This document shows positions 1 to 64,000 of a stretch of DNA of 64,000 nucleotides, in pieces (position 1 is the stretch's first letter; each line of letters starts with the position of its first letter). This stretch comes from a virus. The stretch is from positions 32,001 through 96,000 of IMG/VR virus record IMGVR_UViG_3300037086_000474. One strand, written 5' to 3'. The notes under the pieces were generated by a model that searched no databases, had not been told where the DNA came from, and worked only from the letters and a program-made list of their open reading frames with translations. Position numbers and translations under genes: made by a program.

Positions 1-4
1 TTTC

Positions 5-1264
5 TTGACGGTTCAGGCCGCAATCACTTCTATTGTTGACGCAGCTTCTACGAAAGTTTATATCGTTATGGTAATGCCAGGTAGATATTTAGAAAATCTG
101 ACATTTAAACCCTGGGTTAACGTTTGTGGTATTTCGAAAGAAGCCACGGTCATTGCTACTGGTTCTGGAACTCACTCAGGAACTTTCTCTTCTGGTGGAA
201 GAATAGCTCTTAAAGACATTTCGTTCGGTGGTGCAACTCAATTAATGACCTTCACCCATCCTGCAAGTTCTCCGGGTGGTACTTCTATTACTATCGACAA
301 TGCAAATATTGGCACACCATTATTCAACATGCTTGGAGGTGGGGTAGACTACGTTCAATTCAGAAATGATTTCTATTGTGCTGCAACGACAACCGTTCAT
401 TCAGCAAATTTGACGGCATTTAACGGCATATTCTTGGGTGGACTGCGACAAGATGATACTGGCTGTGAACACGTTGATGGCTACGGTTCAGCAAGCACAA
501 ATACAATAAAAGACTGCATGGGCGACACTCTAAATTGCGTTGGAAATGTGTGGGTTGAATTCTACAACAATTACAGTTGGTCAACACTAACTTCTAATGG
601 AGCAACTTGTACGGTGAGTTATGATGCTCAATCAGCTCCAGATACTCCTGCAGGACTTATAAGTCTAAACGGTGGATTATTTCAGAGAACAGATAATGCA
701 TTCGCAATTGGTTTCGATAAAACAATCAAAAACAAACTAGTTGCTGAAGAAGTTCAGGCTGCAATTGATGAACTCACAGATAAGATTGTGGCTTTTGATA
801 TTCCTCAAGGAACTTCTTTCCCAGTATCTCCGGCACCAGCAGCTGGTGATCTATTTTATAGAACCGATTTAAATTTGACATTCCAGTATGATTCATCGAG
901 AAGCAAATGGCTATCAATCACACAAATGTTCTTAGACTGGGGAAGCAACAGTGCTGATGGAAAATATTTGAACATCCATGGAGCTGCTGCAACTCAGACT
1001 GGTTACTTGATGCCTAGAAATGGAACGATCATAGCAGTCACTGCGAAGTGTGCTTCTGGAAATCAAAGCAAGGCATTTGAGATTAGAAAAAACAATGTCG
1101 GAGCCACCCCGCTTAAGTCTTTTTCTTTAAGCAGTGGAAGTTACAGCTCAATAAATGACAACATTGATTTCAGTACTACAGATTACATTCAAGCGTTCGC
1201 TGTATCTGGTGGAGAACCAGCTAGAGATGCCGTAGTGATGATTATTATAGGTTGGCGAGGTTAG
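5..1264 (+). CDS. Virion structural/fibre protein, 5'-truncated by the window, with C-terminal 'YD..R.KWLS' domain
   Basis: C-terminal ~140 aa (FQYDSSRSKWLS...GYLMPRNGTIIAV) is paralogous to the ends of ORFs 12502, 19059, 26743 and 54945. Confidence 0.65.
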   Translation: MTVQAAITSIVDAASTKVYIVMVMPGRYLENLTFKPWVNVCGISKEATVIATGSGTHSGTFSSGGRIALKDISFGGATQLMTFTHPASSPGGTSITIDNANIGTPLFNMLGGGVDYVQFRNDFYCAATTTVHSANLTAFNGIFLGGLRQDDTGCEHVDGYGSASTNTIKDCMGDTLNCVGNVWVEFYNNYSWSTLTSNGATCTVSYDAQSAPDTPAGLISLNGGLFQRTDNAFAIGFDKTIKNKLVAEEVQAAIDELTDKIVAFDIPQGTSFPVSPAPAAGDLFYRTDLNLTFQYDSSRSKWLSITQMFLDWGSNSADGKYLNIHGAAATQTGYLMPRNGTIIAVTAKCASGNQSKAFEIRKNNVGATPLKSFSLSSGSYSSINDNIDFSTTDYIQAFAVSGGEPARDAVVMIIIGWRG

Positions 1265-1317
1265 AAATTTTCAATTTTCATAACAATTGTGTTTCCTATC
1301 TACAGTTTTCACCCCAA

Positions 1318-1365
1318 GCCCCTCTCTTGAGGGGCTCTTCATCTCTATTTCTGCGATAAGATAAT
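1318..1365 (+). repeat. Terminator-hairpin + AAGATAA promoter unit, copy 1
   Basis: gcccctctcttgaggggctcttcatctctatttctgcgataagataat; imperfect direct repeat of 1641-1689. Confidence 0.75.
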
Positions 1366-1399
1366 AGTTCTTAGCCTAAATCTTGGGAGGTAACCTAAG

Positions 1400-1618
1400 A
1401 TGGACAAAAAGATTCGAGATTTATACAAACATAAACGATGGATCGAGATGCGAGATAAAGAGATTGCACATCACCCTATCTGCGCTCTCTGTGGGTCAAA
1501 AGCTACGTTGACAGCTGATCATATTAATCCTCCTGCAAATGAGGATGCGTTTTGGTCTTCACCAATTCAAACAATTTGTCGAAAATGCCATTCAAAGAAA
1601 CTGCAAAGCAGACGATAA
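1400..1618 (+). CDS. Small HNH endonuclease
   Basis: CALCG...LTADHINP...QTICRKCHSKK; RBS gggagg. Confidence 0.8.
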   Translation: MDKKIRDLYKHKRWIEMRDKEIAHHPICALCGSKATLTADHINPPANEDAFWSSPIQTICRKCHSKKLQSRR

Positions 1619-1640
1619 CCCCTCATTTTCTCTATTATGG

Positions 1641-1689
1641 GCCCCTTTCTTGAGGGGCTTCTCTATCTCTACCTCAAGGATAAGATAAT
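1641..1689 (+). repeat. Terminator-hairpin + AAGATAA promoter unit, copy 2
   Basis: gcccctttcttgaggggcttctctatctctacctcaaggataagataat. Confidence 0.75.
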
Positions 1690-1716
1690 CTTAACCTGAT
1701 TTTAGGAGAAATACCG

Positions 1717-3663
1717 ATGCCAACAGTGTCACCAGGCGAGCTTAAGGGTGGTACGCCCACTGGAACTTCAACAACAGAACAAAATAGAGATCCAACAATT
1801 GCTGTAGTAAATGGCCTCACTATTCAACCTCTGAAAAATTGGGAACCGGATGGAGTTAATGTAATAACTCTGAACAGCACGCAAAAGCTGCAGGCAATTC
1901 AATCTATATTGCAAGCCATGGTTGCCAACAGAAATGAAGCGTCTAATTTCAGTTCACTGCCAACATCTTTGATGGGCGCTACCATAGCTTGGTCCGATGA
2001 AAATCCTGGTAATACTGAGATTTCTTACACCATCACTCTAGATGGTATTAAGGTCACGCAAAATTCTAATTCTATGTTGGCTTCTCCAGTTGCTACAATT
2101 GGAACATTTGCAATGACGGATGCACAGGCCGTAGCTAGGGCCTCAGAAATTTTAGTAATTAGTCTTGGAAAAAATAAAGATCTACAACACCTCATCTCTA
2201 ATATTATTCTTCCAACTTCTGGATCATTTGGAACAACTATTAGTTGGAATTCTTCTGATACTGCTCATATTGCCAATAATGGTATTGTCAACCAACCACC
2301 GCTCGGTAGTACTGCGGCCTCTGTTACTCTAACGGCCACCATTACTAAAAATGCTGCCAGTACGAGTAAGATTTTTTCCATCATAGTTAGACAATCATTT
2401 ATTGTTGCAAGTGATGCTGATGATGTTGCAACTGATAAGGCTGTCTTATCAGTTGGTCTTGGATCTAATCCTGATTTTACTCACGTTACAACGAACCTTA
2501 CATTGGCATCGTCTGGCTCACATGGCACTTCAATTTCTTGGGGTTCTTCCAACACAGGAACCATTTCTAACTCAGGAGTTATTGTGAGGCCATCTGGATC
2601 TGATGCCAACTTGACATTGACTGCAACGATCATGAAAAATGCAGCTAGTGATACTAAGGTGTTTAATGTGACGGTTTTGCAAGTCCCTGTCACGGGCGTA
2701 TATGCTGCTGGGTACTATCACGGGGATAGTGTTGATGCTCCTGCCTACTGGGTGAATGATTCGGCAGGTAAAGTAAATCTCGGTTTCGTACTGCCAACAA
2801 ATAATCGTGCACTTGCGATAACGATGCATGAATCAACTCCATTATCTGCGGGATGGTACAATGATTCCTCTTACCAACAGGCTTGCTACTGGGTGAGTAC
2901 CACTCCAGTTGCACTAAGCTCTTCTAATGCCTTAGGCTCTCAAGCCAATGCCATTGCAGTTGATGGTTCTGATATATACATAGCAGGATCCTACAATCCA
3001 ACTGGCAGCAATTATGCTTGTTATTGGAAAAACGGAATTTTTACAGGTGACTATTCAGCTCCTGGAGACGGAGAACTTCTTGGAATAGCAGTGTCGGGAT
3101 CAGACGTAGTTGTTGGTGGATATTTCTTTGTTGATCCCGTGCACTATCCATTCATCTGGATAAATAGCACACCGTTGCAGTATATGGTTGATGATGGAAT
3201 CGTTAGTGGAGTCGCAATATCAGGATCTACTATGTACGCTTCAGGATACAAAGTAGTGAGTGGAGTTCGGCACCCTTGCTATTGGAGCGGACCGCTTAGT
3301 GCTACTGGCATTGGTGATCTGACACGAGTTGACTTGAGTGAAATTGGTACAAGCGGTGGAGAGGCGACAGGCGTGACAGCGTCTGGATCCGATGTGTACG
3401 TTTCGGGATACATCAACTCTGGTACGGGTTTTACGTTTGCGTGCTATTGGAAGAATGGCGTAAGAAAAACTGCTGATGGAACAGCAAGAGCAGATTCTAT
3501 AGCAGTTTCTGGATCGGACGTTTATATTTCGGGATGGAAAAATGATGGCACTACTCAGCTTGCATGCTATTGGAAAAATCCGACTGGTCCTGGCGCGCCG
3601 TCAGGATGCCGAAAAGATCTCAGCATCTATCCTTCTGAGGCTCACTCTATTATAGTTGGATAA
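1717..3663 (+). CDS. Virion surface protein: N-terminal anchor, 2 Ig-like repeats, YWKNG-type beta-propeller
   Basis: Repeats LTLxxSGxxGTxISWxSSxT..VxRP...LTATIxK; repeated ACYWKNG / AVSGSDVY blades; RBS aggag. Confidence 0.7.
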   Translation: MPTVSPGELKGGTPTGTSTTEQNRDPTIAVVNGLTIQPLKNWEPDGVNVITLNSTQKLQAIQSILQAMVANRNEASNFSSLPTSLMGATIAWSDENPGNTEISYTITLDGIKVTQNSNSMLASPVATIGTFAMTDAQAVARASEILVISLGKNKDLQHLISNIILPTSGSFGTTISWNSSDTAHIANNGIVNQPPLGSTAASVTLTATITKNAASTSKIFSIIVRQSFIVASDADDVATDKAVLSVGLGSNPDFTHVTTNLTLASSGSHGTSISWGSSNTGTISNSGVIVRPSGSDANLTLTATIMKNAASDTKVFNVTVLQVPVTGVYAAGYYHGDSVDAPAYWVNDSAGKVNLGFVLPTNNRALAITMHESTPLSAGWYNDSSYQQACYWVSTTPVALSSSNALGSQANAIAVDGSDIYIAGSYNPTGSNYACYWKNGIFTGDYSAPGDGELLGIAVSGSDVVVGGYFFVDPVHYPFIWINSTPLQYMVDDGIVSGVAISGSTMYASGYKVVSGVRHPCYWSGPLSATGIGDLTRVDLSEIGTSGGEATGVTASGSDVYVSGYINSGTGFTFACYWKNGVRKTADGTARADSIAVSGSDVYISGWKNDGTTQLACYWKNPTGPGAPSGCRKDLSIYPSEAHSIIVG

Positions 3664-3759
3664 AATATTAACTTAGTCTCTCGAAAGAGTAATTTTCCAT
3701 CTATTCAGTCAAATAATAAAGATAAATTAAACTCTCATATTTTTATAGGAGAAATAAAC

Positions 3760-6700
3760 ATGGCACAACTCAAAGGTGGAGACCCAACACTTTTTTGGAA
3801 ACGTGGTTTTAATATTCAACCACTGAAAGATTTTGTATATACAGATGCTCAAAAACTAGCAGCGATTCAATCGATAATTAATGCAACCTTGCGAGGCGTT
3901 AGCAACATTCCAGATGCTAATCAATTGCCTACGACTTTAATGGATGTTACTATCGATTGGTCTATCGGTACACAAGCTGATGACATTTACCAATTGACTA
4001 TTGATGGGCTCACTCTGGTTCAGGATGCAAATGAGGCTCCAGTTTCGGCCGCCCCAACAACTGGAATGACTGATCAACAAATGGCCACATTTGCAGCCCA
4101 AGCCCTAATAGTTGGACTTGGAACAAATACTGATCTGCAACATGTTCAGACAAATCTTACACTTCCGGTAACAGGACTTTATTCAACAACGGTGGGTTGG
4201 AGTTCTTCTAGTACAGGAACAGTTTCTAATTCAGGAGTTGTCTCAAGACCATCCGGATCTGATGCAAGTATCGTATTCACCGCAACTGTCACTAAAAATG
4301 CCGCAAATGTTACAAAAACATTCAACGCAACAGTATCACACTCAACCAACACTGATGCGGCCGATGTTGCAACCGACAAGGCAGCTCTATCAGTTGGTCT
4401 TGGATCGAATTCTGATCTTAATAACGTTGTAAGCAATCTTACATTGGTATTGTCTGGTTCACATGGCACTTCAATTTCTTGGGGCTCTTCTAACACAGGA
4501 GCTATTTCTAACTCAGGAGTTGTTGTAAAGCCTTCTGGATCTAATGCGAGTGTGACTTTGACCGCAACAATTTCTAAGGGTGCAGCTTCAGACACGAAAG
4601 AATTTAACGCAATAGTATTGCAAAATGCTGACACATCTAATGTAGCTACAGACAAGGCAGCTCTATCAGTTGGTCTCGGATCTAATCCTGATCTTGAGGA
4701 TGTCACAACAAATCTTACACTCTCAACAAGTGGCTCGAATGGCACTTCAATTTCTTGGCAGTCTTCTAGCACGGGAGTTGTTTCTAACTCTGGAGTTGTC
4801 TCAAGGCCTTCTGAATCGAACGCGAGTGTAACACTCACTGCAACAATTTCTAAGGGTGCAGCATCAGACACGAAAGAATTCAATTTGACTGTATTATTTT
4901 TAGTTGATACTTCGGCTGCTGATGTTGCAACGGACAAAGCAGCTCTATCGATTGGTCTTGGATTAAACAGTGGCTTAAGCAATGTGGTGGGTCATCTTAT
5001 ATTCGCCACATCTGGATCGAATGGCACCACTATTTCTTGGGAAACAAACAATGTTGCAGTAACTAGTGAAGGAAATATTGTTCGACCACCAGCATCTGGC
5101 AGTGATGCTTCAGTGGCTATAACTGCTACAATATCTAAGGGTCGCTACTCAGATACAAAACAGTTCAATGTCACTGTAAAGAAATTGGTTGCCGTTGGAG
5201 CAGCATTCCAGCCTCTCAATGTGAACGGTGGTAATATTTTGGGAGGAACAAGAGAAAATGCTAGCATTTACTCTCTGAGTGTTTTTGGCACTAAGCTTGT
5301 TGTTGGAACAGATCAGGGAAGAATATCATCATATGATAGTTCAAACTCAACTTGGACTTATTATGATGCTTCAAGCGGACTCAGAGACAATCAAACAATG
5401 TTTGGGGCAGGTATTTTGAGTTGTGTTTATGGATCAACGATAGTGTTTAATGATGCATACAGCAATATTGCTTCTTGGGATGGAACTGCGTGGAAAAAAC
5501 CTGATGGGAGTGGAACTGGAACTGGCATATATGCTAAACTTTCCGATTATGTTTATCCTTCGGGTAGCGGCATGGCGACGACTCCCGTAGTTTACAATGG
5601 CAGTATTGTATTTGCTAGTTCTGCTTATGTTGCTTCTTGGGATGGATCGGCTTGGAAAAAATATAATGGAAATGGAACAGGAACCGGACCATATAGTATG
5701 GGGACAGTTGTTGGAAATCAGATAATTCAAGCTATGACAGTATGGAACGGTTTCCTTATTGTCGCAGGAGGACTTGGTCGAATTGGCTCATTTGATGGAA
5801 CAAATTGGAAGAATTATGATGGTACCGGTACGGGAACGGGTCCATATTCAAATGGGTCTTGGTTCCCTCAAAATACTGGGGATGCTATTTATGCAGTATT
5901 TTCGTATGGAAGTCAATTACTAGTTGGTGGACCCAATGATAGTGTTTCTTCTTGGGACGGATCGGCTTGGAAATATTATGATGGAACTGGGACAGGGTCT
6001 GGAATTTATCATCAAAGTATCTTCGCAGATAGAACCTCAATTACAAAAATTGTTCAACTTGGGAGCGTTTTGATGTTCTTCGGCTACAACAATATCGCTT
6101 CTTATGATGGATCTGCTTGGAAGCTTTCAGATGGAACAGGAGGAGGAACAGGTCCTCACGCTGATGCGGCTACTGGCAGTGATCACATTCTCGCGTATCC
6201 AAAAGCAGTATTTTTCAATTCGACTATTGTATATGGTGGTAACGCGGGGAGAGTCAATTCTTGGGACGGAACCAAGTTTGGAGATCAATCGGGTGCAACA
6301 GGACTCTATAAAGCCATGTCTGCCGACTTTGGAACTAAGCAATACCCAACATATTCAATTGAATTGCTCGGTGATAAATTGCTAGTTGGATCCGGTGCGG
6401 GTGCATTGTCTTATTATGATTTCACAGGATCAGTATGGCATCCATATACGGAAACAAGTAATCCATTGACCGACAATTCAGATTCTAATAAAACCCAGGA
6501 AGAAATTGGCTTGATGCTAAAGTATCAATCAGGTTCGGTCATTTTATCCCCAGGAATGCACGGAAGTAGCGTAATATGTTCTTATGACGGAATCAATTGG
6601 AAGACGGCTGATGGCAGTGGAACAGGAACTGGTCCATATTATACCTCGCCTATGTTTCCATATTCTACAATAGGTCTCTATGGAAATTATATAATAACTG

Positions 6701-7410
6701 GAGATATGATTGGAAACATAGAATCTTGGGATTTAATTGCCTCAGATTGGAAACACTCTGATGGATCAGGAAGTGGAAATGGTCCCTATGCTAGCTATTT
6801 CATGAATCCCATTGTACAGTCAATGATAACATCGATCGTCAAATACGGTGATAATTTGGTTGTGGCCGATATGGGCGGAAACATTACTTCTTGGGATGGA
6901 ACTAATTGGAAAAAATATGATGGAGCTGGTACAGGAACAGGACCATATCGTGCTGCGACCGGAGAGGCTCAACTAGTTGTATATGATGGAATGTTGGTCG
7001 CAGGTGGAAATCTTTTGTCTTCGTATGATGGCTCTAACTGGAAAAACTATGATGGAACTGGTGCGGGAACAGGAATATATTCTATGGGCGCACCGTGGAA
7101 TAGCGAGGTCATCACAGTACTTCTTGTCGAGGGTAATACTCTAGTAGTTGTAACTGAGTCTGGAAAAGTTGCTTCATACGATGGTTCTAACTGGAAAAAC
7201 TATGACGGAACTGGGACAGGCACGGGTCCTTATAATGATGGAACAATGATTGGAGTCTCCGACAATTTGCCGGGAGAGCAACTAGTTCAAGATGCTTATG
7301 CGGTTGATGGTGGTTTCTACATTGTTGGAGGTCGAGAGAGACTCGCGTCTTATAAAGTGTCCAACAAGACATGGTACAATTACGACGGAACGACAACAAA
7401 TCAATCATAA
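3760..7410 (+). CDS. Virion surface protein: same N-terminal anchor, 4 Ig-like repeats, WDGxxWKxYDGTGTGTGPY propeller repeats
   Basis: N-terminus homologous to ORF 1717 (LKGG.P, IQPLK, QKLxAIQSI); DVATDKAALSVGLG repeats; RBS aggag. Confidence 0.7.
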   Translation: MAQLKGGDPTLFWKRGFNIQPLKDFVYTDAQKLAAIQSIINATLRGVSNIPDANQLPTTLMDVTIDWSIGTQADDIYQLTIDGLTLVQDANEAPVSAAPTTGMTDQQMATFAAQALIVGLGTNTDLQHVQTNLTLPVTGLYSTTVGWSSSSTGTVSNSGVVSRPSGSDASIVFTATVTKNAANVTKTFNATVSHSTNTDAADVATDKAALSVGLGSNSDLNNVVSNLTLVLSGSHGTSISWGSSNTGAISNSGVVVKPSGSNASVTLTATISKGAASDTKEFNAIVLQNADTSNVATDKAALSVGLGSNPDLEDVTTNLTLSTSGSNGTSISWQSSSTGVVSNSGVVSRPSESNASVTLTATISKGAASDTKEFNLTVLFLVDTSAADVATDKAALSIGLGLNSGLSNVVGHLIFATSGSNGTTISWETNNVAVTSEGNIVRPPASGSDASVAITATISKGRYSDTKQFNVTVKKLVAVGAAFQPLNVNGGNILGGTRENASIYSLSVFGTKLVVGTDQGRISSYDSSNSTWTYYDASSGLRDNQTMFGAGILSCVYGSTIVFNDAYSNIASWDGTAWKKPDGSGTGTGIYAKLSDYVYPSGSGMATTPVVYNGSIVFASSAYVASWDGSAWKKYNGNGTGTGPYSMGTVVGNQIIQAMTVWNGFLIVAGGLGRIGSFDGTNWKNYDGTGTGTGPYSNGSWFPQNTGDAIYAVFSYGSQLLVGGPNDSVSSWDGSAWKYYDGTGTGSGIYHQSIFADRTSITKIVQLGSVLMFFGYNNIASYDGSAWKLSDGTGGGTGPHADAATGSDHILAYPKAVFFNSTIVYGGNAGRVNSWDGTKFGDQSGATGLYKAMSADFGTKQYPTYSIELLGDKLLVGSGAGALSYYDFTGSVWHPYTETSNPLTDNSDSNKTQEEIGLMLKYQSGSVILSPGMHGSSVICSYDGINWKTADGSGTGTGPYYTSPMFPYSTIGLYGNYIITGDMIGNIESWDLIASDWKHSDGSGSGNGPYASYFMNPIVQSMITSIVKYGDNLVVADMGGNITSWDGTNWKKYDGAGTGTGPYRAATGEAQLVVYDGMLVAGGNLLSSYDGSNWKNYDGTGAGTGIYSMGAPWNSEVITVLLVEGNTLVVVTESGKVASYDGSNWKNYDGTGTGTGPYNDGTMIGVSDNLPGEQLVQDAYAVDGGFYIVGGRERLASYKVSNKTWYNYDGTTTNQS

Positions 7411-7415
7411 AAATC

Positions 7416-7440
7416 AGCCCCTCGAAAGAGGGGCTTTTCT
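7416..7440 (+). terminator. Rho-independent terminator
   Basis: agcccctc-gaaa-gaggggct followed by T tract. Confidence 0.85.
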
Positions 7441-7442
7441 AT

Positions 7443-7471
7443 TTTAGAGATCCACTCCATCAGCATATAAT
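7443..7471 (+). promoter_or_regulatory. Sigma70-like (early) promoter, leaderless
   Basis: TTTAGA-N17-TATAAT, ATG 6 nt downstream, no SD. Confidence 0.8.
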
Positions 7472-7477
7472 CATTTT

Positions 7478-8077
7478 ATGAACATACAAGTGTTCGGAGA
7501 AGAGACACTCATAGACCATCTTTGTGCTCTGGGCAACCACTACTCTCACTGCATCTCTATCAGGGATCCCCAGCTGAAGATGCCCCAGATCATCAAAGAA
7601 AGTTTTCAGGCTATTCTCGAGCTCAAATTTGCAGACATCCCATATGAAATAGAAGGAGTAAGAGCTCCTGAGAAGAGAGACATTAGGGGTGTCATAGAGT
7701 TTTTCAATCAAACTAAAGACAGTGCAACTGGATACACCATTCATTGCCATGCTGGTATTTCTCGTTCTACTGCAGTAGCTCTTGGAATAGCTTATCTCAT
7801 CACTGGAGATGAGAGGGCTGCTGCAGATATGTTTCGGGCTGCTGTTGGAAAAAAGAGCATTAGTCCCAATATAAGGATCGTTCAATTTTTTGATGAGCTT
7901 CTTGGAAGCAATCTGAAATCCATTGCTCATGAGTTTCATAGAGCCACCGATGATGCAATGAAGAAAGAGCTGCTTGATCTCTTCGAACCAAAAGGGCTCT
8001 TGGCTAAGGCCGATAGTGTGCGGTCAAAGCATATTTATTCTGGTTTAGACAAGAAAGGAGCTCAAAGTGAGCTATAA
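7478..8077 (+). CDS. Cys-dependent PTP/dual-specificity phosphatase
   Basis: P-loop IHCHAGISRS; FAD acid loop; C-terminal PN motif. Confidence 0.85.
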   Translation: MNIQVFGEETLIDHLCALGNHYSHCISIRDPQLKMPQIIKESFQAILELKFADIPYEIEGVRAPEKRDIRGVIEFFNQTKDSATGYTIHCHAGISRSTAVALGIAYLITGDERAAADMFRAAVGKKSISPNIRIVQFFDELLGSNLKSIAHEFHRATDDAMKKELLDLFEPKGLLAKADSVRSKHIYSGLDKKGAQSEL

Positions 8078-8618
8078 TAACCAGATCGTCCCGGGATTTG
8101 ATGAAGATTTGAACAATGAAATCATCATTACCTTGAGGAAGATCGGCACAGTGCCCCAATGTCTTTCTTTTGAGCTGAAGGGACATATTGACACTTACAA
8201 CTCTGGATTCTTTCAGAAGCAAGTCAATAAGGTCATTGCAGCTGGGTACATCTATCTCATCTTCAATGCCAATGGACTCAACTACCTCTCGAGCACAGGC
8301 ATCGGTTCCTTCACCTCGTTTCTCAAGACAGTAAAGACGAAGAATGGAGACGTTGTGTTTGTTGGAATGCAAAGCAAGGTGTTCGAAATTTTTCAGCTTC
8401 TTGGGTTCCAACAGTTCTTCAAGTTCTCGAACACAATCGAAGACGCCATTTTATTTTTCACGACTACTAAGAAAGGTCCTGCGAGCCTTTTTCCAAAAAC
8501 TTTTGCATGTCCTATCTGTGATCACAAGCTCAGGGCGTCGAAGAACGGAAGGTTTCGCTGTCCTTCTTGCAAAACTGTTCTTCTTCTGACCGAAAAGGCA
8601 GAGGTGCTTCTCGGATGA
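8067..8618 (+). CDS. STAS-domain anti-sigma factor antagonist with C-terminal Zn ribbon (spirochaete type)
   Basis: LKGHIDTYNS, LNYLSSTGIG (phospho-Ser motif), VFEIFQLLGF, CPIC...RFRCPSC. Confidence 0.85.
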   Translation: MSYNNQIVPGFDEDLNNEIIITLRKIGTVPQCLSFELKGHIDTYNSGFFQKQVNKVIAAGYIYLIFNANGLNYLSSTGIGSFTSFLKTVKTKNGDVVFVGMQSKVFEIFQLLGFQQFFKFSNTIEDAILFFTTTKKGPASLFPKTFACPICDHKLRASKNGRFRCPSCKTVLLLTEKAEVLLG

Positions 8619-8694
8619 AAGGGCATTCCAAACTTCGCTCCACAGCCTATGAGAACATATTTGCCTCATGGCATATTTTTAGTAGGAGACACAC

Positions 8695-8949
8695 ATGATA
8701 CTTCAAACATTTGACCATGCGAAACTGAAGCTTCTCTTTTCAGATGGAAGAACGTTTGTTTGTACTGAGGACTCACACTATAAGGTATGGACCGTCGCTC
8801 AGAAGGGAAATGAAGTAGTAGTGCAGTGGGGTAGGATTGGCAACAAGATCCAAGACCAGACCAAAAAGTTTTACAATGATTTTTCAGCCAAACGCTTCAT
8901 CAACGAAAAGATTGAAGAGAAGAAAAAGAAAGGCTATGTGGAGATATGA
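8695..8949 (+). CDS. Stand-alone WGR domain protein
   Basis: KVWTV...VVVQWGRIG...EKKKKGY. Confidence 0.85.
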   Translation: MILQTFDHAKLKLLFSDGRTFVCTEDSHYKVWTVAQKGNEVVVQWGRIGNKIQDQTKKFYNDFSAKRFINEKIEEKKKKGYVEI

Positions 8950-9242
8950 GAATCGGTTCTTGGGAGATCAAACGAATCGTTCCCAAATGGGCAACTCAAC
9001 GCAACATGTATTGGCGATGTCCTGTTTGCAAAAACATAAGTCGACTTGCTTTTGCAAAAGATGGTAGGACTCTCTTCCAAATCATGCTCGATGAGAAAAC
9101 CACAAAGCTTGACAGCATGACACTCACCTGTGGAACTTGCAAATCGAAGATCACATTCATGGCTGCTGATGAAATTGCTGTGAAGATTGCAGAAATCAAA
9201 GCAGAAGAGCTCGAGAAAGCGTCGGCGTCTGGTGATAACTAA
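8946..9242 (+). CDS. Zn-ribbon hypothetical protein
   Basis: CPVC and CGTC pairs; ATGA overlap with WGR gene. Confidence 0.6.
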   Translation: MRIGSWEIKRIVPKWATQRNMYWRCPVCKNISRLAFAKDGRTLFQIMLDEKTTKLDSMTLTCGTCKSKITFMAADEIAVKIAEIKAEELEKASASGDN

Positions 9243-9411
9243 AGACCTTTCAAAATCTTTAATTTGGCAAGAAGCCAAGCGTCTTTTGGATCCAGAACCA
9301 CTTCTGACTTGTGCGTATTGTAAATATCATTCGCACAACAATTATTGCTTGAAATCATCCAATAGTCAGGAAACTGAAGATGAAGATTCCTGTCAGTATT
9401 TTACCACATAG
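9232..9411 (+). CDS. AKxLL-CxxC family miniprotein (GTG start)
   Basis: EAKRLL..CAYC..C..CQYF. Confidence 0.6.
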   Translation: MITKDLSKSLIWQEAKRLLDPEPLLTCAYCKYHSHNNYCLKSSNSQETEDEDSCQYFTT

Positions 9412-9422
9412 GGGATAGAGAT

Positions 9423-9587
9423 ATGAAGAAACGGGTGTCACTTTCGAAATGGGTTGGAATGAGGATTCTTCATAAACCCAACCGTGGTCTTTCCAAAAAC
9501 CATCAACCACAGCCTTTTACACTTCGCGTTTCAGCCGCCGAACTTGAGCGAAGAATTGAGTCTCTGAGTAAAAGAGACGGGGCATAG
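9423..9587 (+). CDS. 54-aa basic hypothetical protein (not in ORF track)
   Basis: MKKRVSLSKW...SKRDGA, purine-rich RBS, fills gap in operon. Confidence 0.5.
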   Translation: MKKRVSLSKWVGMRILHKPNRGLSKNHQPQPFTLRVSAAELERRIESLSKRDGA

Positions 9588-9766
9588 TGTCTCCATATTT
9601 GATGGCAAAAAATCTTTTAGAGAACAAAAAATGCAAATCTTGCATTGGAACTCTCTATAACTCTGAATGTCCTCTTCATCCTCATCGCCCCCGCGCGGAG
9701 ACATGCTCTTGTTGGGAAAAGAAACCATCGAACACTCCAGAAGAGTATTTTGGTATAAAAGTTTAG
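9587..9766 (+). CDS. AKxLL-CxxC family miniprotein (not in ORF track; start 9587 GTG or 9602 ATG)
   Basis: MAKNLLENKKCKSC...EC...ETCSCWEK. Confidence 0.7.
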   Translation: MSPYLMAKNLLENKKCKSCIGTLYNSECPLHPHRPRAETCSCWEKKPSNTPEEYFGIKV

Positions 9767-9767
9767 A

Positions 9768-9920
9768 ATGAGCGAGGATCAAATTGCAAAGATGCTTCTA
9801 GAGGGAAAGAATTGTGAGACATGTTGGCGTATGGGAGTGGAATGCGGAGAGTCCACTCAAAATATTGATGCCAATTTTGTTTGCAGGAGTTGGGAGGAGA
9901 ATATATTCTTAAAAAAATGA
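9768..9920 (+). CDS. AKxLL-CxxC family miniprotein (not in ORF track)
   Basis: MSEDQIAKMLLEGKNCETC...EC...VCRSWEE. Confidence 0.75.
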   Translation: MSEDQIAKMLLEGKNCETCWRMGVECGESTQNIDANFVCRSWEENIFLKK

Positions 9921-10114
9921 CTGAGGATAAAATCGCCAAAAATCTTCTTGCCAATAAAACGTGTGACACTTGCATGTCATTAGAATGCTCTCGTCATGAT
10001 CACACGGCCGACGACACTTGTGAAAGATGGAGAGGGTCTAGTTGGCAGAAGACATTGCCAAGAAATGGCTTGATGGAACCCTTAGTAGAAGGACCACTTG
10101 GAAAAATCTATTGA
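9917..10114 (+). CDS. AKxLL-CxxC family miniprotein
   Basis: MTEDKIAKNLLANKTCDTC..EC...TCERW; ATGA overlap. Confidence 0.75.
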   Translation: MTEDKIAKNLLANKTCDTCMSLECSRHDHTADDTCERWRGSSWQKTLPRNGLMEPLVEGPLGKIY

Positions 10115-10268
10115 ACCTTACAAACTTGCTAAGATCCTTCTTTTGATGGATGAGAGATCTTGTAAAAACTGCACTAGCGCAGATTGCGGAGCTAACCAAT
10201 ATGAGCCTTTTCTTCAGCAATTTGGAGACTATTTATGTGAAAACTGGGAAAATTTCGACACACCGTGA
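10098..10268 (+). CDS. AKxLL-CxxC family miniprotein (TTG start; not in ORF track)
   Basis: KLAKILLLMDERSCKNC..DC...LCENWE; SD gaagga. Confidence 0.65.
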   Translation: MEKSIEPYKLAKILLLMDERSCKNCTSADCGANQYEPFLQQFGDYLCENWENFDTP

Positions 10269-10269
10269 T

Positions 10270-10298
10270 TTTAGAGCAAATGGACAATAAGTTAGAAT
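10270..10298 (+). promoter_or_regulatory. Sigma70-like promoter of CCA N-half, leaderless
   Basis: TTTAGA-N17-TAGAAT-atgatc-ATG(10305). Confidence 0.8.
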
Positions 10299-10304
10299 AT
10301 GATC

Positions 10305-11057
10305 ATGTTGGAAACCTCTAAAAAGGTGATTGAGACTCTTCGCAAAGCAGGATTTGAAGCCCTGGTCGCTGGTGGAGCGGTCCGGGACATGGTCATGGGT
10401 CTCCAGCCAAAAGATGTAGACATCGCCTCAGATGCCAGTGTGGAAGATATCAAGAAACTCTTCAAAACCATTCCTGTTGGAGAGAGTTTTGGAGTTTGTA
10501 TCGTTCTGGTAGATGGGCATTCCTTCGAAATTGCGCGTTTCCGCGCGGACGGTGAGTATCTGGATGGAAGACGCCCTTCATCCGTGGAGTTTAGCTCGAT
10601 GGAGGAGGATGCGAAAAGGCGCGATCTCACCGTGAATGGTCTTTTCTGGGATCCCACTTCCGACAAGGTGATCGACTTCGTGGGTGGAATGGAAGACATC
10701 AAGGCGGGAAGAATCCGCTTCATTGGCAATGCTCAGTCTCGTATCGACGAGGATCGGCTGAGGATGCTGAGGGCGGTTCGCTTTGCGCTGAAACTGGGGT
10801 TCAAATTCGATCAGAAGGATTTCGAGGTGGTGAAGAGCAACGCGCATCGTATCCACGACATTTCTGCCGAGAGGATCCGCGAGGAGCTGAACAAGATGCT
10901 GCGCATTGGAAAACCTCGTCAGATGCTGGAGATGCTGCGAGACACTGGTCTCCTGAAGGAGATTCTGCCTGAAGTCATGAAGATGATCGACTGTGGTCAG
11001 AATCCCAAGTGGCATCCGGAGGGAGCCCGGGTCCAGAAAATCATTTACATAGATTGA
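10305..11057 (+). CDS. cca: CCA tRNA nucleotidyltransferase, N-terminal half (catalytic head/neck)
   Basis: GGAVRD..KDVDIA, FRADGEYLDGRRP loop, RRDLTVN, EDRLRMLR, SAERIREEL; ends WHPEG+ARVQKIIYID. Confidence 0.9.
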   Translation: MLETSKKVIETLRKAGFEALVAGGAVRDMVMGLQPKDVDIASDASVEDIKKLFKTIPVGESFGVCIVLVDGHSFEIARFRADGEYLDGRRPSSVEFSSMEEDAKRRDLTVNGLFWDPTSDKVIDFVGGMEDIKAGRIRFIGNAQSRIDEDRLRMLRAVRFALKLGFKFDQKDFEVVKSNAHRIHDISAERIREELNKMLRIGKPRQMLEMLRDTGLLKEILPEVMKMIDCGQNPKWHPEGARVQKIIYID

Positions 11058-11063
11058 AAGTAG

Positions 11064-11092
11064 AAACCCCTCGAAAGAGGGGTTTTTTGTTT
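11064..11092 (+). terminator. Rho-independent terminator after CCA N-half
   Basis: aaacccctc-gaaa-gaggggttt plus T tract; stem core identical to 7416 hairpin. Confidence 0.85.
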
Positions 11093-11183
11093 CTTTAATA
11101 AAAGTTATATTTCCGTTTTTCATCATCCATGTCCCTGTTCTAAGATAATACTGAATGCATTCATTTCTATAGGAGGACACAAC

Positions 11184-11564
11184 ATGTCTAGATCTCGTCA
11201 CAGTAGAGAGTTTCAACTCGTTCGCAGTGTTCAAGCAGAAATCATCGTGCTCAAGCAGCAAGTTCTTGATCTGCAGGACAGAGTGGCAGCATTGGATGGT
11301 GCACCAGCACCAACTCCAATCATTCCACCCGTAGTAGATCCAGTAACTCAACCACCTGTTGATCCAGATGTTCATCAGGATCCACCACCACCCGTTGTTC
11401 CTATTACTCCAGTTCCAGAACCAGCACCAACTCCTGATCCGACACCAGTTCCAGCTCCTGATGCTCCTGCCCCTGCGCAAGCTCCAGATCAGCCAGCACC
11501 TGCACCAGCAGTTGATCCAAATGCTCCTGTCCCTCCATCAACTGCAGCTCGCAGAATGAACTAG
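11184..11564 (+). CDS. Coiled-coil + proline-rich protein inserted between the CCA halves
   Basis: RBS aggagg, upstream AAGATAA (11142), A/T-ending codons unlike flanks. Confidence 0.7.
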   Translation: MSRSRHSREFQLVRSVQAEIIVLKQQVLDLQDRVAALDGAPAPTPIIPPVVDPVTQPPVDPDVHQDPPPPVVPITPVPEPAPTPDPTPVPAPDAPAPAQAPDQPAPAPAVDPNAPVPPSTAARRMN

Positions 11565-11587
11565 AAACTAGAGATCACAAGCATAAT

Positions 11588-11611
11588 ATGGGGCCGAAAG
11601 GCCCCATTTTT
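11588..11611 (+). terminator. Rho-independent terminator
   Basis: atggggcc-gaaa-ggccccat plus TTTT. Confidence 0.85.
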
Positions 11612-11637
11612 AGAGCCCATAGCATATATGATAAGAT
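11609..11637 (+). promoter_or_regulatory. Sigma70-like promoter of CCA C-half, leaderless
   Basis: TTTAGA-N17-TAAGAT-atgttc-ATG(11644); -10 box also contains the AAGATA motif. Confidence 0.8.
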
Positions 11638-11643
11638 ATGTTC

Positions 11644-12354
11644 ATGAATGACGAACTGCTGATCAATGGACGCAAAGCAATCCTTGGACCCGTGGAGCCC
11701 TACGATCAGCACAACCCTGATCACAATGACCCTACCAAATATGTCCTCACTCCTGGAGATGTGTGGGAGCACACCATCCGTGTCATGGAGGGGATGGTTG
11801 AGCTGGGCAAGAAGGATGACGATGTGATGATGTGGTCCGTTCTGCTGCACGATGTTGGAAAGCCCGTTGTTTCCACTATTGAGAACGGTGTCATCAGGTC
11901 GAAGGGGCACTCTAAAGCTGGTGCGGAGATCACTGAGGATATTCTGACCAGGCTGAAGTTCTCCAATGACTTCATTGAGTCTGTTCGTGAGATTGTGTAT
12001 GCTCACATGATCCCCTTTGATGTTGATAGGATGAAGAAGTCCACTCTGAGGAAGTTCCTGGCGAGGAAGGACATCGAAGGCCTGATCAACATTGGAATGG
12101 CGGATTGTATGGGAACTGAGGGAAACTCCGAGTTCATTCTGGAGTGGAAGGGTTTCATTGACAAGAAGAGGGAGGAATTCAAGGCTCAGGAACTGCTGCC
12201 CAGGCCCTTCATCACCGGTCGGGATCTGATCGAGCTGGGAATGAGTCCTGGACCCACCTTCAAGAAAATTCTGGGAGAGGTCTTCGACAAGCAGCTGGAA
12301 GGAGAGCTGATCAGCAAAGAGGATGCGATCCATTACGTGAAGAGTAATTATTAG
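11644..12354 (+). CDS. cca: CCA tRNA nucleotidyltransferase, C-terminal half (HD phosphohydrolase + tail)
   Basis: GDVWEHT, LLHDVGK, GHSKAGA, YAHM, ADC, tail ITGRDLIELGMSPGPTFKKIL. Confidence 0.9.
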   Translation: MNDELLINGRKAILGPVEPYDQHNPDHNDPTKYVLTPGDVWEHTIRVMEGMVELGKKDDDVMMWSVLLHDVGKPVVSTIENGVIRSKGHSKAGAEITEDILTRLKFSNDFIESVREIVYAHMIPFDVDRMKKSTLRKFLARKDIEGLINIGMADCMGTEGNSEFILEWKGFIDKKREEFKAQELLPRPFITGRDLIELGMSPGPTFKKILGEVFDKQLEGELISKEDAIHYVKSNY

Positions 12355-12397
12355 AAAAAGCGCAGTGGATTGAAATTGTACCGCATTATTGAAAACC

Positions 12398-12426
12398 AAG
12401 GCCGCTGAAAAGCGGCCTTCTCTTTT
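12398..12426 (+). terminator. Rho-independent terminator
   Basis: aaggccgct-gaaa-agcggcctt plus T-rich tail. Confidence 0.8.
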
Positions 12427-12501
12427 ATCAGTCTGCCATAGCATTTCTCCTAAGCCGCCCGAAAGATAAACAAAACACTACTTTCTCAAATGGGGGAAAC
12501 T

Positions 12502-14064
12502 ATGGCCGTAGATACACTAATTCTTCTTAATGGAAGTACGGGACAACTTGTCATTCCTGATCTTGGAATAGAACTTCCTGCAGGAGATGATCTTGATCTT
12601 CTACAATCATCAGAGGACGAACAACTTTTAGAATCTACTGATCTTTCTACCGCCATGGGAGTTACCGGCGTTACGGTGAAGCTCAATGGTGGTTCGGCGA
12701 TGACATACCAGAACGTCATCGATTATCTACAAAAAATTTCTTTCTATTTCAATCTTGATTATGCCTACATTTCTGGAAAAGATTCTGCCACAGATATCAC
12801 TGGAGCAGAACTAGAGAGATTGACTGATGGGAGTGATGTATCTTCATCACCACAGTTGCATAATCACGACACTAGATATTACACACAGACACAACTTTCA
12901 ACTTCTGGACAATCAACCGTAAATTGGGGCAACATTTCTGGTGCTCCATCTTTTGGATCATTGCATTGGAAAGATCCAGCTGATAGAACAAATGCTGGCT
13001 ATGGTTCTGGCACAATGTTACCACTTACTGGAAATGCCATAGATGATGCTAGGATCGTTACTGATGATGGAGATGGCAAGGCTGCACAGTATGTTTGCGT
13101 GGCGATCTCCGGAGCTTGGAATGTTCAATGGATAAAAATAGCCGATGTCGATTGGGGAAATGCCTCTTCAATTGGGGTAACTCCAAATGGTAATCTAGGA
13201 TCATCTAATGTTCAGGCGGCTCTTTATGAACTGCAAGACGACATTGATGGTTTGTCTCTTGATGAGGCATACAACCGTGGATCATTGATCACTGTTGACA
13301 ATACAAATGTTAATTGGAAATTGACAAGTGCAAAGGTTTTTGAAGTAACTGACTCTGGTGGATCGAATGTTATATTTAGCGTGACTGGTGGAACAACCGG
13401 TGGTTCATTCTATTTCAATGGAACTGTGGCATCCACTATTGGAACAACAGCCGCTAATCTCACAATTTCTACAACAACTTCTGGAACCTTGAATATAAGT
13501 TCTTCTGGTACCTTGAATCTAAAAGATCAATACCTTACTTCAGGTATTCCTCTCAGTGAGAGTGGCGTAACAGGATTAGATGCTTATTTCTCTACTCACG
13601 CAACATCAATCATTGGAGCAATCAACTACTTAGCTGAAAATGTGGCTGGTGGAATGACTATAGTTGATGGCCAACTTTATATCTATGATTCGACTAGATC
13701 AAAACATCTCTCAGCCGCAAATATTGAATATGTTTTTGCAGATCTTAGTACTAAGGGAACCTATCTTGCAATTGGCAACGCACAAGCAACAACGATTGGA
13801 TACAAGCTTCCTACAAAAGCTACAATTATAGGAATTACTGCAATTGCAGACACCGCTGCTGATGGACAACAAATAGAAATACGAAAGAATAGTTCTGCAA
13901 CTCCAGTTGCCACATTCACATTTACTTCACAAGCTTATTCATCTTGGACAACTGATGTAGATCTTTTAGCTGGAGATATTCTACAAGCATTCTCCACTTG
14001 GTCAAGTGGAAGTCCAATCAAAAATGTGGTTGTTAGTGTATACGTTCGCTGGCGTACACCTTAA
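12502..14064 (+). CDS. Virion fibre-like protein (N-terminal 'DLGIELP' domain, HNHD motif, C-terminal YD..R.KHLS domain)
   Basis: Shared modules with 15383, 19059, 26743, 28857; AAGATAA at 12463. Confidence 0.65.
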   Translation: MAVDTLILLNGSTGQLVIPDLGIELPAGDDLDLLQSSEDEQLLESTDLSTAMGVTGVTVKLNGGSAMTYQNVIDYLQKISFYFNLDYAYISGKDSATDITGAELERLTDGSDVSSSPQLHNHDTRYYTQTQLSTSGQSTVNWGNISGAPSFGSLHWKDPADRTNAGYGSGTMLPLTGNAIDDARIVTDDGDGKAAQYVCVAISGAWNVQWIKIADVDWGNASSIGVTPNGNLGSSNVQAALYELQDDIDGLSLDEAYNRGSLITVDNTNVNWKLTSAKVFEVTDSGGSNVIFSVTGGTTGGSFYFNGTVASTIGTTAANLTISTTTSGTLNISSSGTLNLKDQYLTSGIPLSESGVTGLDAYFSTHATSIIGAINYLAENVAGGMTIVDGQLYIYDSTRSKHLSAANIEYVFADLSTKGTYLAIGNAQATTIGYKLPTKATIIGITAIADTAADGQQIEIRKNSSATPVATFTFTSQAYSSWTTDVDLLAGDILQAFSTWSSGSPIKNVVVSVYVRWRTP

Positions 14065-14089
14065 TTTTTTGGTAAAAAGAAAAATAAAG

Positions 14090-14290
14090 ATGACGGGGTA
14101 TTGGATAGCTTATGACAAAACAGTGATGGTAGTTGATCAGAATGATTTCAATAGTGGATCTCTTGTGAAGAAGATCATAGCAGATCCAACAGGAGATTGG
14201 AGTGGATCAGTTGGTCAATCACCACATTTGTATAGCGGGCATTTTGTCATCTCACAAGATGAAGTAATAAGATTGATTTTTGGAGATTAG
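14090..14290 (+). CDS. Small protein with C-terminal IF[ED]-type motif
   Basis: Ends QDEVIRLIFGD. Confidence 0.55.
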   Translation: MTGYWIAYDKTVMVVDQNDFNSGSLVKKIIADPTGDWSGSVGQSPHLYSGHFVISQDEVIRLIFGD

Positions 14291-14292
14291 AA

Positions 14293-15381
14293 TTGAGAAA
14301 ATTTGCGTCTGTCACAGATCGATTGATTTTTGAAACTCGTGCAAAGAACCTCACTAAGCTTGGAGAAGAACCAGTTCTTTCAGTGGTAACCGATTTCCCA
14401 CTCGAATTCACGAGAATGGTTTTTAAAGGTCTTCAGCAGGTGTGGGAAATAGATCCAGATGTTGTTGAAACTGCTGTGAGAAAGATGGGTGAAACCATTG
14501 TTGGAAGCTCTCTTTCAAATAGAAACCCTTGGTTTGATAGCAATAACGACAATAGATTTGAATTCAAAGATGGAAAAAGTGGGCACGACATTCAATTCGA
14601 ACTCAATTTTATTGGAAATGAAGCACTGTGGAGCATTAGGATTTCATATGAAAGAGTTCTTGAAAAAAATCGAACTCTTCCGATAAGAATAGGAAGAATA
14701 ACTGCTAATGAAATGATTGCTAATTTCGTTGGTAAAGCAAAACAGATGATGACTGATATGAAACCTAGATATCCAAGGACCGCAGAAGGGGATGAAGCTG
14801 TTGAAAGAGCCGAAAAGGGATTGAAAAAAGAATGGCCTCAAATTATCAACAAGCTTCAGCCATTTGCAATGGCTCATTATTTGTTTTTTGGAGAAGAGCG
14901 CCAGGAAAAAAGAAATGTCCATCGTCTATTCTTGAGACCATCATTTTCAAAACACGGTATTGGTAGTTGGACACGTCATGTAGAAGACGCTCTTTCTTGG
15001 AACGACATCAATAGAAATTGGGGCTTTAATGATCCTCTCAAAGACTTTACTTATTCTTTTCAATTTGAGGCATTGGAAAAAGCATTGCCAGGAATATGGA
15101 AGCGTTTGAGAGCCAACAGTGTTTTGATCATGGGTGGAGGTTTCACTGGAGATTACATTTGGCTCGACACGTCTCCAGCATCAAGATCTGCAAGGCATCC
15201 ATCCTCTAGCAAAAAAGATGATGGTGGTTGGTATTCTTATGGAGAAGTAGAAGAAGACATAGAAAAGAGACTCGACATGCAAATTCAGGGTGCCAAAGAA
15301 AAAGCCAAATCAATGACACTCGAAGAATTCAAACGATTTCTCATAATAAATGCTCTAGACAATGTAAAAGAGGAGAAATAA
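14293..15381 (+). CDS. Hypothetical protein, possible internal head protein
   Basis: 362-aa ORF; leader MRKFASVTDRLIFE resembles T4-type capsid-targeting/cleavage leaders. Confidence 0.5.
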   Translation: MRKFASVTDRLIFETRAKNLTKLGEEPVLSVVTDFPLEFTRMVFKGLQQVWEIDPDVVETAVRKMGETIVGSSLSNRNPWFDSNNDNRFEFKDGKSGHDIQFELNFIGNEALWSIRISYERVLEKNRTLPIRIGRITANEMIANFVGKAKQMMTDMKPRYPRTAEGDEAVERAEKGLKKEWPQIINKLQPFAMAHYLFFGEERQEKRNVHRLFLRPSFSKHGIGSWTRHVEDALSWNDINRNWGFNDPLKDFTYSFQFEALEKALPGIWKRLRANSVLIMGGGFTGDYIWLDTSPASRSARHPSSSKKDDGGWYSYGEVEEDIEKRLDMQIQGAKEKAKSMTLEEFKRFLIINALDNVKEEK

Positions 15382-15382
15382 G

Positions 15383-15904
15383 GTGATAATCCTCTTGACT
15401 AATATTTCAAATGATACTGTCGTCATCAATGACTTGGGAATAGAGCTTCCCACGCAAGTTAGCTTAGACATAAGACCAAGGTATTCTGATGAACAAATAC
15501 TTGGATCTTCTAGTTTAATAGAAGCCATAGATGCCAGGGCATTTTCTTTGGCTGTTGATGGAGTTTCAACCACCTTTCCTCAACTCGTGGTTCTTTTAAC
15601 CTATTTGAATCGAATAAACCATGAAACTTTACCGACCTTAATACATGAAATTAGTCAACCTTCTTTTTATACTGTCACTAGAGACAGCAAAGGATTAGTC
15701 GCAAGTGTTATTGGATACACAGATGAGACTATGGTTCTTAAAGTAAGAGAGGAGATCTACACTAGAATTCCTAATTCTATTGCCATTACTTCAATTACTA
15801 CTCATCAATATAATACAAGTGGAAACATAGTGTCCACTGAAATTAATTATCCAATGAGAGATACAACTAATAAGATTTCCAACTATACGGCTACGAAGTC
15901 ATAG
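15383..15904 (+). CDS. Virion protein with 'INDLGIELP' N-terminal domain
   Basis: N-terminus homologous to 12502; RBS aggag. Confidence 0.55.
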   Translation: MIILLTNISNDTVVINDLGIELPTQVSLDIRPRYSDEQILGSSSLIEAIDARAFSLAVDGVSTTFPQLVVLLTYLNRINHETLPTLIHEISQPSFYTVTRDSKGLVASVIGYTDETMVLKVREEIYTRIPNSIAITSITTHQYNTSGNIVSTEINYPMRDTTNKISNYTATKS

Positions 15905-15916
15905 GAGAATAAGAAA

Positions 15917-16264
15917 ATGGATCTTAATCTATTAGCCACCCAACTTAATGAAGGCATCATGGGTGAGATTTATTACAGAGCAAAAGAGCTCAGAGCTTTA
16001 AAGAATTCTGGGACAGAAATTGTTAACAAAGTCGCACAAGAGTTCAAAAAAGATCCAAAGGATATAGAGAAACTCTTCTTGCCATATGCCATAAAGGATT
16101 TGGCCGATAATTCTGAGATTGATGATAAGAGATTTGAGACGCTGAAGACAAATTACAGAGATCTTTTTGACCAAAGAGAGTTAAAAACTCTTGGTAAGAC
16201 AACATTTGTCAATCGTCTTGTAGATAGGGTTATTGCAAAAGGACAGTGGGCTCAGGTAGAATAA
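15917..16264 (+). CDS. Hypothetical protein
   Basis: RBS aggag, operon continuity; leader ending QLNE. Confidence 0.55.
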   Translation: MDLNLLATQLNEGIMGEIYYRAKELRALKNSGTEIVNKVAQEFKKDPKDIEKLFLPYAIKDLADNSEIDDKRFETLKTNYRDLFDQRELKTLGKTTFVNRLVDRVIAKGQWAQVE

Positions 16265-16563
16265 TGACCTTCGACTATGTTGATAAAAGAACAACAAGCA
16301 AAGGATGCAGAATAGTTGCAAATAAAGCAGAGGGCAAAAATTTTTGGGGCGTGATTAAGGCTGATGGAAGTTTTCTCGTGCCTCTCTTTTTTCACAATAT
16401 AGTCATTGATGAAGATCATGGAAAGAAAGATGTTTTCAGAGTTGATTTAAGCAGAAAGCAAGAAGTTCATTCCTATTGGATTAGAGATGATGGCAAATGG
16501 GTGGATAATGGAAGGGACATGATTAGAGGGCTTTTCAAATTTGTTGGAGGATATGATTACTAA
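16264..16563 (+). CDS. Small protein with C-terminal motif
   Basis: GRDMIRGLFK; TAATG coupling. Confidence 0.6.
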   Translation: MTFDYVDKRTTSKGCRIVANKAEGKNFWGVIKADGSFLVPLFFHNIVIDEDHGKKDVFRVDLSRKQEVHSYWIRDDGKWVDNGRDMIRGLFKFVGGYDY

Positions 16564-16907
16564 TGCCAGAACCTTATCGATATAAAACACAGATTTTTGC
16601 AGTTGACGTTTTGGGAGAACCAGTCCCAAACAAAGTAGATAGATACTCAGAAGAACCAAGCGTTCATGTCAGTTTTGATACTAGAGACACTGAACGATAT
16701 GCAGACCACGTGGCCAAGGCTTATCATAAAGCCAAACGCATCGAGTGGCAAAAATCATATAAAGAACTTATGATGAATAAAAGAGCAGATCAAGCAATTG
16801 CTAGAGGGGTTGCTCTTTCTTCTACCCCCTTTGATGCAGACGAATATGAAAAGAGATATGGTGCAAATCTTGTAAGGACTACTGCCGTTCCCAAGGATGC
16901 TATGTAA
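16563..16907 (+). CDS. Hypothetical protein
   Basis: TAATG coupling, RBS ggagg. Confidence 0.55.
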   Translation: MPEPYRYKTQIFAVDVLGEPVPNKVDRYSEEPSVHVSFDTRDTERYADHVAKAYHKAKRIEWQKSYKELMMNKRADQAIARGVALSSTPFDADEYEKRYGANLVRTTAVPKDAM

Positions 16908-16909
16908 AG

Positions 16910-17194
16910 ATGATTAGTCTTGAGAATGTAATTGAAACATACAGAAACAAAGGCAAAGACTATCGCTCATTTGAATATCTCGGTCTAGAGACAGATTGCT
17001 CATATAAGGGATATCAACATGAGTGGGAATGTAGAGTGGGTGGCATAATAGATATGCGAGGTCGATATAGTCCATATTATTTTACAATAAAAAGACTAAC
17101 AATAAAGGCATTGGCAGAGGCGCTTGAGAATATGTTTAGGAGAAATGAAGTCAAGAAACTTTTTTTTGATAAAATTTTTGAGGTTGCTAGATGA
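16910..17194 (+). CDS. Small protein with C-terminal motif
   Basis: KKLFFDKIFE. Confidence 0.6.
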   Translation: MISLENVIETYRNKGKDYRSFEYLGLETDCSYKGYQHEWECRVGGIIDMRGRYSPYYFTIKRLTIKALAEALENMFRRNEVKKLFFDKIFEVAR

Positions 17195-17466
17195 TCAAAC
17201 TGTACACTTGGTGCTTTTATACTCCAGATGGAACTCGTACTTATTTTTTCAGTCTCAATGAAGAAAAGACTGTTGGAAAGGGGATTACATTTCCAAAATG
17301 GGCTGAGAAACCTATCTATCAATGGGATGCAATAGCTCACAAAGAAGATCCTGAAAACTGGGTTAATGCCCACAAGCCAAAGGAATTTTCTAGAAAAGTA
17401 ATTAGCTTTATTTTTGAAGACACTGCTTATGTCAAAAAGGTATGGGACCCATTCGATGAGTACTGA
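17191..17466 (+). CDS. Small protein with C-terminal motif
   Basis: SRKVISFIFED. Confidence 0.6.
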   Translation: MIKLYTWCFYTPDGTRTYFFSLNEEKTVGKGITFPKWAEKPIYQWDAIAHKEDPENWVNAHKPKEFSRKVISFIFEDTAYVKKVWDPFDEY

Positions 17467-17815
17467 TGTAGAAACAGGACAATGGATGACACGACAAATA
17501 GGAGCTCCTGGAACACACCTGGAACTATTTTTCTCTCTTGGTGACGCACACATCAAGAGCTTTATGAGAGGTGGTTGGATGGACGCAATACAGTGTGGAT
17601 CGATTGGAAACAACTATCTTAGACAACTGACTTGCACTTTGTATGAAACATCTAAACATCTCAGGAGAACAGCTATTCAATATGCTTCAAAACCAAGGCT
17701 TCTAACTCCAAAAGAACTGAGACTAGTGAAGAAAGAAATAAAAGAATGGGAAGAAGGCCCAAGACAGATATTTATGAAGTGTATTTTTGAAAATCCAAAT
17801 TCGAGAGTTCGATAA
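17456..17815 (+). CDS. Small protein with C-terminal motif, paralog of 17815
   Basis: WMDAIQCGSIG; RQIFMKCIFEN. Confidence 0.6.
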   Translation: MSTDVETGQWMTRQIGAPGTHLELFFSLGDAHIKSFMRGGWMDAIQCGSIGNNYLRQLTCTLYETSKHLRRTAIQYASKPRLLTPKELRLVKKEIKEWEEGPRQIFMKCIFENPNSRVR

Positions 17816-18147
17816 TGGAAGGCAAGTGGATAACGAGAGACGAAGGTGGTGACGATCGTTTGCTCTACTTTTGCATAAGTGGTGGACATGTTGATGATGC
17901 GCACGACGGATGGTTTGAAGCAATAAAATGTGGAAGTTTTGGGACCAATATAAATGGCAAAGACTTTTGTTTGATTTACGATAGTCCTGATGGTATGTGG
18001 AAAACAGGCATATGGGATCAATCGGATCCAAAATATTTAAATGCGAATGAAGAAAAACTCTTCAAAGCAGCATTCAAAAGATGGGGAAAAACTGGTCGAA
18101 GATTGTTTGTGAAAATATTTTTCGAGGATATGAAATGGAAGAAGTAA
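17815..18147 (+). CDS. Small protein with C-terminal motif, paralog of 17456
   Basis: WFEAIKCGSFG; RRLFVKIFFED. Confidence 0.6.
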   Translation: MEGKWITRDEGGDDRLLYFCISGGHVDDAHDGWFEAIKCGSFGTNINGKDFCLIYDSPDGMWKTGIWDQSDPKYLNANEEKLFKAAFKRWGKTGRRLFVKIFFEDMKWKK

Positions 18148-18368
18148 AGCAAGAATGCGATGAACTCAAAGAGTTCTTAGACGTAGAAAGAAGAATTATT
18201 CTCAAACACATTGACAGCCACAAATGGTTCAATGGCATTGCTGATAAAAATGAAGCCATTGCAGACTTCATTTCCCGTTATGCATGGCTTATCCGGGAAA
18301 CTTACTGCATGAGCATTTGTGGCAATAGCAAGAATTGTGCTGTTTTGGATAGCTTGGAAGAAAAATGA
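18135..18368 (+). CDS. Small Cys/His-containing hypothetical protein
   Basis: RBS gagga; HIDSHKWF...YCMSICGNSKNC. Confidence 0.55.
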   Translation: MEEVKQECDELKEFLDVERRIILKHIDSHKWFNGIADKNEAIADFISRYAWLIRETYCMSICGNSKNCAVLDSLEEK

Positions 18369-18709
18369 AATCAGATACTAAGTTTAGAATTGGTGCCACA
18401 GTCTATTGGGCTGAAATAGATAATGCTAATTTATCACATCAGCCTGACGGTGTCAATCTTTTTAGTGGAACTGTAATTGAAGACAAGATGAGTCAGGACA
18501 GTCCATATATCAAATTCAAAGAGATACTTTACCACGTTGGAAAATACACTTATGCTGGTGAAGGACGAAAATTGGATCCAGTACATCAAAATGCTAGGTT
18601 CAGCCTCTATGGATTTATCAACTCAATGCATTATAAGATTTTCAAAAAACTAGAAAAGGCTCAGAAAGATATGATTGTTCGTATCTTTGAAAAAGAAAAA
18701 TGGCTCTAA
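18365..18709 (+). CDS. Small protein with C-terminal motif, paralog of 18700
   Basis: VYWAEIDN..PDGVNLFSG; QKDMIVRIFEK. Confidence 0.6.
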   Translation: MKSDTKFRIGATVYWAEIDNANLSHQPDGVNLFSGTVIEDKMSQDSPYIKFKEILYHVGKYTYAGEGRKLDPVHQNARFSLYGFINSMHYKIFKKLEKAQKDMIVRIFEKEKWL

Positions 18710-19011
18710 AAAGATCTCTTTACGATGATGAGACCGTTTATTGGGTAGAAGTGGAGAATAGCAAAAACATTCCATTTATTGAAAATCCAGATGGTGTTTT
18801 TCTTTATCGTGGCAAGGTTCAATACACATATGAAAGTGGGCGCTATTATGTCAATAATATGGAATTGTTGTTCTCTACAGACGATAAAAAGAGATCAAAA
18901 TATGGAAAAAGAGATGCAGATTTCCATAACCAGGACACGCTTTTTGACAATCTGCAAAAGGTGAAGAAAGAAATGATACGGATGATGTTCCAAAAACAAC
19001 ACTGGATGTAA
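18700..19011 (+). CDS. Small protein with C-terminal motif, paralog of 18365
   Basis: VYWVEVEN..PDGVFLYRG; KKEMIRMMFQK. Confidence 0.6.
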   Translation: MALKRSLYDDETVYWVEVENSKNIPFIENPDGVFLYRGKVQYTYESGRYYVNNMELLFSTDDKKRSKYGKRDADFHNQDTLFDNLQKVKKEMIRMMFQKQHWM

Positions 19012-19058
19012 GATAAAAAATCCTGGCCAACAAAGATAGTCGTAGGAGCTAATACAGA

Positions 19059-22000
19059 ATGGCTGAAAATTATCGCATAGTAGAAATAAATGGCCTAGCC
19101 ATTGATCCAATCACTCAAAAAATGCCAGTAGAAATTACTGCTGAGCCACACGCTCTTTTTGGAGTTGAACATTATGGCTTGTTAGATGACAGTCAAATTC
19201 CTAGTGGAATAATGAGAGATCTCGAACATCAGCTCGATCCTCATACTATGATAATTGATGGAAGAGATGTTTCAGTGGATGGAACAAAACTCGATACAAT
19301 TGAAACAGGCGCTGAAGTAAACAATCTCACTGATCAACAAGCTCAGAGTTTGACATCTGGAATTGATTGTAATTGGCACACCCATGACAATAGATATTTC
19401 ACTAAAGCCCAGCTTTCAACATCAGGAATGTCGATGGTTGATTGGGGAAATATCACAGATGCTCCGACAGCATTCAATCCGACTATTGCTACTACCTCCA
19501 CTCTTGGTGGAGTTATTATTGGAAGTGGTGTCAATGTTTCTTCAAATGGAACAATTAGTGTCACTCCGTATACTCTTCCCAAAGCGACACAAACAACTCT
19601 TGGTGGAGTGATTATAGGGCACGATATCAATATCGATGTCAATGGTGTCATCAGCATCGACAATTACGAACCATATATGATGGAGCCTGTTATTTCTGGA
19701 TACTTGCTCTCTTCAAGTGCCGCGGGACTTCGCCATTGGGTTCCACCCTATTCATTACCTCCGGCCACAACTTCTACACTTGGTGGAGTTGTTGTAGGAA
19801 CCAACATTGGAGTTGATGCTAATGGAACAATAAGTGTCACCAATATTCCTTGGTCAATTATTTCATCAACACCAACTTCTATTGCTGGGTACGGAATTGT
19901 TCTCACGTTTTCCAACATCACAACTGCTCTTGGTTACACTCCAATCAATGTCAATCAAATTGGCGTTGCAAATGGTCTCGCTACGCTTGATGGTTCAGGA
20001 CATTTGACCAATTCTCAAATTCCTCTATCTCTTATTGGAGCACTCGTTTATCAGGGAGTTTGGGATGCCAATACAAACACTCCACATTTAGTATCTGGAG
20101 TTGGAACAAAAGGATGGTATTATAAAGTTAGTGTGGCTGGTTCGACAAATATTGATGGAACGACTTCTTGGGATATTGGAGATTTGATTATATTTGATGG
20201 AACGACTTGGGATGCAGTTGAAGAAGTGGCACCAGCAGTTGACAGTTTCAATGGAAGAACCGGCAATGTTGTACTTTCTTCTTCAGATGTCACAACAGCT
20301 CTTACATATACTCCATACAATGTCACAAACCCTGCTGGCTATTTGACACTTTCTACACTTCCAATTGGCTCAACAACAGTTCAAGGTATTTTGGAAGTTG
20401 GTGGTGAATTAGGTGTCTCAAATGGTGTAGTGTCCTATACACTTCCACAAGCCACGACTTCTACTTTAGGTGGAGTAATTGTAGGAACAGGACTTTCTGT
20501 TTCTGCTGGAAATATCAGTATTGTTTATGCAGGAACGGGTTCCATTAATTCAGCTTCTCACAGCGATCATACTCATTCTAATGGCTCCAACATTGGTGGC
20601 CCCTATGAACTCGCTGATGGAAATCCATCAGCTGATGGTTATTTGTTTTCATCCACAATTCTTGGTTCGAGATCTTGGGTGGCTCCATATTCTTTGCCAG
20701 CGGCAACATCCTTTGCTCTAGGTGGAGTAAAGATTGGATCCAACATTGATGTTGAGAGTGATGGAACAATCAGTGTCACTTTCCCAGCTGCCTATTCTCT
20801 TCCAATTGCATCTTCTTCGGTTCTTGGAGGAATAAAGATTGGGGCAAATGTTTCAGTTGCTGGTGACGGAACCATTTCTGTTGCAATTCCATATGTTCTT
20901 CCACCTGCGACCACTTCTGTTCTTGGTGGAGTAATTGTTGGAAGCAACATTAGTGTTGATGTGAATGGTGTAATTAGTATAACTGGATACGAATTAGCAC
21001 TTGGAAATCCATCGACCAATGGCTACCTGCTCTCATCAACAACTTCTGGCACCAGATCTTGGGTTGCACCATATTCTCTTCCTGCCGCTACTTCTTCTGT
21101 TCTTGGAGGAGTAATTATTGGAAGTGGCATCAACAATAGCAGTGGAACTATTTCAGTAACTCCATATTCTCTTCCTGCCGCTACTTCTTCTGTTCTTGGA
21201 GGAGTAATTATTGGAAGTGGCATCAACAATAGCAGTGGAACTATTTCAGTAACTCCATATTCTCTTCCTGCCGCTACTACTTCTGTTCTTGGTGGAATAA
21301 TAGTAGGAACCAACATTTCAGTTTCTTCTGGAACTATATCAGTTGCTACTGCCACCACGGCAGTTCTTGGTGTTGTCAAAGTAGGAACCAACATTACTGT
21401 ATCGTCTGGAACTATATCAGTTGCTACTGCCACCACGGCAGTTCTTGGTGTTGTCAAAGTAGGAACTAATATTTCAGTAGCTTCTGGAGTTATTTCTGTT
21501 GCGACAGCTACTTCATCGGTGCTTGGACTTGTAAAGCCAGATGGAACCATTATTACCATATCCTCTGGAGCCATCACTGTTGCCACCTCTACAACAGCGG
21601 CTCTTGGTGTTGTGAAGCCAGATGGAACAACAATTACTATTGCCGCTGGAGTTATTTCGGCGACACAATACTCTTTGCCAACAGCATCTACCACAGTTCT
21701 TGGTGGAGTAAAGATTGATGGATCCACCATCACTATTTCTGGTGGAGTAATTTCTGCTCCATATACCTATACTTTGCCATCTGCAACAACCGTCACTCTT
21801 GGTGGAGTGATCATTGGAAGTGGCATCACCCTTTCAAATGATGGAACAATCTCAGTCACTCCCTACACTCTTTCACAGGCCACGTCTTCCATTTTAGGTG
21901 GAGTAATTATTGGAAGTGGTATCAATGTTTCAAATGGAACCATAAGCATTGACAACTATGAATTGGCACTTGGAGATCCAACGGCAGATGGATATTTGCT

Positions 22001-25000
22001 TTCTTCTACTACATCTGGAACGAGGTCTTGGGTTGCTCCATACTCTTATTCATTACCAGCCGCCACTACCTCTACTCTTGGAGGAGTGATTGTTGGATCC
22101 AACATTTCGGTTTCATCTGGAACGATCAGCATAACTGCAATTCCTTGGTCAATAGTTTCATCAACACCAACAACAATTTCTGGCTATGGTATTGTGATGA
22201 CTTCTTCTAATGTCACCACCGCACTCGGATATACTCCAATCAATGTCAATCAGATTGGTGTTGCCAATGGGCTTGCAACTCTTGATAGTTCAGGTCACCT
22301 TACCAATTCACAAATACCCCTTTCATTAGTTGGAGCTCTCGTTTATCAAGGTGTTTGGGATGCTTCAGCCAACTCTCCTCATCTAACTAGTGGTGTTGGA
22401 ACTAAAGGGTGGTATTATAAAGTAAGCGTGACTGGAACAACATCTATTGATGGAACATCGGCTTGGGGTGTTGGTGATCTTCTTATTTTCAATGGAACGA
22501 CTTGGGATAGTGTTGAAGAAGTTGCTGCTGAGGTCACATCATTCAACACAAGAACTGGTAATGTTGTATTAACTTCTTCTGATATTACGACGGCTCTTAC
22601 ATACACTCCATATAATGTCAGTAACCCAGCTGGATATTTGACATTGGCCACACTTCCCATTGCTTCATCTTCTACTTTTGGTATTGTAGAAATTGGAAGT
22701 GGCATTGATATCTCTGGCGGTGTAATTTCAGTCACTCCCTATTCTCTACCAACAGCATCCACCACAGTTCTTGGTGGAGTAAAGGTTGATGGTTCTACAA
22801 TCACAATTTCAAATGGGGTCATAACCGCTCCTTACACCTACACTCTTCCAATCGCTACTTCTACAATTCTAGGTGGAGTGAAGATCGGCGCCAATATCAA
22901 TATTTCAAGTGGCACCATAAGCATTGCTAATTATGAATTGGCTCTTGGAATTCCATCCACAAATGGATACTTGCTTTCTTCCACAACCTCTGGAACGAGA
23001 TCTTGGACTGTTCCATATTCTTTGCCAGTGGCAACATCCTCTGTTCTTGGTGGAGTGATCATTGGAAGCGGTATTAATCTAAACAGTGGAACAATTAGTG
23101 TCACACCATATTCGCTCCCAACTGCATCCACCACTGTTCTGGGTGGAGTAAAGATTGATGGATCTACCATCACAATCTCTAGTGGTGTAATTTCTGCTCC
23201 ATATATATACACTCTTCCACAGGCCACCACGTCAGTTCTTGGTGGAATTATCATCGGAAGTGGCATTAATGTTTCAAGTGGAACAATCAGCGTTACTCCA
23301 TATACTCTTCCAGTTGCCACTTCTTCAATTCTTGGAGGAGTAAAAATTGGAAGCAATATTGCTGTTGGTGGAGATGGAACTATCAGCATCGCCAACTATG
23401 AGTTAGTACTTGGAAATCCATCTACAAATGGATACATTCTTTCATCAACCGCTTCTGGAACAAGATCTTGGATTGCCCCATATTCTTTGCCAACTGCATC
23501 GACTACAGTATTGGGTGGTGTCAAAATTGATGGAACATCTGTAGTTATTTCTAGCGGAATCATCTCTGCTACTTACACATACACTCTTCCTGTGGCTACT
23601 TCTTCAACCCTTGGAGGAGTTGTTGTTGGATCAGGACTTAGCGTAAATGCTGGAACAATTTCAGTCAATTTCCCAACTCCATATTCTCTTTCAATTGCAA
23701 CCTCCTCAACATTGGGTGGAGTGAAGATTGGATCTAACATCAATATTGCTGGCGATGGAACTATTTCAATAACTCCATATAGTCTTCCAATTGCAACTTC
23801 TTCTGTTCTTGGAGGAGTAAAGATTGGAAACAATATCACTGTTGGTGGTGATGGAACTATATCTGTAGCAGCACCATATTCTCTACCAGCAGCAACAACG
23901 TCTGCACTTGGTGGAATTATTATAGGAAGCGGTCTTGGTGTGACTAGTGGAGGAACTCTATCAGTTAATTTTCCAGCATCTTATATTCTTCCAGTCGCTA
24001 CAGCTTCTGTTTTGGGTGGAGTAAAAATTGGAGCTAATGTTAGTGTGACTGGAGACGGAACCATTTCAGTAGCCACTCCATATTCACTACCAACCGCTTC
24101 AACCACCATATTAGGTGGTGTAAAAATTGATGGAACAACTGTTACAATTTCATCTGGAATTATTTCAGCTCCCTACACATATACTCTTCCACAGGCAACT
24201 ACTTCTACACTTGGTGGAGTGATAGTTGGGACAGGATTTTCTGTTTCCTTTGGAAACATTTCAGTGGTATATGCTGGAACTGGTTCAGCTAATTTTGCTG
24301 CTCATAGCGATCACAATCACACTGGAATTTATGAACCAGTGCTTGGAAATCCAGGAACGAATGGATATATTCTTTCTTCTACAACTAGTGGAACAAGATC
24401 TTGGATTGTACCATATTCACTTCCTGCTGCCACAACATCTACGCTTGGTGGAGTGATCGTTGGAACGAACATCTCCGTATCAGCTGGAACTATCAGTATC
24501 ACTGCAATTCCTTGGTCCATAATAACATCAACTCCAACCACAATTTCCGGTTATGGAATAGTTCTTACTTCATCAAACATTACCACTGCCCTTGGATATA
24601 CTCCAATCAACTCCAACTTAATCGGAGCCGTTAATGGACTTGCCACCCTTGACGTAACAGGCCACTTGACGACGGCACAAATACCAACTTCTCTTCTTGG
24701 TGGTTTGAATTATCAGGGAATTTGGAATGCTTCTACAAACTCCCCTGCTTTGGCCTCTGGTGTTGGAACTAAAGGGTGGTATTATAAAGTAAGCGTGGCT
24801 GGAACAACCTCCATTGATGGAATTTCTGCTTGGGAGCTTGGTGACTTAATCATATTTGACGGCACTACTTGGGATAGAGTTGAAGGTGGAGTGACAGATG
24901 TCACATCTGTTTTTGGCAGAACTGGTGCAGTCACTTTAATATCTTCAGATGTCACTACCGCTCTTGGGTATACTCCTTACAATGTCACCAACCCTGCTGG

Positions 25001-26726
25001 TTACATCACTGCCTCAACAGTTCCAATTGCAACAGCGTCAGTGCTTGGTGGAGTAAAGATTGGAGCCAATGTAAGTGTTGCAGGAGATGGGACAATCTCT
25101 GTTGCAACACCATATTCTTTGCCAACTGCTTCAACAACCGTATTGGGTGGTGTAAAAGTTGATGGAGCAACCATTACAATTTCATCTGGAGTGATTAGTG
25201 CTCCATATACATATACACTTCCTACCGCCACAACATCTACACTTGGTGGAGTGATTGTGGGCAGTGGCATCAATTTAGCGTCAGGAACTATATCAGTCAC
25301 TCCATATTCTTTGCCAACTGCTTCAACAACCGTATTGGGTGGTGTAAAAGTTGATGGAGCAACCATTACAATTTCATCTGGAGTGATAAGTGCTGCTACT
25401 TATGTTGATGCTCTCGCTACCACTTCTACTGCTGGTGATGTAATAATTGGTACGGGACTTTCTGTTTCTTCAGGAACTATTTCAGTAATTTATGCCGGAA
25501 CTGGATCAGCCAATTCCGCTGCTCATAGTGACCATACTCATATCAATTCTTCTTCAATTGGTGGTCCATATGAACTTACACTCGGAAATCCTGGAAGCAA
25601 TGGTTATGTTCTTTCTTCTACTACTTCTGGAACTAGATCTTGGGTTGCTCAAAGTTCTTACACACTTCCACAGGCCACAGCATCAGTTCTTGGTGGAGTA
25701 ATTGTAGGATCCAACATTAGTGTTGCTAATGGTGTAATTAGCATTGCCAACTATGAACCAGCACTTGGAAATCCGGCAGGAAATGGTTATGTTCTTTCTT
25801 CTACGACCGGTGGAGTGAGATCTTGGGTGAGCGTTGCCACCACATTACAAGGTGCCTATAATGGTGGCCAAACGGTCAATGTAAGCGGAAGTAACGTGGT
25901 ATGGCAATTACCAGTCAGTAAGGGATTTGTTATTCAAGATAGCACCGGTGCCAATACCATGTTCTCAATTTATGGTAATAATACTTCTGGTTCTTTTGGG
26001 CTTGCAGGAAATCAATACAGCTCAATTCAGGTTAGTGATGTCCAGCTAGACATCTATTCAAATGGAACAGGAAGCTCCATCACAATTCGTTCTGCAGGGA
26101 CATTGACATTTGATGATAAGTTTACATCGAGTGCCATTTCACTAAGTGAAACTGGTGTAACTGGTTTGGCAGCTTCATTCTCTGGTCACGCAACCTCCAT
26201 TATTGGCGCTATCAATTATATGCAGACGGAGGTCATGAGTGGTGGTGTTCAAAATGGTGTTCTCCAACTCACTAATCAGAGTTCCGCTCCAACTGGTGCC
26301 GCTGGCCAGATAGCAATGATTAATAGCGATCTTTATTTTTATGACGCTACAAGAGGAAAGTGGCTTACTCCATCTAAGACAGCTCAGTGTGCTAAGAATG
26401 GAAACTCAAAGGGTTATTATCTCAGATGGCCTGATGGTGCTCCTGGATCTGGAACATCTGGTCTTACTTTCCACAGAATTGGTACAATTGTTGGAGCCGC
26501 CATCAACACTACTACAACCGGAACTCCTGCAGTTGGAATGCACGCGTTCATAACACTCAATGGTTCTAATGTGGCTACCCTCACATTTGACAGCACGGGA
26601 GATGCCCTAAATACAACGTTCAATGTAGATTTCAATCTTCACGATGTTCTAGGAGTGAAAATGGACAATGGCACAACTGATTTACAGAACCCAATTGCCA
26701 GCATAGAGTATAGTTTTCGTCCGTAA
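19059..26726 (+). CDS. Giant repetitive fibre protein (2555 aa)
   Basis: Dozens of YxLPxATTSxLGGVxxG repeats, three YQGVWDA..GWYYKVS modules, HSDHTH motifs, C-terminal YDATRGKWLT domain. Confidence 0.75.
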   Translation: MAENYRIVEINGLAIDPITQKMPVEITAEPHALFGVEHYGLLDDSQIPSGIMRDLEHQLDPHTMIIDGRDVSVDGTKLDTIETGAEVNNLTDQQAQSLTSGIDCNWHTHDNRYFTKAQLSTSGMSMVDWGNITDAPTAFNPTIATTSTLGGVIIGSGVNVSSNGTISVTPYTLPKATQTTLGGVIIGHDINIDVNGVISIDNYEPYMMEPVISGYLLSSSAAGLRHWVPPYSLPPATTSTLGGVVVGTNIGVDANGTISVTNIPWSIISSTPTSIAGYGIVLTFSNITTALGYTPINVNQIGVANGLATLDGSGHLTNSQIPLSLIGALVYQGVWDANTNTPHLVSGVGTKGWYYKVSVAGSTNIDGTTSWDIGDLIIFDGTTWDAVEEVAPAVDSFNGRTGNVVLSSSDVTTALTYTPYNVTNPAGYLTLSTLPIGSTTVQGILEVGGELGVSNGVVSYTLPQATTSTLGGVIVGTGLSVSAGNISIVYAGTGSINSASHSDHTHSNGSNIGGPYELADGNPSADGYLFSSTILGSRSWVAPYSLPAATSFALGGVKIGSNIDVESDGTISVTFPAAYSLPIASSSVLGGIKIGANVSVAGDGTISVAIPYVLPPATTSVLGGVIVGSNISVDVNGVISITGYELALGNPSTNGYLLSSTTSGTRSWVAPYSLPAATSSVLGGVIIGSGINNSSGTISVTPYSLPAATSSVLGGVIIGSGINNSSGTISVTPYSLPAATTSVLGGIIVGTNISVSSGTISVATATTAVLGVVKVGTNITVSSGTISVATATTAVLGVVKVGTNISVASGVISVATATSSVLGLVKPDGTIITISSGAITVATSTTAALGVVKPDGTTITIAAGVISATQYSLPTASTTVLGGVKIDGSTITISGGVISAPYTYTLPSATTVTLGGVIIGSGITLSNDGTISVTPYTLSQATSSILGGVIIGSGINVSNGTISIDNYELALGDPTADGYLLSSTTSGTRSWVAPYSYSLPAATTSTLGGVIVGSNISVSSGTISITAIPWSIVSSTPTTISGYGIVMTSSNVTTALGYTPINVNQIGVANGLATLDSSGHLTNSQIPLSLVGALVYQGVWDASANSPHLTSGVGTKGWYYKVSVTGTTSIDGTSAWGVGDLLIFNGTTWDSVEEVAAEVTSFNTRTGNVVLTSSDITTALTYTPYNVSNPAGYLTLATLPIASSSTFGIVEIGSGIDISGGVISVTPYSLPTASTTVLGGVKVDGSTITISNGVITAPYTYTLPIATSTILGGVKIGANINISSGTISIANYELALGIPSTNGYLLSSTTSGTRSWTVPYSLPVATSSVLGGVIIGSGINLNSGTISVTPYSLPTASTTVLGGVKIDGSTITISSGVISAPYIYTLPQATTSVLGGIIIGSGINVSSGTISVTPYTLPVATSSILGGVKIGSNIAVGGDGTISIANYELVLGNPSTNGYILSSTASGTRSWIAPYSLPTASTTVLGGVKIDGTSVVISSGIISATYTYTLPVATSSTLGGVVVGSGLSVNAGTISVNFPTPYSLSIATSSTLGGVKIGSNINIAGDGTISITPYSLPIATSSVLGGVKIGNNITVGGDGTISVAAPYSLPAATTSALGGIIIGSGLGVTSGGTLSVNFPASYILPVATASVLGGVKIGANVSVTGDGTISVATPYSLPTASTTILGGVKIDGTTVTISSGIISAPYTYTLPQATTSTLGGVIVGTGFSVSFGNISVVYAGTGSANFAAHSDHNHTGIYEPVLGNPGTNGYILSSTTSGTRSWIVPYSLPAATTSTLGGVIVGTNISVSAGTISITAIPWSIITSTPTTISGYGIVLTSSNITTALGYTPINSNLIGAVNGLATLDVTGHLTTAQIPTSLLGGLNYQGIWNASTNSPALASGVGTKGWYYKVSVAGTTSIDGISAWELGDLIIFDGTTWDRVEGGVTDVTSVFGRTGAVTLISSDVTTALGYTPYNVTNPAGYITASTVPIATASVLGGVKIGANVSVAGDGTISVATPYSLPTASTTVLGGVKVDGATITISSGVISAPYTYTLPTATTSTLGGVIVGSGINLASGTISVTPYSLPTASTTVLGGVKVDGATITISSGVISAATYVDALATTSTAGDVIIGTGLSVSSGTISVIYAGTGSANSAAHSDHTHINSSSIGGPYELTLGNPGSNGYVLSSTTSGTRSWVAQSSYTLPQATASVLGGVIVGSNISVANGVISIANYEPALGNPAGNGYVLSSTTGGVRSWVSVATTLQGAYNGGQTVNVSGSNVVWQLPVSKGFVIQDSTGANTMFSIYGNNTSGSFGLAGNQYSSIQVSDVQLDIYSNGTGSSITIRSAGTLTFDDKFTSSAISLSETGVTGLAASFSGHATSIIGAINYMQTEVMSGGVQNGVLQLTNQSSAPTGAAGQIAMINSDLYFYDATRGKWLTPSKTAQCAKNGNSKGYYLRWPDGAPGSGTSGLTFHRIGTIVGAAINTTTTGTPAVGMHAFITLNGSNVATLTFDSTGDALNTTFNVDFNLHDVLGVKMDNGTTDLQNPIASIEYSFRP
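21069..21290 (+). repeat. Near-exact 93-nt tandem repeat (about 2.4 copies) inside the fibre gene
   Basis: Unit ccatattctcttcctgccgctact...atttcagtaact starts at 21069, 21162 and 21255. Confidence 0.85.
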
Positions 26727-26742
26727 TTTTTAGGGAGTAAAT

Positions 26743-28854
26743 ATGCTTACGACTTTTCAGATCAAAAATACGAGTGGCTCATCAATCTTTATAAGCGAAC
26801 TTAGTCTCACCATTCCTGCAAGTAGTTATGCAACCGTAACTAACGAGGATGTTTGGGAAGCGAACGCCTCTGGTGATTTGAGAGGTTTCATCAATGCTGG
26901 TACCACAATCATCAACAATGGTTCAGATCTAAATCAAGCCGACAGCCTTTCCTTCCTTGATGACACTCTTTATCTCAAAACCATTTTTTCTGTTTTAGGT
27001 CACACCCACCCTGGAACGTATGAACCAGTACTTGGAAATCCAGCAAGCAGTGGCTATGTTCTTTCTTCAACTACTGCCGGAGTAAGATCTTGGGTGTCAA
27101 ATATGAGTTACACCCTTCCAGCAGCTACGACTTCTACTCTTGGTGGAGTGATCATTGGAACTAATATTTCAGTTTCTGCCGGAACGATTTCGATCGCTTC
27201 TATTCCTTGGTCAATTGTTGCCTCTACTCCAACCACAATCTCTGGTTATGGAATAGTTCTTACTTCTTCCAACATTACTACTGCTCTTGGGTATACTCCA
27301 ATCAACTCCAACCTCGTTGGAGCAGCTAGTGGTCTTGCTACTTTAGATGGAACAGGAAAACTCACGACTGCACAAATACCCGCGTCTCTTGTTGGAGCCC
27401 TAGTTTATCAAGGAACCTGGAATGCTTCTACAAATACTCCCACCTTAACTTCTGGAGTTGGAACAAAGGGGTGGTATTACAAGGTTTCTGTTGCAGGAAC
27501 TACTAGTCTTGATGGTTTTGCCAATTGGGGAGTAGGAGATCTTGTTATTTTTGATGGAACAACTTGGGATGGTGTAGAAGACACAGAAAATGTAGTTACG
27601 TCATTCAACACAAGATATGGTGCCGTCACGCTCACATCTTCAGATGTAACAACGGCCCTAACCTACACTCCCTACAATTCAACAAATCCAGCGGGGTATA
27701 TAACGGCAGCCACCTTACCAACAGCATCAACCACTGTTCTTGGTGGAGTAAAGATTGATGGTACTACAATAATAATTTCTAGTGGAGTGATTAGTCACCC
27801 ACTTGCTGGAACCGGAACTACCAACTCTTCTGCACATAGTGACCACACTCATACAAATGCAAGTGGAATTGGTGGCCCATATGAATTAGCTCTTGGAAAC
27901 CCAGGAACAAGTGGATATATTTTGTCTTCGACAACTACTGGAATTAGATCTTGGGTTGCCTCCGCCTATACGCTTCCAGCAGCTACAATTTCTACTCTCG
28001 GTGGAATTATTGTAGGAACAGGTCTGGGAGTATCCACTGGAACAATTAGCGTTTCATATGCTGGAACTGGAACTGCTACCTCGGCAGCCCACTCCGACCA
28101 TACACACTCTGGAACATATGAACCCGTACTCGGAAATCCTGGAACGAATGGATATGTTGTTTCTTCGACAACTGCTGGTGTTAGATCTTGGATCGCTCCA
28201 AGTTCCTATACTCTTCCGACGGCCTCTACTACAGTGCTTGGAGGAGTGAAGGTTGATGGAACTTCAATCACAATTACTAATGGCGTTATTTCAACGAAAA
28301 ACTTTTCGCTCAACGACATATACAATAATGGAACCACAATCACCACTGGAGCAGGTGCTTTTAATTTAGACTCGGCCAACGGATATGCCCCTCTACAAAT
28401 TGGTCCTGAGACGTCTGCACCAACTGCTGGACTTGCAGCGGGACAAATTTGTACTTATGATAACACACTTTTTATGTATGATGCAGTTAGAGGCCATTGG
28501 CTTTCTGTTGATAGCGTGGCCTTTTCGGCAGCTATAGTTGGTTCGAGTGTTAAGAACTCTTATATGCTCGTTCACGGAGACAGTTGTTCAGCAACAGTAG
28601 GGTATGTAATGCCATTTAATGGAACAATTGTTATGATGGGAGCAGTTTCATCTTCAGCAACTAGCAATAGTTTTGCGATCTATAGGAGTGGGGCATCTTT
28701 GGTGAGTTTGGCGTGGAGTGGAGTTGCCTCGGTCTATTCAAACACGACTAATGCAGATTTTTCTGCTGGTGACATACTCTCACCCTATATTAGTGGCACA
28801 TCCAACTATTGTACAAATCCAGTCTGTTGGTTCAGCGTCAGAAGGAGAATATAA
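26743..28854 (+). CDS. Shorter fibre protein built from the same modules
   Basis: N-terminal KNTSG..SELSLTIP domain, one GWYYKVS module, C-terminal YDAVRGHWLS domain. Confidence 0.7.
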   Translation: MLTTFQIKNTSGSSIFISELSLTIPASSYATVTNEDVWEANASGDLRGFINAGTTIINNGSDLNQADSLSFLDDTLYLKTIFSVLGHTHPGTYEPVLGNPASSGYVLSSTTAGVRSWVSNMSYTLPAATTSTLGGVIIGTNISVSAGTISIASIPWSIVASTPTTISGYGIVLTSSNITTALGYTPINSNLVGAASGLATLDGTGKLTTAQIPASLVGALVYQGTWNASTNTPTLTSGVGTKGWYYKVSVAGTTSLDGFANWGVGDLVIFDGTTWDGVEDTENVVTSFNTRYGAVTLTSSDVTTALTYTPYNSTNPAGYITAATLPTASTTVLGGVKIDGTTIIISSGVISHPLAGTGTTNSSAHSDHTHTNASGIGGPYELALGNPGTSGYILSSTTTGIRSWVASAYTLPAATISTLGGIIVGTGLGVSTGTISVSYAGTGTATSAAHSDHTHSGTYEPVLGNPGTNGYVVSSTTAGVRSWIAPSSYTLPTASTTVLGGVKVDGTSITITNGVISTKNFSLNDIYNNGTTITTGAGAFNLDSANGYAPLQIGPETSAPTAGLAAGQICTYDNTLFMYDAVRGHWLSVDSVAFSAAIVGSSVKNSYMLVHGDSCSATVGYVMPFNGTIVMMGAVSSSATSNSFAIYRSGASLVSLAWSGVASVYSNTTNADFSAGDILSPYISGTSNYCTNPVCWFSVRRRI

Positions 28855-28856
28855 AA

Positions 28857-29714
28857 ATGGCTCAACGAATTATCAAAAACTATACTAATCAAGATTTAAT
28901 TTTAATCGATTTAGGAGACGTTGTCATTCCCGCTAATGGAGCCACAGATATCGGTGGTGAAGAAAATAAACTCATTCAGCTCGCCTCTTCAAACGATTTG
29001 ATTGCTGCGATTGGTCAAGGTATCAATAAATATCAAGTAAACGATGGAATGAAAGACATGTCTTTTTCTGAGGGTATTGATTGTATTAGAAAGATACAAG
29101 TTCCCACACTGAGAGACCCTCAAGGAAGATGGCGAGTTAGAGCAGACTCAATTCCTACAAACTATGACGTTCAATTTACTGGTTCTGGCGATAATTTAAC
29201 AACTCGAGAAATTTGTGGAGGAGAGCCACTATACTGGAATTTTCACGGGGATGAACATGAGGTCACCGAAGGCGTACCAAGTGGATATCGAAGAAAAAGA
29301 ATAGATTTTCAATTTATAGATGGTGTATATGTCAAAGACGGAATTATCAAATACGTCGGCGCACCCCCCTCGTCATACATAGATATGATGTTGGTTTGTC
29401 CCACGGGCTATTATTACGATAAAAAATGGGTTGATGACGGTGGCAACATATCTTGGACTTATCATGAGGCAACCGAAGATACTGTTTTCGCTTGTTGGGT
29501 GAATAAGTTTTGGATATACGGCGACGACGATTGTACTTTGGGAACAGAAACTGCTTCTGATATACTTGCTCCAGAGTATTTGATCTGGAGAATAGAAATC
29601 ACGGCGCCCGCGGATATGCCTGATACTGTTCCATTTCACGACATCACAGGATTGCACGGTACATGTATTTTTCAACTTTATCGAGCGAGAACAATCGCTT
29701 GGCCCGCGGAGTAG
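28857..29714 (+). CDS. Virion protein with 'IDLGDVVIP' N-terminal domain
   Basis: RBS aaggag before MAQRIIKN; N-terminus related to 12502/15383/26743. Confidence 0.6.
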   Translation: MAQRIIKNYTNQDLILIDLGDVVIPANGATDIGGEENKLIQLASSNDLIAAIGQGINKYQVNDGMKDMSFSEGIDCIRKIQVPTLRDPQGRWRVRADSIPTNYDVQFTGSGDNLTTREICGGEPLYWNFHGDEHEVTEGVPSGYRRKRIDFQFIDGVYVKDGIIKYVGAPPSSYIDMMLVCPTGYYYDKKWVDDGGNISWTYHEATEDTVFACWVNKFWIYGDDDCTLGTETASDILAPEYLIWRIEITAPADMPDTVPFHDITGLHGTCIFQLYRARTIAWPAE

Positions 29715-29741
29715 GTTTTATCAAACTATAGGAGTAAAAAA

Positions 29742-29927
29742 ATGATTGAAGGATTTTATTTTTTTGATTGGAAAGACTTAACCGAAGAACAGACAGCAGA
29801 CATCATTGAATTTATGACTTCTGGAGGAAAACAAAGGCTTCAGTCTGATAGAAAGTTTATCAATATGCAGAAGATGAGTAACTTCTTGAGAAGAAATCCT
29901 GATCTATCACAATACTTTGTAGGATGA
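29742..29927 (+). CDS. Hypothetical protein
   Basis: RBS aggag. Confidence 0.5.
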   Translation: MIEGFYFFDWKDLTEEQTADIIEFMTSGGKQRLQSDRKFINMQKMSNFLRRNPDLSQYFVG

Positions 29928-29958
29928 CAAGTAAAGATAATCTAGTAAGGAGTTCAAT

Positions 29959-30396
29959 ATGCCAGATACACCAGTTGTTCCAATCACACCACCAACGTCA
30001 CCAGTATTGCCTGGACCAACAGTTCAAGATATACAAAAACAAATTGAAGAGCTCAGAAACTCACTTCTGTCTCAAGATCAGGGAGATCAGGGAGTAGAAG
30101 TTGGAGCAGCGCCCACAGTGGGAGGAATACCGGTAAAGACCGATAGTACTTCTAAGTGGATGATCAATATTTCATTTGTTGTTTTTGGACTCTGTGGAGT
30201 AGTTGGATCAGTGTGGCAGGGATTTGATATGACTAAATATACTCAGTTCTTGCAGACATTTGCCTATATTTGGGCGCCACTTGTTGTTGCAGTCGGTGGA
30301 GGTCGTGCTTTCAAGAATTGGGTCAGCAAGAAATATGTGCCACCCGAGACACCATTAAATCCATCTGTTCCTGCATCAGTTGCGGGCGGAAAATAG
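29959..30396 (+). CDS. Two-TM membrane protein, holin candidate
   Basis: Hydrophobic WMINISFVVFGLCGVVGSVW and FAYIWAPLVVAVGGG followed by basic residues; AAGATAA at 29934. Confidence 0.4.
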   Translation: MPDTPVVPITPPTSPVLPGPTVQDIQKQIEELRNSLLSQDQGDQGVEVGAAPTVGGIPVKTDSTSKWMINISFVVFGLCGVVGSVWQGFDMTKYTQFLQTFAYIWAPLVVAVGGGRAFKNWVSKKYVPPETPLNPSVPASVAGGK

Positions 30397-30405
30397 GGAA
30401 TTTAT

Positions 30406-30702
30406 ATGAAATGGATCCTTACGTTGGAGGAAAATGGCTATGAGATCCGTTATTGGGATCAAATTACTGAGCAAATCGGTGAATCAATAGCCACTAATTG
30501 GAACAAAAAAAGGCTTTATGAGACTCTGTTAGAAAGCGGCTTCAACATCAAGAAAGAAGATCTGAAGGAGGCCTTCAGCATACTTGATAGTGGTGAGAGG
30601 CCTTTTGTTGTATTAACTTCTTTGTCGAAGGGTCCCATCGACCTGGACACCTTTATTCACGACCAATTTGTCATCGACAAAGAAACTCAAGATGGAAAAT
30701 AA
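30406..30702 (+). CDS. Hypothetical acidic protein
   Basis: Operon continuity. Confidence 0.5.
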   Translation: MKWILTLEENGYEIRYWDQITEQIGESIATNWNKKRLYETLLESGFNIKKEDLKEAFSILDSGERPFVVLTSLSKGPIDLDTFIHDQFVIDKETQDGK

Positions 30703-30928
30703 TGAAAAAATACTCGCGACCCATTATTTAGAGCAAGTTGCTATAGGGTTGGAAGATTTTGGTAGATTCAAAGAATTATTTAATGCTGAACACATATATT
30801 CGTTCTATGTCAAAGACAAAAGAGTCGATGGCACGAAAGTAATACTTAGTGTTCGAGCGATGAGGATCAATGAATTTGCTGATCTTCTTCGCGCAAATAA
30901 AATCGAGTACGAAGTATTAGATCAATAG
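30692..30928 (+). CDS. Hypothetical protein
   Basis: Overlap coupling with upstream gene. Confidence 0.5.
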   Translation: MENNEKILATHYLEQVAIGLEDFGRFKELFNAEHIYSFYVKDKRVDGTKVILSVRAMRINEFADLLRANKIEYEVLDQ

Positions 30929-30937
30929 GAGATCATA

Positions 30938-31633
30938 ATGAAAAGGTCATCGAAAAAGTTGGAACTCTATAAGGAAGAGAAGCAAGAAGTTCTCAATAGA
31001 ATTCTGAAACTTTATAAAGATTGGGCTTCTTCCAAGGGACAAAAGGCCATTCAAGAAATGAAAATGACTCTCAATGAGGCAATTACTAGCCCAATTAATT
31101 TCTTGAAGATAGTTGAGAAGATGGGATCAGATGGAAAAACGATGCTAGATATCTATGGTAAAGAATGGACACGATTTGGAAAAAGTCCCCTAGAGGCCAA
31201 AAAGAACATAATTAAGACATTAGTCAAAGAAAATAAGATGAGAGCCCTAAAAGAAGACAAAAACGATGGATCTGTCGTTGGTGAGTTTGGATTGGCCTAT
31301 TACCCCATTACTGATAGATCAAATGCAATGGAATCTGCAGTAGATTTGAATGACCGTGATATTGTTATCCAAATTAGACATGCTATCACTGGTGGCAATA
31401 TGGAAATTGCCAAGCAATTGATTTTGAGTTCTTGGGGCAGTCTGACTCTTAATGACCGCAATAGTTTAATTGAGTGGATTAATGGAATGCAACAGTACAA
31501 TGCGTTTGAAAATGCTCCAGAAAAGGGCAGAAAGTTGCTAATTAAGCCATTAAAGACTAAAAATGAAATGCCAAAAGATGAATTCGCTGAAAGATTTGTT
31601 AAAACAGCAATTGAAAACATGAAAATTAGTTAG
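30938..31633 (+). CDS. Hypothetical protein, possibly processed head protein
   Basis: RBS aggag; LNE/VKE/LKE sites. Confidence 0.5.
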   Translation: MKRSSKKLELYKEEKQEVLNRILKLYKDWASSKGQKAIQEMKMTLNEAITSPINFLKIVEKMGSDGKTMLDIYGKEWTRFGKSPLEAKKNIIKTLVKENKMRALKEDKNDGSVVGEFGLAYYPITDRSNAMESAVDLNDRDIVIQIRHAITGGNMEIAKQLILSSWGSLTLNDRNSLIEWINGMQQYNAFENAPEKGRKLLIKPLKTKNEMPKDEFAERFVKTAIENMKIS

Positions 31634-31800
31634 ACCTTGCGTGAACTATTGTAATCTTGCGATTACGTTTTCCTGTTTCATAGAAGCATGGCTTGGAACT
31701 AATCGCTTAGATCTAGAGGTCTTCTTCTCCACAGGCTTTACTTCGGGAGGTTCCATCCCTAGTTGTTTTATTCCGTAATTTGCCAGATTTGTCCCAGCAT
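31621..31800 (-). ncRNA. Putative omegaRNA/reRNA overlapping the tnpB 3' end, with guide beyond the right end (5' boundary approximate)
   Basis: Minus strand: hairpin gtaatc-gcaa-gattac then aatagTTCAC ending at 31641; next 20 nt GCAAGGTCTAACTAATTTTC. Confidence 0.55.
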
Positions 31801-32899
31801 TTTGGTCTCTATCTAAATAGGCACCACAGCTGGGACAATTCCAACTTCTTTCCTGCAGCATCAAATCCTTTTTTACATACCCACAACTCGAACAAGTTTT
31901 ACTGGATGCAAACCACTTGTCCGCTTGAATGAGTGTTTTATCATTCCATAGTGTTTTGTATTTTAGTTTCTGTACGAACGTTGCATATCCAAGATCTGAT
32001 ACTGATTTTCCAAGTTTTAGTGCCTGTTTCATTCCGGCAAGTGATAAACTTTCTACCACTATAACATCATATTCTTTTACCAGTCTCAAACTCAATTTGT
32101 CTATGAAATCTAGTCTCTGTCGTGCAATATGCTCATGAATTTTAGCTAATCTAATTCTAGCTTTTTCTTGATTTTTACTTCCGTTGATTTTCCGAGAGTA
32201 TTGTCTTTGTTTTTTAGCTAGAACAGCTTGTGAGTTTCTGTAATGTTTCGTATATTCCGGTGAATTCCCATATTGATCTACATAAAACTTGTCCAATGAA
32301 CAATCGAGTCCAAGAACTTTTATATCTTGATCTAAGATTTGATGGCCTTTGAAATCTTGTTCTCCTTTGAACAAAATGGAAGCAAAATATTTTCCAGATG
32401 AAGTTTTTGTAATCGTTATGTTTTTGACTTCTGCCTCATAGAACCATGGTTTTATCACCCTATGTCTGAAGTTTATGGATTTTATTTTAGGTAACTTTAT
32501 CGTTTTTTCATTCAAGTTGATTTCAGAGCGCATTGTTCTATACGAACAAGTGTGTTTTTTCTTTTTGAAATTAGGATATCCAACTTTTTGCCCCTTTCTC
32601 ATACCTTTTAAAGATTTGAAAAAGTTCATATAAGCTATTGATAGGTCTATTCTAGATTGTTGAAGAGCGACGGCATCCGCCTCTTCCAACCATTCAAACT
32701 CTTTTTTATAATCCTTTTCAGTTTTATGTTTATGTTTGTAGAGTTCAACTTTATTATTTTTCAGACGTTCATATGTTTCAATTCTCTCTGCCAACATCTG
32801 ATTGTACAGAAATCTACAACATCCAAGAGTTTTATTGATCTGAATTTGTTGCTTTGAAGTAGGGTAAATTCTGACTTTTAGAGATCTATTTATGTTCAT
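31646..32899 (-). CDS. tnpB: RNA-guided endonuclease TnpB (IS200/IS605-type), no TnpA
   Basis: KVRIYPT..GCCRFLYN HTH; RuvC LGLD, VVESL, DRDQNA; CSSCG/CPSCG Zn finger. Confidence 0.92.
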   Translation of the reverse strand: MNINRSLKVRIYPTSKQQIQINKTLGCCRFLYNQMLAERIETYERLKNNKVELYKHKHKTEKDYKKEFEWLEEADAVALQQSRIDLSIAYMNFFKSLKGMRKGQKVGYPNFKKKKHTCSYRTMRSEINLNEKTIKLPKIKSINFRHRVIKPWFYEAEVKNITITKTSSGKYFASILFKGEQDFKGHQILDQDIKVLGLDCSLDKFYVDQYGNSPEYTKHYRNSQAVLAKKQRQYSRKINGSKNQEKARIRLAKIHEHIARQRLDFIDKLSLRLVKEYDVIVVESLSLAGMKQALKLGKSVSDLGYATFVQKLKYKTLWNDKTLIQADKWFASSKTCSSCGYVKKDLMLQERSWNCPSCGAYLDRDQNAGTNLANYGIKQLGMEPPEVKPVEKKTSRSKRLVPSHASMKQENVIARLQ

Positions 32900-32990
32900 A
32901 AGTTGAAACTTCTATACACATATCTTATGTATTTTTGTGAAAAGATATATTTGATTTGTCGAAATTTATGCAAATACACCCATTATATGC

Positions 32991-33019
32991 AAGTATGCAT
33001 TAGTGATCCTTGCATACTT
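32991..33019. promoter_or_regulatory. Back-to-back GCATACTT motifs (divergent promoters or inverted repeat)
   Basis: AAGTATGC(32991)...GCATACTT(33012). Confidence 0.55.
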
Positions 33020-33045
33020 TTAATATAAAGTTGTGAGGTCTCGCT

Positions 33046-33426
33046 TTGGATAGTATTGTATATTGTGAATTAATAAATCCCAAGTCTCATATTGATGCGC
33101 AAAAGGGTATTTTGAGCTTTTACCTTACAGGTGGCTTGGTCCTAAATTCATTAGAAAGAAAAATTGTACAAACTGGAATCAGACTCAAGGTTGATTCCAG
33201 TTTTATTTTAATAATCAAGAGCGATTCCTACTTAGAAAAGACCAACGGCATTTTTACATTCCCTACCTTTATTTACCCCACATACACTGATGAAATTCTC
33301 CTCACATTAGCCAATCTCAGCACCGCGAGGATGGTGATAGCAGTTGACACGAGAATAGCTGAGGGATGTGTCATCCCATTCACAAACATTCTTCTCAAAC
33401 AAGTCCACAACATTTCACATCTTTAA
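33046..33426 (+). CDS. Degenerate trimeric dUTPase-like protein
   Basis: ERKIVQTGIRL, YPTYTDEILLTLAN, TRIAEG resemble dUTPase scaffold; RS and ID.DY.GE residues and motif 5 absent. Confidence 0.55.
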   Translation: MDSIVYCELINPKSHIDAQKGILSFYLTGGLVLNSLERKIVQTGIRLKVDSSFILIIKSDSYLEKTNGIFTFPTFIYPTYTDEILLTLANLSTARMVIAVDTRIAEGCVIPFTNILLKQVHNISHL

Positions 33427-33452
33427 TAAAAATTGTTTTCCGGAGCGTTAAT

Positions 33453-33812
33453 ATGGAAATCACAAACGAAAAAAGCGAATTTACTAAAGAACTCTTCATT
33501 TTCCTGAAGTATAATCTAATAGTGAACGGCCCAAGCTTCACCGAAACAGACGAACTCCTTTATCAAGAATTTCTCAAGAAAATTGCATCTTTGCAACACG
33601 ACTTGAGAGAATCAGATTCAGCAGCAAGTGAAACACTTGGATCTATTATGGCGATGTTTGGTTTCAGCAGGCACTACTGTAGCATTTCTGGAAAGCCAAT
33701 TATTGGAAAGTATTACAAAATTGGCAACAGAATAGTCAGTCAAGAAGCCTATGAATCATATATGATCGTAAAGGAACTTGAAGGAAGAACTAGTATAGGC
33801 ACCAAGGAGTAA
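33453..33812 (+). CDS. Hypothetical protein
   Basis: RBS ggag; CSISGKPIIG. Confidence 0.55.
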   Translation: MEITNEKSEFTKELFIFLKYNLIVNGPSFTETDELLYQEFLKKIASLQHDLRESDSAASETLGSIMAMFGFSRHYCSISGKPIIGKYYKIGNRIVSQEAYESYMIVKELEGRTSIGTKE

Positions 33813-33819
33813 CACCACT

Positions 33820-34425
33820 ATGAATGAAAATATGGAAGACTTCGTAGATGAAGTCTTGACTGGCAGAAAGAAAAAGAAAGACACTGAAATCAAAGAAAGC
33901 GTAGTTAATGTAAAGAAATTATTTGAACAAGACGATGAAGCGGATAAGACGGATCAGTCAGCAACTTCTGACAATAGTAAGGTCACTATTGGAGGGAAAG
34001 AAGATGCGCCAAAGGATCCTAGATTTAAGGGTGAAACAAAAGTCATGACAATTAAACTTTCTATTGGAGACAAGGACTATTCACCAATAGAGCTTTCAAA
34101 ACAAACGTATGAAAAGACGGCCATAACAGATTTTAGTTCCCTTGTCAGCATGTTCGATATAGACAAGAGGAAACTAGTAGCACAAGATTCCAGTCCAACA
34201 TCATTCACGCTGACAACAGAAGAATCAGTATCTCGATCAGGAAATAACTCAGTTTCAATTTCTCTCACAAGCAATACAGACCAAACAATCAGCGCCAAGG
34301 TAACGCTGAATGGAGAGAGTACGGCTTTTGATCTCTTAGACTCAGCAGTGAAACATTTCGACCAATTATTCCTGGACAACATTATCAAGACGGTTGATAA
34401 AGAACTGCAGAGTGAAAATGGGTAA
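33820..34425 (+). CDS. Hypothetical protein
   Basis: RBS aaggag. Confidence 0.55.
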   Translation: MNENMEDFVDEVLTGRKKKKDTEIKESVVNVKKLFEQDDEADKTDQSATSDNSKVTIGGKEDAPKDPRFKGETKVMTIKLSIGDKDYSPIELSKQTYEKTAITDFSSLVSMFDIDKRKLVAQDSSPTSFTLTTEESVSRSGNNSVSISLTSNTDQTISAKVTLNGESTAFDLLDSAVKHFDQLFLDNIIKTVDKELQSENG

Positions 34426-35140
34426 TCATTATTTTAATAACGCTGAAGTCCAGGGATGGATCGAACAATTTTTAGCCATTCCTGTCGAAAAGAGAGACAC
34501 TAATCAAAAAGCTTTACTGATAAGAGAAAAAATTTTTAAAGAAGTCAGCAAGATCATCAATGGCATTATTTTCAAACACAAATTTACTGTCTGGGAGCAG
34601 TATGATGACCTATTTCAAGAAGCTGCCGAGGCATGTATTAAGGCGCTTCCGAAGTTCAATCCGAACTTCATTACAAGCAATGGATCAAAAGCCACTGCTT
34701 TTAACTACTTTTCTTTGACTGCAAAGAGATGCTTGAAGTTCTATACAATCAAAAACAAGAAGCATCGCAATAATCTTCCTATGGAAGAATATGGGCATGA
34801 ATTGATTCTCGAGGACACGAATGACAGAATGTCACTCAACACTGTTTGGAGCGATTTTATAGCCTCAGTAGTTAAGATTTTCAATAGTCCTAAAAACAAG
34901 AAATTTCTACCATTGATAGAGATCTTAAGAGAGTATCTCGACAAAATGGGCAATTTCAATAAGAGAGACTTCTTTAGATTTGCCAAATCGTACGGCTGGT
35001 CACCAAACCTGATCAGAAAATTCCTCAAGATCATGAAGGACCACAAAGACAAGATCTACAAAGACAACCATGCAGTATCCTCAAATCATCAACCTTATGT
35101 TTCCAGGAGCAAAGATAATAGTTATTCGGAGGTGAATTAA
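34418..35140 (+). CDS. Phage late sigma factor, T4 gp55-like
   Basis: NHYFNN N-terminus; region 2 DDLFQEA..CIKALPKFNP...AFNYFS. Confidence 0.7.
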   Translation: MGNHYFNNAEVQGWIEQFLAIPVEKRDTNQKALLIREKIFKEVSKIINGIIFKHKFTVWEQYDDLFQEAAEACIKALPKFNPNFITSNGSKATAFNYFSLTAKRCLKFYTIKNKKHRNNLPMEEYGHELILEDTNDRMSLNTVWSDFIASVVKIFNSPKNKKFLPLIEILREYLDKMGNFNKRDFFRFAKSYGWSPNLIRKFLKIMKDHKDKIYKDNHAVSSNHQPYVSRSKDNSYSEVN

Positions 35141-36216
35141 TGAGTGATTCAATTATAGAAGTAATCGACAAAATGGGCGGAAAGAGACCTTGGACCACTG
35201 AAACAGACCTCGACAAAATACGCCAGGAGCTGAAAATCATTTCTGGTGAAGAAAGGTTTCAAGGAACCATAGATACTTATCAGGCTCTAAAAAGAGTTGT
35301 CGATGCTGTTATTGATGGAAGATTTAACGACTACCGCAGTTTTTTCAAAGTCGATATAGCCGATCTAGCAAAAGAAGTTAAGAAAGTTATTGCTAAAATG
35401 AATAAGGCTGATGTCGAAATAATTATTAACGCTCACGATGAAAAGGGTATGACCAAGAATGAAAAGGCTGTTTTCGAGTTCGCCTCGCAAATAGAAGACG
35501 TGTTGTTTAGAAAAACAATCGGCAATAAATATATGTCGTCAAGTGAGAATGCCACCTCAATGGAAACGGTAAGTAAGAGAGCTTATAATATGATTCCATT
35601 GAGAATGAGTGTCGATGGGAAGCATGTTTATGGTTATATAACTGCTCCACAGGGAATTATTACCTGGCAGAAGAACATAAAGGCATTTGATGTTCTTGGG
35701 GATCTTGAAACAGATGTCGATTCGACTCCTAATTTAACAGATCAACAGAAGGAAAGAATCGATAAAGTAAATCTTAGAAAGAAGAACGGAGAACTGACAC
35801 CAAAAGAAGCCAAAGAATTAATTGGGGCTATCAAGGGGCCAGCTCCAAAAAAGAGAAACTGGGATGAGCTTTCAGATGAAGAAAAAAAGATGAAATCCAT
35901 GACAATCAAAGACAAGATGGGAACTTTTGGCCAACTCCCTTATAAACTGCCTCTGATGCAAAATGATGACGGAACTTATAAGGTTGAGATGAACAAACAC
36001 ACTAGAGAGATTTTGGATAGATATAACATCATGTTCAATGATACCGAACCGGCCAAGAAGAAGCTCTTGATGACCGTTATTTCAATACTCAAGAAGAGCA
36101 AGAAATATGGTTCCCTTGGTAAAGAAGAAATTAATAATCTATTCAAATATCATGGAGTAAAAACTTTTGCAACCGAAAACACTACGTTCTGGGATGCTGT
36201 TAGGTCGCTTGTTTAA
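35140..36216 (+). CDS. Hypothetical protein
   Basis: 358-aa ORF, RBS ggaggtg, TAATG coupling. Confidence 0.6.
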   Translation: MSDSIIEVIDKMGGKRPWTTETDLDKIRQELKIISGEERFQGTIDTYQALKRVVDAVIDGRFNDYRSFFKVDIADLAKEVKKVIAKMNKADVEIIINAHDEKGMTKNEKAVFEFASQIEDVLFRKTIGNKYMSSSENATSMETVSKRAYNMIPLRMSVDGKHVYGYITAPQGIITWQKNIKAFDVLGDLETDVDSTPNLTDQQKERIDKVNLRKKNGELTPKEAKELIGAIKGPAPKKRNWDELSDEEKKMKSMTIKDKMGTFGQLPYKLPLMQNDDGTYKVEMNKHTREILDRYNIMFNDTEPAKKKLLMTVISILKKSKKYGSLGKEEINNLFKYHGVKTFATENTTFWDAVRSLV

Positions 36217-36364
36217 GAATTTGACACTGACCAATGACGAATGGGACCAGCTCTACAAAGATTTTGAAGATGCTGTTCCCAAGTGGCAAATTTGTCGAAA
36301 GTATCACATCAAAACAGGTTATTACAAAGTGTTGAAGAAATATGTAATGGGCGAAATTAGATGA
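36209..36364 (+). CDS. Small HTH-like protein
   Basis: PKWQICRKYHIKTGYYKVLK. Confidence 0.4.
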   Translation: MFKNLTLTNDEWDQLYKDFEDAVPKWQICRKYHIKTGYYKVLKKYVMGEIR

Positions 36365-36385
36365 TGGGGCTGTCAAGCCCCATTT
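36364..36385. terminator. Hairpin between convergent genes
   Basis: atggggct-gtca-agccccat. Confidence 0.7.
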
Positions 36386-37876
36386 CTATTTCTTTACAAA
36401 AACACTATTACCACAGTCCCATATTCTATCCCAACCATTCAATTGCATGTTTTCCCATTCAGTCAACTTTGGATTAAAGATTTTCAGTTTTTTGGATAAT
36501 TTGTGCTTCTGGAATTCAATTCTGTTGAATCTATGAGTGTAGTCAGTGTAATAATAGCTTGGGGAAGAATTTTCCATTTCAATGAAGCCGTTTTTTGAGT
36601 AGGTAGATCCTGAGAAGTATCTTTTGTCACAATAACTTATAATGCTTTTTGGATGATATTGTGTTTCGAAATATTTGAGCAATCTCGAAAATCCTCCCAT
36701 GATCATCATGTCTTTCTTATTACAAAATCTCGTGATCTCCCACTCATATTTTTTGTTGAATCTTGGTTTAGAAAGACTCAACAGAGAAACCAATTTGCCC
36801 TTGTGACGGAGACCAATATGAATTTTTCCAGCAGTAAATCCTTGGAGATGATTTGTATCAACGAAAACTCTAGCTTCTTCACTAGAAATCTCATCTATGA
36901 TGCAGCTTCTGGCACCAATTTTTGAGGTGGTTAGACCCATGATTGTTCGAATAATTGATTCTACTATTTCTCTTTTCTCAATCCATTCATCCTCAAAAAT
37001 ATGAATCAATTTGATTCCATGTTGTTCGCAAAGATTAGTTTTCTGAAGATGTCCAGTTTTGTTTCCGCCATTCAGTTCTGAATGCCAATAGATGCCATCG
37101 AACTCTATAGCTAATTTATGTTTTGGAAGATAAATGTCGAGTTCATATGGTGGTATAATTTTCTTAGTGTTTTCTTCTATAGAAGAAATGGAAAGTTGTT
37201 TCACAAAATCAACAACCTGTTTTTCAACAAGAGAACTTCCATTTTGTTTTGGAAAACAGATTGGGCATCGGGGAAGAGTGCCGTTGGCGTAGTAAAACTG
37301 AAAAACGGTATTACAGGTGATACATCTCCAATCAAACTTTTGGTATTTTTCCTTTTTATCAAGATATTCTTGTAGATTAAAAAGAGGAACAACTTTATCG
37401 AATGTTTTGAATTTGAGATATGAATTCTTCAACTTTATTTTTTTATATTTAGGATTATTGAAATTTGTTTCAATACCATATCGAGTCAACATGGTCTGTT
37501 TCTTTTTTTCCTTGACACCCACTATTTGAGAAGGGTTATCTACACCATATTTTTTTTGAATTCCTTGTTTGATTCTAGAAGAAGCATTAGCTGATCCATA
37601 TTTAGCTATTTTAGTAATCGTAAAACCACATTCTCTGCAGAGAATCTCTTCTTCAAAAAATTTAGAGTTAGAATTGAATTTTTCAGTTTTCTTCTTTTTG
37701 CAATGATGACAGATATAAACTATCTGATCTCTTTGTTTGATTGGATAGATTTTATTGACTAGGAGTGTTTGAAATTTTTTCAGACGACAGATTTGTTCAC
37801 TTTTTTCTATCGATTTGACCTTAATGTGCTTACTGAATATGATTACTTCTAATACCATTAATATAAAATATGCCAA
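36386..37876 (-). CDS. Free-standing Hef-like homing endonuclease (Vsr/PD-(D/E)XK core, Zn fingers, KYGV repeats)
   Basis: KYGVDNPSQ, YELDIYLP..AIEFDGIYWH, IHIFEDEW, GARSC, NHLQG, RIWDCG; opposite strand to neighbours. Confidence 0.75.
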   Translation of the reverse strand: MAYFILMVLEVIIFSKHIKVKSIEKSEQICRLKKFQTLLVNKIYPIKQRDQIVYICHHCKKKKTEKFNSNSKFFEEEILCRECGFTITKIAKYGSANASSRIKQGIQKKYGVDNPSQIVGVKEKKKQTMLTRYGIETNFNNPKYKKIKLKNSYLKFKTFDKVVPLFNLQEYLDKKEKYQKFDWRCITCNTVFQFYYANGTLPRCPICFPKQNGSSLVEKQVVDFVKQLSISSIEENTKKIIPPYELDIYLPKHKLAIEFDGIYWHSELNGGNKTGHLQKTNLCEQHGIKLIHIFEDEWIEKREIVESIIRTIMGLTTSKIGARSCIIDEISSEEARVFVDTNHLQGFTAGKIHIGLRHKGKLVSLLSLSKPRFNKKYEWEITRFCNKKDMMIMGGFSRLLKYFETQYHPKSIISYCDKRYFSGSTYSKNGFIEMENSSPSYYYTDYTHRFNRIEFQKHKLSKKLKIFNPKLTEWENMQLNGWDRIWDCGNSVFVKK

Positions 37877-37896
37877 AAATACTAAAAGATAGTTAT

Positions 37897-38289
37897 ATGA
37901 GCCAAATACAAAAAGTAGATACCAATAAGACCATGGTTGAAGCTCAACAGCAACAGGTTGAACAGATGAATGAAGTTGCTAAATTGGCTATGACCAATAT
38001 AGATTCTGATAGAGATAGAAGCAATGAATTATATGATTTTATGAAAGACCAAATTGATATCGATGGTGACCGTAACCCAGCCACGAGAGAAGCCATGTCC
38101 AAGGCAGTTGAGCTCAGAATGAAAGGGACTGATCAGTTGATTGAGCTTTTGAAAATAAAGGCCAAACTAATCAATCCAAATGCTCCGGGAGTGAATGTTA
38201 ATATAAATTTGGGTAGTTATGATGAAAACAAGGGTGGAGATACAAGCGACTTGATTGAGGTTGTAGATAAAATTAGACACGGAGAATAA
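37897..38289 (+). CDS. Possible terminase small subunit
   Basis: Helical body with NPATREAM and C-terminal beta strand VNVNINLG, reminiscent of T4 gp16; AAGATA 5 nt before ATG. Confidence 0.35.
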   Translation: MSQIQKVDTNKTMVEAQQQQVEQMNEVAKLAMTNIDSDRDRSNELYDFMKDQIDIDGDRNPATREAMSKAVELRMKGTDQLIELLKIKAKLINPNAPGVNVNINLGSYDENKGGDTSDLIEVVDKIRHGE

Positions 38290-38291
38290 AT

Positions 38292-38320
38292 AAGGGACTC
38301 TTTCGAGTCCCTTTTCTTTT
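38292..38320. terminator. Bidirectional terminator
   Basis: aagggactc-tttc-gagtccctt between convergent genes. Confidence 0.8.
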
Positions 38321-39254
38321 ATTTTTGTTCGATTACTGGTATTTGCCAATTCTTGAACGCGTGATAGTATTTCAGAGCCTCGGCTAAATCTCCCTTTATA
38401 TAGAGAGAATTTGGAATTGCCCCACTGCCATCTTTCCAATAATTAGAAATGACTTCATACTCATCAGTAAATAGTGCCAGAAGAACCCAATCTTCTCGGT
38501 TGTTGAATGTCTGCATCAAATCATCGATTCTAGCAACAAGCAACTTAATCGATTCAGATGGATTATTAAGAGTTTCGTTTCCCTTATACACAAGTTGAAA
38601 AAATCTGTTGTTTCTGATCAATGGTAAATTGGCGATTCTTTCTCCAGTCTTCATGTACATTGAAGCAATTCCATGTCGATAGGCCACATTATAGACTGGA
38701 TTGAAGTTTGTGGCTACTTTTAGATACGCGAGAGGTAGAAAATAGTTAATCGATGGAATATCAGACGTGCAAAGCCACGTCTGCTCGAAGAAAGTACTCA
38801 ATTGATCATCATTCATTTTTTGTTCAACAGGCGTAATGTTTGTATAGTAATTGACCATTGAATATGTGAATTCTCTAAGTTTTTCCTTTCTTTGATTCAT
38901 CGGCAAGCTTTCCCAGGAATTAGTTGCTTCCATCCTATCTCTTGCAACGAGAATTCTCTCACTTTCGTGCAGGTAGGTCTTTTTCATGTCGTTGACTGCC
39001 CAGGTGAACGCTAGCCAGCCTCCAACAACAGCAAGAATGAAAACAGAACAAAGAACAATTATGGTAACTCTCTGTTTTCTGCCGGTCTCATTTTTCTCTT
39101 TGCTAGTTCCACTCACTGCATTAATCAGCAACTCTCCCACATCAACCCCCTGTTGTTTTGCAGCATCAAGTATCATACTAACTGCTGTTACTTCGCCGTT
39201 GGGTTTTCTTATGCCATTAGGCCCTAGTATAGGAGGTCTTAAAGGTTCAGCCAT
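38319..39254 (-). CDS. Membrane-anchored lytic transglycosylase (SLT)-like protein lacking the catalytic Glu
   Basis: TM helix; LAYLKVATNFNP...GIASM aligns to AxxxxESxFNP...GLMQ. Confidence 0.45.
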   Translation of the reverse strand: MAEPLRPPILGPNGIRKPNGEVTAVSMILDAAKQQGVDVGELLINAVSGTSKEKNETGRKQRVTIIVLCSVFILAVVGGWLAFTWAVNDMKKTYLHESERILVARDRMEATNSWESLPMNQRKEKLREFTYSMVNYYTNITPVEQKMNDDQLSTFFEQTWLCTSDIPSINYFLPLAYLKVATNFNPVYNVAYRHGIASMYMKTGERIANLPLIRNNRFFQLVYKGNETLNNPSESIKLLVARIDDLMQTFNNREDWVLLALFTDEYEVISNYWKDGSGAIPNSLYIKGDLAEALKYYHAFKNWQIPVIEQK

Positions 39255-39295
39255 TTTTTACTCCTTTTTCTTATATTATCAAACTATGCATCAAA

Positions 39296-40141
39296 CTAGT
39301 AGGTGACTGAAAGAAAATTCATTGGATCAATTGGAATTTTGTCTTTTCTGATTTCATAGTGGAGATGGGGACCATTGGATTCTCCAGTCTCTCCAACTCG
39401 ACCAATCATATCACCTCGCTTAACACTGTCTCCTATATGACAATCAAATTCACTCAAATGAGCATAGTAGGTAACGAATCCATATTTATGAGTAACAATA
39501 ATCACTCTTCCATATATAGGATTATCTCTTTGTATTAAAGTGACAGTTCCTTCGGCGGTTACAAGAACTGGATCTCCGGTCTTACCTGCAATATCAATTC
39601 CAGCATGAAGACTGAGTTTTTTCTCATCAAATGGATCTGGTCTAAAGCCAAATCCTGATGTAATTTTTGGAACTCCATCGCTCTTTACGGGCCAAACGAA
39701 TGGAAAATTGTCGATAAACTCTTTACGAGCGCTCAGATACACCTTGACCTGCGAAAGGAGTTTCTGTTCCTCGTCTATGTTATAGACAAGATCTCTTAAT
39801 TGAAGTAGGACGTTTTCATCAGAGGGATTAATTGTTTGTGGGGAGGCTCCGCCCATGGGCGTTTTTCTATTGTAGATCAAATCTACGATGGATTTTATGG
39901 ATTCTTTGTATCGATTGCTTACTTTAAGCACGTCTGTGTATTGGTTTCTATAGTCGTCTCTTTGTTTCTCTAGTCCTTTGATTGTGGCTTCATAGCTTGT
40001 TTTGGAGGCCTCTATCCTTCGATCTGCTAACCATCGAGTTGCCAGTGTAAATCCTCCAAGGAGGATTACCACGACACCAAGAATTGTCAGAAAGAATATT
40101 CGAGGACGGACGCCTGCCTTTTGAGTAGGCCCTAGTTTCAT
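39296..40141 (-). CDS. Membrane-anchored M23 peptidoglycan endopeptidase
   Basis: TM + coiled coil; ITSGFGFR, HAGID, YAHL, GPHLHYE. Confidence 0.9.
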   Translation of the reverse strand: MKLGPTQKAGVRPRIFFLTILGVVVILLGGFTLATRWLADRRIEASKTSYEATIKGLEKQRDDYRNQYTDVLKVSNRYKESIKSIVDLIYNRKTPMGGASPQTINPSDENVLLQLRDLVYNIDEEQKLLSQVKVYLSARKEFIDNFPFVWPVKSDGVPKITSGFGFRPDPFDEKKLSLHAGIDIAGKTGDPVLVTAEGTVTLIQRDNPIYGRVIIVTHKYGFVTYYAHLSEFDCHIGDSVKRGDMIGRVGETGESNGPHLHYEIRKDKIPIDPMNFLSVTY

Positions 40142-40185
40142 TCATACCTCCGATATAGTTAAAATTATGCAGGTTTCATACTGGA

Positions 40186-40220
40186 TTATCTTTCCTTTTA
40201 TCAATCAAAACGAAAGATAA
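40186..40220. promoter_or_regulatory. Divergent pair of AAGATAA (late) promoters
   Basis: TTATCTT at 40186 facing M23 gene; AAGATAA at 40214 facing the 40248 operon. Confidence 0.7.
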
Positions 40221-40247
40221 TTCTAGAAACATCCAGGAGGCCCCGAA

Positions 40248-40427
40248 ATGAAATTTGTTGAGTATTTGGTGGAATTTGTAGTCCATATGCCTGGACATAA
40301 GAACTCGGTAGGAGAAGAAGCCCCATGGGTCATTAAGTCTCATACCACGGGCAAAATTTTGTCATCCCATAAGTCTCGTTCAGCTGCAAAGTCTCACCTC
40401 AGAGACATGCATTCCCATGGAGGCTAA
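40248..40427 (+). CDS. 59-aa protein with capsid-targeting-like leader (not in ORF track)
   Basis: RBS aggagg; MKFVEYLVEFVVHMPGHKNSVGEEAPWVIKSHTTGKILSSH. Confidence 0.7.
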   Translation: MKFVEYLVEFVVHMPGHKNSVGEEAPWVIKSHTTGKILSSHKSRSAAKSHLRDMHSHGG

Positions 40428-40429
40428 CA

Positions 40430-41224
40430 ATGCCTGGAGATTGGCGTCCACGACTACATGATATCCCCGATGAAAAAGCCCTGTTCAAGTTTTTTGAGAA
40501 AAACGCTCGGTATCGAGGAGATAATGGTTATTCTATAGCTGGGATCTATGGCGACGACACCGATATTTTGTTTAAAAAGCTTAAGAAGGCATGGAAGGCT
40601 GACGTCAAACAACACAAAGAAGAAATAGGTGAGAGTATTGGTCTCTTTGAGAAAAAGTGCTCAAAGAAAGACATGAAAAAACATAAATCCGAAAAGAAGG
40701 AGGACATTAACATGCCCAAAACATTAGAACAAATGATTAGAGAACAGCTTGTCAAAGAACAGGCTAAGAAACAGGCTAAGAAAGAACTAGGAAATGTTAC
40801 TCTGATGGCTAAGGACCAGAAATCGGTAGAAGGAAATTTGTCAGGAGTCGATAGCATAAAGCTCAAGAAAGACGACGAAAAAGAGCTAAAGATCAAGAAA
40901 ATCAGTAAAAAATCAAGCTCTGTATTTGCCGATAAGAAAATGAATACGGAGGGCATTCTAATGAAGTTTGTCAAAGCAATGGAAGAGGAAAGAGGTGTTT
41001 CAGAGCACCCCAAGGCTACTGCAAGAAAGAAGAAGAAAACCGAGGCTAGCCATGTTGGATCAAGCAAGGTTAAAGAAATTTACAAGACAGCCGAAAAACT
41101 GAAAGAGGCTCCAGGCGTAGATAACCCATGGGCCCTTGCTCATTGGCAGAAGGAAAGAAAGTTTGCTGGAGAAAGACAGCATGCTGCCGAAAAGGCCGCT
41201 AGATCAAGAAAACGAAACAAGTAA
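40430..41224 (+). CDS. Lys-rich probable internal head protein
   Basis: Highly basic; several [IL]xE sites; DNPWALA. Confidence 0.5.
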   Translation: MPGDWRPRLHDIPDEKALFKFFEKNARYRGDNGYSIAGIYGDDTDILFKKLKKAWKADVKQHKEEIGESIGLFEKKCSKKDMKKHKSEKKEDINMPKTLEQMIREQLVKEQAKKQAKKELGNVTLMAKDQKSVEGNLSGVDSIKLKKDDEKELKIKKISKKSSSVFADKKMNTEGILMKFVKAMEEERGVSEHPKATARKKKKTEASHVGSSKVKEIYKTAEKLKEAPGVDNPWALAHWQKERKFAGERQHAAEKAARSRKRNK

Positions 41225-41226
41225 CC

Positions 41227-41721
41227 ATGGAAGAAACCAATCTCGACAAAATTCTTATCGAAGAGCTGGCTCTCAATGAGTTTATGCCGGCTGAAACAGT
41301 CGGAGGGGCAATTGCTCAGTTGAGCATAGTGACTATCGGATTTTTGGCCATGTTTATCATTAGTGGAGCTCCTGAAGCTATTATTGATCGAGTAGTCACT
41401 GCCATCAAAAATAGAAAAATAACTTCACAAAGGATCGAACGGCTAGTTCGAGACATGAAGATTGTCGGATTGGATCCAAAAAAAATAACCGATCCAGCCC
41501 ACACTGCTATTTTTACCAAAGTTATCAAAAAGTTAATGAAGGCAGAATCAACTACAGAAACTGAGGCGGCCGAAAAAGAGCTGAAGCAAATGCTCTCAGA
41601 CTTTTGGCCATATCAGCGTGGTCAAATTAGAGATACCATGAATAAGATGTCAAAAGAAAATCAAATTTCTCTTGCCCATAAGATAAAGTACTTTTTTAGT
41701 TTTAAACAAGATGAAAATTAA
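41227..41721 (+). CDS. Hypothetical protein with acidic leader and hydrophobic segment
   Basis: ILIEELALNE leader, then hydrophobic helix. Confidence 0.5.
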   Translation: MEETNLDKILIEELALNEFMPAETVGGAIAQLSIVTIGFLAMFIISGAPEAIIDRVVTAIKNRKITSQRIERLVRDMKIVGLDPKKITDPAHTAIFTKVIKKLMKAESTTETEAAEKELKQMLSDFWPYQRGQIRDTMNKMSKENQISLAHKIKYFFSFKQDEN

Positions 41722-41751
41722 TCCTAGAGAGCAGCCATATTGGAGATTCAT

Positions 41752-42009
41752 ATGAAATTAGATGAGTTTGTAAAAAGGCTAGATAAAGAAATGCTTTCAA
41801 CCGCATATGGCACACAAAGAAGTATAAGAAATGTGTCTTCAGATATAGATTATGCTCTACAAAACAAAAAAGAGATAACTGGAGATGATATAAAAAAGAC
41901 TGCAGAAAAGTATGGACTTAAAGACATAGAACCAGAGCAAATAATCCAAATAGCTAAAGAGCTCAAACGAAGCAGATTGGCAAGACAACATGTCCAGGCA
42001 AAGGGCTAA
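41752..42009 (+). CDS. Hypothetical protein
   Basis: RBS ggag; MKLDEFVKRLDKE leader. Confidence 0.5.
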   Translation: MKLDEFVKRLDKEMLSTAYGTQRSIRNVSSDIDYALQNKKEITGDDIKKTAEKYGLKDIEPEQIIQIAKELKRSRLARQHVQAKG

Positions 42010-42015
42010 CCTTAA

Positions 42016-42333
42016 ATGAGATTTGACGAAGCGGTCAAAGAAAAATACCCACATCCCGGATTTCCAGAAACCACCAATACTGATAAAAGAATCAAAATAG
42101 TCTCATATAAAGATTTCCGTCCAAAAAAGCATATCAAAAGGAAGAGAAAACTGTTTCGACATATAAAAGCAGTCCTCTCTGTTCATGAAAGAGCGGAAGT
42201 TGAGAGAGAGCGCGCCAAGGCAAAGAGAGAGCATGCAGAAGAAAAAGCAAGAGAAAAATTTCACGAGAAGAAAAAACCAGTCAAGCATGTCCAGAAGCCT
42301 ATAAGGAAACCAGCGAAGAAGAAAAAGAAATGA
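42016..42333 (+). CDS. Very basic protein, possible DNA-condensing protein
   Basis: MRFDEAVKE leader; K/R/H-rich body. Confidence 0.5.
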   Translation: MRFDEAVKEKYPHPGFPETTNTDKRIKIVSYKDFRPKKHIKRKRKLFRHIKAVLSVHERAEVERERAKAKREHAEEKAREKFHEKKKPVKHVQKPIRKPAKKKKK

Positions 42334-42605
42334 CCGTTGCTCAACTCCTTAAAAAGGTTAGCAATGATTTTGCGGAAAAATATCTCTGGCAAAATTTAGT
42401 ATTTGAATTTGCACGTGGCCGGTGGGTATATATGGAAACAGATAATGAATTTCCTGGTCATACTCACACATGTGTTCAATGGCTTACCGATGACGATACC
42501 CCACATCGTTTCATTGATCAAGAACTCAGAAATGCAGCTATATTGGAAAGAGAGACGATCAATTGGATTTTTGATCCTGCAGATCTCTTTGGGATAGACA
42601 AATGA
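42330..42605 (+). CDS. Small protein with C-terminal motif
   Basis: ERETINWIFDP. Confidence 0.6.
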   Translation: MTVAQLLKKVSNDFAEKYLWQNLVFEFARGRWVYMETDNEFPGHTHTCVQWLTDDDTPHRFIDQELRNAAILERETINWIFDPADLFGIDK

Positions 42606-42952
42606 ACAGTTGGAACATAAAAGTTGGAGACATTTTTTACTATTTCTGGTTAGAGGCCCATGCTCTCACATTTATGAAAGTTGAGGCAATTAGACGTGAC
42701 CGTTTTAAGATTCTTGAAATTTATAGCACTAACAGAAGTTATACTGTTGATAGTGAAACCCGTCTTCGATTCAATCGTCTGTATAAGAATTTTAGTACCC
42801 CACTCAAAAAGGCCATAAAATACGGAGTTCAATATTCAATAGTTGAGTCCATTTTTGATGGTGGCGGTTATCACAACACCATTCGAGATTATGCCATTGG
42901 ATTTGATGGAGAGAGCAAAGTTGCCATAAAGGGTTGGGAGAAACATTTCTAA
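42602..42952 (+). CDS. Small protein with motif, paralog of 42952
   Basis: IKVGDIFYYF; QYSIVESIFDG. Confidence 0.6.
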   Translation: MNSWNIKVGDIFYYFWLEAHALTFMKVEAIRRDRFKILEIYSTNRSYTVDSETRLRFNRLYKNFSTPLKKAIKYGVQYSIVESIFDGGGYHNTIRDYAIGFDGESKVAIKGWEKHF

Positions 42953-43308
42953 TGAATAGGGATGAACTCAAGGTTGGACAATTGTACTATTACTTCAACT
43001 TTGAAACCACTAGTGCTGAGTTTTTGCAAGTAAGGGCTCTCCATATTCAAGACAGAAACTGTTTGTTTGAAACAATGGAAATCTATATCTCTAGATACAA
43101 AGATCTTGGACAAAGAATTTTGCCTGTCAGTAAGATATATAGAGGACATGCCGCAGCCCTAAAGAAAGTAGGCTCAGTTCCATACTTGGGGCGCTATGTA
43201 TTTCAATCAATTTTTGAAAATGGCAAGCACAATCAATTGGGAATGTATGTTGACGGTGAGGCACGCTGGGCCTACAATGTTTGGAAATCAGCTTATAGAA
43301 GGAAATAA
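42952..43308 (+). CDS. Small protein with motif, paralog of 42602
   Basis: LKVGQLYYYF; GRYVFQSIFEN. Confidence 0.6.
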   Translation: MNRDELKVGQLYYYFNFETTSAEFLQVRALHIQDRNCLFETMEIYISRYKDLGQRILPVSKIYRGHAAALKKVGSVPYLGRYVFQSIFENGKHNQLGMYVDGEARWAYNVWKSAYRRK

Positions 43309-43322
43309 CAAAGGAGCTTAAT

Positions 43323-44102
43323 ATGCCAGACTACGGACAATATGGAAAATATTTTTGGAACAATAAATACAAAATGAGCCCAGTCATCTATAGCGGAAGA
43401 GCTGAAAGAGGCAGGTCTACTAACATTAACGTCGATGTAAGGAACTTCATTGTTAACAATGACTATATCCTTCAACAAGTTGTCGCTAAATACGGACTCA
43501 AAAAAGACACTCCAAACAATACCGCATGGGCAGTTCAGCAATTTGTGGTCAAATTTCTCAGCTATATGGAAGACGATAAAGCCAATTTGGCTGAAGAATT
43601 TTGGCAGTTCCCATTTGAAGCAATTCAGTGGGGAGTTGGAGATTGTGAAGACGGAGCACTTTTGACTGCTTCTCTCATGATTAACGCTGGGATTGAATCC
43701 TGGAGAGTTAAGAGTGCCGCTGGATATGTACAGGAATCGGCGACCGCTCCTCAGGGTGGTCATTGTTATTGTCTCTTTTTGGCAGACAGACCAGAATCTG
43801 AAAGAAAATTGGAATGGGTCATTATGGATTGGTGTTATCTCGAAGATTCAAGGCTTCCACCGGAAAAGAAACCATTAGCAAAAGACGGTGGTCAGCAGAA
43901 TAACTACAAAGATACATGGTTCACTTTCAATGACCAATTTAGTTGGGCTGGTGGACCAATCAGCATGCAGGATAGCAGAGTTACTTCTGCCGTCGCCGCA
44001 GCTCAAGATAATCAATTGGCCGAGCAACTAACTAATGAGCTTCTTCCACAGATTTTCAACGAAATAGATAAAAAATATAAAAGAGGGCAAAGTATCTACT
44101 AA
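43323..44102 (+). CDS. Transglutaminase-like cysteine peptidase
   Basis: EFWQFPFE..GDCEDGA, GGHCY, WVIMD (Cys-His-Asp triad). Confidence 0.75.
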   Translation: MPDYGQYGKYFWNNKYKMSPVIYSGRAERGRSTNINVDVRNFIVNNDYILQQVVAKYGLKKDTPNNTAWAVQQFVVKFLSYMEDDKANLAEEFWQFPFEAIQWGVGDCEDGALLTASLMINAGIESWRVKSAAGYVQESATAPQGGHCYCLFLADRPESERKLEWVIMDWCYLEDSRLPPEKKPLAKDGGQQNNYKDTWFTFNDQFSWAGGPISMQDSRVTSAVAAAQDNQLAEQLTNELLPQIFNEIDKKYKRGQSIY

Positions 44103-44443
44103 TGATTGGCAAGAAAATTGGAGTCTTTTCAGATTTCTTTCACATAAGTCCTCCTCTCACCAAATGGATTGTCATGGCGGCACTACAAGATGAACAATTT
44201 GTTAAGGGAGGTGGCTATGGTGGAGACATCGACGATGATGGAATTGATTTTTACAAAAAGAAACTTGGTGATATGAACCACATCATAGTTACCATGGCGC
44301 GAGGCAAGCTTATTGTTCAACTTGGAATCAAAAAGCCATTGAATAATGCAAATCCTGAAGACCCAATCAAACATTTTATTAATACAAAAATTACTTATGC
44401 CATAGATATGTCAACTTTAGATGTCTATAATTCGCAATACTAG
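44102..44443 (+). CDS. Hypothetical protein
   Basis: Coupled to upstream gene. Confidence 0.5.
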   Translation: MIGKKIGVFSDFFHISPPLTKWIVMAALQDEQFVKGGGYGGDIDDDGIDFYKKKLGDMNHIIVTMARGKLIVQLGIKKPLNNANPEDPIKHFINTKITYAIDMSTLDVYNSQY

Positions 44444-44464
44444 AACGAGCATACTTTCATCTAT

Positions 44465-45073
44465 ATGACAGATGCCGTACTTGTGCTTGACATGGACTTT
44501 TTTACTAGACCCGTATATATTGGTAGTTTCTATGAAAAAAGAGAGTATTTGAATCCTCTAGATTTCAAAGGAACGGCTAAAAATTGGATGACGCTTGATG
44601 ATTTTTTGTACAAAATGAATTTCTTGTACAAAATCAGAGGAGCCTCTGTTGGAAGAGATCAAGAAACGATCTATTATCTTCAGAGAATGATTGATGTCCA
44701 TCACATACAACCAAAAAAATTCGAACTAATACTCATGGATGCTCACCATGATTCATATATGTGGAATGACAAAAGTCATTATGATCATTGTCCTATCACC
44801 GAATTTAGAGATTGGGATTGGGCACTAGGAACGTTTAGATTTGGATGGGTCGATCATATCACATGGGTCTATCCAGATTATTTAGAAAAACAAGAGCCTT
44901 TTCATCCTGCAGCTTTCAGTAAAATACATACAAGAATTACTCCTGTCAAATGGGCTGATTTCAAACCTAACGAATATGAATGGAAATATCTTAGCCTTGT
45001 CTTGAATAAAGACATGGCAGCGTACGATGATAAAATGTTGCAAGGCATATTAAAACACATTCAAGTATTTTGA
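44465..45073 (+). CDS. UPF0489/arginase-like metallohydrolase
   Basis: VLDMDFF, MDAHHD, ITWVYP. Confidence 0.55.
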   Translation: MTDAVLVLDMDFFTRPVYIGSFYEKREYLNPLDFKGTAKNWMTLDDFLYKMNFLYKIRGASVGRDQETIYYLQRMIDVHHIQPKKFELILMDAHHDSYMWNDKSHYDHCPITEFRDWDWALGTFRFGWVDHITWVYPDYLEKQEPFHPAAFSKIHTRITPVKWADFKPNEYEWKYLSLVLNKDMAAYDDKMLQGILKHIQVF

Positions 45074-45077
45074 AAGT

Positions 45078-45106
45078 AGGGCAACTGTAAAAAGTTGCCC
45101 TTTTTT
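45078..45106 (+). terminator. Rho-independent terminator
   Basis: agggcaact-gtaaaa-agttgccct plus T tract. Confidence 0.85.
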
Positions 45107-45122
45107 GTAAGATATATTTATA

Positions 45123-45416
45123 ATGAAAGCCTATCATCTCCAATGGAATTACGAGGATTCAGATGCCGATCCTCAAACCGGGGAACAAATACAAATACGG
45201 GTGCCAATTGATAGCTACGCCTTTGTTGAAGGAAATTATACTTTAGAATTCGACTTTAGCAACGGTGGAGAAAAAGTAATGATCTGGGCAAATAACTCAG
45301 AACAGGCCGATAAGATCATCAGAAATTTTGAAAAAATCAAAGGGGCTCTAATTGACGAAAACACTAAGCATTATTGTATTGAATGCCTCTTCGAGAGAGA
45401 TTACGAAATAAAATGA
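45123..45416 (+). CDS. Small protein with C-terminal motif
   Basis: KHYCIECLFER; AAGATA at 45109. Confidence 0.6.
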   Translation: MKAYHLQWNYEDSDADPQTGEQIQIRVPIDSYAFVEGNYTLEFDFSNGGEKVMIWANNSEQADKIIRNFEKIKGALIDENTKHYCIECLFERDYEIK

Positions 45417-48367
45417 CTAAACAAGATCTAGCTGAACAACAACTAAAAGAAAACTACAAGAAATATGGATTTGATCTTCCATGGGATAAGATTCGATGGG
45501 GAGGGGCTCTAATCGAAACTACTCTTAATGATGGAAGTGTGGAGATTGTAGACAGATTAGTTGAATTCACTCTTTGTTCTCTATATTCTTTCTATTACAT
45601 AGATAGATATTGCTGGACCGTTCCATCAAACGGTGGGCCAATACCACTCAAACTCTTTTATTTTCAAAAAGATGCTCTGGGGCTTTTTCAGAAATACAGC
45701 AAAGTCATATTCAGAAAGTGCCTGACCGAGGACAACTATATCCAAACAGACAGAGGATTGATTTCAATCAAGGAAGCCAAAGTTGGAGACAAGATCCTAA
45801 CTCTCAAGGACGGCGTTCCTTATTGGGATGAGATTGTTGATTTTTGGGAAAATGAAGAAAAACAGGAAGTCGTTAAAATTCATCAATACAATGGAAATAT
45901 GTTGGAATGCAGTTTAGATCATCCAACAATGACGACAGAAGGGTGGAAAGAGGCTAAGGATATAAAGAAAAATGACGAATTAATTTCTTTTTTTGAAAAA
46001 GAAACATTTGGAGATTTTGAACTTGAATCTGATGAATTAGCAAAACTCATTGGCTTTTACATAGCTGATGGCAAAGCAAGAAGAACCCATTTCACTAATA
46101 CAAACAAAAAGTACGCTAAAGAGGTATTTGAGGCTTCCAAGCTTTTCAAAGATATAAAACCGCGCATGGTAACTCATATAAACACTAATCCAAGACATAA
46201 AAAATATGGATATAGTGTTAGCATGTCTAATGGAGATCATTCTGGCAGCTACACATCTAGTTATCTCAGATTTGCTGATAGGTTTAATTTTGGTAAAATT
46301 GGAAGAGAGAGATTTCTTTCAGAAGAAACTATGAATCTGAATAAACGGCAAATGTCGATTCTTTTGAATCGATTATATGCTGGAGATGGATGGGCCACTA
46401 TTGGAAAACGTTCAAATAGTGCTGGTGCTCTTTTTGTTGATTTTGGTGTCGGAATAGGAATGCCCAACAAAAAATTCGCATATCAAGTGCAGAACATACT
46501 AAATACTAAATATGGCATAAAAACAGCTATCAAATATGAAGATAGATTTTGGAGAGTTCAAACAGTTGATAAGTATTCTGGTTTAAAGTTTGCTAAAGAG
46601 ATTGGCATCCAAGGTAAAATTAGTGATAGATTCATCAATAGGGCAGAGAAATCTATAAAATACATAGGAAAAAATCCAAATAAAGTTGGAAGAATAAAAA
46701 ACATAGGAAAAAAAACAACGTATGATATAACAACTAAGACTGGAACATTTTTGGCTAATGGAATTTTAGTTCACAACTGTCGCCAGGTTGGTGCCTCTGT
46801 TCTTTCTGGATGCTATGCTCTTTGGAGAGCCAATTTTCAATTGTCACAGAACATCAAAGTCATTTCTTTGAAGATTGATGATGCTCGCGAATTCAAAGAG
46901 AAGACAATTGATCTCAATTATCTCAACATGCCAGGATTTTTGAAAACTGTTGCAACCAGAGACGGAAATAACAGAACTACTCTGAAGCTCAAAAATGGCT
47001 CAATGATAAAGATTCTTCCAAAGTCTAAAAATGCAGGTCGTGGTGGTACTCCTTCACTCGTAATTATAGACGAGGCAGCATTTAATGAATGGATGGATCA
47101 TATTTGGAAATCCATTGAACCATCATTGGACAAGGGTGGAGACATCATTGTTATTTCGACGACCAATGGTGTTGGAAATTGGTACCATCTTACATATTCT
47201 AGAGCAGAGACTGGAGAGAATGAATTTTATCCAATTCATATTCCATGGTGGAAATATCCTGGAAGAGACAACCCATGGCTTCAAGATGTGCTCGATGGAA
47301 AAATACCAACAGACCAAATAGAAGATTTTGTTGCAGTTGAAGAATTAAAACAGCTCGCCTATGAAGGCGACCCAAGAAAAGCTCCATGGCTTTGGAAGAG
47401 ACGACATAATGCTAAGAACGAAAAAGACTTCCATCAAGAAATATTAGCAGAGTTTATTGGTTCTGGTGATACGGTCACGACTCCAAAAACAATCATGAGA
47501 TTAGAGGCCGAAAAAAGAGATCCAAGATGGGTTGATCGTATGCCGAATGGAGAGGGACCATATGCTGGACTTTGGTGCTGGGAAGACAGAAAAGAAGACC
47601 GTTATTACATGCTCACTGCTGATACAGCAACTGGTCATGGAAGAGATTTTTCCACCTTTCAAGTTATGGACATTTTCAACAGAGAGCAGGTTGCAGAATT
47701 TAGATATCAAATACCAACGGATAGTTTTGGAATGCTGATAAAGAAAATGGCTCGTTATTACAACAACGCCTTTGTGGTAGTTGAAACAAACCACCCTGGA
47801 CCAGCAACTTTTAATGAAGTCTATAAATCAAGAATAGATCCATACCCTAATGTATATGTGCAAAAAAGAGGCAAGGATTTGGCATCTTGGGAAACGACAT
47901 CAAAGACAAGAGTAAAGTTAATAGAGGCTTATTTTAGAGATTTGGAAAATGGATCCATTCATGTTTATTCAAGTCGACTTTTGGAAGAAATCAAGACATT
48001 TATTTGGTCAGATTCCGACAAACCAGAAGCTCTGACTGGATACAATGATGACTTGGTTATGTCTCTTGCTATGTTCTGTCATTTGAAAGACAAACAGCAA
48101 ACAGCAATGCCTCTTATTCTGAGCTCATCGTACAGTAAGGCTAGTGAATATTCTGAAACAATGCCAGATTTGAAATGGGCTGAAAGAGAGCGACAGATTA
48201 CTGAAATGTATGGAGTAAGTCTGGAAGATTGGTACTGGGTGAGTGGGAATAAGGCTCCAGATGAGTATTTAAAAATGAAGGAGCGGCAGGAGCAAGATAA
48301 AGAAGAGAGGCAAGTAGTTTTAGAAAAGCCTCCAGAGTGGTTGACTAAGATTGTAAAGGATAAATAA
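45413..48367 (+). CDS. terL: Terminase large subunit (T4 gp17-like) with intein
   Basis: LFYFQ, spliced Walker A IFRKCRQVGAS, Walker B VIIDEAAF, ISTTNG, nuclease TADTATG and NDDLVMS. Confidence 0.92.
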   Translation: MTKQDLAEQQLKENYKKYGFDLPWDKIRWGGALIETTLNDGSVEIVDRLVEFTLCSLYSFYYIDRYCWTVPSNGGPIPLKLFYFQKDALGLFQKYSKVIFRKCLTEDNYIQTDRGLISIKEAKVGDKILTLKDGVPYWDEIVDFWENEEKQEVVKIHQYNGNMLECSLDHPTMTTEGWKEAKDIKKNDELISFFEKETFGDFELESDELAKLIGFYIADGKARRTHFTNTNKKYAKEVFEASKLFKDIKPRMVTHINTNPRHKKYGYSVSMSNGDHSGSYTSSYLRFADRFNFGKIGRERFLSEETMNLNKRQMSILLNRLYAGDGWATIGKRSNSAGALFVDFGVGIGMPNKKFAYQVQNILNTKYGIKTAIKYEDRFWRVQTVDKYSGLKFAKEIGIQGKISDRFINRAEKSIKYIGKNPNKVGRIKNIGKKTTYDITTKTGTFLANGILVHNCRQVGASVLSGCYALWRANFQLSQNIKVISLKIDDAREFKEKTIDLNYLNMPGFLKTVATRDGNNRTTLKLKNGSMIKILPKSKNAGRGGTPSLVIIDEAAFNEWMDHIWKSIEPSLDKGGDIIVISTTNGVGNWYHLTYSRAETGENEFYPIHIPWWKYPGRDNPWLQDVLDGKIPTDQIEDFVAVEELKQLAYEGDPRKAPWLWKRRHNAKNEKDFHQEILAEFIGSGDTVTTPKTIMRLEAEKRDPRWVDRMPNGEGPYAGLWCWEDRKEDRYYMLTADTATGHGRDFSTFQVMDIFNREQVAEFRYQIPTDSFGMLIKKMARYYNNAFVVVETNHPGPATFNEVYKSRIDPYPNVYVQKRGKDLASWETTSKTRVKLIEAYFRDLENGSIHVYSSRLLEEIKTFIWSDSDKPEALTGYNDDLVMSLAMFCHLKDKQQTAMPLILSSSYSKASEYSETMPDLKWAERERQITEMYGVSLEDWYWVSGNKAPDEYLKMKERQEQDKEERQVVLEKPPEWLTKIVKDK
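45719..46777 (+). mobile_element. 353-aa intein with LAGLIDADG homing endonuclease
   Basis: Starts CLTEDN, block B CSLDHP, LIGFYIADG and LLNRLYAGDG, ends TYDITT..GILVHN, +1 residue Cys. Confidence 0.93.
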
Positions 48368-48679
48368 ATGAAATATGAGAAATTGGCCGAACAAGTTCAA
48401 GCAGCCCTCACGGCTCAAAGATTGACAAGAGCTGCCGGACGGGCATTTACTTATAAAGGTCCAGCAACTACTCGTGTCACTCGACAACAAAAGGTTAATC
48501 TCTATAAAGAAAAAGATCCAGCAAGCATCAAGGGAGCGCTTGAAAATGCTTTCGATATGATGATCGCTGCGGTCAATGGAACTCATATTCAACAATTTGC
48601 CATTTCAAAGATCAATACACTTCGAACTCAACTCTACAATAAAATTGAAAATGAAGAGCACATGAAGGAGCAGAAATGA
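48368..48679 (+). CDS. Hypothetical protein
   Basis: Directly after terL; MKYEKLAE leader. Confidence 0.5.
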   Translation: MKYEKLAEQVQAALTAQRLTRAAGRAFTYKGPATTRVTRQQKVNLYKEKDPASIKGALENAFDMMIAAVNGTHIQQFAISKINTLRTQLYNKIENEEHMKEQK

Positions 48680-48867
48680 TTTTCAATATAGCTCTTGAAA
48701 TGCTCAAAGTTCCTGACATTATCAATCGACCCACCAAAAGAATCTCACGGGCTTGGAACGCTGCTCAAGGCAAAAATGATGATTTGAAGAACAAAAAGCG
48801 TAAAAAGAAGAGCTCATCTGAAAAGCGACAAAAAGCTATTTTAGAGCCTAAGTTCAAGTATTTATAA
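48676..48867 (+). CDS. Small basic protein
   Basis: RBS aaggag, ATGA overlap. Confidence 0.45.
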   Translation: MIFNIALEMLKVPDIINRPTKRISRAWNAAQGKNDDLKNKKRKKKSSSEKRQKAILEPKFKYL

Positions 48868-48868
48868 T
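48840..48868 (+). promoter_or_regulatory. Sigma70-like promoter, leaderless
   Basis: TTTAGA-N17-TATAAT, ATG 5 nt downstream. Confidence 0.8.
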
Positions 48869-48873
48869 ACTAT

Positions 48874-49242
48874 ATGAAAAAATTGATACTAGTCATCATC
48901 CTAATGCTCGTAGTGGCAGAATGCTTTGGGGCCACAAATAGTGCAGTCGTGTTTCCAAACATGAACTTCAATCAGGGACTCAACTTCATAGATGGATATT
49001 TTTCTGTCATTGGGACGGTAGTTGTCTCTATTGTTTTGCCCTTTGTCTTTGATGATCCTATGGATAAAGTCACTGGTATACCTCCTGGATTTCTTTATTG
49101 TTCTATGGATGCAATTCTTATCGCCTCTGCTATTTGGAACCTTACTATTGCGACCTCAGAATGGGGCCATCAGCACTACACCAATCCGAAACTTTTTAGT
49201 ACCAATGTTTATGTTCTTGGATTCAAGATTTTTTCCATCTAG
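48874..49242 (+). CDS. Exported/membrane protein
   Basis: Signal-peptide-like MKKLILVIILMLVVAECFG plus two hydrophobic segments. Confidence 0.55.
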   Translation: MKKLILVIILMLVVAECFGATNSAVVFPNMNFNQGLNFIDGYFSVIGTVVVSIVLPFVFDDPMDKVTGIPPGFLYCSMDAILIASAIWNLTIATSEWGHQHYTNPKLFSTNVYVLGFKIFSI

Positions 49243-49292
49243 CATACTTCATTCAGAGGTATAGTCTATGATGTCATTTATTTGGTGTCCAA

Positions 49293-49901
49293 TTGGCAAG
49301 AAGGATAAGAATGCAACTTTGGATGAATTTGACAAGAAATAAGCCCGATTTTGAATCAGCCATAATAGCTTCTGGTTATGGAATAATTCGAGGTGTCATC
49401 AATCCTATCTACAAGGCTGATGACGTGAGGTCAAAACTCACTGGTCAGTATACCTATCTTGAACCACTAGCAGAAACTAATCCTTTGAATCTTGGAGAGA
49501 TCATTAAGTTCAAAATTGATGCGATTTCTCCATTAAAATTTCAGGGATTTGGTTTTGTCTTTGATGCTGACAGCGTTGGAATTGCTATCTTCTCCCAATT
49601 GAAACGCAATTTTTCTTGTCAGTTTGGAGCTTATTACAGCAAAGAAGGAGATTGGACCAGTCCACGTTTTTTCATGAGCATCAACGCTATGTTTGAAGCT
49701 GGAGTCGATTACGTTTTTTTGAATCCATCATTCCTTCCTGAAATCATTGAATGGGTCATAAAAATCCATGATAGAATGCTCTACAAAACTAGAGTTATAT
49801 TAGAAAGTGATGAGGGGAGTTCAGATGATGTATTGGCATCTGGCGCCCATGGTCTTCTGCTTAAAGACTATGAGTATGTCAATTTTTTTGGTAAAGTCTA
49901 A
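49293..49901 (+). CDS. Hypothetical protein (start uncertain)
   Basis: 202-aa ORF downstream of GCATACTT at 49242. Confidence 0.5.
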   Translation: MARRIRMQLWMNLTRNKPDFESAIIASGYGIIRGVINPIYKADDVRSKLTGQYTYLEPLAETNPLNLGEIIKFKIDAISPLKFQGFGFVFDADSVGIAIFSQLKRNFSCQFGAYYSKEGDWTSPRFFMSINAMFEAGVDYVFLNPSFLPEIIEWVIKIHDRMLYKTRVILESDEGSSDDVLASGAHGLLLKDYEYVNFFGKV

Positions 49902-50347
49902 TGGGCACCAATTTTTACATGCGAACTAAAAATATAGAAAATTATCCTGAAAAAATTCGTTCTGATGAGTCTCTCAGCAGCAAGAATTTTTTTGGATGTA
50001 TCCATATCGGTAAAAGAAGTGCTGCGGGTATGTGGTGCTATGATTGCGGAGTTACTCTTTGTAAAGACGGAATCGAAGGAATCCACAACGGCAAATCTGA
50101 ATGGTACAAAGAGAGCGACAAATTTGTTTGCCCAAAGTGCGGCAAAGAAGTAAAGACTCATTGTTCTTCTTGGACTTGGGCTGTTGATCCGGGTGACGTG
50201 TTTTTCAAAGCAGAATTGATTTCAGGTTCCAACAAAAAAATCGTAGTAAATGAGTATGGAGATGAAATTACTGGTGACGATTTTTTGATTGAACTCGAAA
50301 AGGTACCGATCAAATTCATACACTCAGTAGGAGTTGATTTCTCATGA
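49901..50347 (+). CDS. Zn-binding phage hypothetical protein
   Basis: MGTNFY, HIGKRSAAG, CYDC, CPKC. Confidence 0.6.
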   Translation: MGTNFYMRTKNIENYPEKIRSDESLSSKNFFGCIHIGKRSAAGMWCYDCGVTLCKDGIEGIHNGKSEWYKESDKFVCPKCGKEVKTHCSSWTWAVDPGDVFFKAELISGSNKKIVVNEYGDEITGDDFLIELEKVPIKFIHSVGVDFS

Positions 50348-50505
50348 TAACAGTAGCTGATTTGATTAAGGAACTTAAAAATAGAGATCCAAAGGCCATC
50401 ATTGTTGCTCGTGATAAATGGCAAACCTTCGAAATCAAAAGCATTGGAAGCAGCACTTGGCCATATGGCAAAGACAAGAGACCGGCAGTATGGCTTTTGG
50501 AGTAA
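50344..50505 (+). CDS. 53-aa hypothetical protein (not in ORF track)
   Basis: RBS aggag; MITVADLIKELKNRDPKAII. Confidence 0.6.
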   Translation: MITVADLIKELKNRDPKAIIVARDKWQTFEIKSIGSSTWPYGKDKRPAVWLLE

Positions 50506-50506
50506 A

Positions 50507-50758
50507 ATGACTGACGCGAAGTTTGCCAAACTACTCCTATCAGATATCACTTGCGATGATTGTTTCTATAAGTTAAAATTAGTAAATATAGGAGCAAATT
50601 CGGCAGCACTTGCGTATGAGTTTAACCAAACGGCCAAAACGATAGGGGCGCACTGCAGAATCATTGGATTAGTTGAGTTCAAATCCGACAAAGTTCCTTA
50701 TGAAACCTACATCTTTCGAAGCAAGAGACTTTGCAAGCAGTGGAAGAGGAGAAAATAA
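50507..50758 (+). CDS. AKxLL-CxxC family miniprotein
   Basis: MTDAKFAKLLLSDITCDDC...HC...LCKQW. Confidence 0.65.
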   Translation: MTDAKFAKLLLSDITCDDCFYKLKLVNIGANSAALAYEFNQTAKTIGAHCRIIGLVEFKSDKVPYETYIFRSKRLCKQWKRRK

Positions 50759-51165
50759 TGGGTTTCAACACGGTTGTCCATATTTTGAATGACATGTTCT
50801 CTCAACTCCAAGAGCATCCTAAGGAGTTTGTCGATTACATTCTCAGCAGAATGAATGGTGGTCCGAAATATCAAGGAAGTCCAGTAGATCAAGCAGTCGA
50901 AGTCATGCAAACCCACCATGCTTCTGATTATGTACTTTACCTCTCTGGTGGAAACACATGTTTCGATTTTTCTTCAAAAGAAATTGACAGACTTTTGGCT
51001 AGTGGCCACGATGAATACCTCGATAAGATTGTCAGAGAAGCTCAGTGGCATGTCACACGAATGAAGAGATATGTCGCTGAACAGCGGGCAATAAGAGACC
51101 CTTTGCTCTACAAGGCGAAAAAGGCGGTGGCGAGCCATCGGGCTCGAAAGAAGGCAAAAAAATGA
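50758..51165 (+). CDS. Hypothetical protein
   Basis: RBS aggag, MGFNTVVHILND. Confidence 0.55.
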   Translation: MGFNTVVHILNDMFSQLQEHPKEFVDYILSRMNGGPKYQGSPVDQAVEVMQTHHASDYVLYLSGGNTCFDFSSKEIDRLLASGHDEYLDKIVREAQWHVTRMKRYVAEQRAIRDPLLYKAKKAVASHRARKKAKK

Positions 51166-51359
51166 TCGACGTCAAGTTTAGTCATTTCAACAATGGCGCG
51201 TGTCCAATGTGTAAACATAACACCAATTGCAACATTCTTAAATCCATGAATCACTCAGTCAACCTAGTGGCTAGTGCCAAATTTGATAAAGTGATGGAGA
51301 TCGTTGTATATCGTTGTCCAGAGTTTGAAGAGAAGGATTTCATAGCTGATAAAGAATGA
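51162..51359 (+). CDS. Small 4-Cys protein
   Basis: CPMC..NC...RCPEF. Confidence 0.55.
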   Translation: MIDVKFSHFNNGACPMCKHNTNCNILKSMNHSVNLVASAKFDKVMEIVVYRCPEFEEKDFIADKE

Positions 51360-51601
51360 GTACAAAAATCGCTCGTTTTTACCGTAAGCTTTCAGATCAG
51401 GAACTTTTTGGATGCATCAAAGACATCAAAAAACTCCATCAAACAGGTGTGCTTCCAAATAACTCCATAGTGACCAAAGTCAAAGAAGATTTTTGCAATA
51501 TTTCTGGCATGGGAGAAGCTGTGGCATTTGATGCCAACATCAAAAATCTACGGTGGGAAGCAGCCCAGAGATGGTTTGACCAAGTACTAGATCGCGTCTA
51601 A
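51356..51601 (+). CDS. Hypothetical protein
   Basis: ATGA overlap. Confidence 0.5.
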   Translation: MSTKIARFYRKLSDQELFGCIKDIKKLHQTGVLPNNSIVTKVKEDFCNISGMGEAVAFDANIKNLRWEAAQRWFDQVLDRV

Positions 51602-51634
51602 GAACAATCAAAAGCTACAGTAAAGATAACCCAT

Positions 51635-51898
51635 ATGAAACTATTCAAATGGTATTCTCGCAAAACAACAACTGGCATAATAGAATACGTCTTTCCATTT
51701 TTCGAGGTCAATCCAAGTGATCCTGGTGTGGCCTATTTTCAATACACTTCTAATGATTCATCTATAGGAATGGACGCCACATCAACTCCAGATTTTGAAA
51801 ACATCTATACCAAAGACAAAAGCAATCACGAAGAAAAGATACACGGAATGATATATTCTCTTTTTACTGATCTATACCAAATATTGGAATATTTTTAG
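51635..51898 (+). CDS. Small protein with C-terminal motif
   Basis: IHGMIYSLFTD; AAGATAA at 51623. Confidence 0.6.
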   Translation: MKLFKWYSRKTTTGIIEYVFPFFEVNPSDPGVAYFQYTSNDSSIGMDATSTPDFENIYTKDKSNHEEKIHGMIYSLFTDLYQILEYF

Positions 51899-51899
51899 G

Positions 51900-52145
51900 A
51901 TGAGAACAAAACCTGTGATTGGGAATATCTACTGGATAGTTTGGGAACATGGTGGCCTTCCAGATATTGGAGAGGCCATTGAATATGCCAGTGATCGACG
52001 AGTTCGAATGAAAGAGCTAACCTCTCACAACACTCTCAATATTTTCTATGGTCAAATTCATGAGAGGTTGCCCTACAAATTATCACCGTATCTAATGCAA
52101 AATGTGATCAAGAACCTTTTTGATAATAAGGCTCGTTTTAAATAA
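51900..52145 (+). CDS. Small protein with C-terminal motif
   Basis: MQNVIKNLFDN. Confidence 0.6.
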   Translation: MRTKPVIGNIYWIVWEHGGLPDIGEAIEYASDRRVRMKELTSHNTLNIFYGQIHERLPYKLSPYLMQNVIKNLFDNKARFK

Positions 52146-52149
52146 TATT

Positions 52150-54930
52150 CTACTGAGTTTCGATTATCTGATAATTCCAAGTGTATGTTGTTCCAGTTAT
52201 TGGAGCTGCCGTAAAATTCACACTAAATCCACTTACTAATGATGTCACAAAAACACCAATTGTGTTACCCGCAGCATTTGCATTTGTCGGTGTGAGATTA
52301 ACAATTGGCACAACATTATAAGCAACGTTGAAACTTACCGTAAGTTGAGTTCCTGAAGCGACGGCAGCAGATCCAGATGTCAAACTAACAGAACCAGCAC
52401 TATCTGTAGCATGAGACACAGAAGCAGTGGCACCAGTACCAGCATTAGCATTTGGAGTTGCTGTTGGAGCTGTAGTTTGAGTACTTTTGAGATGTCCATT
52501 ATTAAAGACAGCTGAGGTGCTAGCATTAGGAGATAATGATTCAAGGATGTTTTTAGTTGTACTAGTTCCTAATACGGCTCCATTTGTGACAAACCAATAG
52601 TTGGTCGATCCATCCATTCTGAGTGCATTTGATCCACCATCAAACATTGCACTGTTAGTAATTTGAGACACATAAATTCCATAGTCATCAAAGTTTACTG
52701 AATTTGCTAACCAAATCATTCCGCCCTTGAAAGTAGTGAATTCAACATGGCTATACTGAAGAAGGGTCAACAAACCACTAAATTCATTGTTTTCAGAATA
52801 TGCCAGTTCAACTCCTATACTGCCTCCTCGACCGACACCATTATAAATACCATTAAATATTCCTCTGATGCGGCTCTTATATAAGGCAAAAAACTGAGCA
52901 GTGCCCTGCGTAAGCAAACTAGCATCAACTGATATGGTTGAAGGGAGCGCATATGCAAATGTAAGTGATGGAGTTCCGCCCGCGGTTGCTGGTTGAGTAA
53001 TTACAAGAGCTGAACTACTAGTAATGCTCTTGATGAATGTGTTAGAGGGAATTCCAGCACCACTCAAAGCTTGGCCTGTCATAAGTCCAGTAGTGCTCAA
53101 TCCTGTAATACTTGTTGATCCAAGAGTTGTTGTTCCAGTTTGAACGCTATAGGTCATTAGCCCTGGATTACCAAATATTTCTATATCACCAAAAGAATAT
53201 TCTTGATTGACATTATTTCCACTTTGAATATCGAGCAAACGCAAGGTGCCAGTCAGTCTATTTTTAGAAATATAAGCAAAGTGTGTAGAGTTTGAATCGT
53301 CATGAGGAGTCACACCAGCGCAGAATGAGAATCCATGTCTCATTGACCATGAATTGAACATAACGTCTGGTTGCAAGTGAAAGTCGATAAAATGATCTGT
53401 TCCGGGCTGTGGAGTCCAGAATGTTGAGTTTGTACCACCACTATTATAAGTACTACCAGCATCAGCTCTTCCAAGATGCACAGGTCCTAAACCAATTGTG
53501 CAAATTTTTCTCTTCGTCATATCACAATAGAAAATGCTTGGAATTTGGAATGAAAGGCTAACTGTGGCTGAAGCGGTGGCGGGTTGTGAAAGAGTAAGGG
53601 TCCCTAAATTCATCGTTGCACTAAAGCTAATAGCTGTGACCGTAGTTCCAGATTGAATCCCAGAACCAGTCACTGTTTGACCAATCATCGCATTAGCTAC
53701 ATAACTGACATTATTGACTGTTGAACCACTGCTTGCCGTTGTACCTGTTACTTGAAGAGGCACATTGACTGTAAATGGCACATCAGAAGCTGTTGCAGTA
53801 GCAGCATGAGAAATTGTTACACTAGAGGCTCCAACTGTAGTCATTGAAGCAGTACCAGACTGAACAGCATTATTGCTTACTTGTATACTGGTACCACCAG
53901 GCAAAATGGCAGTAATTCTAGAGGCTGGTAAATATGATTGACTACTACCTGAATACACGGTTTGTCCAACCCACAAAGCAGCAGTGCTTGAAAAACCTGT
54001 GACTATATTGCTTCCAGTAGTATAGCTGACTGTTCCAAAAAATCCACCAGCAATAAAACTTTGTCCACTGATTGTAGTGTTGACGGGAATGCCTGGTCCA
54101 GTGATTGTCTGTCCATTGATTGCCGGGAGATAAGTGTATCCAAAATCGTAAACCGTAGTCGATCCGGTTATAGTAGTTCCATATATTGTAAGATTATTGG
54201 AAGTAGGAGTGTAGACGCCTGCAGGAAGCATTATGACCCAGTCATTGCCGTTTTGAGTGAGAGTGTCATCTGCACGAGGAATAGAAGCCCATGCTGCATT
54301 GAGATCAGTTCCAAATTGTTTGACTCCATAGCTAGACAGTCCTTGCATATTGTTTGGAAAAACTGTGATCTGGCTGAAACTCAAATTTGAAGCTAGAGCT
54401 GACTTGACGGCCTTTTGAGTTGGATAGAGAGTGTCAGAATTTGCCGTAAAACTGGCATCAGTTGATTTATTACTAATATTTTCAGGAGTAAATCCAAGTG
54501 CATTTTGTTTGCTGTTGAAAGTAGTCCAATCTGTTGATGAAAGAGCTCCCAATACTGAACCAGTTGCTGTTGGAATATTGGCTATATTACTCCAATCTAA
54601 ATCTGTGGCAGAAATGCTATCTCCAACAAATTTGCCACTAATATACAAATTACCAGTTTGATAAGTGACATTAGTTATTTGAATGGTGTGGAATACATTT
54701 CTAGTAGATCCAACGGCCGTAGAAACCCTCGAAGACAAATCAATGGCTTCAATTCCAATAGTATAATCTACGCCCTGAGACAGCAGGGTGCCTCCACCCG
54801 AGGCAGCAGTTCTAATGACCAAATCTTGTTGAATAAACCAGTCATGGTCTAATTGAAAAATAGAGCTGCCAACGTTTGTCTTAAGATTATCAGCAAAAAT
54901 CAATCCTGTAAGGATTAGATTCATCAACAT
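52150..54930 (-). CDS. Large virion fibre/spike protein
   Basis: S/T/G-rich; repeated GQTxxGxGIPxxTxI domains; KQNALGFTPEN fibre-type segment. Confidence 0.6.
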   Translation of the reverse strand: MLMNLILTGLIFADNLKTNVGSSIFQLDHDWFIQQDLVIRTAASGGGTLLSQGVDYTIGIEAIDLSSRVSTAVGSTRNVFHTIQITNVTYQTGNLYISGKFVGDSISATDLDWSNIANIPTATGSVLGALSSTDWTTFNSKQNALGFTPENISNKSTDASFTANSDTLYPTQKAVKSALASNLSFSQITVFPNNMQGLSSYGVKQFGTDLNAAWASIPRADDTLTQNGNDWVIMLPAGVYTPTSNNLTIYGTTITGSTTVYDFGYTYLPAINGQTITGPGIPVNTTISGQSFIAGGFFGTVSYTTGSNIVTGFSSTAALWVGQTVYSGSSQSYLPASRITAILPGGTSIQVSNNAVQSGTASMTTVGASSVTISHAATATASDVPFTVNVPLQVTGTTASSGSTVNNVSYVANAMIGQTVTGSGIQSGTTVTAISFSATMNLGTLTLSQPATASATVSLSFQIPSIFYCDMTKRKICTIGLGPVHLGRADAGSTYNSGGTNSTFWTPQPGTDHFIDFHLQPDVMFNSWSMRHGFSFCAGVTPHDDSNSTHFAYISKNRLTGTLRLLDIQSGNNVNQEYSFGDIEIFGNPGLMTYSVQTGTTTLGSTSITGLSTTGLMTGQALSGAGIPSNTFIKSITSSSALVITQPATAGGTPSLTFAYALPSTISVDASLLTQGTAQFFALYKSRIRGIFNGIYNGVGRGGSIGVELAYSENNEFSGLLTLLQYSHVEFTTFKGGMIWLANSVNFDDYGIYVSQITNSAMFDGGSNALRMDGSTNYWFVTNGAVLGTSTTKNILESLSPNASTSAVFNNGHLKSTQTTAPTATPNANAGTGATASVSHATDSAGSVSLTSGSAAVASGTQLTVSFNVAYNVVPIVNLTPTNANAAGNTIGVFVTSLVSGFSVNFTAAPITGTTYTWNYQIIETQ

Positions 54931-54944
54931 AATATTTCTCCTAA

Positions 54945-56186
54945 TTAGGCATAATAACTATCGTCGCCATAATAAGCACTATCTGAAATGGCTTCACTAT
55001 AGTACTCCGTTAGTTCGACGGTCGTTGGTGGAAGATATGAACTTTCAGTTATTGAACTGGGTGCTATGTTGAGAGCAACTCTTGGAGAATAAACCAAGCC
55101 CCCATTGCCTTGAGTATCTGCATAGCAATAAATTTGAATAACGTCTCCAGCTGAAAAATCGAGACTTAGAGAAGAATTGACATATTTCCCTGCAGCAAGA
55201 TTGAAATAAAAGAGATCTGTGTCAACACCATTTTTTCTGATTGAGAATTTTTTTGTTTGATTTCCATGACCACCAGCAGCTGAAACTCCAAGAATTGTAC
55301 CACCACTGAGAGCTGTCCATCCGGTGGCATGATCACTTTGATTGTTTGTTGATAGATAAACTCCATTTCCATATCTGATTTCATATGAAACATTTCTCTT
55401 ATCTGCAGACAGCCATTTTCCTCTTGTTGAATCGAACACATACAACATACCATTCACTACGGTCATTTGTCCAGCAGAAAGATTTGTAGTTGGAGCAGTG
55501 GTTATTGATACAATTTCAAATGGAGCATTTGAAGAAGTCGTTGAGTTTAAAATCACTGGCCCATTACTATCAATAATAATAGTAGAGTTGTTTTCGTAGG
55601 CATCTTGTAAAGACACGTTGGCTGTTGATCCACTAATTCCTTTTGGTCCAATGTATCTATAAACTCTAGCCCAAAGAGGAGTACTCCATCCCATGATGGA
55701 TGCAGTATTGGCTGCACCAAGCACCACGAATCCCAATTTGTAAGATGGAATCCAAGCACCTTGAGTTGTTGAAATCTCTGTTCCAACTCCAGTTCCAGAA
55801 CCATTGTCCTGGAACAAACGCATTGCATAGCCTTGTCCGAAAATCTGTGGGAGAAGCCAATTATCATATATTCCAGAGGAAGGAGTGTCGAGAGTAATAT
55901 AGGCTGCCCAAGCTCTGTAGTTTGTTCCATTTACAAGAGACAACTTGATGTCCCTTTTTTCAATGGTTCCGGGGTTTGCAGTGACATTATCGTCAGCAGC
56001 TGTAGAATCGGCAGCGGGCGGGACGGCATTGGCCCACAGATCTTGATTGACTAGAAATGGTCTCCAAGAGTTTTTCTCTTCATACCATTGGAGTCCCGTG
56101 GCATCCGAGGTATTGCTCAAGCCTTGAATACCAAAAACCATTTTGAGGCTCAGATTGAGTTTTTCAATAGAAGTCAGATCGGCCAT
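54945..56186 (-). CDS. Virion protein with FDSTRGKWLS domain
   Basis: Paralogous C-terminal domain; SLQDAY segment shared with 12502/19059/26743. Confidence 0.6.
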   Translation of the reverse strand: MADLTSIEKLNLSLKMVFGIQGLSNTSDATGLQWYEEKNSWRPFLVNQDLWANAVPPAADSTAADDNVTANPGTIEKRDIKLSLVNGTNYRAWAAYITLDTPSSGIYDNWLLPQIFGQGYAMRLFQDNGSGTGVGTEISTTQGAWIPSYKLGFVVLGAANTASIMGWSTPLWARVYRYIGPKGISGSTANVSLQDAYENNSTIIIDSNGPVILNSTTSSNAPFEIVSITTAPTTNLSAGQMTVVNGMLYVFDSTRGKWLSADKRNVSYEIRYGNGVYLSTNNQSDHATGWTALSGGTILGVSAAGGHGNQTKKFSIRKNGVDTDLFYFNLAAGKYVNSSLSLDFSAGDVIQIYCYADTQGNGGLVYSPRVALNIAPSSITESSYLPPTTVELTEYYSEAISDSAYYGDDSYYA

Positions 56187-56195
56187 TGTTGTTTC

Positions 56196-56471
56196 CTATT
56201 CTAGAATTGTTTTGAAGAATCGTTTTTGAACCCAATCTTTTTCATCTGATGATACAGACTTCCAAAACATGTCCCACGTGATGTTTTCGTTTTTGCCTAT
56301 AGGTTTGTAGATTTTTTTTTCAAACTGAAACTTTGAGTTCTTGTGTGAATAGACATCATGTCCATCTTCATCATTGATTTTTTCCCAACCAAGGATAAAC
56401 AAATAAGCCTCACCAAAATCAAAAATTACAGCTTCCTCACCACTACCAGTGTATTCGTAATATACTTCCAT
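56196..56471 (-). CDS. Small protein with C-terminal motif variant
   Basis: QKRFFKTILE; AAGATAA on minus strand just before ATG. Confidence 0.6.
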   Translation of the reverse strand: MEVYYEYTGSGEEAVIFDFGEAYLFILGWEKINDEDGHDVYSHKNSKFQFEKKIYKPIGKNENITWDMFWKSVSSDEKDWVQKRFFKTILE

Positions 56472-56475
56472 GAAG

Positions 56476-56515
56476 TTATCTTTCGTTTTAGAGCCGAAAA
56501 AGCATAGTTTAGAAT
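56476..56515. promoter_or_regulatory. Divergent late (AAGATAA, minus) and sigma70-like (plus) promoters
   Basis: TTATCTT 56476; TTTAGA(56487)-N17-TAGAAT. Confidence 0.75.
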
Positions 56516-56531
56516 GAAAGTAGGTGTAAAG

Positions 56532-56717
56532 ATGGCAAACAAACTGGCTTTATGGTTTCTTTGGGGTGGGGTAGTTGTAGTAACAACCAGTACAGTGATG
56601 TTTATCACACATCTGATCCCCGCATCAATTGGCATACTTGTCACCATCATTGCTGGTCTGTGTGTCATTCTAAGCACGGAGATCAGTAAGTTCATCCTCA
56701 AGCTTTTGAAGAGGTAG
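56532..56717 (+). CDS. Small two-TM membrane protein
   Basis: Two hydrophobic helices; SD aggtg. Confidence 0.55.
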   Translation: MANKLALWFLWGGVVVVTTSTVMFITHLIPASIGILVTIIAGLCVILSTEISKFILKLLKR

Positions 56718-56721
56718 AGAA

Positions 56722-56937
56722 ATGGAAAGTGCCATCATTCATGTCTTAACTATTATCGTAGGTGCCGTGCTTTGTGCAGCACTATCTGGCTTCATCTTCA
56801 AGCGTTTCATCAGTCACCTGAAGATGGGGTACAATGCACAGATGCTCATCATGGTTCCAATTTTCATGGTGATCATGATTGCCTACGGTGTATCACTCAT
56901 CGCTATTTGGAACTCACTCGGATTGATAGGGAAATGA
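56722..56937 (+). CDS. Small two-TM membrane protein
   Basis: Two hydrophobic helices; SD gaggt. Confidence 0.55.
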   Translation: MESAIIHVLTIIVGAVLCAALSGFIFKRFISHLKMGYNAQMLIMVPIFMVIMIAYGVSLIAIWNSLGLIGK

Positions 56938-57362
56938 TGAACGAGCACGAAATCGAGTTCGCTGATCAGACGGCGAAGAGAGGTTTCGAGGCCTCTCACT
57001 CGATGGACAAATACCTTGAAAAGGTCATTCGAGCCAGCGTGGCTTACGCTGATGCTATCAAGGTGACCAATCCCCATAGTTGGACTTTCAAGTTTGATCT
57101 TGGTGATTGGTTTGTTAGAATCAAGGATGCAAGTGATCGATGGAATGAAAGAAATTACCACTATTTCTTGCTCAAGTATAAGAAAGTCACGCTCGTTCGC
57201 CTTGATTGGGTCATAGCGAAAACTGAGGGCAAAAAGCATCCTCAGGTAGTGAGTGTCACAGAGTTGGCAAAGGATCAACTTTTTTATATCACTGAATATG
57301 TCAATCATGTAGATGTCGAGCTCACTCAAATGAGCACAATGATGGAGAAGGTCAATCTCTAG
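56934..57362 (+). CDS. Hypothetical protein
   Basis: ATGA overlap start MMNEHE. Confidence 0.5.
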   Translation: MMNEHEIEFADQTAKRGFEASHSMDKYLEKVIRASVAYADAIKVTNPHSWTFKFDLGDWFVRIKDASDRWNERNYHYFLLKYKKVTLVRLDWVIAKTEGKKHPQVVSVTELAKDQLFYITEYVNHVDVELTQMSTMMEKVNL

Positions 57363-57367
57363 AATGT

Positions 57368-57396
57368 TTTAGAGATAGGGCAATGTAAGGTATAAT
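57368..57396 (+). promoter_or_regulatory. Sigma70-like promoter, leaderless
   Basis: TTTAGA-N17-TATAAT, ATG 6 nt downstream. Confidence 0.8.
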
Positions 57397-57402
57397 GATC
57401 CC

Positions 57403-58185
57403 ATGATCAAAGAGAATGGAATAGTAGACTACATGACCTACAATGAGGGCATGAAGAAGTCCCTTTTGGACAAGATCTTCTTCATGGACAAAATCGACGC
57501 CAGAGTCATCATTGATTACGGGTGCGCTGATGGAGTTCTCATTCACTTTCTTTCCACTCTCTTCCCCGAACTTTACTACATCGGTTATGACATCGACGAG
57601 AAGATGCTCGAAAAGGCAAGGGAGCGCTGTGGAAACAACGAGCAGCGGTTTCTTTTCACGTCTGATTGGAGCAAAGTCGAAGAGCATGCTGGGCAGGGGC
57701 TCAATGCGATCGTCCTCTCTTCGGTCATCCACGAGGTCTATGCTTATGGAACCCGAGCAGATGTGGACAACATGTGGAACCGCGTCTTTTCTGGAAAGTT
57801 TGATTACATCGTCATCCGTGACATGGTCCCTTCCACCTCTCTCGACAAGGTTTCGAACATCAACGACGTGGCTAATATCTACAAGAAGGGTGACAAGGCC
57901 TACCTCCATGAGTTCGAAAAAGTGTGGGGCACAATCGAATCCAACAAGAATCTCATTCACTTTCTTTTGAAGTATCGCTATACTGACAACTGGGACAGGG
58001 AGGTTCGAGAGAATTATCTCCCCATCACTCGTGAGGAACTTCTCTCCTCTATTCCTGATGCATACGAAATCGAATTTCATGAGCACTTCATCCTTCCTTT
58101 TCTCAAGAACATCGTGAAGCAGGATTTCAACATCACAATCAAAGACAACACCCATCTGAAACTTGTTCTCAAGAGGGTAGTGTGA
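57403..58185 (+). CDS. Class I SAM-dependent methyltransferase
   Basis: IIDYGCADG, IGYDID, LSSVIHEVY, IVIRD. Confidence 0.8.
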   Translation: MIKENGIVDYMTYNEGMKKSLLDKIFFMDKIDARVIIDYGCADGVLIHFLSTLFPELYYIGYDIDEKMLEKARERCGNNEQRFLFTSDWSKVEEHAGQGLNAIVLSSVIHEVYAYGTRADVDNMWNRVFSGKFDYIVIRDMVPSTSLDKVSNINDVANIYKKGDKAYLHEFEKVWGTIESNKNLIHFLLKYRYTDNWDREVRENYLPITREELLSSIPDAYEIEFHEHFILPFLKNIVKQDFNITIKDNTHLKLVLKRVV

Positions 58186-58469
58186 AGAAGAGAAAGGCAT
58201 TCTACAAAGAGATCACCCAGTGCGTTGTTGGAGAATGTCCGTTCTCTGAGTGGCAAGAAGATGCTAATGGTCCTGACGGCATTCATTGCAACCACCCGCA
58301 AGGCCATTGGGGATTAATTATAAGTGACAATGAAGTTGAAAGATGGCACAAGGAACATAAAGGGAAACACTTTCCTTTTCATATTCCGAAGGATTGCCCC
58401 TTGGACGACTATGATCTCTTTTATGCGGCCGTAAATGCCATAAAGGAAAAAGGCAATGAGCAACACTGA
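58182..58469 (+). CDS. Small Cys-rich protein
   Basis: C..ECPF, HCNHP, IPKDCPL. Confidence 0.55.
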   Translation: MKKRKAFYKEITQCVVGECPFSEWQEDANGPDGIHCNHPQGHWGLIISDNEVERWHKEHKGKHFPFHIPKDCPLDDYDLFYAAVNAIKEKGNEQH

Positions 58470-58860
58470 TCTCGTGGATAGTGTTCTTCGTGAAATTCCT
58501 CAAGAACTAGATCCAAAATCTCCTCGAAAAAGGAGATTTGTTTGTGAGACCGCCAATCTCACAATTTTCTACAATTATCCTATGGGTGACATCATTGTCA
58601 GTGCTGAACTTTGTCTGGCCGATGTCCATGTTGGTTCTGCGCGAGTGATGAATGTATACATTGAGAGTGATGATTACTATAAGAAGTTTACCATCGCACC
58701 AGCCAAAAGAACCATTGCTGGTCTTGTCCGAAGCAATGCTGTGGGGCACATGAATCTCGACAAGACTGAGATACTTGAGAGGATCAAGTTTTGTACTCAA
58801 GATCTTGAATATAACATCATTGATTTCTTGATCACAAGAATCAAGAAGTACATGTACTAA
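58456..58860 (+). CDS. Hypothetical protein
   Basis: Operon continuity. Confidence 0.5.
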   Translation: MSNTDLVDSVLREIPQELDPKSPRKRRFVCETANLTIFYNYPMGDIIVSAELCLADVHVGSARVMNVYIESDDYYKKFTIAPAKRTIAGLVRSNAVGHMNLDKTEILERIKFCTQDLEYNIIDFLITRIKKYMY

Positions 58861-58870
58861 AGGAGAAAAA

Positions 58871-59101
58871 ATGATTACGTATCACGACATTGAAGTAAGG
58901 GTTACGGAATTTTGCATCAGCGATCTCAATAATGAGATCCTTGTGAAGGTTGAGACTGAAGAGGGAAATCGCTGGTCGAATGGTTGGGTTGCTGGACTCG
59001 ATCTCGTTTTCACCGGTGATGACAGTTTGAAGGCAGTTTGCGATGGTATTGCAGCTGATGAAATCCGATCTCGTCCTCCCGAGGAAAACAAGACCAACTA
59101 G
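58871..59101 (+). CDS. Hypothetical acidic protein
   Basis: RBS aggag. Confidence 0.5.
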   Translation: MITYHDIEVRVTEFCISDLNNEILVKVETEEGNRWSNGWVAGLDLVFTGDDSLKAVCDGIAADEIRSRPPEENKTN

Positions 59102-59215
59102 ATGGGCATGCCTCAAGAACCATTTCTGAAAAAGATTGTTGACAGTTTCATACTCGATCCTCATGGCATTCATGGAATCGAGCATTGGATCAGGGCCTAT
59201 GAGAATGGCTATTAG
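59102..59215 (+). pseudogene. Truncated N-terminal fragment of an HD-domain protein
   Basis: LDPHGIHGIEHWIRAYENG then stop; resembles HGxxHWxRVxxNG start of HD hydrolases. Confidence 0.5.
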
Positions 59216-59231
59216 CCTGTGAACTTCTCAT

Positions 59232-59260
59232 TTTAGAGCCTTTAGTGGTTGTTGTATTAT
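59232..59260 (+). promoter_or_regulatory. Sigma70-like promoter, leaderless
   Basis: TTTAGA-N17-TATTAT-catttt-ATG(59267). Confidence 0.75.
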
Positions 59261-59266
59261 CATTTT

Positions 59267-59713
59267 ATGAAGCAAACAACCATACAAATACTCTCCGAAG
59301 ATGTGAAGAAGTTAGTAAAGCAGATTTCTTCCTACGAAGAGCAGGGCATGACATTCTTTGCAGCCAATGAAAAGGCAATCGATGAGATTCTTCCGAATTA
59401 CGATTTCTTTTGGCAGCTTGTTATTCTTGCGGCTATTTGCCGCAGGTGTGTTCAGGTGGATAACGCCCGTTTGGGTGGCAATGACAAAACTTTCATCGAT
59501 ATATATCTCAAGAACAAGAATCATGAGGATCTCTGTAAACGTATCATCAAAGATCTGACTCGGAAAGACAATAAGGTTGGTACCGAAGTCGATTTCACCC
59601 GTGATGATTGGAACAATGAAACCGAGAAACTCATGGATGAGCTGTTGAAAACCGACGACACCTTCAGATATGATGGCATTGTGGATGCCCGCCAGATAAT
59701 GTTTGGGTTCTAG
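59267..59713 (+). CDS. Hypothetical protein
   Basis: Start inferred from promoter spacing; followed by terminator. Confidence 0.55.
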   Translation: MKQTTIQILSEDVKKLVKQISSYEEQGMTFFAANEKAIDEILPNYDFFWQLVILAAICRRCVQVDNARLGGNDKTFIDIYLKNKNHEDLCKRIIKDLTRKDNKVGTEVDFTRDDWNNETEKLMDELLKTDDTFRYDGIVDARQIMFGF

Positions 59714-59733
59714 GTGAAAAACACAGAAAAATT

Positions 59734-59763
59734 AAAGGGGAGCAAGAGCTTCCCTTTCTTTTT
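59734..59763 (+). terminator. Rho-independent terminator
   Basis: aaaggggagc-aaga-gcttcccttt plus T tract. Confidence 0.75.
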
Positions 59764-59800
59764 AGCATACTTCAATGTGAAGGCAGCTGAGGAGGAATAG

Positions 59801-60961
59801 ATGGCGATTTACACTTCTCTTGCGGACGTGGACACTTACAAATTTTCAATGCAACAGGGTGTCCTTCATCAGTTTCCTGGAACTGAAGTTGAGTATGCTT
59901 TCAGGTGTCGTAATAGCGCAAAATGGACTTCTGAGATTGTGGGAGAAATTAATGATGAGCTCGATAATCTCTGTTCTCTTCGCTTTACCACTAATGAACT
60001 TGAGTATCTTGCCAACATCCGATTTCTCAAGCCTGATTACATCGACTTTTTGAGCCTCATGCAGCTCAATCGTGGCCACATCAGAGCATGGCTCGACAAT
60101 ACCAACAACCTTCAGATCCGTATCAAGGGAAGCTGGCTTCTCACCATCCTCTTCGAAGTCCCAGTCCTTGCCATCGTCAACGAAGTCTATTACCGCAACA
60201 CTTACCCCACCATTCCCTACACCGCCGGGCGCGAGAGGTTGGAGAAGAAAGTCCTCCTCATCCCTGATGACATGTGGTATAGTGAGTTCGGAACTCGTCG
60301 CCGCCAGTCCTTCGACAATCAGGATGCAGTGATTGCCTATCTCATCGAGCAGAAGCGTGGACATTTCATGGGAACGTCAAATGTCTTTTTCGCCAAAAAG
60401 TATGGCATCACTCCCATTGGAACCATGGCTCATGAATGGATCCAGTGTGGCCAGGCCATCGGAGTCCGTCTCATTGATTCTCAGAAGCGGATGCTTCAGG
60501 CCTGGGTTGATGAATACCGCGGAGATCTTGGATACGCACTCTCTGATACTCTCGGAGTGGATGCTTTTCTCCGTGACTTCGATCAGTATTTCGCAAAGTT
60601 GTATGATGGACTCCGACAGGATAGTGGCGACCCGATCGAATGGGGCGAAAAGGTCATCAAACATTATGAAGACCTCAAAGTGGATCCGAAGAACAAATCT
60701 CTCATCTTCTCTGACTCACTCGACATTGCCAAGGCAAAAATGATCAATGACACCTTCAAGGAAAGAGCAAAGGTTTCTTTCGGAATCGGCACTTATCTCA
60801 CCAACGACATTCCTGGGATCGAACCTCTCAACTGCGTCATCAAAGTTGTGAGGTGCAATGGCCAGCCAGTGGCAAAAATATCTGATTCAAGTGGAAAAAG
60901 CATGTGTGAGGATCAGAGTTATGTCACGTATCTCAAGCAGATGTTCAAGATCGAGAGGTAG
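59801..60961 (+). CDS. pncB: Nicotinate phosphoribosyltransferase
   Basis: DTYKFSMQQ, EFGTRRR, GTSNV, GTMAHEW, RQDSGDP, FSDSL, FGIGT, AKISD. Confidence 0.93.
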   Translation: MAIYTSLADVDTYKFSMQQGVLHQFPGTEVEYAFRCRNSAKWTSEIVGEINDELDNLCSLRFTTNELEYLANIRFLKPDYIDFLSLMQLNRGHIRAWLDNTNNLQIRIKGSWLLTILFEVPVLAIVNEVYYRNTYPTIPYTAGRERLEKKVLLIPDDMWYSEFGTRRRQSFDNQDAVIAYLIEQKRGHFMGTSNVFFAKKYGITPIGTMAHEWIQCGQAIGVRLIDSQKRMLQAWVDEYRGDLGYALSDTLGVDAFLRDFDQYFAKLYDGLRQDSGDPIEWGEKVIKHYEDLKVDPKNKSLIFSDSLDIAKAKMINDTFKERAKVSFGIGTYLTNDIPGIEPLNCVIKVVRCNGQPVAKISDSSGKSMCEDQSYVTYLKQMFKIER

Positions 60962-60964
60962 AGT

Positions 60965-61369
60965 ATGTGGTTTTTTCTTATTGGAGTTGGCGTGATTTTT
61001 GCTGGATGCTTGATTTTTGCTTTTACCAAGCTAGATGCTGATGATTCAGTGTTGACAGCTATTTTTGCATCTCTTTTCATCGCAATTGTGTTCAGCTTCG
61101 TAATCACTGCGATAGCAACATCTTGTGTACACAAAGAAACCATAGTGGAAAAAATGGATGTTGTTTCTGTGAAAACGTCGACAGGAACGGACTTTCTCTT
61201 CAAAGAAGGCAAAGAGTACAAAAACATCAACACTATGAAGTTTGACACGAAAATAACTATTGGTGAACAAATGATTGTTCAGAAAACGACGGTAAGAGTT
61301 CCTGAAAATGGTTGGTTTTTTCCAACTTCAAACTCAACCTATCTGCTTGTGATGGCTGAGGCGAGGTGA
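60965..61369 (+). CDS. Membrane protein
   Basis: Two N-terminal TM helices. Confidence 0.55.
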   Translation: MWFFLIGVGVIFAGCLIFAFTKLDADDSVLTAIFASLFIAIVFSFVITAIATSCVHKETIVEKMDVVSVKTSTGTDFLFKEGKEYKNINTMKFDTKITIGEQMIVQKTTVRVPENGWFFPTSNSTYLLVMAEAR

Positions 61370-61752
61370 ATATGAACTTACTTGGTGGTTTAAGGAAGAA
61401 GGGTATAAAGAGACACAATGGTGAATACCACCAGTCTGACATCAAAGACTTTCAGGAAAAATCCTCTGATGAAGAGAGATTGGTTTTTCTCAAAAATGTT
61501 TTTGATGAAAAAATCTATGGAGAGTACGCTGGCGGAACTCTGACCGGCATGCTGAATAAAAAGCTCAACTTCTTCAACGTGGGCAAGGGAGAGACAGAAG
61601 AAGAAAACTTTTGGATTGCTCTCAACTACATCAAGTATATGTCGGCCAATGGAAAAGGCGCTCACTATCAAGATGCTCTCGACATTGCCAACAAGGATCC
61701 AAACCAAGCTTTCATAGTGGCGAAAGCAATGCTCTGGAGTCAGAATGACTGA
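61366..61752 (+). CDS. Hypothetical protein
   Basis: Overlap coupling. Confidence 0.5.
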   Translation: MNMNLLGGLRKKGIKRHNGEYHQSDIKDFQEKSSDEERLVFLKNVFDEKIYGEYAGGTLTGMLNKKLNFFNVGKGETEEENFWIALNYIKYMSANGKGAHYQDALDIANKDPNQAFIVAKAMLWSQND

Positions 61753-62092
61753 TGAAGACCAGATGATCCAGGGGCGGTTTGTCTATGATTATTGGTATAA
61801 GCCGATCAATTGGAATGCCTATAGCCCAGACCAGTATCCTGGCATTGGTCTCAAAATCATCTTTGTTGGAACATATGCCTATTTGAGACTAGCTTCAAAA
61901 GAAAGAGGAAGATTTCATTTTGAGCTCTACGACTTTGCTCAGACCGAAAAGCCATTGAAATGGTTTAGTGTTCAAACCTTAGAAGGATTGCGTGAGGCAT
62001 CAAACGGAGAAGTTGCTGAAAGTGCTGCTTATATTGCAAAGAAAATGATAGAAGACAGTTTAAGGAGAGGAAACTATGACTCATTTGTCTGA
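61745..62092 (+). CDS. Hypothetical protein
   Basis: RBS ggag. Confidence 0.5.
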   Translation: MTDEDQMIQGRFVYDYWYKPINWNAYSPDQYPGIGLKIIFVGTYAYLRLASKERGRFHFELYDFAQTEKPLKWFSVQTLEGLREASNGEVAESAAYIAKKMIEDSLRRGNYDSFV

Positions 62093-62333
62093 TAGAGAGC
62101 GAACCATTCAAGGATATATTGCAGGCACTGTATTGTTTATCGTCGTAGCCAACTTTGCTTTGATCATGATCAACTGGGTTGTGCGAGAGCCTTTTGCCCC
62201 ATGGCTTTTATTTACTGGCACATCGGCTTTCTTTTTGATTTTATCACTCGTTCCTATTCAAAAACGATTGGCCAGAATCGTTGTTCGTATTATTGACCGA
62301 AAGAAGAATGAAAGAGAGAAGATTGATTTCTGA
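62076..62333 (+). CDS. Two-TM membrane protein
   Basis: Two hydrophobic helices, basic tail. Confidence 0.55.
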   Translation: MTHLSDRERTIQGYIAGTVLFIVVANFALIMINWVVREPFAPWLLFTGTSAFFLILSLVPIQKRLARIVVRIIDRKKNEREKIDF

Positions 62334-62378
62334 ACTCTCTATCTAGGTTAACAAAGATAAACTCAATAGGAAAAAAGT

Positions 62379-63074
62379 ATGAAAAAAATATTTTCTCTTC
62401 TAGTTTTGTTGGCACTAGTTGGATGTGTGAGTGTTCCAGACAACAAAGTCATTCTTCTTGCTCCTGTTCCACCTCATCCTCCTCTTACCACTGGCGCTGC
62501 TACTGTTCCAAAGGAAACTGGAACTTTCGATATTGATGCCCCAGTAGTCATTACCACCAATACAATCAAAAATGAGATTCTTTTGAACCTCAAAGAGCTG
62601 AAAAACTCTGGTTTTACGATTGACATTTCTGATGCTCAGGTATATGGAGTCAATGATCAAATGGCCGTTCTTGGTCTCAAAATTGATGCTCGATATAGTT
62701 TCTTCCATGCCAAGGGGTGGATCTATCTCCGCACCAAACCTGTACTTGATATACAGCGCCAACAACTCCTTTTTACTAAAACCACATTTGATGTGCAAAC
62801 GAAAAACGTGTTGGTTGGTGTTGCCAACTGGCTTCTTAATGCAGAGATTGTCAAACAAATCGACAAAGTAAAATTCGATCTCACTGGGCCAATCAATCAA
62901 CAAAAAGATTCTTTCAACAAACAGTTTGCCAACATGCCTCTTTCGGGAGTTGGAGATGCCCATGGAAACGTGGTGAGTATTGTGGTTACCGACTACAAAA
63001 TTGCCGACTCTGAGTTTTTAGTAAGGTTCAAAGTTATTGGAACTATTGATGTAAGGGTCAACATTCCAAAATGA
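62379..63074 (+). CDS. Lipoprotein, DUF4403-like
   Basis: MKK + hydrophobic core + LVG-C lipobox; GWIYLRTKPVLD..FDVQTKNVL; AAGATAA at 62354. Confidence 0.55.
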   Translation: MKKIFSLLVLLALVGCVSVPDNKVILLAPVPPHPPLTTGAATVPKETGTFDIDAPVVITTNTIKNEILLNLKELKNSGFTIDISDAQVYGVNDQMAVLGLKIDARYSFFHAKGWIYLRTKPVLDIQRQQLLFTKTTFDVQTKNVLVGVANWLLNAEIVKQIDKVKFDLTGPINQQKDSFNKQFANMPLSGVGDAHGNVVSIVVTDYKIADSEFLVRFKVIGTIDVRVNIPK

Positions 63075-63388
63075 AGGTAGATGATCTCAAGCCATTCACA
63101 TGGTACGCCGTATATGGTTCAGATGGCAAGTTCCTCATCGACAACATGCTTATAATCAACGAAGTTTCTAGAGATGATAAAGAAGCACTCTTTCAAGGGT
63201 TCTTGTTTCTTCCTCCAGAAGATCTTCAGTTCAGAAGAGGCGGATGGCTTTTTTCTCTTCCGTTAGATTCTGAAATGGACTGTCGGAAAGAATATCCTAA
63301 GCATAACGATAGAGTAAATCGACAGTGTATTGTTGAACTATTTCACACCCCCGCTTATGAAACAGGAAAGACCACACAGCTAATCTAA
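63071..63388 (+). CDS. Small protein with C-terminal motif
   Basis: NRQCIVELFH. Confidence 0.6.
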   Translation: MKVDDLKPFTWYAVYGSDGKFLIDNMLIINEVSRDDKEALFQGFLFLPPEDLQFRRGGWLFSLPLDSEMDCRKEYPKHNDRVNRQCIVELFHTPAYETGKTTQLI

Positions 63389-63423
63389 TATTCTAAAGCA
63401 TACTTACTTACGAAGGTGGGTGT

Positions 63424-63744
63424 ATGGTCGAGGAGAGAAATGGAAAACGCCTCCGCGATGCATTGGGACTAATCCGAGGCAATATTTTCTATCTGAAAAA
63501 TCGAGGACTTGTGGTTTGGACAGATGGATCCATTCATACTCATCTCGTCTATAAGAGCACTAGATTATGGGAGAATGAACCCCATTGCTATTTCAGTTTG
63601 TGTTGGGGTGCTCCTCTCAAAACCCGTCTTATAAGAGTCAAAGTCAAACAAATGCAAAACATGTTCAATGATGACAGTTTGCAACCACTTTCAGAAGCCG
63701 AGTTTGCAAAGTTTATCCTTGGATTGAAAAAGGAAGAACTCTAA
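63424..63744 (+). CDS. Hypothetical protein
   Basis: GCATACTT at 63398, SD aggtg. Confidence 0.5.
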   Translation: MVEERNGKRLRDALGLIRGNIFYLKNRGLVVWTDGSIHTHLVYKSTRLWENEPHCYFSLCWGAPLKTRLIRVKVKQMQNMFNDDSLQPLSEAEFAKFILGLKKEEL

Positions 63745-63748
63745 TCAT

Positions 63749-63777
63749 TTTAGAGTTGTCACTGGGAGGAGTATAAT
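63749..63777 (+). promoter_or_regulatory. Sigma70-like promoter, leaderless
   Basis: TTTAGA-N17-TATAAT, ATG 5 nt downstream. Confidence 0.8.
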
Positions 63778-63782
63778 AAATC

Positions 63783-64000
63783 ATGTCGTTAGAATATAGA
63801 GGAAAGTACGGAAGCGCTATCGTCTTCAACGACGAGGTTGAAGCAACGGCTGTTTCTTCCATCATCAATCTCATGAACCATGAGGTCGCTGAAAACGCCC
63901 ACGTTCGAATCATGCCTGATGTCCATGCCGGAAAAGGTTGTGTCATCGGATACACCGCTCTTCTGACCAACAAGGTTATCCCCAATCTCATAGGTGTTGA
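63783..64000 (+). CDS. rtcB: RtcB RNA ligase, 3'-truncated by the window (not in ORF track)
   Basis: MSLEYRGKYGSAIVF...VRIMPDVHAGKGCVIGYT...VIPNLIGV. Confidence 0.9.
   Translation, partial: MSLEYRGKYGSAIVFNDEVEATAVSSIINLMNHEVAENAHVRIMPDVHAGKGCVIGYTALLTNKVIPNLIGV

Follow-up and report, generated by a model that had tools for sequence, protein, structure and literature searches.

The DNA analysed here is a window of 64,000 nucleotides from a large uncultured phage, positions 32,001 to 96,000 of the IMG/VR virus record IMGVR_UViG_3300037086_000474, in which two genes carry between them the parts of a class II CCA-adding enzyme (Table 1). The first gene, called here the N-half, encodes the nucleotidyltransferase head and neck, with Pfam matches to the PolyA_pol head (PF01743, 4.6e-34) and to PolyA_pol_RNAbd (PF12627, 6e-19), and it contains the motifs GGAVRD, DVD, RRD and EDRLRMLRAVRF, all of them invariant across the N-half alignment. 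The second gene, the C-half, encodes the body and tail domain (HD, PF01966, 2.5e-12; tRNA_NucTran2_2, PF13735, 1.3e-07); among split C-halves the residues H43, H69, D70, K73, H89, H121 and D154 are invariant, and the Pfam match and these residues together satisfy the metal-binding motif of HD phosphohydrolases, H...HD...H...D. In whole enzymes, the HD-domain body and the tail grip the tRNA and heal 2',3'-cyclic phosphate ends. The window therefore meets the definition of a class II enzyme with respect to the head with motifs A, B and D plus the neck (GGxVRD...DxD, RRD, EDxxR), but not with respect to the body and tail being on the same polypeptide, since a second protein carries both. Single-chain class II enzymes (bacterial Cca and the PHROG 2244 phage proteins) have the same domains in the same order, with the same catalytic motifs, but are one polypeptide in which HPEGDVWxH is uninterrupted.

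At the break, the N-half ends in KWHPEG-ARVQKIIYID and a stop codon, the GGA codon being at 11022-24, and the C-half product, when read from the second ATG, starts with MNDELLINGRKAILGPVEPYDQHNPDHNDPTKYVLTP-GDVWEHT, its GGA codon being at 11755-57. The two GGA codons are separated by 733 nt and the two ORFs are in different frames. The G+C content of both halves (0.48-0.55) is higher than that of the flanks (0.37-0.44). All of this had been noticed in an original prediction made from the letters alone, which described a broken HPEG-DVWxH junction with a tail on one half and a 37-aa arm on the other, an out-of-frame gap, catalytic motifs kept on both sides, GC-rich codon usage in the halves, and a promoter and a terminator for each half. 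These observations could be reproduced, with the addition that the gap, of the length given, is not empty and holds an additional ORF of 126 aa.

Table 1. Features of the split CCA-adding enzyme locus (positions in the window)
Feature	Position	Strand	Details
N-half promoter-like box, TTTAGAG-N16-TAGAAT	10270..10298	+	Motif count; second ATG 6 nt past the -10 box
N-half gene, class II tRNA nucleotidyltransferase head and neck	10299..11057	+	252 aa; 250 aa if the ATG is 10305
Tail ARVQKIIYID, predicted strand 1 of the clasp module	11025..11054	+	N-half alignment; strand E252-256 in the unsplit P0019 model
Terminator-like hairpin 3' of the N-half	11062..11087	+	11-pair stem, then T run
Orphan ORF between the halves	11184..11564	+	126 aa; helical N-terminus, remainder Pro/Ala-rich; AGGAGG 8 nt upstream of the ATG
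G+C-rich hairpin then T run, probably terminating the middle ORF	11588..11607	+	Adjoins the C-half promoter box
C-half promoter-like box, TTTAGAG-N16-TAAGAT	11609..11637	+	Motif count
C-half gene, HD phosphohydrolase body and tail domain	11638..12354	+	238 aa; 236 aa if the ATG is 11644
37-aa arm, predicted clasp-module strands 2 and 3, preceded by an additional strand of 12 aa	11644..11754	+	
Terminator-like hairpin 3' of the C-half	12398..12419	+	

The + strand of the window has eight copies of the promoter-like motif TTTAGAG-N16-TAnnAT where 0.77 would be expected, and in seven of the eight an ATG opening a long ORF lies 5-6 nt downstream of the -10 box. On this sequence evidence, the mRNAs of both halves are probably leaderless and the real starts are probably the second ATGs, at 10305 and 11644. 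The middle ORF, in turn, carries a strong Shine-Dalgarno sequence and its own hairpin; the stem of this hairpin was listed by the hairpin search solely in the minus-strand orientation (11607-11588), and its + reading was taken from the sequence. Searches of Pfam, PHROGs and the Atlas, as well as the homolog search, left the middle ORF without a match, and a second copy was not found in the phage record, where the arm motif does not occur beyond the C-half either. It occupies the slot that in relatives holds homing-endonuclease genes. Neither an endonuclease nor an endonuclease remnant was found in the gap of the window, and the middle ORF presents no endonuclease similarity.

The same split architecture recurs at 36-78% identity across many contigs. 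At least 13 other N-halves share the tail, with the pattern H[PSMK]EG-[AS]x[VI][RQK]K..., and C-halves starting with the arm were found 11 times among the top 150 representatives and about 40 times by an arm-profile search. In the closest relative both halves are kept on one 732-kb contig (P0152 and P0276; the N-half is 78% identical), and among whole proteins the best matches reach about 50-57% identity. An adjacent N and C pair is also present on four other viral contigs. In three of them (L005, L009 and L010) the N ORF is followed by the C ORF after a gap of 41-130 nt, with tails ATVQKIIYD/ATAQKIICD and arms M[KR]LGPxxxYDPNNPEH..KY, and the total insert of L009 is only about 140 nt; in the fourth, L087, the split is the same and a homing-endonuclease gene lies between both ORFs. 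These tails and arms at the break are absent from plain unsplit homologs, which satisfies one criterion for genes in pieces of the Aeh1 NrdA type. A DNA search of GenBank phages gave no match, and protein searches of the same phages returned plain homologs only, at 33% identity at most. No cellular copy of the module turned up when 185,579 species genomes were scanned twice with arm patterns, a negative that is weak because the patterns were narrow. From these searches, the module appears to be specific to viral or metagenomic CCA genes.

The original prediction had proposed to search for unsplit homologs carrying the arm sequence between HPEG and DVW, and had suggested that the extensions could be two parts of a small inserted domain. 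Six such proteins were found (P0014, P0019, P0026, P0116, P0318 and P0324), in which tail and arm are continuous and in frame between HPEG and DVW. The AlphaFold2 model of one of them, P0019 (pLDDT 91.9), agrees with the suggested inserted domain: the insert is predicted as a three-stranded beta meander (strands 252-256, 262-267 and 281-284), with the split point in the first turn, at 257-261. When the N alignment (A3) was modelled as a complex with the C alignment (A2), the score was 0.82, the best of three controls reaching 0.00. Among solved complexes 58 of 80 attain this mark, as do 2 of 110 mismatched pairs; the counts apply only roughly, since the model was run on own alignments. Contact agreement between runs was at least 98% and partner pLDDT at least 87, and the predicted interface takes in N residues 238-252 and C residues 4-46. 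Tail and arm are thus probably located in the N/C interface, as far as the model can tell, and any need for the two extensions in assembly or activity is inferred from the model alone. The pass may also reflect structural likeness, because single-chain CCA enzymes have already been solved.

Another aspect to mention is the distribution of the module. On the body trees, the module-bearing genes are scattered among plain ones: 12 changes were needed for 13 split rows in the C-body tree, where starred branches impose at least 11, and 9 changes for 15 rows in the N-body tree. A single clade of module-bearing rows was rejected by the AU test (lnL difference 494.5, p 2.6e-68), for which the group was named after the tree had already been seen. 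By this phylogenetic reading the split does not descend from one old fission. Some pairs of split and plain proteins (P0157 and P0171; also P0170 and P0175) are 89% identical right to the junction, and some arms are 77-86% identical on bodies that are only 20-29% identical. At the DNA level, the alignment of L005 (split) and L007 (plain) was too diverged for insertion borders.

The module is also found at a second site. A split inside the catalytic head, between FRxD.Y and GRRP, is flanked by the same tail and arm in L091-L094 and in some 20 protein clusters. Four pieces of about 192 aa bear the arm and the tail at opposite ends, and splitting at both sites gives three-piece enzymes. In P0302 the module is in frame at the FRxD/GRRP site; the AlphaFold model of this protein has a pLDDT of 25-43 over head and insert, and therefore no statement on the fold at this site is possible. 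Different genes were observed at the split points: in L087 a DUF7487 / PHROG 'homing endonuclease' gene, in L093 a GIY-YIG fragment, and in L094 an unassigned ORF of 295 aa. Taken together, the comparisons indicate that the module moves or recombines between CCA genes, at two conserved sites, and that it is linked with homing endonucleases. Gain by homing cannot be distinguished from loss through recombination with plain alleles, and the split may be older than the endonucleases rather than having arrived with them.

In our view, the two genes of the window likely yield a functional class II CCA-adding enzyme in two pieces, which the module clasps together; the anatomy, the conservation, the phyletic scatter and, in silico, the interface were observed, whereas binding, activity and the order of events are inferred. 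The break would interrupt a module of foreign origin, about 36-47 aa long, set between HPEG and DVWxH, so that piece 1 (nucleotidyltransferase head and neck) would close with the first beta strand of the module (ARVQKIIY) and piece 2 (HD body and tail) would open with the remainder (..AILGPVEPYDQHNPDHNDPTKYVL). Upon association, the strands would form one small beta sheet clasping the halves at the break, and no RNA splicing, protein splicing or ribosomal bypass would be involved. As to the history, an endonuclease cassette with module-coding flanks may have entered a plain gene, after which decay of the endonuclease would leave adjacent halves, and these could at times re-fuse in frame, the insert being left behind. 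In the window phage, the slot would now hold an unrelated small gene and the halves would be under leaderless-type promoters of the same class. This cassette history rests on relatives, because the gap of the window itself has no endonuclease or remnant. A broader proposal, which we put forward only tentatively, is that tail and arm are a self-contained, portable and laterally mobile split beta-meander adapter, intein-like but without splicing, that travels with, or is targeted by, several homing-endonuclease families. It would allow these endonucleases to interrupt an enzyme at the motifs of highest conservation and even in the catalytic fold, twice per gene, with function kept, and could heal to an in-frame insert after loss of the endonuclease.

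It could be argued that the two genes encode independent enzymes, a minimal nucleotidyltransferase and a free HD phosphohydrolase, which do not associate and in which tail and arm are a leftover linker. The break is indeed at a domain border, where the HD domain starts, each gene has its promoter and terminator, and a third gene lies in between. However, tail and arm are better conserved than the enzyme body (mean identity of 58% for the arm core and 32% for the body), form one sheet in the model of unsplit homologs and are placed in the interface by the complex model. Moreover, the same pair bridges the break in the catalytic head, where fragments would be unable to work alone, and it is textbook knowledge that the tRNA is bound by body and tail in whole class II enzymes. 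We regard independent enzymes as unlikely. There is still less room for the idea that a recent insertion broke the gene, which is now decaying to a pseudogene: an unrelated ORF with its own signals does lie inside the gap, but both frames are intact, the motifs are complete, the architecture recurs over a wide range of identities and the closest relative has also kept both halves, so that this reading hardly deserves credit. A very improbable explanation, too, is that the insert is old in the CCA clade and was inherited vertically, with several independent splits, many precise losses and no mobility. Continuous and split forms do both exist, and the turn of a surface beta hairpin is a permissive spot for a chain break; nevertheless, at least 11 exact deletions would be needed, each restoring HPEGDVW, and the module at the second site, the closely similar arms on diverged bodies and the endonuclease genes at the split point would be left unexplained. 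Of the maintained fission proposed originally, the absence of decay holds, with tails and arms conserved over dozens of protein clusters, but a single vertically inherited fission does not.

The remaining alternative is that the halves are joined, by an intron, a split intein or a bypass of the gene 60 type between the GGA codons. A GGA codon is present at each border, and conserved motifs of such a kind are favoured by inteins and introns. Against a group I/II intron, which was rejected, no Rfam intron was matched in 9800-12800 at E up to 1; the L009 insert and the short gaps of the relatives also count against joining. A split intein was rejected since splicing residues are missing: the tail does not start with Cys/Ser (it is Ala, Ser or Gly), the arm ends are varied and lack His-Asn, and the residue after the arm is Gly/Asp and not Cys/Ser/Thr. 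In addition, a total of 36-47 aa is far under the size of an intein, whose fold takes about 130 aa. Programmed ribosomal bypass was rejected despite the matching GGA codons, because the first is followed by ten conserved sense codons with no adjacent stop, the tail being translated and conserved, and the gap of 733 nt, compared with about 50 nt in T4 gene 60, contains terminators and a gene. Joining thus appears extremely unlikely, and the heterodimer without an intein that had been suggested is supported, there being neither intron nor intein-type junction residues and the complex model scoring above its controls.

The two-piece clasped enzyme that we favour has a known counterpart in Aeromonas phage Aeh1, where NrdA-a / mobE / NrdA-b are 'genes in pieces' (Crona et al. 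2011, PMC3045599). Each Aeh1 piece is translated on its own, and the enzyme reassembles with no splicing of RNA or protein; the tails are thought to derive from the insertion with the homing endonuclease. According to the authors, tails of this sort would be idiosyncratic and not easily detected by similarity (PMC3045599). This ribonucleotide reductase is the only known case in which tails were shown by experiment to reassemble a gene fractured by a mobile element. Both cases present an essential-type phage enzyme cut at a conserved site, with unique tails on both pieces. In the window phage, in contrast, the host gene is that of a CCA-adding enzyme, the gap has no endonuclease gene (present in the relatives L087 and L093) and the evidence is in silico only. 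Furthermore, the CCA tails are one module of conserved sequence that recurs in dozens of lineages, occupies two sites and is also present in frame without a break, and they are predicted to share a beta sheet and not to form a charge pair. Charges vary inconsistently from locus to locus, and an Aeh1-style charge pair as a general rule was rejected because the L005 arm is basic. In T4, the mobA / gene 60 cassette splits the topoisomerase gene 39/60, whose products have tail-like extensions (PMC3045599). The likeness is a mobile endonuclease cassette splitting a phage enzyme gene; the window, however, has no 50-nt bypass element, and its GGA codons are not a take-off/landing pair. Dassa et al. 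(2009, PMC2677866) described fractured genes in which split inteins come with a free-standing endonuclease. The order half / endonuclease gene / half in phage-like metagenomic DNA and the mutual docking of the extensions at the break are common to both, but the CCA extensions total 36-47 aa, lack splicing residues and are retained in the product.

One recognisable module is thus available in many phages, at two sites, split and continuous, and in enzymes of two and three pieces, a natural series for testing the harmless invasion of essential genes by selfish endonucleases. With about 40 aa, the module is also a candidate compact tag for protein fragment complementation. As regards annotation, both genes would be better described as subunits of one tRNA-repair enzyme than as 'poly(A) polymerase' and 'HDIG protein'.

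The predicted CCA-adding enzyme of this phage is encoded in two pieces, an N-half with the head and neck and a C-half with the HD body and tail domain (table below). The N-half ends in KWHPEG followed by a short tail, ARVQKIIYID, and a stop codon, and in the C-half a 37-aa N-terminal arm precedes GDVWEHT. In the nearest unsplit viral homolog (contig L001, 49% identical) the same junction is uninterrupted and reads FHPEGDVWNHT. The two GGA codons flanking the break lie 733 nt apart and in different frames, exactly where the original prediction had placed them. The parent IMG/VR record has 112 kb and an estimated completeness of 54%. Both halves and the middle ORF (window 10300-12350) have a G+C content of 48-55% vs 37-44% in the neighbouring genes, which is compatible with a fairly recent acquisition of the whole CCA locus. 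Immediately 5' of the N-half there is a run of small Cys-rich ORFs (9232-10268).

Features of the split CCA locus, of promoter-like boxes and of the split points in related contigs (window positions unless a contig is named)
Feature	Position	Strand	Description
N-half ORF	10299-11057	+	class II tRNA nucleotidyltransferase head and neck; Pfam PolyA_pol 4.6e-34, PolyA_pol_RNAbd 6e-19
Terminator-like hairpin	11062-11087	+	first element of the gap between halves
126-aa middle ORF	11184-11564	+	AGGAGG 8 nt 5' of ATG
Second hairpin	11588-11607	+	in the gap, between middle ORF and C-half promoter box
C-half promoter box	last element of the gap, after hairpin 11588-11607	+	
C-half ORF	11638-12354	+	Pfam HD domain 2.5e-12, tRNA_NucTran2_2 tail 1.3e-07
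Promoter-like boxes with ATG	7443, 10270, 11609, 48840, 57368, 59232, 63749	+	TTTAGAG-N16-TAnnAT
L087	split point		DUF7487 protein matching PHROG 'homing endonuclease' family
L093	split point, L093:2026-3842		truncated GIY-YIG endonuclease, then IS200-type TnpA and TnpB
L094	split point		295-aa zinc-finger ORF, no family assigned

It had been proposed that the added peptides are two parts of a small inserted domain, and this idea is supported by both homologs and structure prediction. The search for unsplit homologs with the arm between HPEG and DVW (site 1) found tail and arm in frame in several proteins (among them P0014, P0019, P0026, P0116, P0318 and P0324); the junction of P0014 is HPEG-ARVRRICIGLGPFEKLDLNNPEHFDPTKYKMYP-GDVLEH. 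In the AlphaFold2 model of P0019 (mean pLDDT 91.9) the insert forms three strands (252-256, 262-267 and 281-284), DNPE making a short turn, and the break of the two-piece forms maps to its first hairpin turn. A complex of the two window halves, modelled from their family alignments, scored 0.82, whereas the best of three controls scored 0.00, with at least 98% contact agreement between runs and a partner pLDDT of at least 87; the modelled interface takes in N residues 238-252 and C residues 4-46. Of 80 solved complexes 58 attained the 0.82 mark, as did 2 of 110 mismatched pairs; these counts are rough because the model used our own alignments. Since single-chain CCA structures have been solved, this result may partly mirror likeness to single-chain enzymes. 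The model shows that the halves can adopt the arrangement of the whole enzyme, not that they bind.

When the C-half was used as query against 1.84 billion representative proteins, 11 proteins of 226-244 aa among the best 150 representatives matched it from the arm onward, with L14, G15, H27 and Y33 of the arm, as well as the HD residues, nearly invariant. The N-half query retrieved 13 further proteins (247-261 aa), all of which terminate soon after H[PSMK]EG in a short tail of the same kind (for example ATVQKIIYD, ATVRKITYVD, SRVRKKIYL and ARVRKILA). In three IMG/VR contigs (L005, L009 and L010) the N ORF adjoins the C ORF at a spacing of 41-130 nt, and the C-half opens with M[KR]LGP, preceded by a Shine-Dalgarno sequence (SD). 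The closest relative retains both halves (P0152, N-half 78% identical; P0276, arm 98% identical), both reported from one 732-kb contig.

Split and plain genes, the latter without tail and arm, are intermingled. On a tree of C bodies (97 rows, arms excluded) the 13 split rows are dispersed, and explaining them takes 12 changes, of which branches with good support force at least 11. Each split form stands next to a plain one: L005-L007, P0002-P0021, P0004-P0013, P0007-P0008/P0024 and P0006-P0090, and split P0016 groups with the insert-bearing P0014 and plain P0030. Keeping all 16 module-bearing rows as one group changed the log-likelihood by -494.5 units (AU p 2.6e-68); the group was chosen after viewing the tree, although its defining trait is independent. 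The picture was the same on the N-body tree, where 15 rows required 9 changes. A single old fission is thus ruled out by the scatter on both trees and the AU test. Furthermore, the split N-halves P0157 and P0170 are each 89% identical, as far as the junction, to plain P0171 and P0175, respectively. Mean identity among 42 C-halves is 58% in the arm core and 32% in the body, and some pairs share 77-86% of the arm with only 20-29% of the body. The scatter, these 89%-identical pairs and the excess of arm over body identity indicate that diverged CCA genes acquire the module or exchange it with one another, but leave undetermined whether each change was a gain or a loss.

The arm alone as query retrieved contigs L091-L094, where the same pair spans another break, inside the catalytic head between FRxD.Y and GRRP (site 2). 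There the pieces read ...FRQDSYQKIKGVRKIIEK, followed by a stop, and MKLGPLEPYDPNNPDHKNPEKYIIIYDSTGRRP..., and HPEG-VWDH is uninterrupted. When 5.8 billion proteins were searched with an arm profile, there were 60 matches, all pieces of CCA enzymes; about 40 are C-halves of site 1 and about 21 are fragments of site 2. The matches include four middle pieces (~192 aa) that carry the arm N-terminally and HPEG plus tail C-terminally; one of them, P0298, and the C-half P0309 are both listed with a longest contig of 43,422 bp. P0271 combines a break at site 2 with an unbroken insert at site 1, and P0302 has an in-frame module at site 2, its fold there unresolved. Among CCA proteins of the site-2 clade, P0277, P0282, P0302 and relatives have at site 1 only a short additional loop of 5-7 aa (HHPEA-YEQGDG-SVFDH; alignment A10, columns 318-350) instead of the full module. 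The arm patterns had no match in the cellular genomes of 185,579 species, a weak negative given how narrow the patterns are, and none of the GenBank phages searched had the module.

Endonuclease-type genes occupy the split point in relatives L087 and L093, and in L093 one mobile element sits nested within the slot of another. In the window, the orphan proline-rich ORF of 126 aa is alone in this slot, and we found no homolog of it, no second copy in the phage record and no endonuclease trace. Elsewhere (36386-37876, minus strand) an ORF of 496 aa is similar to the DUF7487-type homing endonuclease in the gap of contig L016 (tblastn 1.9e-12), so the phage has endonuclease genes of that family at other places. 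In L016 (1408-4103) and L080 (3354-4989) the CCA genes are split with other, cysteine-rich tails; the L016 N piece ends ..THDYSCKNFEPKKR before the stop, the C piece opens MNKTMCNKCKWFEGHCIHPEGEC..DGRRP, and the DUF7487 gene in the gap lies on the opposite strand. These tails look like a clasp of another type, which might be a split zinc ribbon.

An intein, an intron and ribosomal bypass were rejected on sequence evidence, and no Rfam intron family matched across window 9800-12800. Decay was rejected on the same kind of evidence, in line with the original prediction of a maintained fission, since the split is conserved in many relatives and the closest one keeps both halves. It remains possible that the two halves act independently at site 1; however, this would leave the conserved clasp unexplained. 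The locus is best explained as a functional enzyme of two subunits for CCA addition and end healing. On this account the clasp between its halves would be a split beta meander that moves laterally as a module and is associated with endonucleases; no experiment supports this, and binding and activity are inferred. There is a precedent in the ribonucleotide reductase of Aeromonas phage Aeh1, where the tails that came with the endonuclease gene mobE are essential for activity, and its authors proposed that such tails may be a general means to neutralise gene fragmentation (PMC3045599). Unlike in Aeh1, the split gene here is that of a CCA-adding enzyme, and the module is conserved enough for similarity search to find, occupies two sites, is also present in continuous, in-frame form and yields three-piece enzymes.

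Regarding expression, TTTAGAG-N16-TAnnAT occurs 8 times on the window plus strand vs 0.77 expected by chance. Seven of these boxes are followed, 5-6 nt past the -10 box, by the ATG of an ORF of 72-260 aa, a spacing that suggests that a group of the phage's mRNAs is leaderless. The middle ORF has an SD instead of such a box. Both CCA halves carry it, and their true starts are probably the second ATGs, 10305 and 11644. With these starts the proteins have 250 and 236 aa, as do library proteins P0151 and P0001, respectively.
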